DNA of 64,000 bases from an uncultured Nitrososphaerales archaeon. Lineage in GTDB: Archaea > Thermoproteota > Nitrososphaeria > Nitrososphaerales > Nitrososphaeraceae. The stretch is taken from assembly GCA_963841565.1 (NCBI GenBank), contig CAWJCY010000012.1:160001-224000 (forward strand), given 5' to 3'. The stretch's first letter is position 1. The number at the start of each line of letters is the position of its first letter. The translations under genes were made by a program, and so were the position numbers. Under the pieces are notes generated by a model. It ran no database searches and was not told the DNA's origin. It saw nothing but the letters and a program-made list of their open reading frames with translations. Below are positions 1 to 64,000 of the stretch, piece after piece.

Positions 1-951
1 CTTTTTCATGTCATTGGCCCTGTTTAGATCCTCGTCAGATGCCGTAAGTCGAGCAACTTCGGGAATGTTATAATCATATATATCAGAAAACATCATACCC
101 AGTACCTTCGCATCTGGCGTGACTAGTCTATCACTATCGTAGCTCAGGGACTCACTACCAATTTTGTACCTCAATGCGATCCCCAATCCCCAAGGGTCTG
201 CGTCTGCAAATACCACAACTGGTTTTTTCCATACTTCATTTAAGGTCTTCACCATCATCCTTGTTGCCCTATCAGGCTCCCCGGACCCTGTCATCAAAAT
301 GGCATTATATTTTTGAATGAATCCAGATTTTCTAATATTATTCAAAACAGTGTCCTTCTCAACTACCATCACAAAGTCAGCTTTGACGTCAACTATTTCT
401 ACATCCATGATATTTGTAGGAATCAATTGTGATGTTGCACGACTTCCGAGATTACAATCTATTATATCCCCTCCAACACGTAGTAAGATGGGACCTGAAA
501 TCATTCCCTTAGGCTTTGATGTAACAGAAAACTCTTCACGTGGAACTCCAGTTAATAATTCAACAGCCTTGATAGCATCGTCTGATGCATCTTGGCTTGT
601 CCAGAATTTTTGCTTGTTCTTTTCATCTCCTACTGTGCTAAGGGTTGCGTAGTACATTCCTCTAATAGTACTCTCCATTTGCTCATCCAACAATTTCCTA
701 ACAGCATTGGACATTACAATATACTGTGAAAAGGTTGGAATTTTTTTAGTCGTATCAGGACTTATGTGGACTGTCTTCGCTCCTACCGTAAGCATTCTTT
801 TCTCTTCTGACCAAACCGTGTTATCATAACCAATCTTTGTTATGTCGAGAGAAGGCATTTTTTTTTCTGAAAGGACAACATCACAAATATCCTTCATAAT
901 TAGCCTTATCTTTTTTATCGTCTCTTTATGGCGTCTGTCCATAGCCGCCAT
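1..951 (-). CDS. top6A: DNA topoisomerase VI subunit A (Spo11-like), 3' end outside window
   Basis: Not in the ORF track. Manual translation from ATG at 951 gives MAAMDRRHKE...STIRGMYY (catalytic Tyr)...VVEKD...FADADPWG (TOPRIM DxD). Open to the window edge and directly downstream of top6B. Confidence 0.93.
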   Translation of the reverse strand, partial: MAAMDRRHKETIKKIRLIMKDICDVVLSEKKMPSLDITKIGYDNTVWSEEKRMLTVGAKTVHISPDTTKKIPTFSQYIVMSNAVRKLLDEQMESTIRGMYYATLSTVGDEKNKQKFWTSQDASDDAIKAVELLTGVPREEFSVTSKPKGMISGPILLRVGGDIIDCNLGSRATSQLIPTNIMDVEIVDVKADFVMVVEKDTVLNNIRKSGFIQKYNAILMTGSGEPDRATRMMVKTLNEVWKKPVVVFADADPWGLGIALRYKIGSESLSYDSDRLVTPDAKVLGMMFSDIYDYNIPEVARLTASDEDLNRANDMKK

Positions 952-953
952 GA

Positions 954-2882
954 CTAACCCAATTCCTCTGAAGATGTCATGAAATTCTCGATTTTCTCCT
1001 GCGTACTGTCCACACGCTTCATTTTCAAAGATTTACTTGACTTAGTGACCAAATATGCTTTTTTAGATCTCGAACTCTTATGCTGTCCTCGAACATTATG
1101 ATGCTGTTCTGGTACTGCATGATTCTCAGCGTTTGCCTTAAGTGATCGCGGGTGAGAGACTTCCTTCTTGACATGTCTATCAACCAAAGTCAAAAAGCTG
1201 CTCGTCAGATCTTCAGCGCTAACATCAATAGATTCAGAAATTGCATCTACGATCAAAGGTATATAATACTTGTAAAGTTTTAGTCTATTCTCTGCATCCT
1301 TCAAATGCATTTCATGCCGTATCTGCTTACTCACTTTCCTGTAAAGGTCACTAAGACAGGCTTTCATGTATTTTTTCAATTCACCTTCTGATGCAATGCT
1401 CTCCTTTCCTGCAGTCTTGTAAGGTATTTTTGTAGAACATATATGGAAAAAAATATGAATAGGAAGAAGATCTATCGCACGGTCCGATCGAGAATCGAGA
1501 CCGCTGAATTGCTCTTTAACTTGTTTCTTAGATACACCCATTTTGTTTAGTTCTACTTCCGAAATTACTTCCCTAGCTACGTCAGATCCTTCATCATAAA
1601 GCAATGGTATCTTGTTCGCAAATCTGTAGAGCTTGAAGTAAGAAAGATTACCACCGTATGCAAGTCCGCATTCTACTATCGTTGGTCTATTGTTAATAAT
1701 GCATGCACGTGATGAATATCCCGTTAGTGTGGGTTTCATCTCTCTTGTTGATATTTTTGGCTGTAAGTTGTCATGTGAAATCGCGTTTTCTTTCCTAGTA
1801 AAGATAGCTCTCTCTGTATTCATTCCTACTGTAAAGATTCGTTCTCCAATTGGGCTCAAATGGTCTACATTAGGGGATTGAAATTTAGTTTGCCTGCAAA
1901 TATTTACAATCTTGATCAGCTCATGCTCACTGTATTTATCAGCCTGTTTTGCTTCAATACCTGCATTTCTGATAATTTCTTTGGCCTTATCAAATGATAG
2001 CTTTTGAAAAGAATTGCATAATATACCTTGTATCGTCGTCTTCTGAAGAGCATGATTCCCAATTGCCTTCTTGAGTGTCTTTAAATCCATGTCTGCTGGG
2101 TGTGGAAGGACCTCCTTGGCGGGTTCAGGCATAATATTGGTTCTCCTATCAAATGTAATCTTTCCATCGTCCGTTGAAAAAGATATCACAGCATAGGGAT
2201 TTACAATGCTGGTCTGACTTATATAATCATATATTTTATTCTTGGTAACCGGGGAAAGCCGTCCTCTTAAAACTGCTTCTATCCGAAAGCCAGATTTTCC
2301 TTTAATAATAGATTCCTTAGGCTTAGTATCACGCCTTGTCAATACTATTGGTTTATTGGTACCTATATCAGTGCGTAACTCAAAATAATATTCGCTGGTC
2401 TCTTCAACTGATTTTGACCATACTTTAAGAGGATGATCCGTATCTTTTGTAGAAAACGCTGCTATCATTTTAAGGCCCACGCCGAATAAACCTCGCTGCT
2501 GTAGTTCGACATACTTACCTGAGGTTAGAAATGAACAGACAGCTATCGAGACTTTATCCGAACGGATCCCAATCCCATTATCTTCACATGAAATCGACCA
2601 CAAATCATTTAGAGGATCTACTAATTTGAGCGATACTGCTATTTTTGGCAAGATCCTTTCTGCCTCACATGAATCGAGGGAATTCTCGATGAGCTCGCGT
2701 ATAGCCATATACAAAATTCGCTCTCCAGTAAATCCTGCTAAGGCAGAATTATCTACGAAGAACTCAGATTCAGCCTTTCTACTAAAGTTGATCTTGGCTT
2801 TGCTTTTTGTTTGAACAACCGATGAAGTTCCCAACTGCACTGTCCTAGACGAATCCATTTCAGTAATGTTCTTAGATTTCAA
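954..2882 (-). CDS. top6B: DNA topoisomerase VI subunit B
   Basis: GHKL motifs RELIENSLD, DNGIG, RGLFGVG; transducer motifs RFANKIPLLYD and KIPYKTAGKESIA. Confidence 0.93.
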   Translation of the reverse strand: MKSKNITEMDSSRTVQLGTSSVVQTKSKAKINFSRKAESEFFVDNSALAGFTGERILYMAIRELIENSLDSCEAERILPKIAVSLKLVDPLNDLWSISCEDNGIGIRSDKVSIAVCSFLTSGKYVELQQRGLFGVGLKMIAAFSTKDTDHPLKVWSKSVEETSEYYFELRTDIGTNKPIVLTRRDTKPKESIIKGKSGFRIEAVLRGRLSPVTKNKIYDYISQTSIVNPYAVISFSTDDGKITFDRRTNIMPEPAKEVLPHPADMDLKTLKKAIGNHALQKTTIQGILCNSFQKLSFDKAKEIIRNAGIEAKQADKYSEHELIKIVNICRQTKFQSPNVDHLSPIGERIFTVGMNTERAIFTRKENAISHDNLQPKISTREMKPTLTGYSSRACIINNRPTIVECGLAYGGNLSYFKLYRFANKIPLLYDEGSDVAREVISEVELNKMGVSKKQVKEQFSGLDSRSDRAIDLLPIHIFFHICSTKIPYKTAGKESIASEGELKKYMKACLSDLYRKVSKQIRHEMHLKDAENRLKLYKYYIPLIVDAISESIDVSAEDLTSSFLTLVDRHVKKEVSHPRSLKANAENHAVPEQHHNVRGQHKSSRSKKAYLVTKSSKSLKMKRVDSTQEKIENFMTSSEELG

Positions 2883-3517
2883 ACATTTTCAGTAGTTAGC
2901 GAACTAGATTTAACCTTTTACCGAGATTCGATTTATCCTATAACAAGTTTAGCACGTCGTCTTCGTTTTCAACGTGAGATTCGATGAGATCGGGTTGCAC
3001 GCCATTATTGTCTAACTGCCGAAGAATTTGAATAGGAAGAGCGAAGTATGGACTAAGTTCTGAGCATTCAAGTTATCCAAGATGGGCGTACGAGAGTTAA
3101 TAGTCTGACGTTGCCCTGTGCAAAATATACATTTGATCGATCGGCCCAATTGCCAAATGAAGGATGGAACTTGATGGTTAGTTTACAACCAATGACACTA
3201 GATTTGAGCCTAAGATATCTACAAAGGTAACAGAAAAGGATGCATCGACTGGTCTATCTGATTGATATTTAGGTTGCTCGTTTCGAAAATATTAAGAAAA
3301 AACCCAAAATCTAATGAGTCTCTTCCAAAAAATTTGAGTACCATTTAACATAACCTAGGGAATAGCCGAAATCATTAGAATCAGGCAGGCGTCTTGCAAG
3401 GCTTCATGGTTCTTTAGATCATTTCTGACAGTGTTCTAAAAGCTGTTGATACATACAACATTTCGATTACGATGACTATGACAGGAGCTGGAAGATCAAT
3501 AAACCAAATGAGATGAG

Positions 3518-3590
3518 AGCCCTAGATGGGATTTGAACCCATGGCCTAGGGTTTACGAAACCCTCGCTCTGCCAGCTGAGCTACTAGGGC
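3518..3590 (-). tRNA. tRNA-Thr(CGU)
   Basis: Cloverleaf with GCCCTAG/CTAGGGC acceptor, anticodon arm AGGGT-TTCGTAA-ACCCT and T-loop TTCAAAT; TATA-like TTAAATA about 25 nt upstream. Confidence 0.95.
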
Positions 3591-3697
3591 TCAAGATTTC
3601 TGTTGGGGACATTTTTATTTAATTCTTCACCTCTATAAACTGTGACTAACCGATATCCAGAACACGAATAAATAGTTGAGTAGATAAAGCACTTACA

Positions 3698-5026
3698 ATG
3701 AAAGTATCCATTTCAGGAATCAGAGGTGAGTATGGAAATGATTTGCTATCAACCGATGTGGGTAAGTTCACCAGATCTTTTCGGCGACGTTAATAAAAAG
3801 CAGTAATTCCTGTATTGTCTCGAGGGATACTCGACCATCGGGTCAAATCTTAGCTTACGCAACCTTAACCTCGCTATTGGAACAAGGAGTCCAAGTATTT
3901 TACCTTGATATTGCCCCTACTCCTATCACATTTAGGGAAGCAAGAAAACATAAAGGTGGAATAATAATAACTGCTTCACATAATCCCTTGAATTGGAACG
4001 GGCTAAAATTCATCTTGAATGGGAGAGGAATATCTGAGCAAGATTTAGAAAGTATACTTGCATATAAAGAGCTTCGTCCAAGTACACCAGGATCAGTATT
4101 TCGAACTACTTCCTCATATGTGGATGATGTATTGAACTTTATGCAGGACAGAAATCATTCTTATAAAAAAAGGATAGGACTAGATCCCGGTGGTGGAGCC
4201 GCTTGTAGGCACGTAAACATGTTATTTCATGAATTAGGCAACGATTATTTAGCTATTAATGATGCTTACGGTATATCCTCAAGGGGTACCGATCCAACGG
4301 TTGAAAACCTGCACGAGTTAGGTTCATTAGTAACGAATAATAAATTATCACTTGGGTTTGCATTTGACCTAGATGGAGACAGGGTAGTCGTAGTAGATAG
4401 ATACGGTAGAAAAATGGAGCCAGATGCAACTCTGTTACTGTGTGTTGGTGCAGCAATTGACCAAGGTGCCCGGAAATTTGTTGTGAGTTTGGACACAAGT
4501 CTTGCTCTAGAGAAATTTATCAGGTATTCAGGGGGGCAGATCGTTTACTCTAAAGTAGGAGAAGCGAATGTTGTTAGCAAAATGATAGAGACAGGTGCTG
4601 ATGCAGGAGGTGAAGGAAGGCAGCGCTGGCTACATTTCTCCCAACTTCAACATGTGTAGAGATGGATTACTAGCAAGTGCTTTGATCTCAGGCTTAGAAG
4701 AAGAAAAACAAGAGAAATACCTTCATTTCATTAGAACTTACAAACAGCAAAGATCTAAGATCTATGTTCCTAATTCAGCGAAATTCAAAATTATCAACGA
4801 GTTGGTTGAGCCCCTACGAAAAATCGCTACTGAAACCATCCTTGACGATGGTATAAAGGCACTGTTAGATGAAAATTCATGGATTCTAGTAAGACCATCA
4901 AATACAGAGGATATCTTGAGGATTTCAGTCGAGTCGACCGTAAACAAAACTCACGATTTGTTCGAGTTTATAAAAGCAAAGGTAATCGCCATTAATGAGA
5001 GAATCAAGGGAACAGCAGATAATTAA
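3698..5026 (+). CDS. Phosphomannomutase/phosphoglucomutase family (two frameshifts, near 3780 and 4620)
   Basis: MKVSISGIRG N-terminus at 3698; RDTRPSG, TASHNP (phospho-Ser), DLDGDR (metal) and GEGSSAG (after repair) motifs; C-terminal VRPSNTE. Confidence 0.88.
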
Positions 5027-5978
5027 CATTCTATCTTCCCAGCTTCGTCTCCAGAAGCAACCATTCCCTCTAGATGATGTAGCGCTTATCGATTTGGGTA
5101 GGACGAAGCGACCTCTACTGCTGGCTTTCAAATGCGACATGCTGGTCGGAAGTACTGACATACCACCTTTTATGAAATTGTGGCAAGTCGCCAGAAAAAG
5201 CATAGTATCGTGTGTAAGCGATTTCGCCGCAAAAGGGCTTACACCGTCAGTATGCATCCTTTCCTTGGGTCTTCCCCGATCAATCTCACTTTACAACATC
5301 AAAGAGTTGACTTACGGGTTCAGGAGGGCCTCCAAAGAGTTTGGAATTAACATCATAGGGGGGGACACTAATCATAGCAACGAATTTACGATAGATTGTT
5401 CGATGTTTGGTCATTCGAATCTTCCAATTTCTACGATACCAGCTCAGAGCGGAGCAAAGCCTGGAGACGTAATTGTTACCTCAGGAGTCTTTGGACAGAC
5501 TGCAGCAGGTCTTAAAATAGTATTGAATAATGCAAGGGTAAAAAAACAGAACAAAGCCAAATATACGTCGTCCGTGATGCTTCCCAAACCAAGACTAAAA
5601 TTTGGGATTTCTCTTCGGAAATTTCTTTCTTCCTCTATTGATTCTAGTGATGGTCTAGCCAGCTCATTGTATCGACTAGCGATTAAGAGCAATGTGGATT
5701 TTCATGTTGAAAGTATTCCTATTGCTTCTGGGATAGATGAGTTTGCCTCTGAGAATGGGATCCGTAGTAAGGAGTTGGTAATGTATGGAGGTGAGGAATT
5801 CGAAATAGTAGGAACCATTCCTATAGGCCGATTGAGTAAAGCACGACAAGTAGCGAGGACTAAAGGGTTGAAATTAATTGAAATAGGTAAGGTATTAAGG
5901 GGGACGGGGAAGGTCTTCTTGACGAGGAAAGATGATATTCCTGAGGAAGTGGAAAACAGAGGCTATTCAGACTTGTGA
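4995..5978 (+). CDS. thiL: Thiamine-monophosphate kinase
   Basis: DDVA, VSDFAAKG, GGDT, DSSDGL and GGEEFE motifs. Confidence 0.92.
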   Translation: MRESREQQIINILSSQLRLQKQPFPLDDVALIDLGRTKRPLLLAFKCDMLVGSTDIPPFMKLWQVARKSIVSCVSDFAAKGLTPSVCILSLGLPRSISLYNIKELTYGFRRASKEFGINIIGGDTNHSNEFTIDCSMFGHSNLPISTIPAQSGAKPGDVIVTSGVFGQTAAGLKIVLNNARVKKQNKAKYTSSVMLPKPRLKFGISLRKFLSSSIDSSDGLASSLYRLAIKSNVDFHVESIPIASGIDEFASENGIRSKELVMYGGEEFEIVGTIPIGRLSKARQVARTKGLKLIEIGKVLRGTGKVFLTRKDDIPEEVENRGYSDL

Positions 5979-6228
5979 ATTCAGCACAATTACAATACGA
6001 TGCATGCCAAAGTACCATATCTACATGTAAAACTAAGGCTTCTGAACTTATCCCATTGACTGAGGATGGAAATGTCCAATTCGGAAATTGATCCTCCCTT
6101 TACGAATTACATTCTCTATTGAAATTAACGGCAAGGAAAAACTGAAGTAAACGGCGTCAAAGCCAATCTACATATGCAACTCGATGCACTACATTCATAT
6201 TGATCTGCTAAACGATATCTTCCGAACT

Positions 6229-6639
6229 ATGAGTGATCAAGCTAACGAAATAGTCCAATATAAGTGGGGGGTTGCACACATTTTCAGCAGCTATAATAAT
6301 ACTTTGGTGCATATTACGGATCTTAGCGGGGCTGAAACGATTTCGTTTAGTTCAGGTGGGAGACATGTTACTGCTGATCGATATGAATCTTCGCCCTATG
6401 CCGCGATGAAGTCCGCGGTGGCTGCAGCTGATATGGCAAAAACAAAAGGGATTAACGCTCTTCATATTAGGGTAAGGGCCGTGGGCGGAGTGGGACCGAG
6501 AATTCCTGGCCCAGGTGCCCAGGCAGCAATTAGAGCTTTAGCGAGGGCAGGCTTTCGAATCGGTAGAATAGATGACGTTACACCTATTCCCCATGATACT
6601 ACTAGAAAGCCAGGTGGCAGAAGAGGACGAAGAGTCTAG
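6229..6639 (+). CDS. rps11: 30S ribosomal protein S11
   Basis: [10 protein letters not shown]...[13 protein letters not shown]...DVTPIPHD...GGRRGRRV; start set at MSDQ. Confidence 0.97.
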
Positions 6640-6699
6640 CAAATGAGCTCCTTCTTTTTCTTATTAGTAAATAAGATATAAAAACGCCGCATTGGCTTG

Positions 6700-9384
6700 C
6701 TAGTTTCCTATATCAATTGAGTAGGTGCTGCTAATGACCTCAGGACGAAACGCCTGCTGATTTGGTAAATTTCTGAATTGCACCCTGACTGTCTCTCGAT
6801 ACGGATCAAGAATAATCTCGGAGTCTTGTGGCGACCCCGCAATGTAGAATTTGTGGTGAAAGCATATAGGTACTGAATTGCTTCTTATAGAATCTGGGAC
6901 TTGGGGATCAATGATTATTTGGTTATCAACTAAGTTGATGCGCATCCCTAGAAATAGTTCGCGGACAGAGTAGACATACATTGCCAACGACCATGCTTGC
7001 AAAATACATGAATTGAATGGTTCTGGCCTATCCCCTCTGTAAGTCTCTGCGAACATCCCGTTCTCAGACAGTATTCTCTCCGCCATAGACTCGATATAGT
7101 AGAGCGCTTGTTCTTTACGTCCGTACTTTGTCTCAACGGCAGCCGCCCAGCCGGTGACAAGTGGCCAGATTGCTCCATCATGATAAAGACTTGGGTGGTA
7201 TTTTGGATCGAGAGAGCTAAGGGTTCTTACGCCCCATGGTGTAGTAATGTCACTTTTTTCAATCCTTCTTAGTACTGATTCGGCATGAGTCTTTACATCA
7301 GTAACCCCAGTCATTAACATGACAAGAGCGTTAGGTCTTATACTAGCATCTTTAGTACCATTTCTCCTTATAGTATCAAAATAGAATCCCTCTTTGTTGT
7401 CCCAATATTCAGACTCTATTTTTTGCTTTAAGTTAAATGCACCCTTTTCCCACCTCTTCAGATGTAATTTGTCATCCATGATTTTCGCCAGATCGATACC
7501 AATATGCAAGCTTTCGTAGAATAGAGCTTGGACGTCGTTGGCACTCTTCCTTCTATCTATATGGTCCATCCAAGTAGAATCCTGAATAGGTAGTTTTTCT
7601 GCAACACCGGTGAAACCATGTTCAATCAATCCATCGCCGTCAATATCTTTACTAAACCCACAGTTGATCAAATCAACTATATTGTTCCACCTTTTCCTAA
7701 GGTAACCAATGTTTCCAGTTGAATACACATATTCTCTGATACTCCAAGGAAAGAGGAAAGTGGAGTCGGCCGATCCATAAGTAGTGCTATGCAGAAAAGC
7801 CTTACCGCTTATAATCATAGGAAGCTCACCTTTAATTGTAGTTCTAGTTGTTCTCCTGGCTTGATGTTTTAAAAAATTCTCTAAGACAGACAAAACAAAT
7901 TCATAATCTCCGATCGAGAGGTAACCCTTTAATGACCAACCTGTATCTCTAGCCCAATAGTTTGGAAATCGAGGTAAGCCTGCACAGATACCGGGGCCAA
8001 GCTCGTCATATTCTGCTTTGAGATACTCCATTCCTGTTTTTGCCTTCTCAAAGGCTTTGGCAATTTTTACAATAGTCGGGTTTTGCTTAGAATTTGGCTG
8101 GATATCTAGCGTATTTGATGAAATAGCTAGGTCGAAATGTTCTTGCGTTTCTTGTAAAAGCGGTTTGTAATTGTCTCTGATGGTTTGAAATTCATCGAGA
8201 CATTCTCTAGAACTATTGAAACTTCCGGCTGCAATCAAAGCGATTTCGCTTGTTCCTCCGGCGGGAATCTTGATATCATATGATAGTTCTAGATCATTAT
8301 CGAAAGTATCGACCAGGATTCGAGATGGTTTCAGTTCCTTAGGAGCAATACCAATAGTTCCAAAGTAGTGGGCGATTCCTTTTCTTGCTCCAGTCTGCAC
8401 TTGAAGACAATTTTCGTTCTCAATGAACTTAGAAGAATTGCTCTGGGAAATGGCTCGCTAGTCCGTAGCTGGTAATATTACCATCTATAATAAAATGAAT
8501 GCGTACCTTACGCTTTGCCTTAAGAGATCGCTTTCTGGGACTCAACTTTGGGAGATCTATACTTCTGTCAATTAATTCAAGAATTGTCACGAATCCTTTT
8601 CGTTCAGTTGGGACAAACAACTTTCTTTTCACTTGAAGCCCGGCCAACTCATGTCTAGTTGAAAGCACGCCTTTCTCATGTCTTGAGGAGGCAACGAAAT
8701 TGGGAAGCTTTTTCTCACTTGATCTTCAATTGAAAGCTCTACAATAATTCTGCCAAATGCCCGTACTGGAGGTACATATAACCCACCGTTGTCATATCTG
8801 ACCCCCATCCATGTCCAATTGGCAGAAATGGAACCATTGGAAGAACAAACAATATATGCCTTCTTTCCAGATAAAATAAGAGGAGACGTGAAATTCTTAA
8901 AGATGGTATCTTCATTATTGGTATCGTATATGAGATCTTCCAATATGTTTGATGGAATTAGAATTTTCTCTCTTTGTTCACCAACATAGTCGATAAGTGT
9001 AAAGGGGATAATTATTTGTTCAAAACCCTCCAATTTGCTTAGGATTACGATCTTATGCTTTTTCCCTTGTGGCAATCCTTCTTTACTAATAATAAGAAAC
9101 CTTGCGCTCTGGAAAGGTCTAAATGGAAGTGGGCGGTTTTCTGAAATTGACGCTGCATTCACCATGTCTTCTGTAGTTGCTACGAAGATAGATTTCTTGG
9201 GATAGGGTATCTCATTGACATAAATGTCCAATGATACAACATTTCCTCCCAAAGGAACCGGAGGGTTTAGCAAGGAAAATATGAATCCATTATACTTGTC
9301 TTCTCCCGTGACAATGGTCACATTCCTTAAACTTCCTTCAATATAAGAGAGTAAAGTATGTGTTTTATCTAGTGTTCTAGCCAT
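6700..9384 (-). CDS. Amylo-alpha-1,6-glucosidase/glycogen-debranching-like glycoside hydrolase with extra N-terminal domain (two frameshifts, near 8710 and 8450)
   Basis: Three overlapping ORFs join into one gene; (alpha/alpha)6 GDE motifs AGLPRFPNYWARD, TWMD, YHDGAIWP, QAWS. Confidence 0.82.
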
Positions 9385-9596
9385 ACTTGATCATCCCTGA
9401 CTAGAACTAGTTCGAAGTAATAGAGCATATAAAAGTATTCAAAGACAATAACGTTTACAAATAGTACTTCTTAATATTGATTGGATCCTAGATATGGGCT
9501 CAGTTGGACATATGATTGGAGAACGATGACCCTGTTCTTGTCTGCTGCTAAAGAGAAAAATTTGGGTTAAACGGATGATTTGACGAGAATAATAAT

Positions 9597-10466
9597 TTGG
9601 TTGTCATCAACAACCTACGTGTTGATAACAGATCGCCGACTAGAATAATGGGTGTACTTAATGTCAGCCCTGAATCATTTTACAAAGGCTCGGTAAAAAC
9701 GTCAAGACATGATATTGAAATTACAGCGATTAGTATGGAAGTTAGCGGCGCAAGCCTTATTGACATAGGTGGGATGTCAACAGCTCCTTATTTAATGACG
9801 GAGATTTCAATCAATGAGGAAACAAAGCGAGTAGCGGAAGCTGTTAGTCTAGTAAAAAGGTGTTGTAATTTGCCGATATCAGTTGACACACCAAGAGCTG
9901 AAGTCGCAGAGGAAGCAATAAAGAGAGGCGCCTCACTCGTTAACGATGTAACAGGGCTAAAATTTGACAAGAACATGGCTAATATGATCGCCGGCTATGG
10001 AATCCCAGTTGTAGTTGGAGCATATAGCAAAGATCGCATATCTGGAACTCTATCTTCCACTCTTAAAGCATTACGTGAAAGTCTGAAGTTAGCCAAAAAT
10101 GCTGGAATTGCTGAGAACAAAATCATAGTGGATCCATCTATTGGCTTTTTTAGAAAGGAAATTACAAATAATTTTAGTACTAGGGTGGCAGCCTTGTCTT
10201 GGTACGCTCGTGACCAGCAGATAATAAGGAATCTGAATAAACTACAATGTCTTTCTAAACCGATCTCAGTTGGAGTTTCAAGTAAATCCTTTATGGGAGA
10301 ACTTTTCAAATTGAAGCTTGATGATAGGCTAGTTCCTGACCTCATTTCGGAACTGAAATGCTCACTAGCAGGTGCAAAAATATTGCGGACTCACCATGTC
10401 AAAGAAACCTCACTTGCCCTTAAAGCATGCAAATTGTTCGGAATTGGCAGACGAAATTTTTTTTAA
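9597..10466 (+). CDS. folP: Dihydropteroate synthase
   Basis: IMGVLNVSPESF, IDIGGMST, ISVDT, NDVTG, DPSIGF, SSKSF and LRTHHV motifs. Confidence 0.92.
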   Translation: MVVINNLRVDNRSPTRIMGVLNVSPESFYKGSVKTSRHDIEITAISMEVSGASLIDIGGMSTAPYLMTEISINEETKRVAEAVSLVKRCCNLPISVDTPRAEVAEEAIKRGASLVNDVTGLKFDKNMANMIAGYGIPVVVGAYSKDRISGTLSSTLKALRESLKLAKNAGIAENKIIVDPSIGFFRKEITNNFSTRVAALSWYARDQQIIRNLNKLQCLSKPISVGVSSKSFMGELFKLKLDDRLVPDLISELKCSLAGAKILRTHHVKETSLALKACKLFGIGRRNFF

Positions 10467-10994
10467 CAACGGACACTGCAAAAAACCAAGCCTATTGTAA
10501 CAGGTCGGGACCATATGTTCTTCCCTTGGTGACCTGTTTTCGAAACACAACATTGAACACTACTTCATATTGACAAATCTGTAGCACCTTAATCTGAATT
10601 TTTATCTTTGGCCAAAGGAATAAGATCTAAAGATTTCCCCATAAACAAATCAGTTTTCACGACTGTTTCATAAGGAACAGAATTATCAATCGTAATCGCT
10701 TATTCAGCTGCCTGTTTCTAATTCGATTACTGGACAATACATGAGTTTATTCTTGCCTCGGCCGAGGCGCTACGGACAAACACAAGGCGTTCGTAACAGT
10801 AGTAACAACTAATTATATGCCAGTCTTATGTAAACACGGAATACAGAAAAGGTACAAGTCAATTGCAAATTGATGGATGAAATCCATGTGATTAAACGTT
10901 CAAACCATGTTAGCAGGAAGTACGCAGCATATTGACACAATTTGAATAAATCATTTTTGGGGGTGGGCACAAGTTAACGGCATCACTTTAAGGC

Positions 10995-11486
10995 CTACAT
11001 CGGCACTTTCTTCAAATTATCTGTTTTGGCATATTTCAAAAATGCAGTAGACAAGTCGACACCAGTAATGTTGGCTTGTGACAGATTTGATTCAACAAGT
11101 ATCGTCCTTGTTAGAATGCAATAGGAGAGATCCGAATTACTCAAGTTTGACCACATCAAATTTGTTCCTGTTAAATCTGCGTGAGGCATGTTACACCTAC
11201 TTAAGTCAGAATACATCATTAAAGCGGAAGTCAGATTAGACTTCTCGAAGTTGGCCTTTGATAAGTCTGATTGCACAAGGTTGGCTTGGCATAAATTCGA
11301 ATTAGAAAAATTGCAACCAACGCAAGATACTCCATTCAAAAGAGCGCCAGAAAGATCGAGATTGGATAAATCGGTTCCGTCTAGGTTGAGTTTAAGGATC
11401 AAATTTTTCAATCGCCATTCATTGAATTCATTAATTCTGTGACTTCTGAGAAAAGTCGAAACAACAGATTGAATGTTAGAGGACAT
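10995..11486 (-). CDS. Pentapeptide-repeat protein
   Basis: Continuous A/S-[DN]-L-x-x pentapeptide repeats over most of the length. Confidence 0.9.
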   Translation of the reverse strand: MSSNIQSVVSTFLRSHRINEFNEWRLKNLILKLNLDGTDLSNLDLSGALLNGVSCVGCNFSNSNLCQANLVQSDLSKANFEKSNLTSALMMYSDLSRCNMPHADLTGTNLMWSNLSNSDLSYCILTRTILVESNLSQANITGVDLSTAFLKYAKTDNLKKVPM

Positions 11487-11607
11487 GTGCTAAACTTAAA
11501 ATCTCCAATAAACGCATCCTAAACAAATTTATCGCTACCATCATAGAGTGAAGGACCGGACTTAAGCAAGGCGGACTGTCTAAGACGCCACGATCCCTGC
11601 ATTTCAG

Positions 11608-12069
11608 CTATCTAAGCCCCGGGATCTCCAATAACTTAGAGGAAGGGAGGTTGATGAGATTCTCTTGCCTATCATCCTTAGATATCTCTTCAAATTCTAT
11701 GGTGATCTCAACTGGTCCTTTAAATCGTTCACTAATTTCGTTGGCCAATTTCGCTATTTCATGAGGAGCTGTGAATTCCTTTGATCCGTTGAGAAACACT
11801 CGGCTTTGGCGGCGCAAGATTTCTCCTCCGAAGTTATCGTGCAACATTTCAATCAATTCATCTACTATGTTCTTTGGAACATCATTATAGTAAATTGCTA
11901 ACCCATGAACAGGTTCCTTGTCATACGGTGTCCCATATCTATACCAAAAAACTCCGAAATGCTCGTAATCTCCTTGCAAGCATTTAATCTCCCAATGATT
12001 AGCCCTTTCTAATGGATAAGTCGCCACAAACAAGTCTTCAATTGTGAGTCGCCAATACCTAATCCGCAT
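11608..12069 (-). CDS. Hypothetical protein
   Basis: 153-aa ORF with protein-like composition; no motif recognised. Confidence 0.7.
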   Translation of the reverse strand: MRIRYWRLTIEDLFVATYPLERANHWEIKCLQGDYEHFGVFWYRYGTPYDKEPVHGLAIYYNDVPKNIVDELIEMLHDNFGGEILRRQSRVFLNGSKEFTAPHEIAKLANEISERFKGPVEITIEFEEISKDDRQENLINLPSSKLLEIPGLR

Positions 12070-12567
12070 GTTAGAATCTGCTATTAATTCGGTATAATAA
12101 GGTGATGCCGTTTACAAAGCAATGCATACAGTCAAATACCGAAAAGTACCTCACTTTTGTTCTTTTTTTCGGATAACTAATTCAAAGATTTAGGGTTCAT
12201 CAGACGGAGAATCGATGGTATTTGAAAAGTCTAGAACCCAGATCTCTTTACATAAATATGTACAAAACTGCAGCTCATCACTTAAATCATAAAAATGCAA
12301 TGAAAGGAAAGAACGACAGATTAGGTATCTGTTTAGGTTTTTCTTACCATAAATCCGTTCCTAGCCCTGCTCATAAAGATTTAGAACTTAATGTTAATGA
12401 TCATTAGACCTAACAGGTCATCCTTCCTATTTTAGAATATTTGTACATTGACACATTGAAAAGAACCAGAGCGTAGGATCCTCTATGGTTCAGGTTAATT
12501 AGCTTTCTGCAACTTGGTCCCTATATCATAATATATATGGAAACTGAGGAATAATCCTTAAAGATAA

Positions 12568-13078
12568 TTGAACCACAAACAAAATACTAAATTTGATCAC
12601 AAATCACCACGTATTGGATTACTTCACGAAATGGAGAAGCATTTTGATAATAGCGATATTGAGTACTTCAAACAATTGCTTCATCATGAAGACAATGTAA
12701 TCAGAACAAGAGCAGTATGTATACTTGCTGAAATAGGCGGCAGGGGAATCGTAGATGCTATAAGTGACACTTTGACTAATGATAAAGATTCGTTGGTTAG
12801 ACATGAGGCAGCTTTTGCGTTGGGACAGATGGGGTTCACTGACGCATTGACTACGTTGTCCCATTCAATTAGTTCAGATCCTAGCATGTTTGTCAGGCAC
12901 GAAGCTCGCTATCGCAGTAGGCGTCATCGGTTCAGAGCGAGGGAGAGATCCGCTCCAGCAGGCATTATCTGATGAAAGCCAGGAAGTCCGTGAATCAGCA
13001 AAGATAGCTCTTGCTAATCTAGACTATATCTCGAGTATTAAGAGTAAAGGAAAATTCGCCAGGTTGACAGGCGGATGA
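12568..13078 (+). CDS. HEAT-repeat (PBS-lyase/DOHH-like) protein, +1 frameshift near 12907
   Basis: Four HEAT repeats: IRTRAVCILAEIG, VRHEAAFALGQMG, VRHEAAIAVGVIG (after removing one C) and VRESAKIAL; about 169 aa when repaired. Confidence 0.85.
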
Positions 13079-13090
13079 GAGGGATCTTCC

Positions 13091-13115
13091 TGATTTTTCG
13101 GCCCGACGAAAATCA
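13091..13115. terminator. Hairpin between convergent HEAT-protein and purP genes
   Basis: TGATTTTTCG...CGAAAATCA imperfect inverted repeat between the two stop codons. Confidence 0.35.
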
Positions 13116-13129
13116 TCTAATGACGAAGG

Positions 13130-14170
13130 TTATGTAAGAATAACTTTCAAATCAGTATTCTTCTGAGCATTTTTTATTTCCAAGGCAATCCTTCTACCCA
13201 TACTCATTGGATCATCATAGATAAGGCAAGAATAAGGCGAACCCATCACATATAGGTTGGTGCCCGCAACAATCCTCGCAGAAAATTCAAAAGTAACGAA
13301 ATTCCCTAACGCATCGCAGACGCCTTCAAGGCAAAATGGACCTATCATACCTGGAGGAACCAGCTGTTTGGCGGCCTGCACAAAGTCCTCACCCATCGAA
13401 AACACTTTTCCCAGTAAAGACTCTCTTAGGACGAGAGGGAAATTTCCAATTACATTGTACGACGAGGTCTGAATTCCTATCCCCAATTGATGGCTGGCCG
13501 GTATCCTACCCAGTCCATCTATATCAGTTTCGTATCTTCTGTCAACGCCAAGGAATTCTAGCTCATTGTTGATTGCAGAATAAAAATAATGAAGATAGAC
13601 CGGAACTCCCTTTACATATTCCTGAATATATAGATCATCTTCACTCTTGATTACATTTTGCTTAATTAGATCACGTGCCCCATTTTCAAAAGTTTCCCTA
13701 TTCCAAGCTAAGAAATATCCTCTCCCTCCAGCAGCTCCATGTAGCTTCACAATACATAGCCGATCTATGTCGTGCTTCGATTTCACAGTCTGAGGAGTAG
13801 CTAATCCAGCACTCATCATCAATTCTTGTTTTAAATTTCTATCTGCTTCCCATCTCAATATCCATTTGTTACCAAAAATAGGTACAGAGAGCTGTTCAAT
13901 ATAGTCAATATCTGAATATGCTATAAGCGATCCGTGAGGTATCAAAATACAATCATTTTCATTAAGATATTCCTGGCATTCTGTGGATATTGTTTCTGAA
14001 TTCTGTCCAATTTCGAAGATTTCATCTATAAACTTGAATCGCTTGTATAGAGACGTCCTGTCCTTTTTGCACACGAGAATTGTTTTGAATCCTTCATCCT
14101 TTGCTCCTTTCATTAATTGCAATGCACAATGAGAACCGATAGTTGCAATGCTTAGATCCTGACTCAGCAA
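13130..14170 (-). CDS. purP: PurP-family FAICAR synthetase (formate-dependent, ATP-grasp)
   Basis: IATIGSHCALQ, GGRGYF, DRRYE, GPFCLE and FEFSARIVAGTN motifs. Confidence 0.93.
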   Translation of the reverse strand: MLSQDLSIATIGSHCALQLMKGAKDEGFKTILVCKKDRTSLYKRFKFIDEIFEIGQNSETISTECQEYLNENDCILIPHGSLIAYSDIDYIEQLSVPIFGNKWILRWEADRNLKQELMMSAGLATPQTVKSKHDIDRLCIVKLHGAAGGRGYFLAWNRETFENGARDLIKQNVIKSEDDLYIQEYVKGVPVYLHYFYSAINNELEFLGVDRRYETDIDGLGRIPASHQLGIGIQTSSYNVIGNFPLVLRESLLGKVFSMGEDFVQAAKQLVPPGMIGPFCLEGVCDALGNFVTFEFSARIVAGTNLYVMGSPYSCLIYDDPMSMGRRIALEIKNAQKNTDLKVILT

Positions 14171-14335
14171 TAATACCCAACTTATAGGCAGAGGGTGATT
14201 AAAACACTTCGAGAGGGATTAGCTTCAACCGTGAATATGCTTTTTGATAAGGGCCCCTTCTATCTTTTCATTGTACTGATGCAGAATAATTCTAAATCGT
14301 CATTCATGTTTTAAGGCTACATGTGACAGATTTGT

Positions 14336-14518
14336 TTACTGTCTGCCGCCAAAAGTAATAAATTCTGCAATCAACTTGATGACGAAAGCGATGCCTCCTA
14401 CTACTCCTAGTCCAAGTAAGACCAATCGCATATGGGTTACATAGTCGTCTTTGCTAGTCTTTTTCGCTAACTTGAGCGTTTGTATTATCTCAGTAAACTT
14501 TCGCTGTACTACGGCCAA
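14336..14518 (-). CDS. secE: Protein translocase subunit SecE/Sec61-gamma
   Basis: 60 aa; amphipathic LKLAKK...DDY segment followed by one TM helix GLGVVGGIAFVIKL. Confidence 0.85.
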   Translation of the reverse strand: MAVVQRKFTEIIQTLKLAKKTSKDDYVTHMRLVLLGLGVVGGIAFVIKLIAEFITFGGRQ

Positions 14519-14596
14519 TTACTTTCAATATTAGACATAGGATTCGGATATTTGAAGATAACGCAACAGAAATCAAAATGCTCTAATTTCTTATTA

Positions 14597-15067
14597 TTAC
14601 CTTACTATTTGCTGTTGTAGTCCATAGGCGGGGTCCTTATCAGTCCTTTGCATCTCTACAAAGGTTTCAGTATTCTGAATTCCCTCAATTTTCCCTATCA
14701 GCTCTATTACAACATTGTGTAATTCCTCCAAGGTTCTGGCATTTACAGTGACAACCATATCAAACCTACCTGTAACCTCAGAAATTGATCTTATCTCCGG
14801 AATTTTAAGAAGCTCTGCATGGATCCTCTCTTTTTGCTTAGGATCTCTGTTTATCCCAACGATGGCTCTTACGCTAATACCCAACATACCTTCATTTATT
14901 ATAACTGTAAATTTCTGAATTAGATCGCGTTTGGACAAACGCTTGATCCTACTATACAAGACGGATGCATTTACGTCCAATTTCTTACTAAGGCGAGGAA
15001 CCGAAATGCTAGCGTCGCGAGTGAGCTCGGTCAAGATCTTCATATCCAAGTCGTCGAATCTTTGCAC
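14597..15067 (-). CDS. Lrp/AsnC family transcriptional regulator
   Basis: DDLDMKILTEL HTH, RIKRL and VTGRFD (RAM domain). Confidence 0.92.
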   Translation of the reverse strand: MQRFDDLDMKILTELTRDASISVPRLSKKLDVNASVLYSRIKRLSKRDLIQKFTVIINEGMLGISVRAIVGINRDPKQKERIHAELLKIPEIRSISEVTGRFDMVVTVNARTLEELHNVVIELIGKIEGIQNTETFVEMQRTDKDPAYGLQQQIVR

Positions 15068-15248
15068 GTTTTACAATCATACTGCAGGTGATCTGATTAA
15101 TAAATGTAGTTTTTTCGAATATTTCATACTAAAGGTCGGGAGATAACCGAAACCTGGTCAAATTGTTAAATATATTAATTCTCTAAGATCCCCAGCAAAA
15201 TAATCAAGATCAAAAACTATAATTTCACCGGATGTTTTTGTATAGATA

Positions 15249-15752
15249 TTGTTTGGGCGTGGGCGCATAAAACGTGGAGATTACGTTTTTGCAGCACAGA
15301 ACGAAAATGACTACCGTATTTTAGTCATAGGGAGGGTCCACGAAGTTAATGGGAAAAAGCTATCAGTCCTCGGCTCATTTATCCGTCCTATTGGTTTGAT
15401 GGAGAGAGTTAAATCTGGGATAGTGCAAGGTAGGCCCGCACAAGTGCTTCATGATCCAGACCCAAATAACTGCATATTTATGCTCATTGATCGGGTGGAA
15501 AGTGGGGCTTTCAGCGATGAAATTGATTTAGATAATACTAAGACTACGTGGATAAACGAAAAAAGATACTTCGTGCTTGATGGTTGGATACGCGAGAATC
15601 TTCCAGATTTATTCTCACGTATATTCAGGGCCTCGACTGAAGAGGAAAGGCAGTATGCTAGGTCTGTCCTGTTAGAGAAAATGAATTCTCTTTACGAAAG
15701 GGACTTGAAGGAACATGTTTATGCGGTCGCAAGGAGCACACGGATTCTATAG
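15249..15752 (+). CDS. Conserved hypothetical protein upstream of rpl12
   Basis: 167-aa ORF, co-oriented with and just upstream of rpl12. Confidence 0.75.
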   Translation: MFGRGRIKRGDYVFAAQNENDYRILVIGRVHEVNGKKLSVLGSFIRPIGLMERVKSGIVQGRPAQVLHDPDPNNCIFMLIDRVESGAFSDEIDLDNTKTTWINEKRYFVLDGWIRENLPDLFSRIFRASTEEERQYARSVLLEKMNSLYERDLKEHVYAVARSTRIL

Positions 15753-15799
15753 GATATTGAAAGTTTTATATTATGGTCAAGCATAGACCAAATTCTACA

Positions 15800-16105
15800 A
15801 TGGAATATATGTATGCGGCTTTATTATTACACAAACTGAAACAGGATATAAACGAGGATAATGTAAGGAATGTTATAAAAGCTACCGGAGTAGCTCCAGA
15901 TGATGTGCGAATCAAGTCTCTTGTTACCGCATTGAGCGAGGTAAATATTGACGAAGCCCTAAAGAGTAGTCCTGTTTCCGTGCCGGGTCCTGCAACATCA
16001 CCGGCTGCAACCTCGCCTCAGCCTACTGAATCAAAGGAAGAAGAAAAGAAGGAGGAAAAGAAGGAGGAGGAAGCATTGGAAGGATTATCTGCACTTTTTG
16101 GATAG
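15800..16105 (+). CDS. rpl12: 50S ribosomal protein P1/L12
   Basis: [12 protein letters not shown]-terminus, Ala/Pro hinge and EEEKKEE...EGLSALFG C-terminus. Confidence 0.96.
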
Positions 16106-16179
16106 ATTGACCTTCTGAACTGAAGTAATCTCTATTTTTTATTTTTAATTAGTGCCGTAAGGTACTTTAGAATATTAAT

Positions 16180-17073
16180 TTAGGCTACGTCATAGCCTTT
16201 TTCTTTAACGAGGTTCGAAACACTTAGGGATTGTGCATGAGCATTCAATAGAATTGGTTTTATCGTATCCTTAGTTAGATATTCAACCGATACTGATAAA
16301 TTCAAAGCTTCCTGTCCCGCTTGAATAATCAATGGCCTCACTGTTTCTGGGGTTAGGTAACCGCATACAATGGCCAGATTCAAGCCCTCAAAAGCTCCTA
16401 TTGCCATTTCCTTAGCGTAGGCATCCAAATCAATTTTTAGATCCTCTTCCGTAAAGAGGAGACCATCTGCAAGAGCACAGTTTACTGAGATGCCAGCTTC
16501 AATAGGCTTTACGTCCAATTTGCTCAAAAGGGAAGCTAATTTCTGAGATATTTGGTCTCCTGGCTTAGCAACACGAGTATCCTTTACCACCCAAATGCTC
16601 CCTTGATCAATTTTTGTTGGAACATTAGCTTCTTTAAACTCTGAAAGGACAGGTCCTGGAGTAATACCAGTGTTTCCAGCGGGAACGATGATTTCAGTTG
16701 GGGCAATATCACCACCTTTTGCAGGTAGAAATATTTTACTTTTATCAAAAATTAGATTAAGACGGAAAGGATTGGTATTAGTAAAAAGAAGCAAACATTG
16801 TCCTTCCAGTCTATTGCTGAACTCAGGGAGTCGAGGAATATCGTCGATCTTTTCAAATGCTCTCTGTACTACTTTATTCTTAACAACCCTCAACTTCATT
16901 TCGGCACGAAATTTTTTTCTTAGCTGCATTAATTGACTTGCTCTAACTTTATTCAGATTAGAAAGGGCCAAGGCTTTGTATTCTTTAGGGAATTTCAACA
17001 TCTCCTGATACATAAGCCTCTTTTTCTTAGGGTAACTCTTTCTGGCGCTACTCATAATATTAGATCCGACCAT
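16180..17073 (-). CDS. rpl10: 50S ribosomal protein L10/P0
   Basis: LMQLRKKFR, VVKNKV, AKGGDIAP, GNTGITPGP and LLSKLDVKP motifs. Confidence 0.95.
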   Translation of the reverse strand: MVGSNIMSSARKSYPKKKRLMYQEMLKFPKEYKALALSNLNKVRASQLMQLRKKFRAEMKLRVVKNKVVQRAFEKIDDIPRLPEFSNRLEGQCLLLFTNTNPFRLNLIFDKSKIFLPAKGGDIAPTEIIVPAGNTGITPGPVLSEFKEANVPTKIDQGSIWVVKDTRVAKPGDQISQKLASLLSKLDVKPIEAGISVNCALADGLLFTEEDLKIDLDAYAKEMAIGAFEGLNLAIVCGYLTPETVRPLIIQAGQEALNLSVSVEYLTKDTIKPILLNAHAQSLSVSNLVKEKGYDVA

Positions 17074-17078
17074 GGTTA

Positions 17079-17756
17079 TTATCCCGAAATTTCCCTTTTA
17101 GAAGCGCTCGTTTTTGCCGGTTTACTCATTGTGAATTTGAAAACGGCGCCGCGTATATTCTTCTCTCCTTGAGGGAGTTTCTTTTCAAGTGCTGAAACTA
17201 CTGCACTCGCATTGCTAACCAATGAGGAATCGTCCATATTCTCATCTCCAACTCTAGCAGAAACACTCAATTGATTCTTAATTCTCACCCGTATGGAACC
17301 TTGAAAGCGGCTGACAATCGATTCGAGAGGTGCGCCGTAGGGCAATGGAGTGGGCATCTTGCCCTTCGGGCCTAGAAACTGTCCAATAGACCTACCTACT
17401 GACGACATTAAAGAAGTATCTGACAAGAAAAAATCATGCTTTCTAACCAATTTTCTTGCCTCTCTTTTGTTTGTTCCCAATCGGTCGAGCTCTTGGGGTT
17501 CTAAAATTGTCGGAATGCCCACTTTCCGGGCTCTCATTGCCAAGTCTCCAGAGCCAATTAGGCAAATCGCAGATTCATCATTTGATTTATGGGGTAAGCT
17601 TACTACTTCGTTTAGACTAAAACCTTTTTTAACGTCAATATCCTTCAGAATAAGCGTCAATTCAGCCGACTGCGTGAAGTGTCGCTTATCCAAGCCATTC
17701 CTAGCTTGTTTTATCAACTCCTGCAATTGCTTATCATTTACCAATTGGGTCAGCAA
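17079..17756 (-). CDS. rpl1: 50S ribosomal protein L1
   Basis: RHFTQSAEL, LGPKGKMPTP and KFTMS motifs. Confidence 0.95.
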   Translation of the reverse strand: MLTQLVNDKQLQELIKQARNGLDKRHFTQSAELTLILKDIDVKKGFSLNEVVSLPHKSNDESAICLIGSGDLAMRARKVGIPTILEPQELDRLGTNKREARKLVRKHDFFLSDTSLMSSVGRSIGQFLGPKGKMPTPLPYGAPLESIVSRFQGSIRVRIKNQLSVSARVGDENMDDSSLVSNASAVVSALEKKLPQGEKNIRGAVFKFTMSKPAKTSASKREISG

Positions 17757-17835
17757 GATTTGTAGGAAGCCTACTTAAAATTGTTTATAATAAATGGCGA
17801 AGGCACCCTAGGGGTTGTAAGATCACAAGTTCTAG

Positions 17836-17924
17836 CGGGCCCGGAGGGCTTCGATCCCTCGACTTCCGGCTTTCTTCACTAGGAATAGAAGGCAGGCGCT
17901 CTATCCAAGCTGAGCTACGAGCCC
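17836..17924 (-). tRNA. tRNA-Arg(UCU) with 14-nt intron at 37/38
   Basis: GGGCTCG/CGGGCCC acceptor; CCTGC-CTTCTA[TTCCTAGTGAAGAA]A-GCCGG; CTTC/GAAG central helix of a relaxed BHB. Confidence 0.9.
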
Positions 17925-18087
17925 AAAGTAAACGAATGCTTTGTGTATATACCGGGTGGTATTCTTCTGCTTTGTAATTTCCAAGGTCCATTCCTTATTA
18001 AATTCTTAGTTTTTGCAAAGAAAAAGTCTCACCGTACACCAATTTCAATAGCTACAAATTCGGGCAGAAACTATAGTAGGACTGTAT

Positions 18088-18675
18088 ATGGCGTCAGAGG
18101 AACAAGTGGGAGACGAAAAGCGGCATGGCCTTGGACAAAATGATGAGCTCGCAAAAAGTATGCTGGGAATTTGGGAGGAAATTTTTAAACTACCAACAAT
18201 AGGTCCTTTATTTTCCTACTTTGGTAATATCAAGGATGAGAACGCTCAGGTTGCAAACTTGACGGAGACAATATTGAAATCCCAGATTACTCTGGGTCAT
18301 TATTGGAAGCAGGTAAATCAGGCATATGTTAATGCAGTTTTAAGAATAAATGAGAAGAGCGCTTCTTCACTACTGGATATTAAAACCAAAAAGGATCTAG
18401 ATGACTACAGAAAATTAATGATAGATTCCTTTGAGGAGGAGTTTACTCAGTTATTTAATTCTAGGGAATTTGCGGTAACTTATCGAGATTTGCTGGACAA
18501 ACAAATGGACATATTAAGGCAAATCCAAGCCTCATCTCAAAGAACACTAGGAATACTAAATCTTCCTACAAGAAAGGAATTGGATATGATATCAAAAGAT
18601 CTCCATGATTTGCGTAAGTCTGTAATGGATTTGAATGAAAGGTTGGAATCAACAGTGGGCAAGATGCAGAGCTAG
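18088..18675 (+). CDS. phaE: Class III PHA synthase subunit PhaE
   Basis: Helical protein with FEEEFTQLFNSREFA and C-terminal LNLPTRKELD...LHDLRK motif typical of PhaE. Confidence 0.82.
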   Translation: MASEEQVGDEKRHGLGQNDELAKSMLGIWEEIFKLPTIGPLFSYFGNIKDENAQVANLTETILKSQITLGHYWKQVNQAYVNAVLRINEKSASSLLDIKTKKDLDDYRKLMIDSFEEEFTQLFNSREFAVTYRDLLDKQMDILRQIQASSQRTLGILNLPTRKELDMISKDLHDLRKSVMDLNERLESTVGKMQS

Positions 18676-18823
18676 TTAAACCTTGTAATAAATTTAGTGT
18701 CTATGACTTGGAATTGGCGGAAGCCATATGGCAGAAATGCAATTAGTTCGAGGGCTAGCAGAAAAAGTGGCTTGCATTCTGGGTCAGAAGAATAGGAGTT
18801 AATGGACATCGCAGTAGTCAATA

Positions 18824-19120
18824 TTACTCGGTCCCTTTCTTTCTTCTTAGTATTGGTGTAACGATCACCTGTACTAGATCGCCTTCCTCTATGTTTAGGG
18901 CGATCCTTTCAGCCTCAGGGATTGAGATCCTGCCGCTGCTCTGAACAGTAGTTTTGAACATTGCGTTAAAATGCAAAGCATTTTGCATAGTTGAGATATA
19001 ACTATGCATTGCATCCTGTTGGACTGAAGTCAACTTTTTCATAAATTCCCGTTGGGCTTCATTTCCCTGTTCAACTGCTTTTCTTAAGGCATCAAAAGAG
19101 CTATTATCATTTTCAGTCAT
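18824..19120 (-). CDS. phaR: AbrB-family regulator, haloarchaeal PhaR-like
   Basis: Gln/Met-rich N-terminus plus FKTTVQSSGRISIPEAERIALNIEEGDLVQV AbrB domain; adjacent to phaE. Confidence 0.75.
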   Translation of the reverse strand: MTENDNSSFDALRKAVEQGNEAQREFMKKLTSVQQDAMHSYISTMQNALHFNAMFKTTVQSSGRISIPEAERIALNIEEGDLVQVIVTPILRRKKGTE

Positions 19121-19179
19121 TAATAAGGATCAGTTAGGTACATTTATTTAATATTATCACTGAATGCCTCAGAAAGAGC

Positions 19180-20013
19180 TTACTGCAAGAAATCTAGAAC
19201 TATTTTCGTAAATTCCTCAGGGTTTTCGATAGGTGGGGTGTGTCCGCAGCCCTTCATAACTTTAGTAGTACATCCTGGGATATCGCCATAGGCAGCCGAA
19301 TACTGGAAAGGAATCATTTGATCGTGTTCTCCCCAGATACAAAGTGTTGGAACATTTATTTTTGACAATCGGCCAGCAAGATTGGGAGAATCTCTAATTC
19401 CCAACAAGGTCGACATAAATGCATACTTTGCGTTAGGGAGTCTCATTCGGTTAATGAAATCGCGTATCGTTGACTCCGGTACGACTTCTGAATTGTAAGT
19501 CATATGTGAGAAGGCCTTTGCAACGTTTTCGTATGTGGGATAGAGTGCAGCCATGATATATTCATCAAGGGTTTGAGTCGACGTCCTCATAGTCCCTGCT
19601 GGAGAAACTAGAACCAGCTTTTTTACCTGGTTTGGAAATTTCATAGCGAATTCTGTGGCTAGAAAACCTCCGAATGACGATCCTATAAAAGTGGCTTGCT
19701 TGATATAAAGGGCCTTCATGAATCTATCGAGGAACTCGACAAAGAAATCCATCGTATATTCTACGGTCGGCTTATCGCTATATCCAAAACCAATTATATC
19801 AGGAATTATCACCTCAAATTTCTTTGATAAACCAGGAAATACGGGTACCCACCTCTCTGCGGAAGCACCTATTCCATGCAATAAAACCAGTATTCTGCCA
19901 CTCTTTGGATTAAAACTATTACCCGATATGTATCGTATAGTGTATTCATCCATATGAACCAGATTCATTGAAATGTCCTGCCTCACAACCGATTTTACAT
20001 GCTCTTGATTCAC
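19180..20013 (-). CDS. Alpha/beta-fold serine hydrolase
   Basis: LLHG oxyanion motif, GSSFGG nucleophile elbow, GEHD (Asp) and GHTP (His). Confidence 0.92.
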   Translation of the reverse strand: MNQEHVKSVVRQDISMNLVHMDEYTIRYISGNSFNPKSGRILVLLHGIGASAERWVPVFPGLSKKFEVIIPDIIGFGYSDKPTVEYTMDFFVEFLDRFMKALYIKQATFIGSSFGGFLATEFAMKFPNQVKKLVLVSPAGTMRTSTQTLDEYIMAALYPTYENVAKAFSHMTYNSEVVPESTIRDFINRMRLPNAKYAFMSTLLGIRDSPNLAGRLSKINVPTLCIWGEHDQMIPFQYSAAYGDIPGCTTKVMKGCGHTPPIENPEEFTKIVLDFLQ

Positions 20014-20031
20014 GACCCCTAATTTAATATC

Positions 20032-20478
20032 TTGTACTTTGCGCTATACCCTAAGTCAAGCCTATTATCTAGCAAAGCAAATATTTCGAATAATTTCTAT
20101 AACTTAAAAGTGAACCCTACTAGTCATCCAATCTCAATTGAATTGATAGAGGAGCAAGTGACTTCAGGCCAGGATATCCATGGAACTATCAATCTCTCTT
20201 ACGATTCCAGATACGACACTATTGTTATAAATTCACAAATAGAGGATTCTAGCGGTACTTTTGAATTTATAGAACTCAATGGAAGAAAAATAGATTATCC
20301 TTACCCAAGGTTTTCAATCTTTGAAAAAGATATCTCTGGTCAGAAAAAGATAACCTTTACGGCGAGGACAAATCATATCCCCCGCGATGCCTCCGCTAAG
20401 GTCAAGTTTAGGGTATCCATTATCCAAGAACATAAAGAAATAGCTAGCGATATTTCCTACCTCATTCTTAGCAAGTAA
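20032..20478 (+). CDS. Hypothetical beta-rich protein (true start possibly GTG at 20110)
   Basis: ORF with an alternating beta-strand pattern; no motif recognised. Confidence 0.65.
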   Translation: MYFALYPKSSLLSSKANISNNFYNLKVNPTSHPISIELIEEQVTSGQDIHGTINLSYDSRYDTIVINSQIEDSSGTFEFIELNGRKIDYPYPRFSIFEKDISGQKKITFTARTNHIPRDASAKVKFRVSIIQEHKEIASDISYLILSK

Positions 20479-20546
20479 TGCTTTAATTGAAGCTGTAGAT
20501 CGTTCGTCTTGTGCATTAATTAAGCACTTCTTAGATGCTATGATTA

Positions 20547-21008
20547 TCAGAATCTTCCCTCAGCCACGGTAACCTTTCCTGTCATCCATGGATGTGGCTC
20601 ACAGTGATATGGATACTCACCTGCTTCGGTAAATGTAAACTCATATTTTTCATTAGCAGGAATAAGACCAATGGTATCCATGCTATTGAATGCCCCATTG
20701 ACAGGATCTTCAAATCCTGTATCTGAGGTTACTGTGTGAGGTACTGAATCGTCATTTGTCCAAATGAACTTGTTCGATAAACCCAATGCCCCTTCCACCT
20801 CTTTCGGGACAAAGTTTTCAGTCTGTGATGGCTGTGAAGATCCAACTGCTATGGAAATTTCCACAGACTCCACGGGATTCAGAATTTCTTCAGGAACTAC
20901 TGGAGTTGCAGTTGCTTGCGGGATATATACAAATTGATAGTAGGCGACGCTAATGGCAACAGAAACAACAAAGGCCATGATGCTGATCCCTGCGACATTA
21001 TTAGTCAT
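20547..21008 (-). CDS. Membrane-anchored cupredoxin (plastocyanin-like), complex III partner
   Basis: N-terminal TM helix; WTNDDSVPHTVTS and YHCEPHPWM type-1 Cu ligands. Confidence 0.93.
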   Translation of the reverse strand: MTNNVAGISIMAFVVSVAISVAYYQFVYIPQATATPVVPEEILNPVESVEISIAVGSSQPSQTENFVPKEVEGALGLSNKFIWTNDDSVPHTVTSDTGFEDPVNGAFNSMDTIGLIPANEKYEFTFTEAGEYPYHCEPHPWMTGKVTVAEGRF

Positions 21009-21073
21009 CTACCTGTGCTTTGTATGAGGGGGAGACATTTCACATATAAAGCTTCTTTAGTGTTGAAGTTGAT

Positions 21074-22726
21074 TTAATCTGCGCGTCCATTTCGAGATTT
21101 ATCGATATTATCTGCTTTAGTTGAAGAAATGGTGTCTTGGGAAGCTCCCACCTGCTTTGAGGCACTATTATCAGCATTACCACCAGTTCTTAATGAGGAT
21201 GATTTGGTGTTTTGAGATGAACCAATTGAAGGTTGAGTTTTTTGCGCTTGTTGAGGAGCTAAAGGCTCAGCGACACTAGGTTCAACGGTGTAGGTAGTAG
21301 CGTAAGAAGTTTGAGGAAGTGGTGAAGGCGCTTTAGGCTGGATCGCAGGTTTAGGTGGCAGAGGTGGAGGAGCTTTTTCCATAGCCCGACCGTGTCTATA
21401 GATATGGAACATCCCTGCAAATACCAACATCATCAAGCCTATAATGAACAATGAAAAGTTGTTCATTCCACTTACTACTGCGTAGTATGCCGAAATATTG
21501 AGGTATATTTGAAATATGAGCAAGCCAATGAAGATTATATATACCCATCTTGCTGGAAGGTTGATCGGACCCTTTCCTGTAGCTTTCTTTGGCTGCGCCT
21601 TTGCCTTTGACTCTGCATTTTTGGCTAGCTTTATCATCATATATGTGAAACCGAACGAAAGCGGAACCAATAAGACCATTACAACATAGAAGAAAATAGG
21701 GTCAATAACAAGCCGCTCGAGAAGAGATTTCTGAATATCGGGATCTATATAGAAACCCCAATAGGTCGTAACAATAATCTGGGCTAAACTTGTGATACCA
21801 ACTGCAGTAATGATCGGTCGGTCCTTCCATGAGAACTTTTTGTATCGATCGACGAAAGGTATTATTAGCAATGTAAAAATGAATAGTCCAGGCCAGAGCA
21901 CACCCGTCACGAACTTATCATACTGCGTTCTTAAGAAAGCGTACAGACCTGTAAGGTACCACTCTGGAACCGTGATCCCGGGCGGAACGTTAGGATCAAA
22001 TTTCAATCCAAGATCCACAGGGAAAACGCCTCCCGTTATCATTATGGCCCCTGTAAAAGCCATTACCATAGGAACATCAAAAACCAAGAACCTCGGAAAG
22101 TGAACGACCATTAGACCGAGCATAGCAATTGGCAGCCAGAAGACGTGGAATGCGTAAAACCTCAAGATAAAGTCGGAAAAGCCTCCTCCAAAAAACGCTT
22201 CTCTCATATCAGGTCCTAATACAGGGATAGAATTAGTTAATGAAGCTGCGATAGAGATAGCGAGCTCAGCACGCTCACTAAATATAATGTCATATCCTGT
22301 AAAGGCCTCAAGTATTGTAAGAACTCCTAAGATGACTCCAGTTACCCAAAGGATTTCATTTCGAATCTTGTAGCGGCCACTGAAATATTGGTAATACATA
22401 TGAAGTAATGCTACCATCACCATTGCGTTGGAAGCATGATAATGAATATTACGTAAATGGAACCCAAATGGGATGGTATCATTAATTCTTTCAACGCTGT
22501 CCCAAGCCCTATCCAGGATAGGTTCATACCATAGCATCAAAAGCGCCCCAGTTATACCTAGAATTATGAATATGACAAAGGTTAGCATCCCTAGAAATCC
22601 AAGGGGACTGACGAATCGTGAGGGAATCGTGAATTTCATTCCCATAAATATAGTTCGGTCTACCCCATCATAGACCCATTTACAAAACTGGGCTAGACTA
22701 TTTTCACTCTTTAAGGTAGCGCCCAA
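21074..22726 (-). CDS. petB: Cytochrome b of complex III with C-terminal extension
   Basis: Heme His motifs (RNIHYH, LLHM, FHV, VHF), PEWY motif, extra TM helices and a Pro/Ser-rich tail. Confidence 0.94.
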   Translation of the reverse strand: MGATLKSENSLAQFCKWVYDGVDRTIFMGMKFTIPSRFVSPLGFLGMLTFVIFIILGITGALLMLWYEPILDRAWDSVERINDTIPFGFHLRNIHYHASNAMVMVALLHMYYQYFSGRYKIRNEILWVTGVILGVLTILEAFTGYDIIFSERAELAISIAASLTNSIPVLGPDMREAFFGGGFSDFILRFYAFHVFWLPIAMLGLMVVHFPRFLVFDVPMVMAFTGAIMITGGVFPVDLGLKFDPNVPPGITVPEWYLTGLYAFLRTQYDKFVTGVLWPGLFIFTLLIIPFVDRYKKFSWKDRPIITAVGITSLAQIIVTTYWGFYIDPDIQKSLLERLVIDPIFFYVVMVLLVPLSFGFTYMMIKLAKNAESKAKAQPKKATGKGPINLPARWVYIIFIGLLIFQIYLNISAYYAVVSGMNNFSLFIIGLMMLVFAGMFHIYRHGRAMEKAPPPLPPKPAIQPKAPSPLPQTSYATTYTVEPSVAEPLAPQQAQKTQPSIGSSQNTKSSSLRTGGNADNSASKQVGASQDTISSTKADNIDKSRNGRAD

Positions 22727-23321
22727 ATCCCACTACTCCATTACCATTTGGACTCCAGTTCGGAGGTTTAATCCAGATTGCCCCGTTTTGATCTGCTTCT
22801 AAATCAAGCATTGGTAAGACATTTGAAGGAGGCGATTGAAGCGATGCTGGTCCTGCAAAGGCTACGCCGGTCAATGGATCGTATAAGCTGCCATGACAGG
22901 GGCATTCTCCCCTTTTCCGTCCGGGTTCAGGCCAATACTTCCATAAACACCACAAATGCAAACACACCATACTATACATTCTGAAAGATGAAACATCATT
23001 ATTACTTCCCCCTAATTCTTCAGGTAACCGAATGAACTGCCATGTTCTAAATGATTCCGAGTTTAAAGTCGGGTCATCTGTCTTGGGATATATCACGGCC
23101 TCAGCATGGTTCACTGGGAAGGAGTTGAGGTTAGCTTGAGATCCATCAGGTAGTTCAACCTTAGCCCTCTCCGATACTTGCGAGGTGGGATTGGGTAAAA
23201 ACTTACCCCAATCTATGAATGGTATAAATGTTAACACGGTACCTGCAGCAGCCATTAATTTCAAGAAATCACGTCTAGAAACCTTACCTCCCAAATTTGG
23301 AGGGGTCTGCTGTGACATCAT
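22704..23321 (-). CDS. Rieske 2Fe-2S protein of complex III (Tat signal)
   Basis: SRRDFLK twin-arginine signal; CLHLWC and CPCHGS boxes. Confidence 0.95.
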   Translation of the reverse strand: MMSQQTPPNLGGKVSRRDFLKLMAAAGTVLTFIPFIDWGKFLPNPTSQVSERAKVELPDGSQANLNSFPVNHAEAVIYPKTDDPTLNSESFRTWQFIRLPEELGGSNNDVSSFRMYSMVCLHLWCLWKYWPEPGRKRGECPCHGSLYDPLTGVAFAGPASLQSPPSNVLPMLDLEADQNGAIWIKPPNWSPNGNGVVGFGRYLKE

Positions 23322-23432
23322 TACAGGACTCAAGAATCGCATCTATAAACTTTTGGCCTGGCTAGATTGCAGAATTTTTCATCTTGAAATTCAGTGTTAT
23401 GCAGCGAAAATTCTCATTAGCATGTCATGCTG

Positions 23433-24410
23433 TTAACTTAGCCGCACGCGAATGATGCCGTTAAGATAATCAATTTCTTGCAAATTATATTTCGTGGCAT
23501 CTTCTGGCAGTTTAGCCAGAATTTGTGAAATCTTGGATTTGTTATCGGTTATCCTTACTAAACTGTTATGAGGTTCGAAATTCACACTAACATCAGATAG
23601 GCCTGAAATACCTTTAACCTCGGCTAATATTTCGTAAAAGTCTGGTCCTTTGATAATATCTGGTTCTCCTCTAACCAACTCACTTTCAGGCGGCTTAAAT
23701 GCTATTTTCCTAATTGGAGGAGACCGAATATCTCGAACTTGCAGATCTCTGTTACGTACTAATAGCTTCCAGACGTAGGCGGTGCCCAATCCTGCCACGA
23801 AGCCTCCAATATGCGCAAAATATGCTACACCTCCAGATTGTGGGAAGAAAAAACCAAAGACTAGTTGCATTATAAACCATATTGGTAAGAATGCAATTGC
23901 GGGAATCCTAATCGTCGTGATAAAGAAGGCAAATACCACTGTGAATATTTTCGCTCTAGGAAACATCACTAAATAAACTCCTAATACACCTGAAATTGCA
24001 CCCGATGCTCCTACAGCCGGAATCAATGCATTGGTATCATCCGTGGTGACCAAGCTGTGAGCATAGGCTGCTAGTATTCCCCATAATAGGTATATTAGAA
24101 GATATTTCAGATGTCCAAATCTGTCTTCTATATTATCTCCAAAAACGAACAGAAAAACCATATTGCCCGCGATGTGAGCAATTCCACCATGCATGAACAT
24201 TGAAGTAATGATGGACACGACATCCCCAGAGAGTACGAAACGAGGAATAGAGCCATACGTATAAAATAATTCCTGTGTCGCGATAGGATCTGCGAAGTTG
24301 CTCGTAAACGACAATTCCCAAACAAATACCACGACGTTAATAAAAATCAGACCATAATTGACATAGGGCCTTCCATGCAGTCTTTGGGTATCATCGTGGA
24401 TTGGGAACAT
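23433..24410 (-). CDS. Rhomboid intramembrane serine protease with C-terminal soluble domain
   Basis: SMFMHGG..HIAGNM, GASGA (Ser) and AHIGGF (His) motifs. Confidence 0.94.
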   Translation of the reverse strand: MFPIHDDTQRLHGRPYVNYGLIFINVVVFVWELSFTSNFADPIATQELFYTYGSIPRFVLSGDVVSIITSMFMHGGIAHIAGNMVFLFVFGDNIEDRFGHLKYLLIYLLWGILAAYAHSLVTTDDTNALIPAVGASGAISGVLGVYLVMFPRAKIFTVVFAFFITTIRIPAIAFLPIWFIMQLVFGFFFPQSGGVAYFAHIGGFVAGLGTAYVWKLLVRNRDLQVRDIRSPPIRKIAFKPPESELVRGEPDIIKGPDFYEILAEVKGISGLSDVSVNFEPHNSLVRITDNKSKISQILAKLPEDATKYNLQEIDYLNGIIRVRLS

Positions 24411-24464
24411 ATGTGAGCCTATTACAACCTTATTTCATCCTGGGAATCGGATAAATTTGTATAT

Positions 24465-24629
24465 CTAAAATCCGCCAAACGGATTTGCGTTAGGAGTAAA
24501 GTCCTCGTTCTCCGAATGTGCTTTTCGAGAATGCCTCTTTAACCGCTCTTTGTCATCGAATTTCATGTCACAGTACTTGCATTTGAATTCATTCAATCCT
24601 TCTTCATTCTTCTTTCTGAACAAAATCAT
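24465..24629 (-). CDS. Small C2H2 zinc-finger protein
   Basis: FKCKYCDMKFDDKERLKRHSRKAH matches the C2H2 consensus. Confidence 0.85.
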   Translation of the reverse strand: MILFRKKNEEGLNEFKCKYCDMKFDDKERLKRHSRKAHSENEDFTPNANPFGGF

Positions 24630-24774
24630 ATGTTCGATCGATATTAGACAATGCAATACAACTTCATTAACCTTGTGTAGTCTATTTTCTTTGGAAAGGC
24701 TGGATGGCCCTTAATAAGCTTGTAAGCCTAATCGTTCTTACTTGAAAGACACTGACACAAATTAGTTAGCGACT

Positions 24775-25005
24775 TTAATCCATCACTATCATTGTTAATG
24801 TGGATTTGACCCCATTGAGCTTTCTTAGTTTCCACGTGATAGTTTCTTTGACCTTCTCCATTGTGTCAGCTTCGACTTGTGCCACAATATCATAGACGCC
24901 ATAAACCTGGTAAACTTCCCTTACACCTTCAAGTTTATTGAGTTCGGTGACTATAGAGTCTTCACTTCCTAGTTCTGCATTCATAAGTACAAAGGCCTGT
25001 GGCAT
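24775..25005 (-). CDS. Stand-alone Lrp/AsnC ligand-binding (RAM) domain protein
   Basis: AFVLMN...VYGVYDIVA...LNGVKSTLT. Confidence 0.9.
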   Translation of the reverse strand: MPQAFVLMNAELGSEDSIVTELNKLEGVREVYQVYGVYDIVAQVEADTMEKVKETITWKLRKLNGVKSTLTMIVMD

Positions 25006-25275
25006 ACACCTAGATAGTCATAGCTGGTGTATAAAAACATGTAGATGAGTTCAATTTGTGGTAATTTTAACATGGAATAATATGTTCGAACCTGCAAATG
25101 CATTTAAAAAAAAACCAGTCGTCAATCAAAATATTTGTCCTGCTGAGCCGAGTCACTATAATAGAGTAGCTTAATAAATCTCAGAACTTCGGACTCACAC
25201 TTATCATCGAACATTAGAATAATGAGTCTTTTCGTTCACTGGTCATATAGGAATCCAGTTCCCAATTCAAAGCGT

Positions 25276-26088
25276 TCAGGTCTCGTGTGGCAACTTACTC
25301 TCATCGAAAACACCGGCCCGGTTCCACTGGTATGCGAAATAATCTTCACACCATTCGTGAAATTCAATATTATCACTATAATATACTATATTCAAGTCGG
25401 GCCTTCCCTTTAGACTAGGGAATGCAACACAAGAATGTCTTTCGTTAAATATCAAGACTAACTTGACGCTATCCAGCATTCTTCTTTCCACCATTCCTTT
25501 GGAAATTAAGCTTCGCCACCCTATTCTTTTCAGAATTTCACTCCTTCCCTTCGGGACCACTGGATCTCGAGGGAATATGTAGGAAAATCTTACTCCGCTT
25601 TGAATCCGTGAACTAAGCGTCTCAATAAGATCAACAGGTACTTCTGAGATTATTTCTTTGATGTACTCGTTTGAATTCAAAAATATATACTTCCATCTTT
25701 GAAGTATAGCCATAACACCATTAACGACCTCACATTCTGCGAGGGAACCTATCCTGAGAACGAATTTTAATGGAAGATCACCAAATGTATGATCATTGAA
25801 ATACTCTCTATTCTGAAACATGAAGGCGTAGCTTGGAATTAGTGAAACAATTGATTCTCCATACGGTGTCAGTACAAGGTCTCCTTCTTGTCCCTTCGTA
25901 ACGAGATTTGAAGATACAAGTCTTGAAATGTTTCTATGGGTTTCCTGCATCGTTGCATTGAGCTCTTCAGCAAGTTGTGAAAGACGGTAAGATCTGTTTC
26001 TAAGTTTCATTAGAGTAGAATATCTTAGATCTCCGGCTAACTCGAAAAACAAGGAGCTGACTTCCTCCTCGCGCTCTCCATGCATCAA
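25276..26088 (-). CDS. Winged-helix transcriptional regulator (ArsR-like HTH plus DUF1724-type domain)
   Basis: LFFELAGDLR...QETHRNISRL...LTPYG; C-terminal FHEWCEDYFAYQW. Confidence 0.82.
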   Translation of the reverse strand: MMHGEREEEVSSLFFELAGDLRYSTLMKLRNRSYRLSQLAEELNATMQETHRNISRLVSSNLVTKGQEGDLVLTPYGESIVSLIPSYAFMFQNREYFNDHTFGDLPLKFVLRIGSLAECEVVNGVMAILQRWKYIFLNSNEYIKEIISEVPVDLIETLSSRIQSGVRFSYIFPRDPVVPKGRSEILKRIGWRSLISKGMVERRMLDSVKLVLIFNERHSCVAFPSLKGRPDLNIVYYSDNIEFHEWCEDYFAYQWNRAGVFDESKLPHET

Positions 26089-26195
26089 TCAATGACTGTG
26101 TGCCTAAAATTTAAACTTGACAAATGTTGCCAAGTCAAAACCCCATAACTCGAATTTTGTTCATGATTTCTGAACCATTAATGAACTTGCCACGG

Positions 26196-27497
26196 CTAAG
26201 GACTGACCCTTGACATGGTCCTCGGAAATAGGACCGAATCCTTGATATCATCGATGCCAATAAACCATCTCAGTAACCTTTCGATACCCATCCCAAATCC
26301 TCCATGTTCTACCGATCCATATTTCCTTAAATCAAGATACCATCCATAGTCAATAGGGTCAAGTCCTGTTTGCTTAATCCTCTGGGACAGAATTGGGAGG
26401 TTGTCTTCTCTCATGCCTCCACTACTCAACTCACCATACCCTTGCGGTCCCAAAAGATCAAAAGTGAGACTTGTTCCGGGCCGATCCTGGTTCTCTTTGA
26501 CATAGAAGGGTTTTACCTTAGTAGGGTACTCGGTGATGAACAATGGGGTCATCATCTTTCTAGTTAATTCCCTTTCCGAATCAATGTTCAAATCATCACC
26601 CCATCGAATAGTTCTAGATTTTCCATCGATTTCAGATATCTTGAAATCAAGTGACTCCAGCTTTTCAATGGCTTGATCGTATGTAATCTTGTGAAATGGC
26701 TCTGCAAGATCTCTAAACCTACTAGTGTCAATTTTAAGAAGTTTTAATGATTCTTTTCGATCATTGATAGTCTTATCGATTGCAGATCTAACAAGTTTCT
26801 CTTGGATTTGTAGAAGGTCCTTAAGGGAAACCCATGGAGACTCGCACTCCAGATGTGAAAATTCTGCCAAATGCCTAATAGTTCTAGATCGTTCTGCTCT
26901 AAAAGAAGAAGTAAGACTCCATACTGGACCCAGCGAGAAAATCATTGCTTCCAGATAGAGCTGTGCACTCTGAGATAGGAATGCCACGTCGTCAAAGTAA
27001 TTTAGTTTGAAAAGAGTTGATCCACCCTCTACAGATCCCTTCACTATCAACGGAGGGGTTATTTCCATCCAGTCATTGTCCGAAAACCATTGTCTAAGAA
27101 ACTTAAACATCGATGTTCTAATTTTAGCAATTTCTATCATTTTTCTCGTACGTAAAGCGAGGTGTCTGTTATCTAGGAGCAACTCTGCGCTTTGATATTC
27201 ACCAAGAGGATAATCCTTTTCCGAAACTTGAAAGATCTTGAGATCTGTCCCAATAATCTCGATCCCCCCTTCGGGGGCGCGAGCATCTTGTTTTACAATA
27301 CCAGAAATCTGCACGGATGACTCCCTTGTTAGGTTGTCTAACTTGGATGAAGGGAAAACACATTGTATAATAGATCCGCGATCATCTCTGAGAAGCACGA
27401 AAGCGTTTCCCTTTTGTTTTCTTAGCCTATACACCCAACCTCGTAGAGTCACCTCTTTACCAATGTAATCTGAAGTTAATATATCACGTATTCTCAA
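26196..27497 (-). CDS. asnS: Asparaginyl-tRNA synthetase (class IIb)
   Basis: OB-fold LRGWV; LSQSAQLYLE, FRAERSRTIRHLAEF and WYLDLRKYGSVEHGGFGMGIER. Resembles archaeal AsnRS more than AspRS. Confidence 0.82.
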   Translation of the reverse strand: MRIRDILTSDYIGKEVTLRGWVYRLRKQKGNAFVLLRDDRGSIIQCVFPSSKLDNLTRESSVQISGIVKQDARAPEGGIEIIGTDLKIFQVSEKDYPLGEYQSAELLLDNRHLALRTRKMIEIAKIRTSMFKFLRQWFSDNDWMEITPPLIVKGSVEGGSTLFKLNYFDDVAFLSQSAQLYLEAMIFSLGPVWSLTSSFRAERSRTIRHLAEFSHLECESPWVSLKDLLQIQEKLVRSAIDKTINDRKESLKLLKIDTSRFRDLAEPFHKITYDQAIEKLESLDFKISEIDGKSRTIRWGDDLNIDSERELTRKMMTPLFITEYPTKVKPFYVKENQDRPGTSLTFDLLGPQGYGELSSGGMREDNLPILSQRIKQTGLDPIDYGWYLDLRKYGSVEHGGFGMGIERLLRWFIGIDDIKDSVLFPRTMSRVSP

Positions 27498-27687
27498 ATC
27501 TCTACCTCAAACCTTCCCGCCAAATTCTGAGCCATCCTCCCAGTAGAATGCAGGACATCTGATGAGTCACACAGGAAGATTTCCGAAAGTTATCGCTTTC
27601 AATGACCCAAATATATGTTAGGGGCATTTCAACTAATGTAAAGTTAAGATCTAATTTAATATATCTGGTCGGGAACACTTAATACTT

Positions 27688-27834
27688 ATGACAAAATTTG
27701 ATGGGATAAAAGGTCAGGAACTACTGGATGTTGAACAGTCGGACTCTGAAGTAACGCTAATTTTTAAGGACAACCGATATCTATTTGTCAGACTTGAAAA
27801 TGGGCGCATAATCTGCGAATCGGTGCCAGAATAG
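27688..27834 (+). CDS. Small hypothetical protein (48 aa), below ORF-track cutoff
   Basis: MTKFDGIKGQELLDVEQSDSEVTLIFKDNRYLFVRLENGRIICESVPE; TTTAATAT TATA box about 25-30 nt upstream. Confidence 0.7.
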   Translation: MTKFDGIKGQELLDVEQSDSEVTLIFKDNRYLFVRLENGRIICESVPE

Positions 27835-27938
27835 AAAGAAGTGATTTACATTTTATCGCCTTGACATTCTAACCAGTAGGTAGGATTCAAGTATTTGGTA
27901 CAATCGGGGGTCCGAGCAGCTGACCCAAAAACATGAAT

Positions 27939-28454
27939 TCAATCTAATCTTGTTGAATTGGATTTTGCCGATAACTCTACTGGTTCGGTAAAGTCGTGTC
28001 TTCCCCATGAAACTCGGATCTCAGCATAAATATCACCAAATCTTGACCTTCCACATTGATCTCCATTAACTTCTATGGTCTTGCTGACGTCAAACATAAG
28101 TGATTGAGCTTCTTCAACTGAAAGTGGATATAGTGGCACATCTTCTTGTACTATGAATACCCAAATCCTAAATGGGACCTTGGGGTTCCTGGTCCAAAAC
28201 AGGACTGCTTTTCTTACATATTCTCTAGTAAGGAGAGTTTTGTTACTGATCTTGAGGGCAATGCTTATCTTAAGACGAAAAGAATTATCATGTTTGTTGT
28301 ACGCCTTCTCCCAACCTAATTGATTAAACGCGCCCCTGATAGTCCCAGTTATACTAAAGCTAAGTCTTAGCTGCCCTACATTACTAGATTCTTCCCTTTC
28401 GTGGACAGTTTCTAACTTTGTTTCGGAAATGAAATTTCCTCGGCTATTCAACAT
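27939..28454 (-). CDS. Conserved hypothetical protein
   Basis: 171-aa ORF with RKAVLFWTRNPKVPFRIW segment; no function recognised. Confidence 0.72.
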   Translation of the reverse strand: MLNSRGNFISETKLETVHEREESSNVGQLRLSFSITGTIRGAFNQLGWEKAYNKHDNSFRLKISIALKISNKTLLTREYVRKAVLFWTRNPKVPFRIWVFIVQEDVPLYPLSVEEAQSLMFDVSKTIEVNGDQCGRSRFGDIYAEIRVSWGRHDFTEPVELSAKSNSTRLD

Positions 28455-28506
28455 CTGTAATATCAGGAGATCATTTATATCTTCAATAAGTAGTTGTCTC
28501 TATCGT

Positions 28507-28785
28507 ATGCTTGCAGAAGTAACTGAGAGTAATGCTAATATCTTGGAGTTAAAACTAAGGGACGAAGATATTTCTGTGATGCTGATTATCCAGCATGAAC
28601 TTCTTAGTAAAAAAGATATTGACTTCGCCGGGGTTATTCTGAAACACCCACTTATAAGAGACTACATTATGAGGATTGTCACAAAAAAAGAAGATCCTGC
28701 GGTGGCACTAAATGAAGCATCTGCCAGTGCAAGTAAATACTTGGAAGAATTGGGTTCGAGTATTAAGACTCAACTAAGAACCTGA
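28507..28785 (+). CDS. rpoL: RNA polymerase subunit L (Rpo11)
   Basis: ELKLRDED...QHELL...FAGVILKHPL; upstream of TFS and PCNA. Confidence 0.88.
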   Translation: MLAEVTESNANILELKLRDEDISVMLIIQHELLSKKDIDFAGVILKHPLIRDYIMRIVTKKEDPAVALNEASASASKYLEELGSSIKTQLRT

Positions 28786-28787
28786 AG

Positions 28788-29141
28788 GTGATAGCTAAGC
28801 TGAAGTTTTGTCCTAGCTGCGAGTCACGTATGAAGCCAATGACAGAAGAGGGTACGGTAAAATGTCCAAAATGTGGATATGCTGAACAGGGTAAATTTTC
28901 ATCTCAGGATGAAGAAATGCTTCAATCCAAGCAAACAAGATCAGATAATATCGCAAAAAGTTCACTCAAGGTCATGGATTCCGATGCGCCAAATGCCATG
29001 CCGACAACCACCATTGAGTGTGCTAAATGTGGGAATATGACTGCTTTTTGGTGGATGTTGCAGACAAGGTCTGCCGATGAGGCTACTACCCAATTCTACA
29101 GGTGTACTGAGTGTAGCTACACCTGGAGGAATTATTCATGA
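28788..29141 (+). CDS. tfs: Transcription elongation factor TFS (RpoM/TFIIS-like)
   Basis: Two Zn ribbons; LQTRSADEATTQFYRC motif. Confidence 0.94.
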   Translation: MIAKLKFCPSCESRMKPMTEEGTVKCPKCGYAEQGKFSSQDEEMLQSKQTRSDNIAKSSLKVMDSDAPNAMPTTTIECAKCGNMTAFWWMLQTRSADEATTQFYRCTECSYTWRNYS

Positions 29142-29243
29142 TAAAAGCCATTCGGGTCGGTTACGCATTTCTAGATCGGATTCGCGGCCTGAAGTCAGAC
29201 AGCAATGTTTAAAGTTAATAGATGATAGCGGTAATCATAAATA

Positions 29244-29996
29244 TTGACATTCAGTGTTAGTACAAACTCTCCAGACGAATGGAAAGTGGTAACCTCTGCG
29301 ATCTCTACCCTTGTAGATGAGGCTACATTTGAAGCCAATGTCGAGGGACTTCTATTCAGAGGGATGGACCCTTCGCATGTAGCGCTAATTGATATACACT
29401 GGCCTAATTCAGCCTTCCAAAAATTTCAATGTAATGATTCGATTAAATTTGGTGTAAGGATTGATGAATTTTCTAAACTGATAAGACGAGGCGACAAGAA
29501 GGATACAGTAGAGGTTTCTATCGGGGAGAACTCCACACTAGTAATTAGGATCAAAAACGGCTACAGCAGAGAATATAAAATGCGACTCATAGAAAGTTCT
29601 TCTGGTTCAACTCCACTTCCAAAATTGAATTTTAACTCGAGGGTTGTTCTAAACTCTTCTACTCTGGATAGAGTATTTTCAGACATCCAAGTGGTATCTG
29701 AATATATCACGTTGGGATCAGAGCAAGCAAAAATTGTCTTCACGGGAAAAGGAGATTCAGGCGAAGCTAACATTACCTTGGATCAATCAAGTGAAGGGCT
29801 AGAAGATATTACTGTCAAAGAAAGTAGTATTGCAACATATAGTCTTGATTATCTATCAAGAATGATAAAAGCTATAGGAAGCACCGGTGGATCTGTGATA
29901 GCTGAGTATTCTACCAAGATGCCATTACGACTTGAGTTCAGGGTTGCAAACATCGGAAGAATACATTTTTATCTTGCACCTCGGGTTCAAGATTGA
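29244..29996 (+). CDS. pcn: DNA sliding clamp PCNA
   Basis: GMDPSHVAL, YSLDYL and FYLAPRV motifs. Confidence 0.96.
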   Translation: MTFSVSTNSPDEWKVVTSAISTLVDEATFEANVEGLLFRGMDPSHVALIDIHWPNSAFQKFQCNDSIKFGVRIDEFSKLIRRGDKKDTVEVSIGENSTLVIRIKNGYSREYKMRLIESSSGSTPLPKLNFNSRVVLNSSTLDRVFSDIQVVSEYITLGSEQAKIVFTGKGDSGEANITLDQSSEGLEDITVKESSIATYSLDYLSRMIKAIGSTGGSVIAEYSTKMPLRLEFRVANIGRIHFYLAPRVQD

Positions 29997-30067
29997 AGTA
30001 GTGATAATTAAGTTGCCAAAGTGCAAACACATTCAGGTAACTTTTTGATTCTGCATTAAAGGATTAC

Positions 30068-31481
30068 TTGGACATGTTAGTTGTAATGAAATTTGGAGGA
30101 ACAGCGGTCGAATCAGGTGAGCGAATTAGACACATAGCAAATTTGGCGCTGAATTATCAACAGAAGATGGGATTTGAAGTTATATTGGTAACATCTGCGG
30201 TGAAAGGTATGACTGATGAGATACTAGCAGTGGCAGAAAGCGTAAGAAGGGGAGATAAAACAATCGTGAATCAGTTCGTCGAGCGTATTAAACGAGTTCA
30301 CCTATCTCTTATAGACTCTAGTATTTTTGATGAAGCTAAAAAGAAAGAGGCAAAGAATACCGTGTGTGAGCTTGTCGAGCTCGTTGAAAATGTTCTTCAT
30401 GGAATGTTGCCTATGAAAGAAGTCACTCCGAAGATGCTCGACTATTTGTTATCATTTGGGGAAAGGTTTTCAACTTTTATTGTGTCCGTCGCGATTAGGG
30501 ATATTGGAGGAAGTTCAGAATTTCTGGTGGGGAATGATGCAGGCATAGTGACTGATTCCAATTTTGGCGAAGCGCTCCCATTGATGGATACTACTAAACT
30601 GAAGGTCTCTCATAAGCTGAAACCATTGCTAGCTAAGAAAATTATCCCAGTTATCACTGGTTTCATTGGGGGTGACCAATATGGTAACATTACTACCATC
30701 GGTAGGGGGGGCTCTGACTATTCAGCAACGATAATAGCTGCAGGTTCAGGAGCAGACGAGGTCTGGTTGTGGAGTGACGTTGATGGATTAATGACGGCTG
30801 ACCCGAAAATTGTCAGCGAAGCAAGAGTTATACGAGAAGCGTCATTTGCAGAAGCGTTAGAAATGGCACTCTTTGGCGCTAAATATATGCACCCAAGAGC
30901 GTTAGAGCCGGCTATCGAATCCAATATCCCAATGAGGGTAAGAAATTTCATGAAGATAGATGACGACGGCACATTAGTAGTTAATAATCCCAGCAAGGAT
31001 TCCCACAAAATAGTCAAATCGATAAGCTCTATTCGACACACCGCCTTGATAGACGTCAGTGGGGTTGGAATGGTTGGTGCGCCAGGGACTGCCGGAAGAA
31101 TCTTCGATACTCTGGCTAAAAATAAAGTAAACATCATGATGATTTCCCAGAGCCCATCCGAATCGAGTATTTCAATGGTAGTTAAAAAAGAAGTGCTTCA
31201 GAAGGCAACTAGTACTTTGGAATTGTCATTGCTTGGCAGGGTTATCAAGAAAATAGATGTGAAAGAAGACGTTGCAGTCATAGCAGTTGTAGGTTCAGGA
31301 ATGCGAGGTATTAAGGGGGTGGCGAGCAAGGGTATTTGGTGCTGTTGGCAATAAGAATATCAACGTGATTATGATAACACAAGGATCTTCCGAATTGAAT
31401 CTTGCTTTCGTAGTAAACGACACCGATTGTGTAGAAGTAGTTAGAACAATTCATTGCGAATTTGAGCTCAACAACTCCTGA
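30068..31481 (+). CDS. lysC: Aspartate kinase (+1 frameshift near 31330)
   Basis: VMKFGGT, GRGGSDYSA, DVDGLMTADP and two ACT domains; the repaired C-terminus ends QGSSELNLAFVV...FELNNS*. Confidence 0.93.
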
Positions 31482-31551
31482 TACCATCACTTCTATTTCC
31501 ATTTTTTAGTCACTCTTCGAGCAAAGGATAAATTATTATGTTGATAAGAAG

Positions 31552-32355
31552 TTGAGCATGGTAAGAGGCCAGCTGTTCGTCGTAGGGATAGGTCCTGGAG
31601 ATCATAACCAAATGACATTTCGTGCGAAAGAAGTCATCACAGCGAGCGAGGTCATAATAGGTTATGACACTTATATCACGTTGATTGAGGATCTAATTGT
31701 CGGTAAGGAGATTCACCGATATCCGATGACCCAAGAAGTTGATCGGGCAAATCAGGCAATTAGGACAGCAGAAGGTGGTAAGAAAGTGTCACTTGTATCT
31801 TCAGGTGATCCTGGAATCTATGGCATGATAGGCCTCGTCTATGAAATTCTCGCCGAGCGGAACTGGGAGCATGATAGTGGAATCTATGTAGAATGCGTAC
31901 CCGGCGTCTCCTCTCTGAATTCCTGTGCAGCGTTGGTCGGCTCTCCTTTAATGACTGACTTCGCAGTAGTTAGTATGAGCGACCTACTAGTCCCTTGGGA
32001 AATTATAGTAAAAAGGGTTGAAGCAGCAGCGAGAGGTGACTTTGTGACGGTCATTTATAATCCAACTAGTAAGAGAAGGGTTCACCAACTAAGGGACACC
32101 CGAGAAATATTCTTAAAGTACAGAAGTCCAAAGACGCCAGTAGCCATAATAAAAGGTGCCTATCGAGAAAGCCAAACCGTTGTAATTACGGATTTGCAAG
32201 GTTTGCTTGAACCCGAACATCAGCAAATTATGGGTATGATAACTACGGTCATCATAGGGAATACTTCAACCTTCAGATATCGCCATCTTATGATAAACCC
32301 AAGAGGGTACAAATCAAAATATGAGTTGGTTCATGATACCCCTGTAAATATGTAG
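31552..32355 (+). CDS. cbiH: Precorrin-3B C17-methyltransferase
   Basis: VVGIGPG, VSSGDPGIYGM, SDLLVPW, YNP and NPRGY motifs. Confidence 0.93.
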   Translation: MSMVRGQLFVVGIGPGDHNQMTFRAKEVITASEVIIGYDTYITLIEDLIVGKEIHRYPMTQEVDRANQAIRTAEGGKKVSLVSSGDPGIYGMIGLVYEILAERNWEHDSGIYVECVPGVSSLNSCAALVGSPLMTDFAVVSMSDLLVPWEIIVKRVEAAARGDFVTVIYNPTSKRRVHQLRDTREIFLKYRSPKTPVAIIKGAYRESQTVVITDLQGLLEPEHQQIMGMITTVIIGNTSTFRYRHLMINPRGYKSKYELVHDTPVNM

Positions 32356-32407
32356 CTGTACATATAATCATGGGGATGCTTCGACTTTTTGACAGTGGGC
32401 GGGGTGA

Positions 32408-33460
32408 CTAATTGTCGAATTCCGGCTCTCGTCCCTTGAAATGCTGTCTTACCGGATCTACTATTTTATTTAAGTAGATGGAAACAGCACGCTTAAGATC
32501 AGCTGGGTGAAGATCTCTGCTTTCGAAATCATTTTCGAGTTGGGCATAATTGCTGTATGATATCGTCCCCCCATATTTGGAGGCCCTTTCTACTTCGAAT
32601 TCAGAGAAATCATGAAGAATAATGTACCGAACTAACTCTCGTACTGGATTGTTCTTAGAAATCCCGGCAGGACAGTACGCCATGCCAATCTTGCGGTTAA
32701 TGGTCTCAACGTCGTCATGGACAAGTATGCTGCCACCTGGGTTGCTCTTGCTCATCTTGCTTCCAAACTTCCTGTTCCCAATTGTTGAACCATGCTTTTC
32801 CGACTGGTTAGGTTCAGACAATCCTGGAAGCAAATGATGGTGAACCGCTACAGGCATTTTCCAGCCTAATTTCGGAAAGATTTCCCTAACTAACATGTGT
32901 ATCTTCCTTTGATCCATTCCTGCATGAACAATGTCTGATCCTAATGACCTTATATCTATCGACTGCATAGATGGATATAGCAATTGGGAAAAGTCTAGAC
33001 TGTCTTTTTTGGTCCTTCCCATGATCGTGAGTGACCTCATAGTCCTCGCAAGAGTCAGGTGCTTACCAAATAAGATGAGGTCATTCCAATATTCATAACC
33101 TCTTTCACGATACATTTTGCTCCCCAAAACTATATTCAAGCCAGGACAAACGAGCTTGAATGCCTCAGCATAGTATTCAGAAAGATGGTTTATCTTACCC
33201 CAGTCCCCGCCGAGCTTGTTGTTGATATATGTATGCCAATCAGCGAGAAAGAGGGTACAGTCTACGCCCGCTCTCATAAAGTCATTTATCTTGAATCCTG
33301 TAAGTATGAGACTCCCAAGATGTAATAATCCTGAAATTTCTATACCAATGTAATGCTTAGGGACAGAGACGTTAAGAAATAAGTTAGATAACTCATCCTT
33401 TGTAACGATCTCCTCTGTAGGCTCTCGGGTAACTAGACTGAGACGTTCTTCGAGATCCAT
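32408..33460 (-). CDS. tyrS: Tyrosyl-tRNA synthetase
   Basis: YIGIEISGLLHLG (HIGH), YPSMQ, GMDQRK, KMSKS and LHPADLK motifs. Confidence 0.94.
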   Translation of the reverse strand: MDLEERLSLVTREPTEEIVTKDELSNLFLNVSVPKHYIGIEISGLLHLGSLILTGFKINDFMRAGVDCTLFLADWHTYINNKLGGDWGKINHLSEYYAEAFKLVCPGLNIVLGSKMYRERGYEYWNDLILFGKHLTLARTMRSLTIMGRTKKDSLDFSQLLYPSMQSIDIRSLGSDIVHAGMDQRKIHMLVREIFPKLGWKMPVAVHHHLLPGLSEPNQSEKHGSTIGNRKFGSKMSKSNPGGSILVHDDVETINRKIGMAYCPAGISKNNPVRELVRYIILHDFSEFEVERASKYGGTISYSNYAQLENDFESRDLHPADLKRAVSIYLNKIVDPVRQHFKGREPEFDN

Positions 33461-33619
33461 ATAGATAGGTGGCAAATCTCAATTGCCTTATTAACATCTT
33501 GCGTTGTACACTTGAAATTATTTAGGTCTCCCCGGAGATTTTGGATCTGGAATTAATAGGTTAGCCTTAATGTTGATATCTCTGTAGATAGCTCTGATCT
33601 GTCGCGATAAGTCCTCATC

Positions 33620-34439
33620 ATGCCCTACAGCGAAGAACAGATCCTTAACACTATTCAATCATTGTCGTATTTCAAATCACGGGCCATTTCCCCTTACCAT
33701 GAGAGATTCAGCTTTCCATTTTTTAGTGGGACTTTTTTCGTCTATCGCAAGATTGATGTGAAACGGATTGTTACAATCGCAAAGACGGTTTGCCAGGATC
33801 CCTCATATTTGGACGTCGGATGTGGCTACGGTGAATTCCTTACGAAGATAAGGAACTACATTCCAGACGCCTTAGGCATGGAATTAGATCCAAGTATCTT
33901 CTATTGCTTGGGATTGCATGTTCCGTCCTACATCAAGATCTGGGATCCAAAGTGGGGATTGGATCACGATTTTGATATTATCTTCATAGGCTGGATGGAA
34001 CCAGGCACAGACTTTCGAGACGAAATTTCAAAACATACACAAGTGATAGTTACCACGTTGGATCAAGGTTTAAGTTTAGCTGCCGAGTACCGAGGGCCAC
34101 GGCTTCGAACTCATTGCATGGTGGAGATCTCCTTCTTGGGAAGATGTAAACATTGAGATAATGAATAGGCACTACACACGAATTTCAAATGAAGGGCTAG
34201 AAAGACTGGCCAGCATGAGAGGTGCTCACAATCTGTGGTATATTTACAGCAGCGATAAAGACATTTCGGAAAAAATAAGACGAAACTTAGCCAGAGCTGC
34301 TAATGAAGAACGATCTGACTTGAATGAAACGTATGACTACGAAGATGTCCTAGATGAATGTGGTTTTGGATTCCATCAAGAGTTATCCACGTTGACTGAT
34401 GGCGCACGTGAAAAACTTTGGGAAATAAGATATACTTAG
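33620..34439 (+). CDS. Class I SAM-dependent methyltransferase-like protein (+1 frameshift near 34091)
   Basis: YLDVGCGYG motif I; removing one C joins the two ORFs (AEYEGHGFE...PSWEDVNIEIMNR). Confidence 0.75.
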
Positions 34440-34523
34440 TTTAGCATGAGACTTTTTTTTGGCAAAATGTTGCATACCCCAAAATGAAAGACTTAAAAAT
34501 TCTACCTACCGAAACTAACCCAG

Positions 34524-35794
34524 TTGAAAGTAACAGGTACCTGGGTGCAGCAAAAGAGGTAGGAAGATCAGGTTTTCTAGTTGACACAGGAAACAAGAAA
34601 ATCCTAATGGACTATGGAGTTCTACTCAAAAGAGATCGAGAACCAGCTTTCCCTCTCCATGTGAAACCAAAAGATATTGATGCAGTAGTATTGACGCATG
34701 CCCACTTGGACCATTCTGGCTTTGTACCTTCCTTATTTCTATCTGATGTCATAGGGCTACAGGCACTTGGCACAGCCCCAACCTTTGATTTGTCTTACCT
34801 CTTAATAGAAGACATGATAAAGATTTCAGGATTCTACCTCCCCTTCGAATATTTGGATGTTTTGAATATGAAAAACCATTCTAGAGAATTAGGCTATCGT
34901 GAACCATACCTTTTAGATGGTGTACAGATTAGCCTATTCGAATCAGGCCATGTTTTAGGAGGGGCAACTATTACGATATCTCATGAAAGCAAGACAATTT
35001 TTTATACCGGTGATATAAATACGAGAGGCTCGAAATTGCTGAGACCGGCAGACCTTAACGTGGGTGAAATTGATCTGATGATCATCGAAAGTACTTACTC
35101 CCAGTCTGACCAGACTCCAAGAGAAGAATCAGAACGCGAGCTATTGGACTTCGCAAATGGAATAATAGGAGATGGGGGGACAATTTTTATACCGGCCTTC
35201 TCAGTAGAACGAGCTCAAGAAATTGCGTGTGTTCTACAAGCACACAATTTCCCTCACAAAGTGGTCATGGACGGGATGGCTTTGAAGGCCAACGAGATAA
35301 TGCTGAAACATCCGTCGTTTTTGCGGGATCCAAATACCTTCAAGGAGGCTATAACCCGAGCTGAATGGATAAAAGGATGGAATAGAAGGAAGAAAGTTGT
35401 GAATGAACCGTGCGCTATTATTTCACCGGCTGGAATGTTAGTTGGTGGATCGGCTGTACACTATATGCAGGAGTTATGCAAGAGCGACAAAAATGGAATT
35501 GCTATTGTATCATATCAAGGAGAAGGCACTCCTGGACGAATGTTGTTAGAAAGGGGGGTTTCAAGTTTTCAGGGTAAATTGACTAAGTGCCAAGCAGCCG
35601 TTAGGCAGTTTGACTTTTCTGGTCATAATAGCAGAACCGAATTGTTTGAAATTTTGGATACAGTTAAAGGATCTCCAGAGGTTCTTACTGTACACGGTGA
35701 TGGAAAGGCCTGTACTGAATTCGCACGTGAGATTCACGAGAAATATGGTTTCAAAGCCCACGCGCCCGAAGCGGGAGAGGTAGTACAGCTCTGA
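34524..35794 (+). CDS. Beta-CASP metallo-beta-lactamase ribonuclease (aCPSF2-like); probable frameshift near 34535
   Basis: LGAAKEVGRS, THAHLDH, GHVLG, YTGD, ESTY, FSGH and VHG motifs; TTG AAA GTA ACA start is out of frame with the LGAA segment. Confidence 0.9.
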
Positions 35795-35977
35795 AAACCA
35801 TAGGTTTATCTTCAGTGTAATGTGTGGGGGATTTAGGATTTCAACTCCATGAAATTAAAAGTTCGAGTTCAAACAAGTACCTTGTGAGCGTGAGATCCTG
35901 TTTCAGAAAACATCAAGATCTCTTTACTCGATCAGGATGATTGGTATCAGACTGAATTCCCATCTATTGCATACAAT

Positions 35978-37162
35978 TCAGTTAGCAGAGGCAATAAATC
36001 CTTCAAGTTTATCCATGGCCTTATCAAGCACTCCTTCGGATGGAAGATATACTAGCCTGAAATGATTCGACCCATAAGTGTTGCCAAACCCCGAACCATA
36101 GACGCTAATAACACCGGTTCTACTTAGGAAATCCAAAACGAAACTCTTATCATCCCTCCACCTGGGAGCCAGATCAAGCTTGGGAAATACGTAGAACGCA
36201 CCTCTAGGAACAGGACAGGAAATCCCTTTGATAGCATTCAATCGCTTCACAATGAAATCACGTCTTCTACGCAATTGTTCAACCATTACACGAATATGAT
36301 CTTGAGGTCCGCGCAAAGCTTCCACTGCTGCCATCTGAACCGGCAGGTTTGAAGAGATCCTTACTCTTGCTAACTTCGGAAGATTTTCTCGTAACTGGTT
36401 GAGCTTTTCAGAATTGCTGTTCATGCAAACATACCCACATCTCCAACCAGTCATTAGATATGCTTTTGAAAAGCCATTAAGTAGTACTACTGGAAGATCT
36501 GAAGCAACTTTCCCTATACCAGTAAATGACTCTTCGAAGACTATCTTGTCGTATATCTCGTCACAAATAAAATAAAGATCATGTTCTGCTGCTACATCAA
36601 TTAGCTTCTTGAGGCTGTTCGCATCAAACACCTCTCCCGTGGGATTATTTGGACTTATAATGCAAATGGCTATGCTTCTAGGAGTGATCTTTGAAACAAG
36701 ATCATCAATATCTGGAGTTCCATCTGGAAATATTCTAAATTCAACGGGGATCCCGCCATAGAATCTAGTATAGGAAGAATATGGAGGATAATATGGTCCT
36801 GGCATCAGGACTTCGGAGTTGGAGTCAACGATTGACGCAAGTACCATATCAAGGCCCTCTGAAACCCCATTTGTTACTAAAACATCCTCTTCTTGGGTGT
36901 AAAAGCCTTTTGAACGTTCCTTTTCGACGATTGCTTGTCTTAACTCGAGTACACCTTCAGATTCGGCATAGTAGTTATTGTCGTTCTTCACGGCTTCAAT
37001 TAAGGCTTTTTTAATATGCTCTGGTGTCTTAAACCCAAACTTCACTGGATCTCCTATGTTAAGGTAGATCAATTCACTGCCTTTCTTTTCATATTCCCTA
37101 GCCCGCAGCATAATGTCTCTGATAGCATATTCTACACCGCTGGTCCGCATTGAAATCTTCAA
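35978..37162 (-). CDS. PLP-dependent aminotransferase class I/II (AlaAT/AspAT-like)
   Basis: LNIGDP, NGVSEG, PNNPTG, DEIY and GFSKAYLMTGWRCG motifs. Confidence 0.93.
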   Translation of the reverse strand: MKISMRTSGVEYAIRDIMLRAREYEKKGSELIYLNIGDPVKFGFKTPEHIKKALIEAVKNDNNYYAESEGVLELRQAIVEKERSKGFYTQEEDVLVTNGVSEGLDMVLASIVDSNSEVLMPGPYYPPYSSYTRFYGGIPVEFRIFPDGTPDIDDLVSKITPRSIAICIISPNNPTGEVFDANSLKKLIDVAAEHDLYFICDEIYDKIVFEESFTGIGKVASDLPVVLLNGFSKAYLMTGWRCGYVCMNSNSEKLNQLRENLPKLARVRISSNLPVQMAAVEALRGPQDHIRVMVEQLRRRRDFIVKRLNAIKGISCPVPRGAFYVFPKLDLAPRWRDDKSFVLDFLSRTGVISVYGSGFGNTYGSNHFRLVYLPSEGVLDKAMDKLEGFIASAN

Positions 37163-37315
37163 GCTATCATTGTACCTGTAAATTGACCAAAATAAAATGT
37201 TATTTGTCAATAAAGAGTTGTCTTCTTTGGCAGACGGATGGTTTTCCTATCGATGAGCTCGTAATATGAAAGCATTCATACTTTTTATTTAACCCACTGA
37301 TCATTAACCATACAA

Positions 37316-37390
37316 GGGTCCGTAGCGTAGTCAGGATATCGCAGCGGTCTTCGGAACCGCAGATCGAGGGATCGAAGCCCTCCGGATCCG
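37316..37390 (+). tRNA. tRNA-Arg(UCG)
   Basis: GGGTCCG/CGGATCC acceptor; GCGGT-CTTCGGA-ACCGC; T-arm GAGGG-ATCGAAG-CCCTC. Confidence 0.93.
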
Positions 37391-37806
37391 TTGTGTCCAG
37401 GAAACCCCCTTTTAGTTGGTGAAGCTCAATCTTTTGTGAAATGTAAGTCAATGTCCCATCCACACGACATACATGGAGGATTAATCGATTCTCTCGAACA
37501 GACCAATAATCTACGGATATTCTAACAATTCAAAAGGAGGTTCTAAATTGACACTGGCGTAACTCCATACTTACACTTTGACTACTATTTGATGCACCGA
37601 TTAAAGTCTGTCTATTGTAGAAAAGTTAGTCCATTTTCTCTTCTCGAAGCTAATATTCTTAACACTAATATTCTGATTATTCCTTCAAGAATTCCTTAGC
37701 GAGTTGGCTACCTTTTATGCTTGTCCTAAGACTACGATGCGAGGTATGAGCTTCCGGCCAATAGATAAATACCAAAACCTAAAGAGTTCATATTACCGTG
37801 TTTTGA

Positions 37807-37880
37807 GGGGTCGTTGTCTAGCATGGTATGATGCCAGCCTCGGGCGCTGGAGTTCGCCGGTTCAAATCCGGCCGACCCCA
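37807..37880 (+). tRNA. tRNA-Pro(CGG)
   Basis: GGGGTCG/CGACCCC acceptor; CCAGC-CTCGGGC-GCTGG; GCCGG-TTCAAAT-CCGGC. Confidence 0.93.
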
Positions 37881-38027
37881 TATTTTGGAGCATTAGGTTC
37901 AAAAACAAAAATTGATAACGGTCCTACCCACTTAACTTGCAACACAGATTATAAGACTAGATTTAACTGTAACCTCCTTGCTTGGCAACTTCTAGATTTA
38001 AATATCCTCTGATGTGTATCACAATTG

Positions 38028-38349
38028 ATGTCTGACACACAACCACAACAAAATCAACAAGTGTATAAGGAAGGACCTCGCGACGCGATATATATTGGGA
38101 AGAAACCATTAATGGCATATGTAACCTCAACTCTCATACAGTTGGCTAATCAGCCAAAAGTAACCATCAAGGCTAGAGGATTAAGTATAGGAAGAGCAGT
38201 TGATGTATCACAAATCATTCTTAAGAGAATGGAAAACGCAGGATATACAATAGGCGATGTAAGAATTGGATCAGAGACCTGTACACTCAGAGGATGGGAG
38301 AACTAGAAACGTGTCAACAATAGAGATTGAAGTAAACAGAGCCTCTTAA
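38028..38349 (+). CDS. albA: DNA/RNA-binding protein Alba (+1 frameshift near 38280)
   Basis: IYIGKKPLMAYV, IKARGLSIGRAVDV; repaired C-terminus ...EDGRTRNVSTIEIEV. Confidence 0.93.
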
Positions 38350-38394
38350 TCTCTCCGCCATTTTTGTTGCTTATTTTCATTATGCTTAAATACT

Positions 38395-39027
38395 TTGTCG
38401 AAGAATGCGGCGATTTATCTTGCTCATCTGAACCCTGTAACAAAATCACACTCTAATATAATCTCCCGCTTAACTAAGGACTATCAAGTATATTTATTTC
38501 CAGTCAAGTTTGTGAACAAAAGTCGAGAATTAAACACAAGGAGCTTTCCTTTCAGTTTTGAAACTAGAAAGTCCATGGTAGAGGAGTTATTTGGGGATTC
38601 AGTGAAGATAGTTTCAGCGTACACGTTTCGTGCTCCATTTTTAAGATATTTGCCTCCACTTATTTCTCCTTACTCGTGGACCATGAGAAAGGATATTTTG
38701 GAAAGTGTTGTTGAGAATGAATTTTTCTCTTACACTGGCGATAGAGCGGAATCCTGGATGTTAAAAATATATGGTTTGAAACCTAGGTTAGGTAAGAGGT
38801 TAGAAATTTCTGGTACGTTAGTACGGGACCTTTTATATCGGAATGCCAGCAGCCATCCCAAATGGGAAGGTAACAAGAGAGAGCCTTGGCATGACTATGT
38901 GCCTCCCCAAGTAGTAGAGATCATCTATAAAAATTGGGCGGCCGTCGAACAGTTTGCTGATGCTGATGATAGGACAGTAAGACTCTTTGGTATGAAATTC
39001 CCCCAGGAAGGAGTTCTGTCTCCATAG
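38395..39027 (+). CDS. HUP-fold nucleotidyltransferase-like protein (NMNAT/CoaD-like)
   Basis: IYLAHLNPVTKSH (degenerate T/HxGH), PFSFETRKSM, ISGTLVR and W..YVP motifs. Confidence 0.7.
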   Translation: MSKNAAIYLAHLNPVTKSHSNIISRLTKDYQVYLFPVKFVNKSRELNTRSFPFSFETRKSMVEELFGDSVKIVSAYTFRAPFLRYLPPLISPYSWTMRKDILESVVENEFFSYTGDRAESWMLKIYGLKPRLGKRLEISGTLVRDLLYRNASSHPKWEGNKREPWHDYVPPQVVEIIYKNWAAVEQFADADDRTVRLFGMKFPQEGVLSP

Positions 39028-39054
39028 AACATATTTATATTAGACAGGGAGACG

Positions 39055-39984
39055 TTGCGTTGGATGAAAACGAAAGGCGCAGAATTCATTTGGCGGGATG
39101 GCAAATTCGTAAAGTGGGAAGACGCTAAAGTACCCATCTTTACACACGCGCTGCATTATGGAACTGCAATCTTTGAGGGAATTCGTGCTTATTCGTCGAA
39201 GGACAACAAGCTCTATGTATTCAGACTTGCTGAGCATATGGAGAGGCTTCACCGCTCCGCCCAAGTATATCGCATTAATGTAAATTACTCAGCCAAGGAG
39301 CTTTGTGATGCTACTGTGGAGCTACTGAGAAAGAACAATATCTTTGAATCATGTTACATTAGACCTCTAAATTTTGTAGGCCTACATGGCATTGATTTGA
39401 ATGTGACATTGGATTCGCCAACTTATTGCGCAATTATTGTATTTCCATTTGCGAGATATTTTAGTGAAGAAGGGATTAAAGTAGGCGTTTCGTCGTGGCG
39501 GAGGATAAATGATACCTCTATTCCTCCAATGGCAAAAGCATCTGGTAACTATCTTAATTCCGTTCTCGCTACTCAAGAGAGCAAAAGACATGGATTTGAT
39601 GAATCTATTATGCTTGACCAGGAAGGTAACATTAGCGAGGCTCCCGGGGAAAATATCTTTCTCGTGAGAGATCATTCAATTTACACACCTTTCATAGGAA
39701 ACTCTGCCCTTGAAGGGATTACACGAAATACTGCATTTGAAATTGCAGCTAATTTAGGGTATAGTATTGTTGAAAGGCCTATCTCAAGGACTGAGCTCTA
39801 TATGGCCGACGAACTTTTTTTGACTGGAACTGCGGCTGAAATAGTTGGTATCCTAAGTGTTGATGGACATCCTGTAGGTGACGGCAGGGAAGGACAAATT
39901 ACTAGGCGTATTCGACAAGCATACTCCAGGATAGTTACGGCAGAGGAACCCAGATTTTCGAGTTGGCTAACTAGTGTATGGTAG
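39055..39984 (+). CDS. ilvE: Branched-chain amino acid aminotransferase
   Basis: HALHYGTAIFEGIRAY, YIRP, AKASGNY, LEGITR and FLTGTAAEI motifs. Confidence 0.96.
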   Translation: MRWMKTKGAEFIWRDGKFVKWEDAKVPIFTHALHYGTAIFEGIRAYSSKDNKLYVFRLAEHMERLHRSAQVYRINVNYSAKELCDATVELLRKNNIFESCYIRPLNFVGLHGIDLNVTLDSPTYCAIIVFPFARYFSEEGIKVGVSSWRRINDTSIPPMAKASGNYLNSVLATQESKRHGFDESIMLDQEGNISEAPGENIFLVRDHSIYTPFIGNSALEGITRNTAFEIAANLGYSIVERPISRTELYMADELFLTGTAAEIVGILSVDGHPVGDGREGQITRRIRQAYSRIVTAEEPRFSSWLTSVW

Positions 39985-40955
39985 CCTCAGAGTATGCGGA
40001 TCTCCATGTAGCTGTCATAGGTGTAGGAGGATGGGGAAAAAATCATGCAAGAGTCTTGAACAATCTCGGAGCTTTAAGAGCTGTTTGCGACATGGATGTG
40101 AAACGTGGCACCGAAATATCAGAAAAGTACCATGTGAATTGCTACACATCACTTGATCAAATGCTGCAAAAGGAGCAAAAATTAGATGCATGCTTCATAT
40201 GCACTCCGACTAAGAGTCATTATCAGCTCGCAAGTAGAGTAATCAATAGGGGAATGCATCTCTTTGTTGAGAAACCATTATCGTTCTCTTCGAAGGAATG
40301 TGATGATCTTGTTGATTTGGCACGAAACAAGAAAATAATCTTAACTGCAGGGTACATAGAAAGATATAATCCTGTCGTTCAAGATGTCAAAAGGATAATC
40401 CAGAGCAAGCAGTATGGTGAACCATTGATGATGGAGTTCCACAGAGAAAATAGGATGCCAATACACATAACTGACGTTGGAATAATTTACGACACATCAG
40501 TTCATGACATTGATACTGCGATGTATCTTTTTGACAGTAAACCGATCGTAGTTTTTGCTCGGACGGGAAAAAAATTTCATGCCTTCGAAGACTTTGCCAC
40601 TATCATGCTGGGTTTCGAAGATCAACGAGTGGCTATTATTGCATCGAACTGGATCACGCCTAAAAGAGTGCGAAGGTTTAGTGCCGTCTGTACTGATGGA
40701 ATTATAACTGGGGATTTTATTAGTCAGGAAATCAGGATAGATGATATGGACGCGACTACTATACCAAGAAGGGAATTCAAAGAACCTTTGTCTGTAGAGA
40801 TAACCTCCTTCCTTGATGCTGTGGCCGGAACTCATGATGTCACTAATACACTAGTATCATCAATTGAGGCAACTCGTGTGACCAGGGTGGCCGAATCTGC
40901 GATATTGTCTAGCAATACGGGTTCCCCGATATATTTGGACTTTAAGGAGAGGTAA
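39978..40955 (+). CDS. Gfo/Idh/MocA NAD-dependent oxidoreductase (WlbA/WbpB-like)
   Basis: GVGGWG, EKP, GYIERYNP and DTSVHDID motifs. Confidence 0.9.
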   Translation: MVASEYADLHVAVIGVGGWGKNHARVLNNLGALRAVCDMDVKRGTEISEKYHVNCYTSLDQMLQKEQKLDACFICTPTKSHYQLASRVINRGMHLFVEKPLSFSSKECDDLVDLARNKKIILTAGYIERYNPVVQDVKRIIQSKQYGEPLMMEFHRENRMPIHITDVGIIYDTSVHDIDTAMYLFDSKPIVVFARTGKKFHAFEDFATIMLGFEDQRVAIIASNWITPKRVRRFSAVCTDGIITGDFISQEIRIDDMDATTIPRREFKEPLSVEITSFLDAVAGTHDVTNTLVSSIEATRVTRVAESAILSSNTGSPIYLDFKER

Positions 40956-41330
40956 GTGGTTATGAGAAAATCACTACTTGAGATTTTGGCTTGTCCTATT
41001 GACAAGCACAGCCCTCTGGAGCTTATTGAAATAAATGTACATCTGGCCAACGACTCCTCTTCAGATAAACGAAGTGACAATAAAAAGACGCTGGAAGAAC
41101 AAACAGATAATGATACCGCGTATGATAACGTTATAGTCAAGGAAGGTGTTCTTTTTTGCAGTAGTTGTTCGAGGTTCTTCCCCATAATAGATGAGATCCC
41201 TATCATGCTTCCTGATGAGCTTCGAGAAAGGGAAAAAGATCTGCAATTCTTACTAGATTGGGAAACCAAGATACCTAGCAAGATACTTGATCATGGTGTA
41301 CCATGGCATATTGAGCGAAAAAATACTTGA
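40956..41330 (+). CDS. trm112: Trm112-family methyltransferase activator
   Basis: LLEILACPIDK...EGVLFCSSCSRFFPIIDEIPIMLPDE. Confidence 0.88.
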   Translation: MVMRKSLLEILACPIDKHSPLELIEINVHLANDSSSDKRSDNKKTLEEQTDNDTAYDNVIVKEGVLFCSSCSRFFPIIDEIPIMLPDELREREKDLQFLLDWETKIPSKILDHGVPWHIERKNT

Positions 41331-41593
41331 AATAAAAGGGTAGGAAGCTAAGTTAGACAGCCAATGTGTTGGATGGCCAATACGAAGGTTGGTCTTGTTC
41401 ATGATACTGTTTTATCTTTTCTTTGCACTTAATTGACAAGCTTACATCTAAAGCGCGCGAGTCTGACGTCGCAGGTTAGAATCTACTCATTTACCTTGCA
41501 TATTTTCAAACACTGCCTGCTATAGTAGGCTTATTTCGCCCAGTATAAGCTACGGCTGTGGTCATTCATTTAGCATGCCCAATCATATTGCTT

Positions 41594-42794
41594 CTACTCA
41601 TTGACCATTGCTTCACACACTGGATTTGCCTTCATGATTATCATATCGAGATTATGATTATTCGTTTTCGAAATGGCACCAAAGTCGTCTTTCGAACAAG
41701 CTATTACGACCGTATTCTTATCTGTTGGATAGATATCTAGTGAAGTACCGGATCTTCGTTCTACGTCGCCAATATAGTCCTTTAACCTCGACTCCATTGT
41801 GGAAAACAATTCAATCTTGTCTCCTTTCATCTCATTTTGGTCAAGGGTCCAAGCAATAATTACCCTTGTCCTACTTGCCTTTAGTTCAGCCATCTTTAGA
41901 ACTAACCGAAGTCTGTCTATCAAATGTTTAACGTATCCTTCAATTCCTTTTATAGTACCATTCACCAGATATGCCAAAGGACCTGCTCCTGAAAGGGATG
42001 AAGCAACGACACGAAGATCGTATAATCCATTTGATATTTCATCGATGTATAAATCGCCATACTTATTCTGAAGTACTTGAGAAGGAAATCCGGACGAATG
42101 TGTTTGTTTGCAAACCTCTAAAGTGCTAGCCAATCCGGTGTAATGCTCCAAGATTCTAATAACGTGGGCAAGTTCAGCTGAATAGATATCAACTATATTA
42201 GAACCCTCTGTTTCAGGCAGATCCTGAATAAGGCCTAACAAATGGAGATCCTTCTTGTTTGAGGACGATGATCCGACCAATAGATCTGATTGACTTAATT
42301 CAGAAACAGATGTAATTGGCATATAATAGTAATAAATGTCTCTTCCTATCACATACCCCGTCAGGTGCTCAATTAGTGCAATGTTCTCGGTATTACCCCC
42401 TACCCCAGTAGGGAGAGTAAACACAATTGAAGTCCCTGGGCTTATGGACCTCACGACATCTCTTAATTTTGAGGAAATGTCCGCTCTTACATCCTGACCA
42501 GTCTTCCGAACCTTTGGAGAAAAGAAAACGTACGACGCCATTTTGATGGCAACATCCACAGGCTGCAGCTCAAGCAATGGTTCATCTTCCAAAAGAGAGC
42601 TTACGGTAGGATAGGTCTTAGTGATTTCAGGTTTAAGCATTATTGCCATTCGTGCAGATTCGTCGATCAAGGACACCTTATGTCCTCTAATTGCAATTGC
42701 GGAGGCAATTTTGTACCCTTCAGGTACTGAGTCCATATACAACAACTGGCTCAGATGATTTGCCTAGACTCAGACTGAATTCGCCTCCCCTCAA
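41594..42794 (-). CDS. Degenerate UDP-glucose/GDP-mannose dehydrogenase-like protein (+1 frameshift near 42723)
   Basis: Repaired N-terminus LRGGEFSLSLGKSSEPVVVYGLSTEGY; domain order resembles nucleotide-sugar dehydrogenases but the catalytic motifs are altered. Confidence 0.65.
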
Positions 42795-42870
42795 ACATAA
42801 GATAACGCTGCTATGTAAGAGTTAAAGAAAAGTCTTTTCTATTCATGGTTAGTAGTCTACTCTATATTTC

Positions 42871-43939
42871 ATGAAAGTATGGCTTGATATTTTGACGCCC
42901 AAACAGGTTATGTTTTTCAAACCACTAGTTGATTCCCTCATGAAAGGTGGCCACGATGTCCTTTCTACTTCTAGAGATTATCGGGAAGCGACTGAGCTTG
43001 CGAGAATAAAGAATCTTGAAATAAAGGTAGTTGGTAAGCACGGAGGAGAAGGTAAATACGACAAGCTAAGAGCAAGCGCGTCCCGTGTATTTGAATTAGC
43101 TGAAATAGTACGAGCGTTTGAACCAGATTTGGCAATTACATTTTCCTCACCCGAAGGAGCGCGAGTTTCATTTGGACTAGGAATCAAACACTATTGTTTC
43201 AATGATTCTCCACATGCTATCGCTGTTTCAAAGCTGACGGCGCCATTAACAGATTTACTCTTTTGTCCATGGGTAATCCCTTACTCTGCATGGAATAGGT
43301 TTGGCTTACCAAAGACGAAAATCGTAAGATACAAAGGATTAGACCCTGTAGCGTGGCTTAAACGGAGTGCTAGACAACCCCGCTCAAATCCTAAGGATAT
43401 GATTTATGGAAACGGAAATAAGAAGAAGATTCTAGTGAGATTAGAAGAATCAAAGGCGAGCCTACTTAACTGAGAGTTCGGTTAAGAAAAATGGTTACAT
43501 TTTTCTTGATAGTCTAGTCAAATCGATTCACGAATCTGCAAATATTGTGGTTATCTGCCGATACTCTGATCAGGTGACAAAGGTTAATGAGAGGTATCAA
43601 GATAAGGTTTCCGTTGTAGGAAACGTTATTGATGGGACATCTGCGATAAATTCTTGTGACCTATTTATAGGAGCTGGAGGAACAATGACTGCTGAGGCTT
43701 GTCTCATGGGCAAGCCTGCTATCTCTATAACTCCCATTTCTTTCTACGTGGAGAGGTATCTGTTAAAAACCGGGCTGCTTTTAAAGGCACTAAAGCCAAC
43801 TGATCTTGTAAAACTTGCTACAAAGATTCTCAAAGATCCAAGTAGATCCTCCAGTCAAAAACAGAACGCAAAGCTAATCTTGGAGAAAATGGAAGATCCT
43901 ATCCAGACAATCTTGCGACTTATCTTAGCTCACCAGTAA
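42871..43939 (+). CDS. DUF354 family GT-B-fold protein (+1 frameshift near 43461)
   Basis: MKVWLDILTPKQVMFF, VGKHGG, FNDSPHA and FIGAGGTMTAEA motifs. Confidence 0.85.
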
Positions 43940-43980
43940 CATTATTAAAGTTACTGCTTCTTCAATAGAAGAAGCCCGGA

Positions 43981-44075
43981 AGCCCGGTAGAGTGTATCAA
44001 GTTTACGCCGAATGTAGTGGCCAAGCATAGAGGCCTTTGGAGCCTTTGACCCCAGTTCGAATCTGGGCCGGGCTA
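43981..44075 (+). tRNA. tRNA-Gln(UUG) with 22-nt non-canonical intron at 10/11 (43991-44012)
   Basis: Removing AGTGTATCAAGTTTACGCCGAA gives a 73-nt cloverleaf with AGCCCGG/CCGGGCT acceptor and GAGGC-CTTTGGA-GCCTT; BHB with CGGT/GCCG helix. Confidence 0.9.
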
Positions 44076-44147
44076 TACTCTTTTGATCCATTAACAGAAA
44101 TTATGTCTCTAAATCATTTTTGCCTATAGGAATGGCCTACCGATCGG

Positions 44148-45638
44148 CTACGACTCGGGTGAATCTATATATGATTTGACGATTTTAGATAAATCGTCGT
44201 ACGCTTTATCAATAGCCTTCTTTCTCTTTTCCGTTCTATCCCTGAAGTTGATTACCCTCATCTTATTGTGAAGAATCATTTCAACCTGCTCTGAGTGATT
44301 TGGTGAACCTTTTGATTTCCTCAAACCCAACAAGTTCTCGGCGCCGCATGCAACAATTATTTCTTTTAATGATTCTAATGGAACCTTATATCCTGATGCT
44401 TGTAACAGCTGTTCAATTTCTCTGCTGCAAAGATCCTCTAGTCTGCGCTTCCCGTTGCAAATAGCCAATTTTACGAGAGAACCTACGAGTTTGTGTGCGG
44501 ACCTAAAGTCTAAATACTGTTTTGAAGTCAAGAGTTCCGCCACATCAATCGCATTAGCGAAACTACTTTTAGCAACCTCTAACATTCTGGTTTTGTGAAC
44601 TATAGAGGATTCAATGACAAACCTTAACATACTTAATGAACTAGCAGTCGTTGCAGTCGAAGAGAAAACAAGTCCTTTCAGTTCCTGTAAATCCCTACTA
44701 TATCCCGATGGCAAGCCTTTTAATATTGCCATCGAAGCAACAAGATTTCCTAGAATTGTTCCTGATTTCGACCTCAGTACCTCTAGCGGATCAGGATTTT
44801 TCTTTTGAGGCATTGCACTAGAGGTTGAGCTGGCAGAATCAGCGAGTTCAATATATCTGAACTCATCAGTAGTCCAGAGAATAAGATCCTCAGAGATCCG
44901 GCTTAAAGTAATCAGAACAATGCTGAGGCAAGAGAGATATTCCAGAATAATGTCCCTAGAACTTGTTGCATCTATGCTGTTGATACTCAATTGATCGAAT
45001 CCTAGTAGCGAAGCCGTTCGATTTCGATCTACGGAAAAAGTAGACCCTCCAATGGCCAACGAACCAAGGGGTGACTGATTAATCCTGCTGTATATTTCCT
45101 CTAGTCTTTCCATGTCACGAAAGAGCGACTCCGTGTAGGAGAGGAGATAGTGGGAAAATGTTCCGATCTGTGCATGCTGAAGATGAGTGTAAAGTAACAT
45201 TACCGTCTCTTTGTTAGAATCAGCACTTTTAAGCAGGGATTCTACCAAGTCGCCTAACAGACCACTGACTTCATTGATATCATTTCTGACCTTCATCCTA
45301 AGATCAGTCATTACCTGATCATTTCTGGACCTGGCGGTCTGTAACATCCCGCCCTTACTTATCCCTATTTTCTCGACTACATAAGACTCTACAGACTCAT
45401 GGACATCCTCATGCTCATTTTTTTTCATGACTGACTTAGGATGAAGTTTCGCCTCCTCCAACGCCTGCAAGAGCTCAACTAATTCTTCCCTCGACAAATA
45501 GCCAATCTCGTGCAGCATTATCACATGAGCCTCACTCCCAATTATATCATAGAGGAAAATTGCGAAGTCATCCTTTAGTGAAGAAACGTAATTCAAAATC
45601 TCTCGATCGATTGAACCTTCCGGTCTAGATCTATACAT
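44148..45638 (-). CDS. argH: Argininosuccinate lyase
   Basis: EDVHE, TARSRNDQ, YTHLQHAQ and SSAMPQKKNPD motifs. Confidence 0.96.
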   Translation of the reverse strand: MYRSRPEGSIDREILNYVSSLKDDFAIFLYDIIGSEAHVIMLHEIGYLSREELVELLQALEEAKLHPKSVMKKNEHEDVHESVESYVVEKIGISKGGMLQTARSRNDQVMTDLRMKVRNDINEVSGLLGDLVESLLKSADSNKETVMLLYTHLQHAQIGTFSHYLLSYTESLFRDMERLEEIYSRINQSPLGSLAIGGSTFSVDRNRTASLLGFDQLSINSIDATSSRDIILEYLSCLSIVLITLSRISEDLILWTTDEFRYIELADSASSTSSAMPQKKNPDPLEVLRSKSGTILGNLVASMAILKGLPSGYSRDLQELKGLVFSSTATTASSLSMLRFVIESSIVHKTRMLEVAKSSFANAIDVAELLTSKQYLDFRSAHKLVGSLVKLAICNGKRRLEDLCSREIEQLLQASGYKVPLESLKEIIVACGAENLLGLRKSKGSPNHSEQVEMILHNKMRVINFRDRTEKRKKAIDKAYDDLSKIVKSYIDSPES

Positions 45639-46069
45639 AGGTTAAACGAACAGTACCCTGATTTAATATTTTGCTGATGCTTTAATGATCTGATCTCCTA
45701 AATGGAAATTAGAAATAATATAAAACCTGATACTTGGGTTGTCAATTGTGACCCTCTAAAATTGAAGAATATTGCATCCGGTGTAAAACTTTTATCAGTG
45801 CAGTTCTTTTACATGGTAACTTCATTCATAGAATTTGTTCTAGTTAGACCGGCTACAAGAAATGAAGAGTTATCGGGGATAGAAAAATGCTCTTAATGGC
45901 TGCTTAAATACTGTTATCGCTCGATCGAATCGAATCTAGTCACCATCTTAGTTTGTGGCTTGAGCAAAAGTTGAGCTGAGGTAGAATATAAAAACAAGAT
46001 AATTGGCTCGACTGGAAGGCACTCAGCTCGTTAATAGTTATATATCGATTGTTACAAATCAAAGGAGAG

Positions 46070-46390
46070 ATGGATCAGGACATTCAACAAGTGAAAAGAC
46101 AGATTTTCGACGAACTCACCAAGATCGTAGACCCAGAGATAGGGGTTTCAATTATGGAGTTGGAGCTGATCGACAAGGTCGATATAAATGAAGGTAATGT
46201 GGATATAGATTTGCATCTCACGAGTCCTTTCTGTCCAGCCGTTTTCGGTTTCAAGATAGCACAGGATGTCAGGGACAACGTTTACAAGCTGAATGGAATC
46301 GAAGGAGTCAAAGTGAACGTCAGCAATCACTTCATGGCAGAAGCTATCAACAAACAGGTGAATGAGAGCAACCCGCCTGCAAAAACGTGA
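46070..46390 (+). CDS. DUF59/MIP18 Fe-S cluster assembly protein
   Basis: IVDPEIGVSIMELELI and LTSPFCP motifs; GGAG upstream of the ATG at 46070. Confidence 0.9.
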   Translation: MDQDIQQVKRQIFDELTKIVDPEIGVSIMELELIDKVDINEGNVDIDLHLTSPFCPAVFGFKIAQDVRDNVYKLNGIEGVKVNVSNHFMAEAINKQVNESNPPAKT

Positions 46391-46508
46391 AGAAAAGTAT
46401 GAGTGATATGCAAGTCCCCACGCTCTAGTGTCGCTTGAGGTGTACGTGAAATAAACTGGTTCTCCCCACATTCGCCGCAAAGCATGAATGCAATACGCTA
46501 ATCGGTAT

Positions 46509-47357
46509 TCAAATTTTGCCCAAGGTTCTAGTTCGGGATTCAGCTAATTTCTTGTCATTTTTCGAGAAGCTTAAAAGATGTCCTCGAAGCAATTGGATTC
46601 CAAGCGCGGGATCCACTCCTTTTGGACACACTACACTACAAGAACCTGCAAAATGACACCTCCAAATGCCATGTTTGCTGTCTACGATGTTCAATCTGGA
46701 CTGGGTGGCATCATCTCGGTTGTCGGCAACATAGCGATACGCCTGGGCTAATGCCTGGGGGCCTGGGAACTTCGTATCCGATCCCACGGAAGGGCACGCA
46801 GAGTAACATAAGCCACACTTTATACAATATGAAAATTGCAAATAATTTTCGACATCTTCAGGCGTTTGTATAAATTCTGTGAGGTTGTTCTTGTCAACAA
46901 TATTTGCATTTTGATTGTGGATAAAGGGCTCCATTGCACGATGGTGCTCAAAAAAATCTGAAAAATCGCCGACTAGGTCCCTGATTATTGGAAAATTAGG
47001 GAGAGGCTCACAAGTAATCATATTCTCATCAATTTCAGAGACCTTGGTATAGCATGCGAGTCTTGGTATTCCATTTATCTTCATGCCACAGGATCCGCAA
47101 GATGCCATTCTACAAGAATACCGTATCGCTATGCTTTTGTCTAGATAGCTTTTGGCATACAACAAGGCATCCAAAACAGTTGTCCAACGCTGAACGGGTA
47201 CTTCAAACTTGTCATAATGTGAGGATTTGCCTTGCTTGGGGTTCTTCCTATAGACTTTTAAATGGACTACCTTCCGGTCGCTCTCAACTTTACCCTCCTT
47301 TTTCTCATCACGCACTAGCTTCGTTCGGCTAGTCTTAATGTTAAGAAGCGCTGTCAT
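46509..47357 (-). CDS. sdhB: Succinate dehydrogenase Fe-S subunit
   Basis: SCRMASCGSC, CIKCGLCYSACP and CHFAGSCSVVCP motifs. Confidence 0.95.
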   Translation of the reverse strand: MTALLNIKTSRTKLVRDEKKEGKVESDRKVVHLKVYRKNPKQGKSSHYDKFEVPVQRWTTVLDALLYAKSYLDKSIAIRYSCRMASCGSCGMKINGIPRLACYTKVSEIDENMITCEPLPNFPIIRDLVGDFSDFFEHHRAMEPFIHNQNANIVDKNNLTEFIQTPEDVENYLQFSYCIKCGLCYSACPSVGSDTKFPGPQALAQAYRYVADNRDDATQSRLNIVDSKHGIWRCHFAGSCSVVCPKGVDPALGIQLLRGHLLSFSKNDKKLAESRTRTLGKI

Positions 47358-47365
47358 TATGTCGA

Positions 47366-47713
47366 TTAACCCAAGCCATTTGCGATTATTATTGTTCTCG
47401 TTCCGTATGCAATTAGTGCAATCATAGCAACTAGCGTGAAAACAGTCACTCCGTTTTCCCAAGCCATATTCTGTCTAAATTCTATTAAAATAATTCTCAA
47501 TCCATTGAATCCATGAATGGCAATCAGAACAAGAATGGATTCCAAGAGCACTGCGTATGCAATATTCTGATAATTCGCAATGACATTCTCATATTCTAAA
47601 CTCATAGAAAAGGGCATAACCAGTCTCATAATGATGTGCACAGCCACAACAAAGAGGGCAGCAATTCCAGAGATGTAGTGAATCTTCATTATTTGACTTT
47701 CTTTCAAAATCAA
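47366..47713 (-). CDS. sdhD: Succinate dehydrogenase membrane anchor subunit D
   Basis: Three TM helices, HGFNGLR motif, position within the sdh operon. Confidence 0.88.
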   Translation of the reverse strand: MILKESQIMKIHYISGIAALFVVAVHIIMRLVMPFSMSLEYENVIANYQNIAYAVLLESILVLIAIHGFNGLRIILIEFRQNMAWENGVTVFTLVAMIALIAYGTRTIIIANGLG

Positions 47714-47756
47714 GGTGTTTTACAATAACCTCCTATTCTCCAATATATGAATTAGT

Positions 47757-48227
47757 CTATTCACCTGCAAACAAAATACTTGCACCGTATAACATCGCAG
47801 TAACCGCCAGAAGCAAGGCTATCCAGATTCCTGATTTTTGTCGATAATTCAGCGAAACGGGTGAGTATGGATAGTCAGGCCTACCTGGTTTACCTAGTCC
47901 TCTACCAGTTTCAGTAAATAACAATCGGATCCCATTGGCGGAGTGAAAAGTACTTGTTCCAATTACCAAAATCAGGAATAGATGCCCCCATGTAGTCTGG
48001 GTCAGTTCCAACATGGCGTTCCATGCATCTTTTCCATCAACTAAAGAGCTGGTTTCAATTACATGTCCAACAAAATATATCAGCAGGAATACGCCTGTTA
48101 AGCGCTGGAGCCAATATGAAATTCTCTCCCAACCGTATCTTGAAGGGTTGAGCCAGGCTCTGAGACCTTCACGGTTTTCACGCTTATTGCTGTCCGAGTA
48201 GATCCTATCTTCATTAGATGATTTCAT
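47757..48227 (-). CDS. sdhC: Succinate dehydrogenase cytochrome b subunit C
   Basis: LQRLTG and FHSANGIR motifs; TM helices. Confidence 0.9.
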   Translation of the reverse strand: MKSSNEDRIYSDSNKRENREGLRAWLNPSRYGWERISYWLQRLTGVFLLIYFVGHVIETSSLVDGKDAWNAMLELTQTTWGHLFLILVIGTSTFHSANGIRLLFTETGRGLGKPGRPDYPYSPVSLNYRQKSGIWIALLLAVTAMLYGASILFAGE

Positions 48228-49943
48228 TAGTATTTCCTCTCAACTGGTGCATACCTAGTTACCCTTACTGGATGCCAACGTAATTTAGGTTCTTCATGAG
48301 CGTAGTACGCAAGCGTATGTTTCAGATAATTTACGTCGTCTCGACTTGGATAATCAATTCTTGCATGAGCTCCCCTTGACTCTTGGCGGTTTAGTGCGCC
48401 CATCAAGACAATTTCAGAGATTCGTGCTATTGAATCGATTTCCATGACATTGATGTAGTTAGTGTTGTATTCGTTGGCCTTGTCGTCCACATGCCTCCAA
48501 GATGTACGTTTCAATTCCTTTACTTCTTTTAACGCTTCGGCTAACGTATTTCCATCCCGAAACACATATGCCTTAGAATCCATTAAATCGGCAAGTCTTT
48601 TCTTGATTTCGTAAGGATTCATATCGCCTCTACCGTGGAATATGCCATCATAGATCCTTTTCTCCTCTTCTAATACTTGTTGTTCAGGCACAGTCATATT
48701 TCAATCCTTGGCCCTTTGAGCATATTCAGCAGCATGCCTTCCAGTAATATTACCCCATACGAGACATTCAGATGTAGAGTTTGCTCCCAGCCTATTTGCA
48801 CCATGGGTACTATTGCAGGCTGCTTCCCCAGCACACCAAAGGCCACTCATTTCTGTTTCACCTTCAATATTTGTATGTATTCCTCCCATCATATAGTGGC
48901 AAACAGGTCTAACCTCAATTGGTTCATGAATTACATCAATCCCTGAAAACTTTATACCTATTTCCCTAATTCCTGCTAATTTTTCTTTAATGCGTTCACC
49001 TCCCAGATGTGAGAGATCGAGCTTAAGACATTCTATTCCAGTCTCGTGTTTGAAGCCCCTCCCTTCTTGTATCTCACGAATCATAGCCCGGGATACAACA
49101 TCTCTGGGAGCGAGTTCAAGTTTCTCTGGGGCATATCGCTTCATGAATCGCTCTCCTTGATTATTTACAAGGTATCCGCCTTCTCCTCTGGCACCCTCGG
49201 TAATTAAGATCCCAGATGGCAGAATCCCACTTGGATGAAATTGCACAAATTCCATATCTTTTAGTGCTAATCCTTTTCTGTATGCCATATCCAAGCCATC
49301 TGGTGTTGAAGAATGAGCATAGGTAGAAAAGCCGTAGATTCGACCCGCACCTCCAGTACAAATGATTCCAGCCAAAGACTTGATTATTATGAACTGGCCA
49401 GTCTTCAACTCAATAGCTGTGAATCCTCGAAAACTAGATCCATCAGATACGATCGAAGTACAGAACCATTCGTTTAGAAAATGGATGTTCTCATGTTTCA
49501 GGCAAGTATCATACAAAGTTTGCATCTCATAAAATCCTACCTTATCTTGAGCATACGTCGCACGAGGGAATGAGTATCCCCCGAATTTCCGCTGATCGAT
49601 CCTTCCATCAGACCTTCGCGACCATGGCATTCCCCAATGATCTCAGCTGATATATTTCGTATGGTACGTTGGAGACTAGCCGTTCTGCAACATCTTGGTC
49701 AGCGAGAAAATCACTACCTCTAATTGTATCATAAATATGAGATTCTCTATTGTCTCCTTCTTCTTCAAATAGCACTGCGGCTGTTCCCCCTTCCGCAGAA
49801 ACGGAGTGAGAACGCATCACCTGAACTTTAGAGATTACAGCTATCCTCAAACCCTTGTCCACTGACGCAGCAGAAATAGCAGCTCGAAGTCCCGCTAGGC
49901 CAGATCCCATTATTAAAACATCATAGGAGAGAACCTCAGTCAA
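48227..49943 (-). CDS. sdhA: Succinate dehydrogenase flavoprotein (+1 frameshift near 49643, in-frame TGA at 48701-48703)
   Basis: GSGLAG, RSHSVSAEGG (FAD-His), QFHP, TEGARGEGG, HYMMGG, HGANRLG and ESRGAH motifs, spread over three ORFs. Confidence 0.93.
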
Positions 49944-50097
49944 TCATGAAAACACCTAGTGAAGATATCGTGAACTGCAATTCTCATAAATACCTTTGTC
50001 AATGTAATAGAAAATCTGTATTAATTTGCTTTTAAGATCACTAATCCACTTGCCAGAGCAGAAGTTTATTTACTTGTGGAATTTTTAGATCATCCAG

Positions 50098-50355
50098 ATG
50101 CACATTGCCTATTCAGGAAAGGTCTTCTTTGCACCAAACACATCAGATAAGCAGATCATTGATCTGGCCAAGAAACGGTTAGTGGAAAGTGGGATCAAGG
50201 AAGAACACATACAGGTCAATTATAATGTCCAAGAGCTTGAAGTCGACGACTTGTACATTAGTTACGAGCCTCCCCATCTAGTTATCAGGAACGTCTATGA
50301 AAAGAAAAGTTCAGGGATGATAAAAATGAGAAATACGGGTATGATAGAGATATAG
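50098..50355 (+). CDS. Small hypothetical protein
   Basis: 85-aa ORF with ATG start and an AT-rich promoter-like upstream region. Confidence 0.7.
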   Translation: MHIAYSGKVFFAPNTSDKQIIDLAKKRLVESGIKEEHIQVNYNVQELEVDDLYISYEPPHLVIRNVYEKKSSGMIKMRNTGMIEI

Positions 50356-50362
50356 GATCAAT

Positions 50363-51658
50363 TCAGTTGCTTGATCGAAGCATTTCCGAAACAAGTTCGG
50401 GAACTTGAATTACATTTCCTTTCACTTCCTGACCACTGACTAAATTTTTTATCGTTATGTTGTTTTCACTTCCCTTGTGCGCCGCTCTCACCAAAATGGT
50501 AGCACCTATAGAGGATCCATAATCCAGTTGCTTTCTGAAAGATCGGGCTCTACTGTCGTAGTCTGCTGGTATCCCTGCGCCTCTCAATTCTGAAACTAGT
50601 TTCAACACGAATTTTTTATCATCATGCTCTGAAACAACAAAGACTAATGGCTTGACTTTGACCTTCAACAAGCCATGTTGGCTTAATACATTCAAAAGAC
50701 GCTCGACCCCTCCTGCTACCCCAATTGCACCTATATCATTTCGATCAAAGGCAGATGTCAATATATCAAAGCGGCCACCACCGGCCAATGCGCCTATCGT
50801 GGAGGAGGGATCAAATATCTCGAAAACAGTTCCTGAATAATAGTCAAGCCCTCGGACTATTCCTAGGTTAATTCTTACGTTGCTAACACCTCTTGTCGAC
50901 AGTGAGCTTTCCAATTCACGGAGGGATTGCCATTTGGGTAATTTACTTAGTTTCGTGGCTTGATCTTCAATTTCATTTATTGTCCCAATTTGAGAAGATA
51001 GTTCTAGCAAGGGCTTGAGTAACGAAGGGTTGATCTTATTTGTATATTCATTATAAACAGCTTCTCTTCCCTTCTTCTGAACCTTGTCCATTGCTCTGAA
51101 GACATCAAATACTAATTGGGGATCCGACACACCTAGTTCTTGCTTCATGTACTGTTCCAGCAGTTCCCTATGACTAATATCAATTGTAACTTTCAATCCC
51201 AAATTTTCAAAAAAGGAAGCGGCTAGCTGAATTACTTCGGCTTCGTGCTCTAAGTTATATGTGTCATAAAGCTCTACATCCCATTGATAAAAATATCTGT
51301 ATCTTCCTGCCTGGGGTTCGTCGTACCTCCAAACTCCCCCAAATGCGGCTGCTTTGATGGGTAATTTCATTTCTCTCCTCTGAGATATGTAACGGGTTAG
51401 TCCGACAGTGAGATCGAACCTCAGCGCAACTTCTCTCCCGCCTTTGTCTTGGAAATTATAGATTTCTTTGGAAATGGTAGGGCCCCCTTTAGCTTCAAGT
51501 GTAGAAAGCATTTCCAATGGAGAAGGCTCAAGTATTTTGAAATTAAACAGTTTTGCAGTTCGCATAAATCGATTTCTGATATAGTTGATATTAGACAAAT
51601 CGTCAGCGTCCATATCTCTCATCCCACGCGGAAGGCTCAATCTCACAACACAGACCAA
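50363..51658 (-). CDS. hisS: Histidyl-tRNA synthetase
   Basis: LPRGMRD, LRFDLT, WRYDEPQAGRYR, RGLDYYSG and GGGRFD motifs. Confidence 0.95.
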   Translation of the reverse strand: MVCVVRLSLPRGMRDMDADDLSNINYIRNRFMRTAKLFNFKILEPSPLEMLSTLEAKGGPTISKEIYNFQDKGGREVALRFDLTVGLTRYISQRREMKLPIKAAAFGGVWRYDEPQAGRYRYFYQWDVELYDTYNLEHEAEVIQLAASFFENLGLKVTIDISHRELLEQYMKQELGVSDPQLVFDVFRAMDKVQKKGREAVYNEYTNKINPSLLKPLLELSSQIGTINEIEDQATKLSKLPKWQSLRELESSLSTRGVSNVRINLGIVRGLDYYSGTVFEIFDPSSTIGALAGGGRFDILTSAFDRNDIGAIGVAGGVERLLNVLSQHGLLKVKVKPLVFVVSEHDDKKFVLKLVSELRGAGIPADYDSRARSFRKQLDYGSSIGATILVRAAHKGSENNITIKNLVSGQEVKGNVIQVPELVSEMLRSSN

Positions 51659-51733
51659 CCTTCGTGACCATTTAGATTTTACTCCTAGTTCGACACATTA
51701 TTATTATTCAACTCTCATTGACAACTAGCAAAG

Positions 51734-52180
51734 TTGGACTCCGAAGGGTACAAATATTTGGAGCATAGCACAGACGCTCTTGTTCAAGCCCATGGGAGCG
51801 GTTTGGAAGTGCTTTTCGAAAATTGTGCCAAGGGATTAGTTAACATCATGTTTGATATTGACAAGGTGGAAAACCGCCAATTTAGGACGATCACAGCTAG
51901 TGGCGAAGATCTTGAAAATCTCCTTTTCGACTGGTTAGAAAAGGTCTTGTTGAAAATCCTCATTGATCAGATCGTGTTGTCAAGATTTTCCATTAAAATT
52001 TCTCAAAAAGATGCAAACGTCGCAGAAAAAAAGTATCTTCTCAAAGCACATGTAGGAGGGGAAAAAGTCAGCTATAGTAAGCATAACTACAAAATAGAGA
52101 TCAAAGCAATCACTTACCATGAATTGAAAATACAACATATAGGACCTAATTATATTGCAACATTCTTGGTTGACTTGTAA
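51734..52180 (+). CDS. Archease (RtcB cofactor)
   Basis: YLEHSTD, EIKAITYH and C-terminal VDL. Confidence 0.94.
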   Translation: MDSEGYKYLEHSTDALVQAHGSGLEVLFENCAKGLVNIMFDIDKVENRQFRTITASGEDLENLLFDWLEKVLLKILIDQIVLSRFSIKISQKDANVAEKKYLLKAHVGGEKVSYSKHNYKIEIKAITYHELKIQHIGPNYIATFLVDL

Positions 52181-52297
52181 AAATCCTTTCTTTATCCATA
52201 ATTGAGGATTTTATTAGCCTTGAATTTTTAGAACGGTGGATTGAACCAATCGGATAAGTCTTAAATATGCATGATAACTTTTAATGAATGTATCATT

Positions 52298-52633
52298 ATG
52301 AGTGAAGTAAATAAGCCAGCTTTGATGGAGCTTAACGATAAGAACTTCGAGGAGAATATATCTGGCGATAAACCTGTATTGGTCGATTTTTGGGCAACTT
52401 GGTGCGGACCCTGTCAGTTTATGCTGCCTATCTTCGACAGGCTATCTAAGAAATATGGTCAGAAAGTCACATTCGGTAGGCTGAATGTGGACGATAATCA
52501 GGGAGTAGCCATGAGATATGACGTGTACGCTATACCAACATTCATAATCTTTATGAACGGGAAGGCCATCGACAGAGCAGTAGGTGCTGTAGGAGAAAAG
52601 GGCCTAGAAGGCTTGTTACAGAAGTATCAGTGA
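52298..52633 (+). CDS. trxA: Thioredoxin
   Basis: VDFWATWCGPC and cis-Pro IPT motifs. Confidence 0.96.
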   Translation: MSEVNKPALMELNDKNFEENISGDKPVLVDFWATWCGPCQFMLPIFDRLSKKYGQKVTFGRLNVDDNQGVAMRYDVYAIPTFIIFMNGKAIDRAVGAVGEKGLEGLLQKYQ

Positions 52634-52707
52634 TATTTCTCACGTAGTTTGCATGAATTTCTATTTCTAACTGAGAACTAAGTAGGGTCGAGCCATTCCC
52701 AAGCAAG

Positions 52708-54495
52708 TCAAATGTAGCCAAAAAGCTCGTCACCTTTCCTTTTCGTATCTACAATATGATTCAGAACTTCCAGTTCGTCTTCAGTAAGTCTTTGTGTGAA
52801 ACGTTCATTAAGTAATTTCGCGTGTTTGCTATTTAGATCAGTGTAGAAGATTTCTCCTTCAGTAATCTGTCGACCTATAGTGGGGCCTCGGATGGAGACC
52901 GCAACCTGCATTCCCTTAGTAGCTTCCTCAATAGTTTTACCGCTTTGCTGTATTTGGTGGATAACACCTATTTTTTTGCCTTCTTCATTGATCACAGGAA
53001 TTTTTTGTCGTAATTTTCCCACTAGTACCTCGGCTCCGAATACAGCAGGGTCGTTACGTCGGAATACAAAGTTTTTCAAGAACTGAAATTTGCAAACTGG
53101 GGGAATTTCATTAAACATGATTACGTCTTGATGATCTTTCTGGTAAGCTGTCCAATCAATATAGCTTCTCACAAGATTATAGATGATTTTCTCATCAAAA
53201 ATCATGACTTGACGTTCCTGCGCCTCCCTAAGGGCATCATCTAGAACTCTGACATTAAATGCCAAAATCACTCCCAAATATCTGTCCTTCTCCCTTACAG
53301 CCGACGCCTCGATCACGTCCCTCTTGGTGACGTGCCCTATGTCCGCAATTCGTATGGGAACTTTTTGCTTTACAAGGAGGTCACTAATGGCTTCTATGGA
53401 ACCTATAGTGTCACATTTCATAGTGACGCCGTTGATATCCTTATTAACGAACGTATTCTTAATTTCAGCCTCGACAATTGCTCGAAGTCGAGGTTCGTCT
53501 TCCTTCTGATTTAGAACGAAAAGCGGACTCCCAGCCATGACTCCGGCGAGGTCTGGAGAAGTGATTTTTACTCCGGCGGCCGAAACTACCTCCGACACGT
53601 GTCTAAACTTGTCCCGAGGGTCTCTCATTTCATCAAGTGGCTTGGGAAGAAGAATTGCCTTTACACGAGTTACTACTGCGCCATTTCTCTTGGCAACTAT
53701 AACACTACATCCCTGACGAAGGATTCCATCGAACAGTATCACATTGGCTGCCGGTCCCAAGCCTACCTCTTCGTTGATTTCCAAGACGATACCTCTTCCC
53801 TCCTCTTCGTGTCGTTCCAGTTTTTGGTTCAAGTACTGCTGTGTCAATCCTATAAGAACAGCAAGTAATTCAGGTATCCCCACCCCAGTTCTTGCACTGA
53901 CAGGCACTATTGCTACTTCCTTTGTAAAGTTCTTGATTCGCCAGAACGCTTCTGAATTGTATCCGGATATAGAAAGTGAGCCGACGACACTGTAGATCAT
54001 TTCATCCAGTGCAGTTTGAATTGACTTATCCTGCATACTCACTGCCTTACTTATCGAATCTCCCCCCAGATCGTTGCGCCATCCACTAACGGTGTCAACC
54101 TTATTCAGCGCAATAACAAATGGAACCTTTCTTTTCTTCAAGATATCAATGCTTTCTTCTGTTTGAGCTTCGAATCCCTTGTTAGCATCTACCACAATTA
54201 TTGCAATATCGGCTGCTGAACCTCCTCGTACTCTTAGAGTAGCGAAGACTTCGTGACCAGGAGTATCTATCACCAGAATTCCTGGAATCTGTGAATCAGT
54301 AGTTGAAATCTTGTTAAATAAGTCCCCTGTTACCCTTCTAATTGTATCAATCGGGAAAAAACTTGCTCCTATATGTTGGGTAATTCCCCCCGCCTCTCTA
54401 GCTTGAACCGCCGTTCCTCTAACCTTATCCAGTAGAGAAGTCTTACCGGAGTCTACGTGACCAAGTACAACTACAACCGGATGCCTGAGTGCCAC
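52708..54495 (-). CDS. infB: Translation initiation factor aIF5B (IF-2)
   Basis: GHVDSGKT, GGITQHIGA, DTPGHE and NKVD motifs. Confidence 0.97.
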   Translation of the reverse strand: MALRHPVVVVLGHVDSGKTSLLDKVRGTAVQAREAGGITQHIGASFFPIDTIRRVTGDLFNKISTTDSQIPGILVIDTPGHEVFATLRVRGGSAADIAIIVVDANKGFEAQTEESIDILKKRKVPFVIALNKVDTVSGWRNDLGGDSISKAVSMQDKSIQTALDEMIYSVVGSLSISGYNSEAFWRIKNFTKEVAIVPVSARTGVGIPELLAVLIGLTQQYLNQKLERHEEEGRGIVLEINEEVGLGPAANVILFDGILRQGCSVIVAKRNGAVVTRVKAILLPKPLDEMRDPRDKFRHVSEVVSAAGVKITSPDLAGVMAGSPLFVLNQKEDEPRLRAIVEAEIKNTFVNKDINGVTMKCDTIGSIEAISDLLVKQKVPIRIADIGHVTKRDVIEASAVREKDRYLGVILAFNVRVLDDALREAQERQVMIFDEKIIYNLVRSYIDWTAYQKDHQDVIMFNEIPPVCKFQFLKNFVFRRNDPAVFGAEVLVGKLRQKIPVINEEGKKIGVIHQIQQSGKTIEEATKGMQVAVSIRGPTIGRQITEGEIFYTDLNSKHAKLLNERFTQRLTEDELEVLNHIVDTKRKGDELFGYI

Positions 54496-54903
54496 TTAAA
54501 TGCTATCAAAAATCACTCCAGCCTCTTTTATGAAGCTTTCATACGAATCTGATGCATGCACTATATTATCTGTTATGTTAAGGGCTAGATCTCCACGGAT
54601 TGTACCAGGAGCAGCTTCATATGATTTTGTTGAACCTATCATGATTCGTACTGCGTTTATTGCACTATTACCGTCCAGAATTAACGCCATTGTAGGACCA
54701 GAGGTAATAAAAGAAACTAATTCATTGAAAAACGGTTTATTGCTATGAGCCGAATAGAACTCTTCTGCTTTTTCCTTGGTAAATGAGTATGACTTTAGAT
54801 TATCAATATTGAATCCCTTTTCTTCAAACCTGGAGATTATCTTCCCAGCTAATTTTCTCTTTACAGCATCTGGCTTTATAACAACTAGAGTTCGCTCTCC
54901 CAA
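54496..54903 (-). CDS. ndk: Nucleoside diphosphate kinase
   Basis: IKPDAV, PGTIRGD and NIVHASDS motifs. Confidence 0.97.
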   Translation of the reverse strand: MGERTLVVIKPDAVKRKLAGKIISRFEEKGFNIDNLKSYSFTKEKAEEFYSAHSNKPFFNELVSFITSGPTMALILDGNSAINAVRIMIGSTKSYEAAPGTIRGDLALNITDNIVHASDSYESFIKEAGVIFDSI

Positions 54904-54907
54904 GAGA

Positions 54908-55123
54908 TTAACCCTTCCCTACTCTAATACCACCTTTCATGTACTTCTTTGTCCATTTCAGTTTCCTAGGATCCCGTTTTAGTTCTCTCAGATTTTTCTT
55001 GCATTTGGATGAGCATGTCCATTGTATCGACCCATCATTCCGAACCAGCATTATCCCCTGACTTGGAGGAATATGTTTTCCGCAAAAGGAACAATTTCTT
55101 AGTGAAGTTGCTGATTTACTCAT
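54908..55123 (-). CDS. rpl24e: 50S ribosomal protein L24e
   Basis: CSFCG...CSSKC...PRKLKWT. Confidence 0.96.
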
Positions 55124-55159
55124 TGGCTAGTCTGACACCTCTAGAATACATTCTAAACC

Positions 55160-55375
55160 TTACTTTATTTTTCGAGCTTCTCGCTCAGTTTCTCGTAGCA
55201 TCAATATATCGTTCATTCTTATCGAGCCTTTGACGTTTCTTGTCAGGATTCGGCCTTTGTCCTTGCCCTCAAGGATTCTCACTCTAACTTGAATAACCTC
55301 TCCGGCAATTCCTGTTCGACCTACTATCTGGATTACCTCTGCCGGATTAATCCTCTCTTCCGATGACTTGCTCAT
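55160..55375 (-). CDS. rps28e: 30S ribosomal protein S28e
   Basis: [12 protein letters not shown]...RNVKG...ETEREAR. Confidence 0.97.
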
Positions 55376-55383
55376 ATTCTCCT

Positions 55384-55767
55384 CTATTCCTTTTTCTTGT
55401 CTCTTAGCGGCTGTATGGAATTAAGCACTTGCTCAACAATAGTTTGAGCTTCACCTGGATCCAAGATGGTAGCAGCCGCTGACCCAACATCCATACCCAA
55501 AGAAGCACCGAGTTGTTCCTTACTTGGGACAAAAATATATGGAGCATTTCTCTCCTCGCACAAAATTGGCAGATGAGCGACAACTTCAGGTGGTTCTACA
55601 TTCTCTGCGATGACCACTAATTTTGTATTCCCTCGTTCAATGGACTTTGTAGTCTCATTGGTTCCCCTACGTACCTTTCCACTTTGCTTAGCCACTCTAA
55701 CTGCTTCATATATCACATTCACAAGGTCTTTAGGTGTCTCGAATTTGACATAATACGGTCTACTCAT
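55384..55767 (-). CDS. rpl7ae: 50S ribosomal protein L7Ae
   Basis: [12 protein letters not shown] and [14 protein letters not shown] motifs. Confidence 0.97.
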
Positions 55768-55847
55768 TTTAAATAATCACCCTCTGGGATCATCTCGATT
55801 CTTCTATAGAGATCAGTGGAGTATTAAATATGTTATCCATGATAACT

Positions 55848-57254
55848 CTAATTAAATTCGTCATTGCCCAGCACATTTCTAATAACTTTAGTGTATTCGC
55901 GCACCTTAGAGTCCAAAAGATCTTTATCTGTCGATTCTGCATACATCCTAACTAGTGGTTCAGTACCACTAGCTCTTACCATTACCCAAGTCTCCTCGTC
56001 AATCCAGATCTTGACGCCGTCAAGATTCTCTATTCTAATACTCGTGCCGTGGCTTGAACACGACTCAATGACACGCTGAGCGAGCTCTAATGACTTACAA
56101 TGGAATTTAGACTTGTACTGATAGAGCTGAGGAAGTTCCATGATCTCCCTGGAAAGTGGCCTCTTTCCAGAACTAGATGATAGCATCTCCAAGACCAATA
56201 GCGTAGTAAGGGCCCCATCTCGGACCGAATTTAACCGCCCATTCATGAAACCACCATTTTCTTCAAGCCCTAACACCGCGTTTCGTTTGATCATCTCTCG
56301 GGAAACCTCGACGCTTCCCACCTTAGTATGAATAACTTTCGATCCCTCATTCTGAGCGACAATACTAACCATCATCGTAGTATTCACTGGACAAACAATA
56401 TCAGTCCCTTCATATCCATTCTTCAATAGGTACGCGATTAATGATGCACCCAATCTGTCTCCCCAAATGATTTGTCCATTCTCGTCGCAAAATATACTTC
56501 GATCTCCATCACCATCGTACGCCACCCCAAAATCAGCATTGGTGGACTTTACGAGTGAAGTAAGAGTACTCAGGTTAGTGGGCGTGGGTTCAGAGCCTCT
56601 TCCAGGAAAGTTACCGTCTATATTACCATTCACGGTCAATACCTTACATCCGAGTTTCTGTGCCATAATTGGGGCTACCAATGCCTGCGTCCCATTTCCT
56701 ATATCCATTACAATCCTGAATCCTTTTGAGTAAATTTTTTCTGAATTGACAACTTGGATAGCAGAATTTACATACGATGAAATTACCCTATCGTCATTGC
56801 TCTCTCTCCCTATTTTCCGAACTGGGAGGATTTCACCAGAATTAAAATTGAGTTCTATTTTTGACTCGTCGTCTCTTGAAATTTCCACTCCATCATTTGC
56901 AATGGCCTTAATTCCATTGTATTCGGGGGGATTATGTGAAGCGGTAATCATGACGCCGCCTTTATAACCTAAGTATTTGGTCGCGTATTGCAGACAGGGG
57001 GTAGGTAGAAGGCCGGCCATACAGGTATCCGTTCCGGAAGAATTGAGCGTTGCAGAAACGATTTTAGAAATCACCGGACTAGATATTCGTCCGTCAAAAC
57101 CGACTAAGATTGGTCCGTTAGCAAAGAACGACGCTAATGAACGAGAAACTTTCATAATGAATTCGAGATTAAGGTCTTGACCGAAAATTCCTCTAACTCC
57201 ATTAGTTCCAAATAGTTTTGGGCTATCCTCGCGCTTCATTCTGCTTTTAAGCAC
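55848..57254 (-). CDS. glmM: Phosphoglucosamine mutase / phosphohexomutase
   Basis: LFGTNGVRG, ITASHNPPEYNG, DGDGDR, GLEENGG and RASGTEP motifs. Confidence 0.88.
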   Translation of the reverse strand: MLKSRMKREDSPKLFGTNGVRGIFGQDLNLEFIMKVSRSLASFFANGPILVGFDGRISSPVISKIVSATLNSSGTDTCMAGLLPTPCLQYATKYLGYKGGVMITASHNPPEYNGIKAIANDGVEISRDDESKIELNFNSGEILPVRKIGRESNDDRVISSYVNSAIQVVNSEKIYSKGFRIVMDIGNGTQALVAPIMAQKLGCKVLTVNGNIDGNFPGRGSEPTPTNLSTLTSLVKSTNADFGVAYDGDGDRSIFCDENGQIIWGDRLGASLIAYLLKNGYEGTDIVCPVNTTMMVSIVAQNEGSKVIHTKVGSVEVSREMIKRNAVLGLEENGGFMNGRLNSVRDGALTTLLVLEMLSSSSGKRPLSREIMELPQLYQYKSKFHCKSLELAQRVIESCSSHGTSIRIENLDGVKIWIDEETWVMVRASGTEPLVRMYAESTDKDLLDSKVREYTKVIRNVLGNDEFN

Positions 57255-57926
57255 TGAAATGTAATTTAATTATAGTGATTAAATTAATGACAATGATTAC
57301 ATCAACAAGATGGAAGTTTGAGAGTATTCAGTAGTGGAATTATCGAATTAGGAAGGGAACGTCGGATGCAGTCGAGGATCAGATTTATTTCATCGTGAAA
57401 AGAAAGAACTATCTAATGTTGATTTCAATTTATTTCCGAACTAATCCACCGAACGCGTTAGATTCAAATCATTTCAAGGCGAAATACCAACTTGGAGTCA
57501 AATCAATCGATTAATAGTAATTATGATTTCATATTATCAAGAAAATAATCGAAAGGAAATGTGCCCTGGCTCGAGGCGTTATTGATGTTAAAGGTTGGTA
57601 CCCGAAAAGTTATGTTAGCCGGAACCTTTGACACTACTTACCAAGCTGTGTAATACATGCACCTCGGTGAAATCGTCGATGAAACTCCATCGCGTTTAGA
57701 CGCATAAACTAACGAATAATAATAACTTACAAGTAAAAACTTTCGCAAATGAATTGGTATGCAAGGTAAGAACGTTTCTTTATTCTATTCATGTGGTCAC
57801 TAAATACTTGCAGCACACAATGGGATAGTCATATTCTATGTTCCGAGATAGTATTCCCACAATAGTTGCATCATGCATATTAAACCATAAACGCTAATAT
57901 ATTGAAGCGCAGTGAACAGCTTGCAA

Positions 57927-58070
57927 GCGGGGGTTGCCAAGCCTGGCCAACGGCGCAGGACATCATGTGTTGCAAAAATGCATGATTGTGCGAGGCTTAG
58001 AATGAGTCAGGTCATTGCTCCTAGAACCCTGTTCCTAAGGGATTCGTGGGTTCAAATCCCACCCCCCGCA
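57927..58070 (+). tRNA. tRNA-Leu(UAG) with two introns (57960-57994 at 30/31; 57999-58022 at 34/35)
   Basis: Spliced 85-nt product: GCGGGGG/CCCCCGC acceptor, CAGGG-CTTAGAA-CCCTG, long variable arm, GTGGG-TTCAAAT-CCCAC. Confidence 0.9.
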
Positions 58071-58082
58071 TGAATGTTTATA

Positions 58083-58292
58083 TCATGATATTTGCTTGAT
58101 GCATTGATCAAGCTGCTTATGATTATTAAAGTGTGCAGCACAAAAATGATTGTCACAGTCTCCGCAATGCCAACCCGAAATCGTGTAACAAATTATGCAC
58201 TTATCTAGTGGTTTATTATAATCAAAATTTTTTTTATGCCCTCGTGTCTTACTATGTTGTTGTTGAGATTGATGATTGATCCCGCGTCTCAT
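58083..58292 (-). CDS. Small Cys/His-rich zinc-binding protein (B-box/AN1-like)
   Basis: CIIC-x6-HCGDC-x3-CAAH-x3-H pattern after a basic, Gln-rich N-terminus. Confidence 0.62.
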   Translation of the reverse strand: MRRGINHQSQQQHSKTRGHKKNFDYNKPLDKCIICYTISGWHCGDCDNHFCAAHFNNHKQLDQCIKQIS

Positions 58293-58471
58293 ACAGATTC
58301 TGGCCTATTACAAATAACTTCTCATAACATCACAATTCAGTGTGACAAGATGTAAAGTCTTTAGTGTGCACGAACATTTGGGTTTTGATTCTAAATACGC
58401 ATACTTAATCGAAGGATTTATACTTTTTCAAGGTGTAAGGTTTATGTAAAGTATCAATTATTCCTAGGTCG

Positions 58472-59353
58472 TTGGCTAGCCGGAGCATAAGAGACAGGAC
58501 ATTAATCGAGATAACTGTGATAGGCAAGGACCGAGAAGGGGTAGTAGCAGAAATAACCAACTCCATTTTTCGTAATGGCGGAAATATTGAGCAGATAAAT
58601 CAAAAGGTAGTCCACGGGTTATTTGGGATGCATCTGGAAGCTTCTTTTCATAACACTGTAAAACTTCATGAAATACATTCAGAACTGCACGATCTTTCAA
58701 CCAAATTACAAATGGAGATCAAAGCTCACGTTGAAGAACCCAATAGAAAGAAAAACGTTGCTCTACTAGTAAGCAAAGAACCTCATTGTTTATTATCAAT
58801 ACTGAATGCGCAGCAAAGCAAGGAAATTGATTCTAATATTTCAGTAATTATTGGTAGTGAAAGTACCCTCAAGGGTATTGTAGACGAGCTTTCAATCCCC
58901 TTTCATTCAGTCTCGTATGAAAATGGTCCCACACACGCAGAAGGTGAGATCTTGGATGTTATCGAAGATTACAACATAGATCTCATTGTGCTTGCTCGTT
59001 ATATGCGTGTATTGACACCTAATTTTGTCTGGCGATACCCTAACAGAATCATAAACATTCACCCCTCGTTACTACCAGCATTTCCAGGCGCTTACGCCTA
59101 TGTGCAAGCATTCGAAAGGGGTGCGAAAATAGTGGGATGTACAGCCCATTTTGTTACTGAGGAGTTAGATCAAGGCCCTATTATTTGTCAGGAATCCTTT
59201 AAAGTTATGGAAGACGATACACTAGAATCGATAAAAAAGAAAGGCCAGCAGCTAGAGGCTGCGACACTATTGGAAGCAGTTAAGCTTTTTCTTGACGACA
59301 GGTTAGATGTTTATTGGAGCAAGGTACACACCTTATCCAAAAGTAGAAAATGA
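58472..59353 (+). CDS. purU: Formyltetrahydrofolate deformylase
   Basis: N-terminal ACT domain; VSKEPHCL, LARYMRVL, INIHPSLLPAF and LDQGPII motifs. Confidence 0.94.
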   Translation: MASRSIRDRTLIEITVIGKDREGVVAEITNSIFRNGGNIEQINQKVVHGLFGMHLEASFHNTVKLHEIHSELHDLSTKLQMEIKAHVEEPNRKKNVALLVSKEPHCLLSILNAQQSKEIDSNISVIIGSESTLKGIVDELSIPFHSVSYENGPTHAEGEILDVIEDYNIDLIVLARYMRVLTPNFVWRYPNRIINIHPSLLPAFPGAYAYVQAFERGAKIVGCTAHFVTEELDQGPIICQESFKVMEDDTLESIKKKGQQLEAATLLEAVKLFLDDRLDVYWSKVHTLSKSRK

Positions 59354-59429
59354 TCTTCAGATCATAGGTTTAGGGCAGAACTCCGCCAACAATATAAAAC
59401 TGATATTCTAGCTAGTTCGTACAATAGTA

Positions 59430-60137
59430 ATGGCCTTCTCCATTTACGACCTTAGTGACAGTGATTTTCGCGATCGGTTGGCACGAACCCAATCTGCAAT
59501 AATACCTGTAGGTTCACTTGAACAACATGGACAGCACCTGCCAGTGTCAACAGATTGCTTGATTGCTGAACACATTTCTAAAGAAACGGGTCGGAGATTA
59601 GAATATTTTGTGTTCCCTATTGTTCCTTATGGAGTATCGTTTGAACACGCCCCAATGTTTAATATTTCTGTCCACGATTCCACACTCTCTAATCTACTAT
59701 GTGACATTTGCATATCTATAGCCCATCTTGGTATCAAAAAAATAGTGATAATCAATGGTCATCATGGAAACATGGGAGTGTTACAATATGTCTCCCAAAA
59801 TACATTTGAAAAAATGCCACCTGATTCAGCAGTACATATAATCAATTATTGGTCTTTTATGAATGAAAAATTTGATCACGCGGGGGAGGTGGAAACCTCA
59901 ATATTGTTGGCAATAAAACCTACTTTGGTAAAGATGGATAAGGCGAAAGCAAGCAGCAAGATTCTCACGAAGTCAAGAGAGGCCTACTGGAGCATGACCT
60001 GCCGGCCTGGTTCTTTTCCTAAGTTAACAGGCAACGGGGTGTGGGGAGATCCGAAACTTGCATCAGCTGAAAAGGGTAAGGAATTGCTCAGTGAAATAAA
60101 TGAAAATATTATCAGAACTATACGTGAATTTGGATAG
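59430..60137 (+). CDS. Creatininase/ArfB family amidohydrolase
   Basis: PVGSLEQHGQHLP, NGHHGN, DHAGEVETS and GVWGDP motifs. Confidence 0.9.
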   Translation: MAFSIYDLSDSDFRDRLARTQSAIIPVGSLEQHGQHLPVSTDCLIAEHISKETGRRLEYFVFPIVPYGVSFEHAPMFNISVHDSTLSNLLCDICISIAHLGIKKIVIINGHHGNMGVLQYVSQNTFEKMPPDSAVHIINYWSFMNEKFDHAGEVETSILLAIKPTLVKMDKAKASSKILTKSREAYWSMTCRPGSFPKLTGNGVWGDPKLASAEKGKELLSEINENIIRTIREFG

Positions 60138-60299
60138 TATACAAGACAGATAAAAGTGGCACCTTCATATCTTGAGATATTGCTACGTGCCTATCGATCG
60201 TAGCAATTAACTTACAATTTATAAAGCTCGACCAAGACAGTTATTGCACAATCAGAATTTTAATATATACGTGAGTATTGCTTAATAGAGGAATCAAGA

Positions 60300-60530
60300 T
60301 TGTCGGTAGACATGGCGGTAAAGGTTCTAGACGAGAGCCTAGGGAAGGTTGTTCTTATTAAGCTAAAGGGCGGTAAAGTGATCAGAGGGAGTCTGCACGG
60401 ATTCGATCAACACATGAATCTGTTGCTTGAAGACTCTGTTGAATTATTGGAGGAAAGTAAGTCAAATGATTTAGGAACCATTGTTGTACGAGGAGACAAC
60501 GTTGTCATAATATCCCCACCTCCTCAGTAG
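60300..60530 (+). CDS. Sm-like archaeal protein (Lsm/SmAP)
   Basis: [10 protein letters not shown] (Sm1) and VRGDNV (Sm2); adjacent to rpl37e. Confidence 0.95.
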
Positions 60531-60543
60531 GGAAGATTGTGAA

Positions 60544-60714
60544 ATGACCAAAGGCACCACTTCAATGGGTAATTTCACCCGAAAGAAGACACATATACGT
60601 TGTAGAAGATGTGGACATAACTCCTACCACAAGCGAGGAAAGCAATGTGCGAAATGCGGGTTCCCAGATCCACAAATTAGAAAATATAGTTGGATCAAAC
60701 GTCGGGTCTTATAA
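60544..60714 (+). CDS. rpl37e: 50S ribosomal protein L37e (below ORF-track cutoff)
   Basis: MTKGTTSMG...[14 protein letters not shown]...CAKCGFP...RKYSW. Confidence 0.95.
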
Positions 60715-60803
60715 TTAATGGGCTCAAACTGCTTAGGGACCTTTAATACGTTCTATGATTTACAATAGTCTATAAGGTAGTTACATACATAGATTGACAT
60801 CGA

Positions 60804-61637
60804 TTGAATGAAGAGATCATATTTATTGGGAGCGCTCTAGCTGGCTCTCTCTTGACTATCGCGATCGACAGGTTAGTAAGGCCTGCATTCTCAAAAGAGA
60901 ACAAGAATACTTTAGGATCATATGATTCTGTAAGAACAGAGTTAAGTTCGCTTGAATTTGAAAGGAATTTAGTGGCTGAATCGGCGATTAAAGTGGATGA
61001 AGCATTCAGCGAGAAGAGAATCGATGTATATGAGCGAGATAAGCTCCTTCAGCGATACACAACGGAGGTGGAGCATTTCGAGGAGAGAATAGACAAATAT
61101 CAGAATTTATTAGATGTTGCAGATCTCAGAAACCAACGAGATAATCTTACTGAAATGATAAACAGAAGAATATCTTCGATTGACCAGAAATTAAAAGACA
61201 TTCACAATAGATTCGCAATTACGTACGGAAGTACAGAAGGTCACCGAATAGAGCATGTATTAGAGAAGGCCATTCAAGAAGTGGTACATGACAATCTGCA
61301 TGATTCTGAACGCATTGACGAATCAAAGCAAGTTTCAACTTCCACCTCATCGACACATGACTTATCTCATCCTTTTGAAGATGATCGACCTGAAGTTAAA
61401 CGACTCGAAGAACTTCACCACCAAATAATGTTAGAGCTTGACAGATTTGAACACGATGAAAAAAAGGTGTATGAAACTCATGCCGCAAAAAGTAAGGAAG
61501 TTCTCCAAAGTTCAACTACTCTGAATCAGGTTGAAAACGACATGGAATCGTTAGCCGAAAATGGTAAAGAAACGGCGAAAGAAAAAAAAGAAATGACCCC
61601 ATCATCTTTGGGGGAAGATCAAGCCGGTGAACGTTGA
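60804..61637 (+). CDS. Membrane-anchored coiled-coil hypothetical protein
   Basis: N-terminal hydrophobic helix followed by long Glu/Lys/Arg heptad-rich helices. Confidence 0.72.
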   Translation: MNEEIIFIGSALAGSLLTIAIDRLVRPAFSKENKNTLGSYDSVRTELSSLEFERNLVAESAIKVDEAFSEKRIDVYERDKLLQRYTTEVEHFEERIDKYQNLLDVADLRNQRDNLTEMINRRISSIDQKLKDIHNRFAITYGSTEGHRIEHVLEKAIQEVVHDNLHDSERIDESKQVSTSTSSTHDLSHPFEDDRPEVKRLEELHHQIMLELDRFEHDEKKVYETHAAKSKEVLQSSTTLNQVENDMESLAENGKETAKEKKEMTPSSLGEDQAGER

Positions 61638-61671
61638 TTTTACTTTTCGGCTGCTATCAAACTTTTGATTC

Positions 61672-62397
61672 ATGATGTCACCATCGCAGGTCAGTGGTAA
61701 ACCAGATTTTACTCCGGTAATAAAGCACGTAATAAGAAAGCATGTCAAGAATAATCAGATTATAGGATTGGGTAGCGGAAGGGCCATGGCATGTCTTGTA
61801 CGGGAGTTGGGTCGAATAAATGGTACAAAAAAATTAAGATTTGTGGTTACTTCCTTACAAATAGAGGTTGAAGCGGAAAATGCAGGATTATTCATTTTGA
61901 ATGGGCCACAATCAGAACAGATTGATATCGTATTTGATGGCGCTGATCAAATTGACGCAAATCTTTTTATGATCAAAGGTGGGGGAGGTGCGTTAGTACG
62001 CGAAAAAGTACTTATGTATTCAGCAAAAAAAGTCATAATATTAGCTGATTCATCAAAATTTGTCGATCAATTTAAACGAAGCGTACCAATAGAGGTTATT
62101 CCTTTTGCAAGGTCAACCGTCCATCAAAGCTTGACCAGAATTGGTGCAAAGGTGGAGCTACGACAATCTGCAACAGGATATCCCTATTTTACGGATAATG
62201 GAAATATTATTTTCGACGCATATTTTCCTTCAATCCAAAATCCCGAAGCTTTGGAAAAGGAATTAACTTGCATACCAGGCATTGTGGAAGTTGGAATTTT
62301 CACTAGGCGGGCTGATAGATATTACGAGAAATCTGTTAAAGGATCTTTTAGGATAATCGCATTCCGCAAAAACGGTAAACATTTGGTATCTGCATAG
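61672..62397 (+). CDS. rpiA: Ribose-5-phosphate isomerase A
   Basis: GLGSG, DGADQ, IKGGGGAL.REK, TDNGN and PGIVEVGIF motifs. Confidence 0.95.
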   Translation: MMSPSQVSGKPDFTPVIKHVIRKHVKNNQIIGLGSGRAMACLVRELGRINGTKKLRFVVTSLQIEVEAENAGLFILNGPQSEQIDIVFDGADQIDANLFMIKGGGGALVREKVLMYSAKKVIILADSSKFVDQFKRSVPIEVIPFARSTVHQSLTRIGAKVELRQSATGYPYFTDNGNIIFDAYFPSIQNPEALEKELTCIPGIVEVGIFTRRADRYYEKSVKGSFRIIAFRKNGKHLVSA

Positions 62398-62795
62398 TCG
62401 ATTTGAATCTCAAATAATGGTGTACTTTGTATTTGTGCCAAACTGGTTTGATAGATCCGTTTTCTTTTTTTATCATTATCGCTTTCGTACTTCGATACGC
62501 CGTTTACACTCAAATCTATTAGCTCCTCCCGATGGAAATGGCTGTACTTTACCTTAAATTATCGTTATGAAACTCTCCAAATTAGTAATATCATATCATT
62601 TTAAAGAAAATTAAAATTAAATCGGATCATCACCAGTGCAAGCGCCACATATTACTGTTCTAATTTCTTCGCAGATTTTTACTCGATGAAATACTGCTTC
62701 AGAAGATCAAGTGTAATTTGACAAAAAAACGAATATCAAATTCAATAACTGCTATCAGAATCCCAAAGGCGCTTTCGAGCGCAATTCTTGGTGTA

Positions 62796-64000
62796 TTAAG
62801 TTCTCCTAGTTTTTGCTTTCTTCCCCCCACCAAAGCAGGTCCTAAGGATTAATTTGCCGTATCCTAAAGAGTTTTCATCTACCGATCCCTCATTCATGAT
62901 AATCTTGCCTCTTACTATCGTCGTAACCGGCCAGCCAGTCAAATTCCATCCATCATATATTGTGTAGTCTGAATTTGACAGCAACAGATCCGGGGTCACA
63001 GTTTTCTGCATTTGAAGATCGATAATAGTAAGATCAGCATCTGAGCCGTTCATAATGGTTCCTTTCGAAGGATACATATCAAATATTCTGGCAGTACTAT
63101 AGGAAGTTACCTCTACTAGTCTTTCAAGAGTTATTCTATCCTTATTCACGCCCTCACTTAATAAAACTGGCAGCATCGTTCCCATACCAGGAAATCCAGA
63201 AAGTGCAGTCCAAAGGTCTCCCTTGCCTTCTTTCAATGATAGAGTGTTTGCAACATGATCCGTCCCCACAGTATCAATTATTCCATTCCTCAGACCGTAC
63301 CACATACTTTGCAGGTCTGATTTCGAGCGAAGTGGAGGCACAACTTTTCCCTTAACACTACTAAAATCAGCGGTGTGGGTTAGATAATGTGGGCATGTTT
63401 CCACATAGGTGACTAAATTGCCTCGCTCTTTCTCGCTAATAATTGCATCAAGGGCGACCGTAGAGCCAATATGTGCGAAATATAGCTTAGAATTGTATTT
63501 TCTTCCTAGTTTTGCTATTCTCGAAATACTTACTGATTCTGATATCGGTGGCCTACTATCTGACCACTTTTGGAGATCTGATTCTTTTGGGTCTGATTTA
63601 TCGAGTAGCTTTTGCCTTGAGGTGTTCTCAGCGCAGATAGCTGGATCTTCAGCGTGTATAATTATAGTAGAATTTTTGTGCGAACAACTTTTCAAAATGT
63701 TCTCAATTAGATCATCATTCATGTTTACCTCGCACTCATTCAATTCTGAATTCCCCGGATCTAGGTCCATAAGAATGCGATTATAATCATTCCCTAAATT
63801 CATGTATACTTTGAATGAGCTTATGTTCATATCGTTGATTAGAAATGGAATATCCTTTAGCTGTTCATAAGTTAGAATTGAAGCATGAATCGAATAGTCA
63901 ATGTAATGATTCATGGAACTCATCCGGAATTGGTCGCTCAATTTCCTATAACTCCCATTTAGTCGGAGCATTCGAATTACAGAAGTAATCCCACCAAGTG
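62796..64000 (-). CDS. Cyclic amidohydrolase (dihydroorotase/hydantoinase/allantoinase family), 5' end outside window
   Basis: GGITS, SFKVYM, HAED, ETCPHYL, VPPLR, GTDH and GSDADL motifs; frame is open to the window edge. Confidence 0.9.
   Translation of the reverse strand, partial: LGGITSVIRMLRLNGSYRKLSDQFRMSSMNHYIDYSIHASILTYEQLKDIPFLINDMNISSFKVYMNLGNDYNRILMDLDPGNSELNECEVNMNDDLIENILKSCSHKNSTIIIHAEDPAICAENTSRQKLLDKSDPKESDLQKWSDSRPPISESVSISRIAKLGRKYNSKLYFAHIGSTVALDAIISEKERGNLVTYVETCPHYLTHTADFSSVKGKVVPPLRSKSDLQSMWYGLRNGIIDTVGTDHVANTLSLKEGKGDLWTALSGFPGMGTMLPVLLSEGVNKDRITLERLVEVTSYSTARIFDMYPSKGTIMNGSDADLTIIDLQMQKTVTPDLLLSNSDYTIYDGWNLTGWPVTTIVRGKIIMNEGSVDENSLGYGKLILRTCFGGGKKAKTRRT

Follow-up and report, generated by a model that had tools for sequence, protein, structure and literature searches.

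The gene at positions 12568..13078 (+) of the window, the whole 64,000-nucleotide stretch that was analysed, encodes a HEAT-repeat protein of the size and pattern of one half of eukaryotic deoxyhypusine hydroxylase (DOHH). We put at about one in two the probability that this protein is a half-size member of the DOHH lineage, which would form a homodimer with a two-iron centre and likely hydroxylate deoxyhypusine on aIF5A. The iron, the dimer, the substrate and the product are what we infer; supported directly are the integrity of the gene in near-identical DNA, its conservation in the family, and a residue-for-residue correspondence with DOHH halves. On the basis of sequence and models, 'candidate' DOHH appears to be the right word. 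Since the protein matches one half of the eukaryotic two-iron enzyme, it provides a testable candidate for the enzyme that archaea are said to lack, and because cultured aerobic ammonia oxidisers have such a conserved, single-copy, half-size look-alike, the archaeal DOHH gap itself becomes testable. The features of the gene are as follows.

12568..13078, + strand: whole gene when one extra base is passed over; its product has 169 aa, four HEAT repeats and two His-Glu motifs
12568, + strand: inferred start TTG; the stop TGA is at 13076-13078
12694..12765, + strand: repeat 1, residues ~43-66 (VIRTRAVCILAEIGG...), model helices H43-56 and H59-71
12802..12807, + strand: first His-Glu motif, H79-E80 (CAT GAG), in repeat 2 (LVRHEAAFALGQ), aligning with human DOHH H56-E57 / H207-E208
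12898..12903, + strand: second His-Glu motif, H111-E112 (CAC GAA), in repeat 3 (FVRHEAAIAVGVIGS), aligning with human DOHH H89-E90 / H240-E241
12907..12907, + strand: extra C that breaks the frame, missing from the contigs of runs X1 and X5
12980..13036, + strand: repeat 4, residues ~138-156 (EVRESAKIALANLDY), model helix H138-156
13055..13075, + strand: C-terminal tail, F163 ... T167-G168-G169, invariant in 49/49 rows

The 169-aa protein consists of four HEAT hairpins, one N-terminal helix and a short C-terminal tail, and matches the Pfam families HEAT_2 (E 3.3e-29) and HEAT_PBS (E 1.5e-12). The gene is nearly universal across the ammonia-oxidiser families, with a match at E<=1e-25 in 226 of the 301 genomes of the class (175/180 in family f13, 31/39 in f1, 8/9 in f9, 3/3 in f10 and 3/4 in f4). 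No match was obtained in seven of seven genomes of one genus in the same family. It is the only HEAT_2 gene in the present genome and a single locus matches the protein, and no second half of a DOHH-like protein was found elsewhere in the genome. The initial annotation had made its proposal depend on conservation of the His-Glu motifs in orthologues, and we found H79, E80, H111 and E112 to be invariant in all 49 aligned rows, as is G86 together with Q87.

Reading frame and the extra base at 12907

Two ORFs, 12568..12972 and 12890..13078, cover the gene in frames that differ by one base. Taking CGCT at 12907-12910 as one step joins them into a single 169-aa frame that ends at the TGA at 13076-13078. 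The initial annotation had described a protein of ~169 aa once a base near 12907 was removed; the read-through frame contains exactly the four repeat strings that it quoted, and in it the two His-Glu motifs do lie 32 residues apart, as it had stated. The base at 12907 is absent from the contigs of X1 and X5, public runs that come from two studies. These contigs are at least 99% identical to the window (3 other differences per 1001 nt and 7 per 969 nt, respectively), and one of the two runs may be the window's own source sample; run X2 gave no coverage of the frameshift site. An unbroken match, with at least 160 residues free of stops, is present in ten of 13 other genomes of the same genus; one of these ten (G013) is unpublished. 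Orthologues span 167-177 codons. The gene is split or cut in three of the 13 (G001, G004 and G012). Another gene of the window is broken in the same manner, a FAD_binding_2 gene (49608..49943 plus 48701..49630) for an essential-looking SdhA-type flavoprotein.

Because X1 and X5 lack the base, ten of 13 frames are unbroken and a second gene is split, the frameshift at 12907 is most likely an assembly indel error and the gene would be intact in nature. If the gene were instead a true pseudogene in this strain, inactivated by a one-base insertion, the extra base in the window as assembled and the three same-genus assemblies that are likewise split or cut would be explained. We regard this as very improbable, however, given that the base is missing from near-identical contigs of two studies, that there are no further lesions and every invariant residue is retained on either side of the break, and that the split flavoprotein gene in the same window fits assembly indel errors.

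The TTG start at 12568 was preferred because residues 12-27, 5' of the first ATG (12632), are conserved and lie in the modelled dimer interface; R15 is kept in at least 90% of the rows of the family alignment (49 rows). Many database gene calls begin at M22, which gives a protein of 148 aa. A TATA-like AT-rich stretch was noted by eye at ~12522-12538. A contig from an RNA library (X16) spans 12974-13184, but it has no strand information and may stem from carried-over DNA.

Correspondence with DOHH halves and with generic HEAT proteins

A repeat-for-repeat match to one DOHH half, as proposed in the initial annotation, was borne out by an hhalign comparison with 22 eukaryotic DOHHs (99.6% probability, E 1.1e-24), in which the alignment fell on the N half and covered 113 columns at 35% identity. 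The best natural solved chain by sequence was human DOHH (4d4z; phmmer 75.7 bits, E 4.4e-20), compared with 25.8 bits for YibA and 21.0 bits for MTH187, and by fold, too, it led the natural chains, with a Foldseek TMq of 0.71, the top value in the list. Both proteins are built of HEAT_PBS-type hairpins, and in both the second and third repeats of each four-repeat module carry a His-Glu motif at matching columns; in the archaeal protein these motifs lie on the concave face of the two repeats. Repeat 1 (R-x-R-A...L) is without the generic ALG turn and aligns with the RFRALFxLRN repeat of DOHH halves, and both it and repeat 4 (EVRE(S/T)..AL) are closer to DOHH than to generic repeats.

The aligned sequences point to putative equivalents of the iron ligands H56/H89/E90, of E57 and of the GQ glycine of the eukaryotic enzyme. 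For human DOHH, PMC9117371 describes the side chain of deoxyhypusine as held by E57/E208 (human residue numbering) together with the LGQ-turn glycine. E80 and G86 align with these residues; only E80 is informative, because the aligned glycine is also generic to HEAT_PBS repeats.

There are differences from eukaryotic DOHH (yeast Lia1; EC 1.14.99.29; human structure PDB 4D4Z/4D50), which is ~300 aa long with eight repeats, whereas the archaeal protein has 169 aa and four. The eukaryotic enzyme is an eight-repeat dyad (4+4) in a single chain, and two archaeal chains would have to come together to make one. The spacing of the His-Glu motifs is 32 in the half-size protein and 33 in the eukaryotic enzyme; in repeat 3, HEAA(I/V) replaces HEAAE, so that the Glu is exchanged for Ile or Val. 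Additionally, an extra helix at the N-terminus and an invariant F..(L/M)TGG tail at the C-terminus set the half-size protein apart from eukaryotic DOHH. In more remote relatives (family f18) the sequence closes with RAPRP in place of the TGG tail.

PBS-lyase-type HEAT proteins (CpcE/CpcF, NblB, E. coli YibA and MTH187) and the derived artificial alphaReps share the HEAT_PBS/HEAT_2 repeat type and the fold, but they form continuous solenoids and not a dyad, and are without His-Glu pairs at the variable positions. His-Glu was seen at the two repeat positions in only 6 of 1676 repeats from 147 generic HEAT proteins. The four His-Glu columns were 100% conserved across 17 ammonia-oxidiser-type rows, 16 halves of ~280-aa archaeal proteins and 22 eukaryotic halves, and the same columns were variable in eight generic HEAT segments. 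Raw profile scores gave no separation (45-91 bits for DOHH halves versus 27-86 bits for the best generic HEAT segments); since these scores do not discriminate, the case rests on the His-Glu columns and the repeat-specific features.

Identity as a phycobilin lyase or NblB was rejected, as scores lay far below the NCBIfam equivalog cut-offs for NblB (48.5 vs 300 bits) and CpcE (23.7 vs 330 bits), and so was identity as CpcF (17.9 vs 220 bits) or CpeY (18.7 vs 600 bits).

The overlap in family-profile scores bears on whether the protein is an enzyme at all. Most HEAT_PBS proteins are binders, the highest-ranking matches in both sequence and fold are artificial alphaRep binders, and the gene forms no operon with any pathway enzyme, all of which would suit a non-catalytic role as a scaffold, adaptor or metal-binding or sensing protein, in which the His-Glu pairs would hold a metal or a partner and no oxygen chemistry would take place. 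We consider such a role distinctly unlikely. Among the sequences examined, the DOHH-type groups were alone in having two invariant His-Glu pairs at the hypervariable positions on the concave side of successive repeats, the exception being an adjacent pair in one of the 147 generic proteins; the spacing of 32, against 33 in eukaryotes, is retained, and the pairs are predicted to face each other in the modelled dimer described below.

Models of the dimer and doubling of the module

Modelling of the homodimer gave ipSAE values of 0.88, 0.88 and 0.87, compared with 0.40 for the best of three controls. Among proteins of solved structure, 20 of 30 pairs and one of 23 single chains attained the mark set for the dimer score. 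The runs share at least 82% of their contacts, with a partner pLDDT of 90. The initial annotation had envisaged that His and Glu residues would converge in a homodimer, and in the model, which stands well above its controls in score, both His-Glu motifs are indeed placed in the interface. The predicted interface takes in residues 79-80, 83, 106-108 and 111, as well as 162-163 and 166-169. Repeat 4 is predicted to pack against repeats 1 and 2 of the partner, the contacts of lowest error being those of residue 146 with 44/47 and of residue 139 with 76/79.

A natural tandem fusion of two half-size modules, P0126, is represented by one sequence on one contig. Its model resembles the DOHH dyad, with a TMt of 0.81 to 4d4z over 305 columns, compared with at most 0.50 for continuous eight-repeat alphaReps, although this model, whose alignment included eukaryotic DOHHs, and that of the homodimer may both echo the solved DOHH structure already known to the programs.

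As a candidate DOHH, the protein may work as follows. Two copies would pair about a two-fold axis with their concave faces together, and H79, H111 and E112 of each copy would provide six ligands, in the manner of H56/H89/E90 and H207/H240/E241 in the eukaryotic enzyme, resulting in one O2-activating two-iron centre per dimer. DOHH itself contains two Fe per holoenzyme and passes through a long-lived peroxo-diiron(III) intermediate. E80 and G86 would correspond to the human residues that bind the side chain of deoxyhypusine, and the most likely substrate would be deoxyhypusine placed on aIF5A by the DHS of the organism, which would be converted to hypusine. If the homodimer works, a two-iron centre would be built across a symmetric HEAT interface, and the protein would offer a present-day picture of the eukaryotic enzyme's ancestor before duplication.

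Resemblance to such an ancestor had been suggested in the initial annotation, and agrees with a tree of halves in which the half-size forms are basal to the double-size forms. Independent doublings received SH-aLRT values of 95, 99 and 87, and an AU test gave a p-AU of 0.0017 against one shared doubling; tree and test thus favour independent doubling of the module. Full-length DOHH look-alikes of ~280 aa were found in Nanoarchaeia-type (DPANN) MAGs (P0281, P0297 and others; loci L025-L027), and the two halves of these proteins cluster with each other (SH-aLRT 99), apart from the single modules of the ammonia oxidisers. Like the half-size protein they are archaeal, contain the LVRHEAAF.LG motif and have a His-Glu spacing of 32, but they differ in carrying two modules and four His-Glu motifs in one chain, in the second motif of each half (V(K/I)HEC/HEG) and in their tail (PYSGKK.F).

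We can therefore propose, tentatively and with more doubt than confidence, that the half-size homodimer is the ancestral DOHH and the working hypusine hydroxylase of aerobic ammonia-oxidising archaea, and that tandem doubling took place on at least three separate occasions, once in eukaryotes, once among Nanoarchaeia-type archaea and once in a relative of the ammonia-oxidiser family. If this were true, the origin of eukaryotic DOHH would lie in a half-size gene of archaea, some of which would make hypusine by eukaryotic chemistry.

When P0126 was used as the query, nine proteins of 200-225 aa that carry the half-size module (P0271-P0279) outranked the eukaryotic DOHHs. The ranks below them were mostly eukaryotic proteins named DOHH, 30-34% identical over 70-80%, with unnamed proteins and ~280-aa archaeal proteins interspersed. 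A profile search of 1.8 billion representatives yielded the tandem form P0126 itself but was otherwise of no use for identifying the closest relatives; its best 150 matches were nearly all long multi-repeat HEAT proteins, ordered by summed score.

The hypusine pathway and the choice of substrate

Hypusine is a modification of a single, essential protein. The genome contains two DHS genes and one aIF5A with an SKPGKHGSAK loop, the latter found with TIGR00037 (PF01287 gave none). The HEAT gene lies beside neither: ~100 kb of the same contig separate it from the DHS, and aIF5A is encoded on contig C2. Likewise, no adjacency to DHS or aIF5A was seen in five other Nitrososphaeria genomes, where the nearest DHS on the same contig was at ~19 kb. 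Its constant neighbour, in 17 of 19 loci, encodes a divergent 153-aa protein with no Pfam, NCBIfam or Atlas match. In this genome mqnD is located on a contig other than that of the HEAT gene.

In the available portions of papers from 2012 to 2021, archaea are described as having DHS, with no DOHH orthologue found (PMC5178350, PMC6105217, PMC3306375, PMC8153317). Our literature search, limited to such portions of the sources, returned no report of an archaeal DOHH, nor of hypusine or deoxyhypusine in ammonia oxidisers. The statement in the initial annotation that no archaeal DOHH had been clearly identified accordingly holds for these papers, but needs qualification for the databases: JGI automatic annotation names 17 of the 120 members listed 'deoxyhypusine monooxygenase', and the full-length ~280-aa look-alikes exist in Nanoarchaeia-type MAGs. 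Some archaea do contain hypusine, and Sulfolobus acidocaldarius is reported to hold it (PMC5178350). This species, included as a control, gave no HEAT_2 match, indicating that archaea can hydroxylate by another route.

The absence of gene linkage to DHS or aIF5A in six genomes, the constant 153-aa neighbour, the absence of the repeat-3 Glu of eukaryotic DOHH and the invariant TGG tail without a DOHH counterpart could all be accommodated by a two-metal HEAT oxygenase that belongs to the DOHH lineage, works as a homodimer and acts on a substrate other than aIF5A, possible targets being polyamines, some other modified lysine, and lipid or quinone intermediates. HEAT-repeat diiron proteins would then have two known functions instead of one; we hold this reading to be rather unlikely. 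E80 and G86, aligned to the human deoxyhypusine-binding residues, are invariant; the sole function known for the lineage is that of DOHH; and DHS and aIF5A are both encoded in the genome. Action on deoxyhypusine is also in keeping with the genes for the ~280-aa look-alikes, which adjoin a gene for a ribosome-biogenesis GTPase of the NOG1 family in three of three loci, a neighbour that points to translation.

Reading frame and distribution of the HEAT gene

We estimate at about 0.9 the probability that the HEAT gene is an intact gene of the deoxyhypusine hydroxylase (DOHH) lineage. Two open reading frames, one base apart in frame, cover it, and counting 12907-12910, four letters, as a single step joined them into one frame of 169 residues (P0001) closed by a TGA stop at 13076-13078.

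12568..12972, + strand: first open reading frame
12890..13078, + strand: second open reading frame
12802-12807, + strand: His-Glu pair 1 (H79-E80)
12898-12903, + strand: His-Glu pair 2 (H111-E112)
13055..13075, + strand: C-terminal tail

This read-through reproduced what the initial annotation had described on removing a base near 12907, namely a protein of ~169 residues with four HEAT repeats, all four strings of which were present in P0001, and His-Glu motifs spaced 32 residues apart. Pfam matches to the joined protein (HEAT_2, E = 3.3e-29; HEAT, 2.7e-13; HEAT_PBS, 1.5e-12) were stronger than those to the separate pieces.

Logan contigs from two public runs of two studies, X1 and X5, one of which could come from the very sample that yielded the window, span 12907 at no less than 99% identity, and both are without exactly one letter there. 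The X1 contig differed from the window at 3 further positions over 1001 nt and the X5 contig at 7 over 969 nt; the site lies outside the coverage of a third run, X2. The simplest reading is that the frameshift is an indel error of the assembly. A strain-specific pseudogene would account for the broken frame of the window, and the match was also split or cut in 3 of the 13 other genomes of the genus; an unbroken, stop-free match of at least 160 residues was present in the remaining 10 (including unpublished G013, left out of all alignments), and with the two spanning contigs this makes a pseudogene very improbable. An SdhA-type flavoprotein gene (48701..49943, - strand) is also split in mid-domain, likely by a second indel error of the assembly.

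49608..49943, - strand: FAD_binding_2 profile positions 1-98
48701..49630, - strand: FAD_binding_2 profile positions 99-413

The reading frames 3877..4659 and 4595..5026 are a possible third such error; 4595..5026 carries a phosphoglucomutase C-terminal domain.

The window's genome (2.05 Mb, 13 contigs, 88% complete) belongs to the Nitrososphaeraceae, the family named for its database relatives, and has one locus only that matches HEAT_2 or P0001 itself. We searched 301 genomes of the class with A2, a family alignment of 49 rows from a protein search (pairwise identity at most 80%; row 1 an intact orthologue 88% identical to P0001), and obtained 226 matches at E≤1e-25, a count that includes the unpublished G168, G262 and G314.

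Genomes matched by A2, by family (f1 is the window's own)
f13: 175 of 180
f1: 31 of 39
f9: 8 of 9
f10: 3 of 3
f4: 3 of 4
f18: 4 of 9
f20: 1 of 1
f6, 0 of 1; f19, 0 of 14; f21, 0 of 10; f22, 0 of 8
f23, 0 of 17; f24, 0 of 2; f25, 0 of 1; f26, 0 of 2

This spread and the sole locus in its own genome show the HEAT gene to be near-core in the ammonia-oxidiser families and present in single copy. At the same threshold none of the seven genomes of genus g5 of f1 matched (G017, G249, G261, G280, G303, G306 and G320; 93-98% complete), G017 holding a weak match of 35% identity only; set against the rest of f1, which has the gene, this is a natural loss usable for comparison.

Both His-Glu pairs, whose conservation in orthologues the initial annotation had made a condition of its reading, lie in stretches invariant in 49/49 rows of A2 (L76-V77-R78-H79-E80-A81-A82-F83 with G86-Q87, and F108-V109-R110-H111-E112-A113-A114 with G118). 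Equally invariant are F163, T167, G168 and G169 of the tail, (K/R)F..(L/M)TGG, which ends in Gly-Gly; f18 relatives have RAPRP in place of LTGG.

Residues that separate DOHH from generic HEAT proteins

Artificial alphaRep proteins ranked first in searches of the PDB both by sequence and by fold. HEAT_PBS repeats are consensus-like and generic segments score like DOHH halves (family-profile scores of 27-86 bits for the best generic segments and 45-91 bits for DOHH halves), so that a score alone proves nothing. What discriminates DOHH from generic HEAT proteins is specific positions. When 64 four-repeat modules were aligned, the H79, E80, H111 and E112 columns were 100% His/Glu in 17 ammonia-oxidiser-type rows, in 16 halves of the ~280-aa archaeal look-alikes and in 22 eukaryotic DOHH halves; in the 8 generic segments no residue at these columns exceeded 25-50% (most often V, S, R or N). 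In 147 generic HEAT proteins with 1676 repeats altogether, the corresponding two positions read His-Glu 6 times, and one protein had an adjacent His-Glu pair. We take these columns to be the sites that alphaRep libraries randomise, which make up the variable concave surface.

Human DOHH (4d4z) was the best natural solved chain both by sequence (E = 4.4e-20; 75.7 bits, against 25.8 for YibA and 21.0 for MTH187) and by fold (TMq 0.71, top of the list). Compared profile to profile with 22 eukaryotic DOHHs, A2 gave a probability of 99.6% (E = 1.1e-24) over 113 columns of the N half at 35% identity. Repeat 1 of P0001 (IRTRAVCILA) resembles DOHH RFRALFxLRN, and repeat 4 (EVRESAKIALANL) DOHH EVRETCELALxRI, rather than the generic VRxxAAxALGxIG. 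The repeat-for-repeat match to one DOHH half that the initial annotation had proposed agrees with the profile-profile comparison. A review (PMC9117371) gives the human diiron centre as H56, H89, E90, H207, H240 and E241, and assigns the deoxyhypusine side chain to E57, E90, E208, E241 and two glycines. The P0001 residues aligned to the metal ligands (H79, H111, E112) and to the substrate positions (E80, G86) are all invariant. The TGG tail has no DOHH counterpart.

Proposed pairing and doubling of the four-repeat module

In the confident monomer model (pLDDT 90.9), four hairpins are flanked by an N-terminal helix (9-27) and a short C-terminal one. Two copies modelled with A2 and two added Fe gave ipSAE values of 0.88, 0.88 and 0.87, against 0.40 for the best of three controls; the runs shared at least 82% of contacts, with a partner pLDDT of 90. 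The benchmark mark is reached by 20/30 proteins solved as pairs and 1/23 solved as single chains, counts only roughly valid here given the custom alignment and ligand. Both His-Glu motifs lie in the symmetric interface (residues 12-27, 43-55, 74-76, 79-80, 83, 106-108, 111, 138-157 and 162-169), as does the invariant tail, which is placed on the partner chain. The model lends support to the homodimer envisaged in the initial annotation and may reflect memory of solved DOHH, whose halves form a similar interface. P0001 probably works as a metal-bridged homodimer.

Natural fusions give independent hints of pairing. P0126, a 363-aa protein (one sequence on one 18-kb metagenome contig), joins two ammonia-oxidiser-type modules in tandem and so carries four His-Glu motifs; its model, whose underlying alignment included eukaryotic DOHHs, reached TMt 0.81 (305 columns) on superposition with human DOHH, as against at most 0.50 for continuous eight-repeat alphaReps. 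Its 40-residue N-terminal stretch has a hydrophobic, signal-like start and low model confidence, and may stem from faulty gene calling or be a genuine leader. The ~280-aa look-alikes, found in three species-representative MAGs (by title, Candidatus Nanoarchaeia, archaeon UBA583 and "uncultured Methanosarcinales"), likewise have four His-Glu motifs at a spacing of 32.

A quick maximum-likelihood tree of the modules (64 modules, 147 columns, LG+C20, SH-aLRT support only), built from short sequences with compositionally skewed archaeal rows, placed all His-Glu-bearing modules, DOHH halves included, apart from the 8 generic segments (95), the separation at issue in the initial annotation. Eukaryotic N halves grouped with eukaryotic C halves (95), ~280-aa archaeal N halves with their C halves (99), and the P0126 halves with each other (87) within the ammonia-oxidiser clade (98); rooting on the generic segments left the half-size forms basal. 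An AU test, on a group named after inspection of the tree, rejected the topology that sets all N halves, eukaryotic and archaeal together, apart from all C halves (delta lnL 49.8, p 0.0017). Taken at face value, the module would have doubled three times, the outcome to expect of a module that works in pairs. Independent doubling would, however, look the same as gene conversion between halves.

Gene neighbourhood and candidate substrate

11608..12069, - strand: 153-aa reading frame, divergent, upstream of the HEAT gene
13130..14170: purP (DUF1246/DUF1297), convergent, downstream
G000:C12:58430-59287 (L022), - strand: deoxyhypusine synthase (DHS) gene, outside the window
G000:C12:60201-61097 (L023), + strand: DHS gene, outside the window

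The 153-aa frame had no Pfam, NCBIfam or Atlas match; it lies beside the HEAT gene in 17/19 relatives' loci (54-90% identity) and may encode a functional partner. Ribosomal protein genes P1, L10 and L1 follow 3-5 kb downstream. A metatranscriptome contig (run X16), unstranded and possibly DNA carry-over, equals 12974..13184 with no differences and spans the 3' ends of the HEAT gene and purP.

The two DHS genes (PF01916) are divergent, ~1 kb apart, on the same contig roughly 100 kb from the window, and the one aIF5A, with loop SKPGKHGSAKAR, is on another contig of this genome. The contig of mqnD is likewise not that of the HEAT gene. Two DHS matches were present in 4/5 other Nitrososphaeria genomes, one in G084 being partial (51 positions). 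The HEAT gene was not adjacent to DHS in five more distant Nitrososphaeria genomes, whose HEAT proteins keep both His-Glu motifs.

According to four papers (PMC3306375, 2012; PMC5178350, 2016; PMC6105217, 2018; PMC8153317, 2021), no DOHH orthologue was found in archaea, although hypusine is reported from Crenarchaea, Sulfolobus among them, and deoxyhypusine from Haloferax. Our full-text search found no paper on archaeal DOHH (for papers from 2021 on, among the matches listed) and none on how aIF5A is modified in ammonia oxidisers. The JGI pipeline has "deoxyhypusine monooxygenase" on 17/120 relatives among the matches listed, the others being "HEAT repeat protein" or unnamed. The half-size DOHH-like family is thus already in automatic annotation and absent from the literature searched; on these proteins, databases are ahead of the literature. 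The control, Sulfolobus acidocaldarius, gave zero HEAT_2 matches, and the half-size family therefore cannot be a universal archaeal hydroxylase.

The half-size DOHH-like enzyme of the initial annotation stands as a candidate. Whether its substrate is deoxyhypusinated aIF5A is close to an even call, leaning slightly against. A weak pointer to translation comes from the ~280-aa look-alikes, which in 3/3 Nanoarchaeia-type loci have a convergent NOG1-family GTPase gene just downstream.

L025 4841-5902, - strand: NOG1-family GTPase gene
L026 5425-6534, - strand: NOG1-family GTPase gene
L027 5941-7005, - strand: NOG1-family GTPase gene
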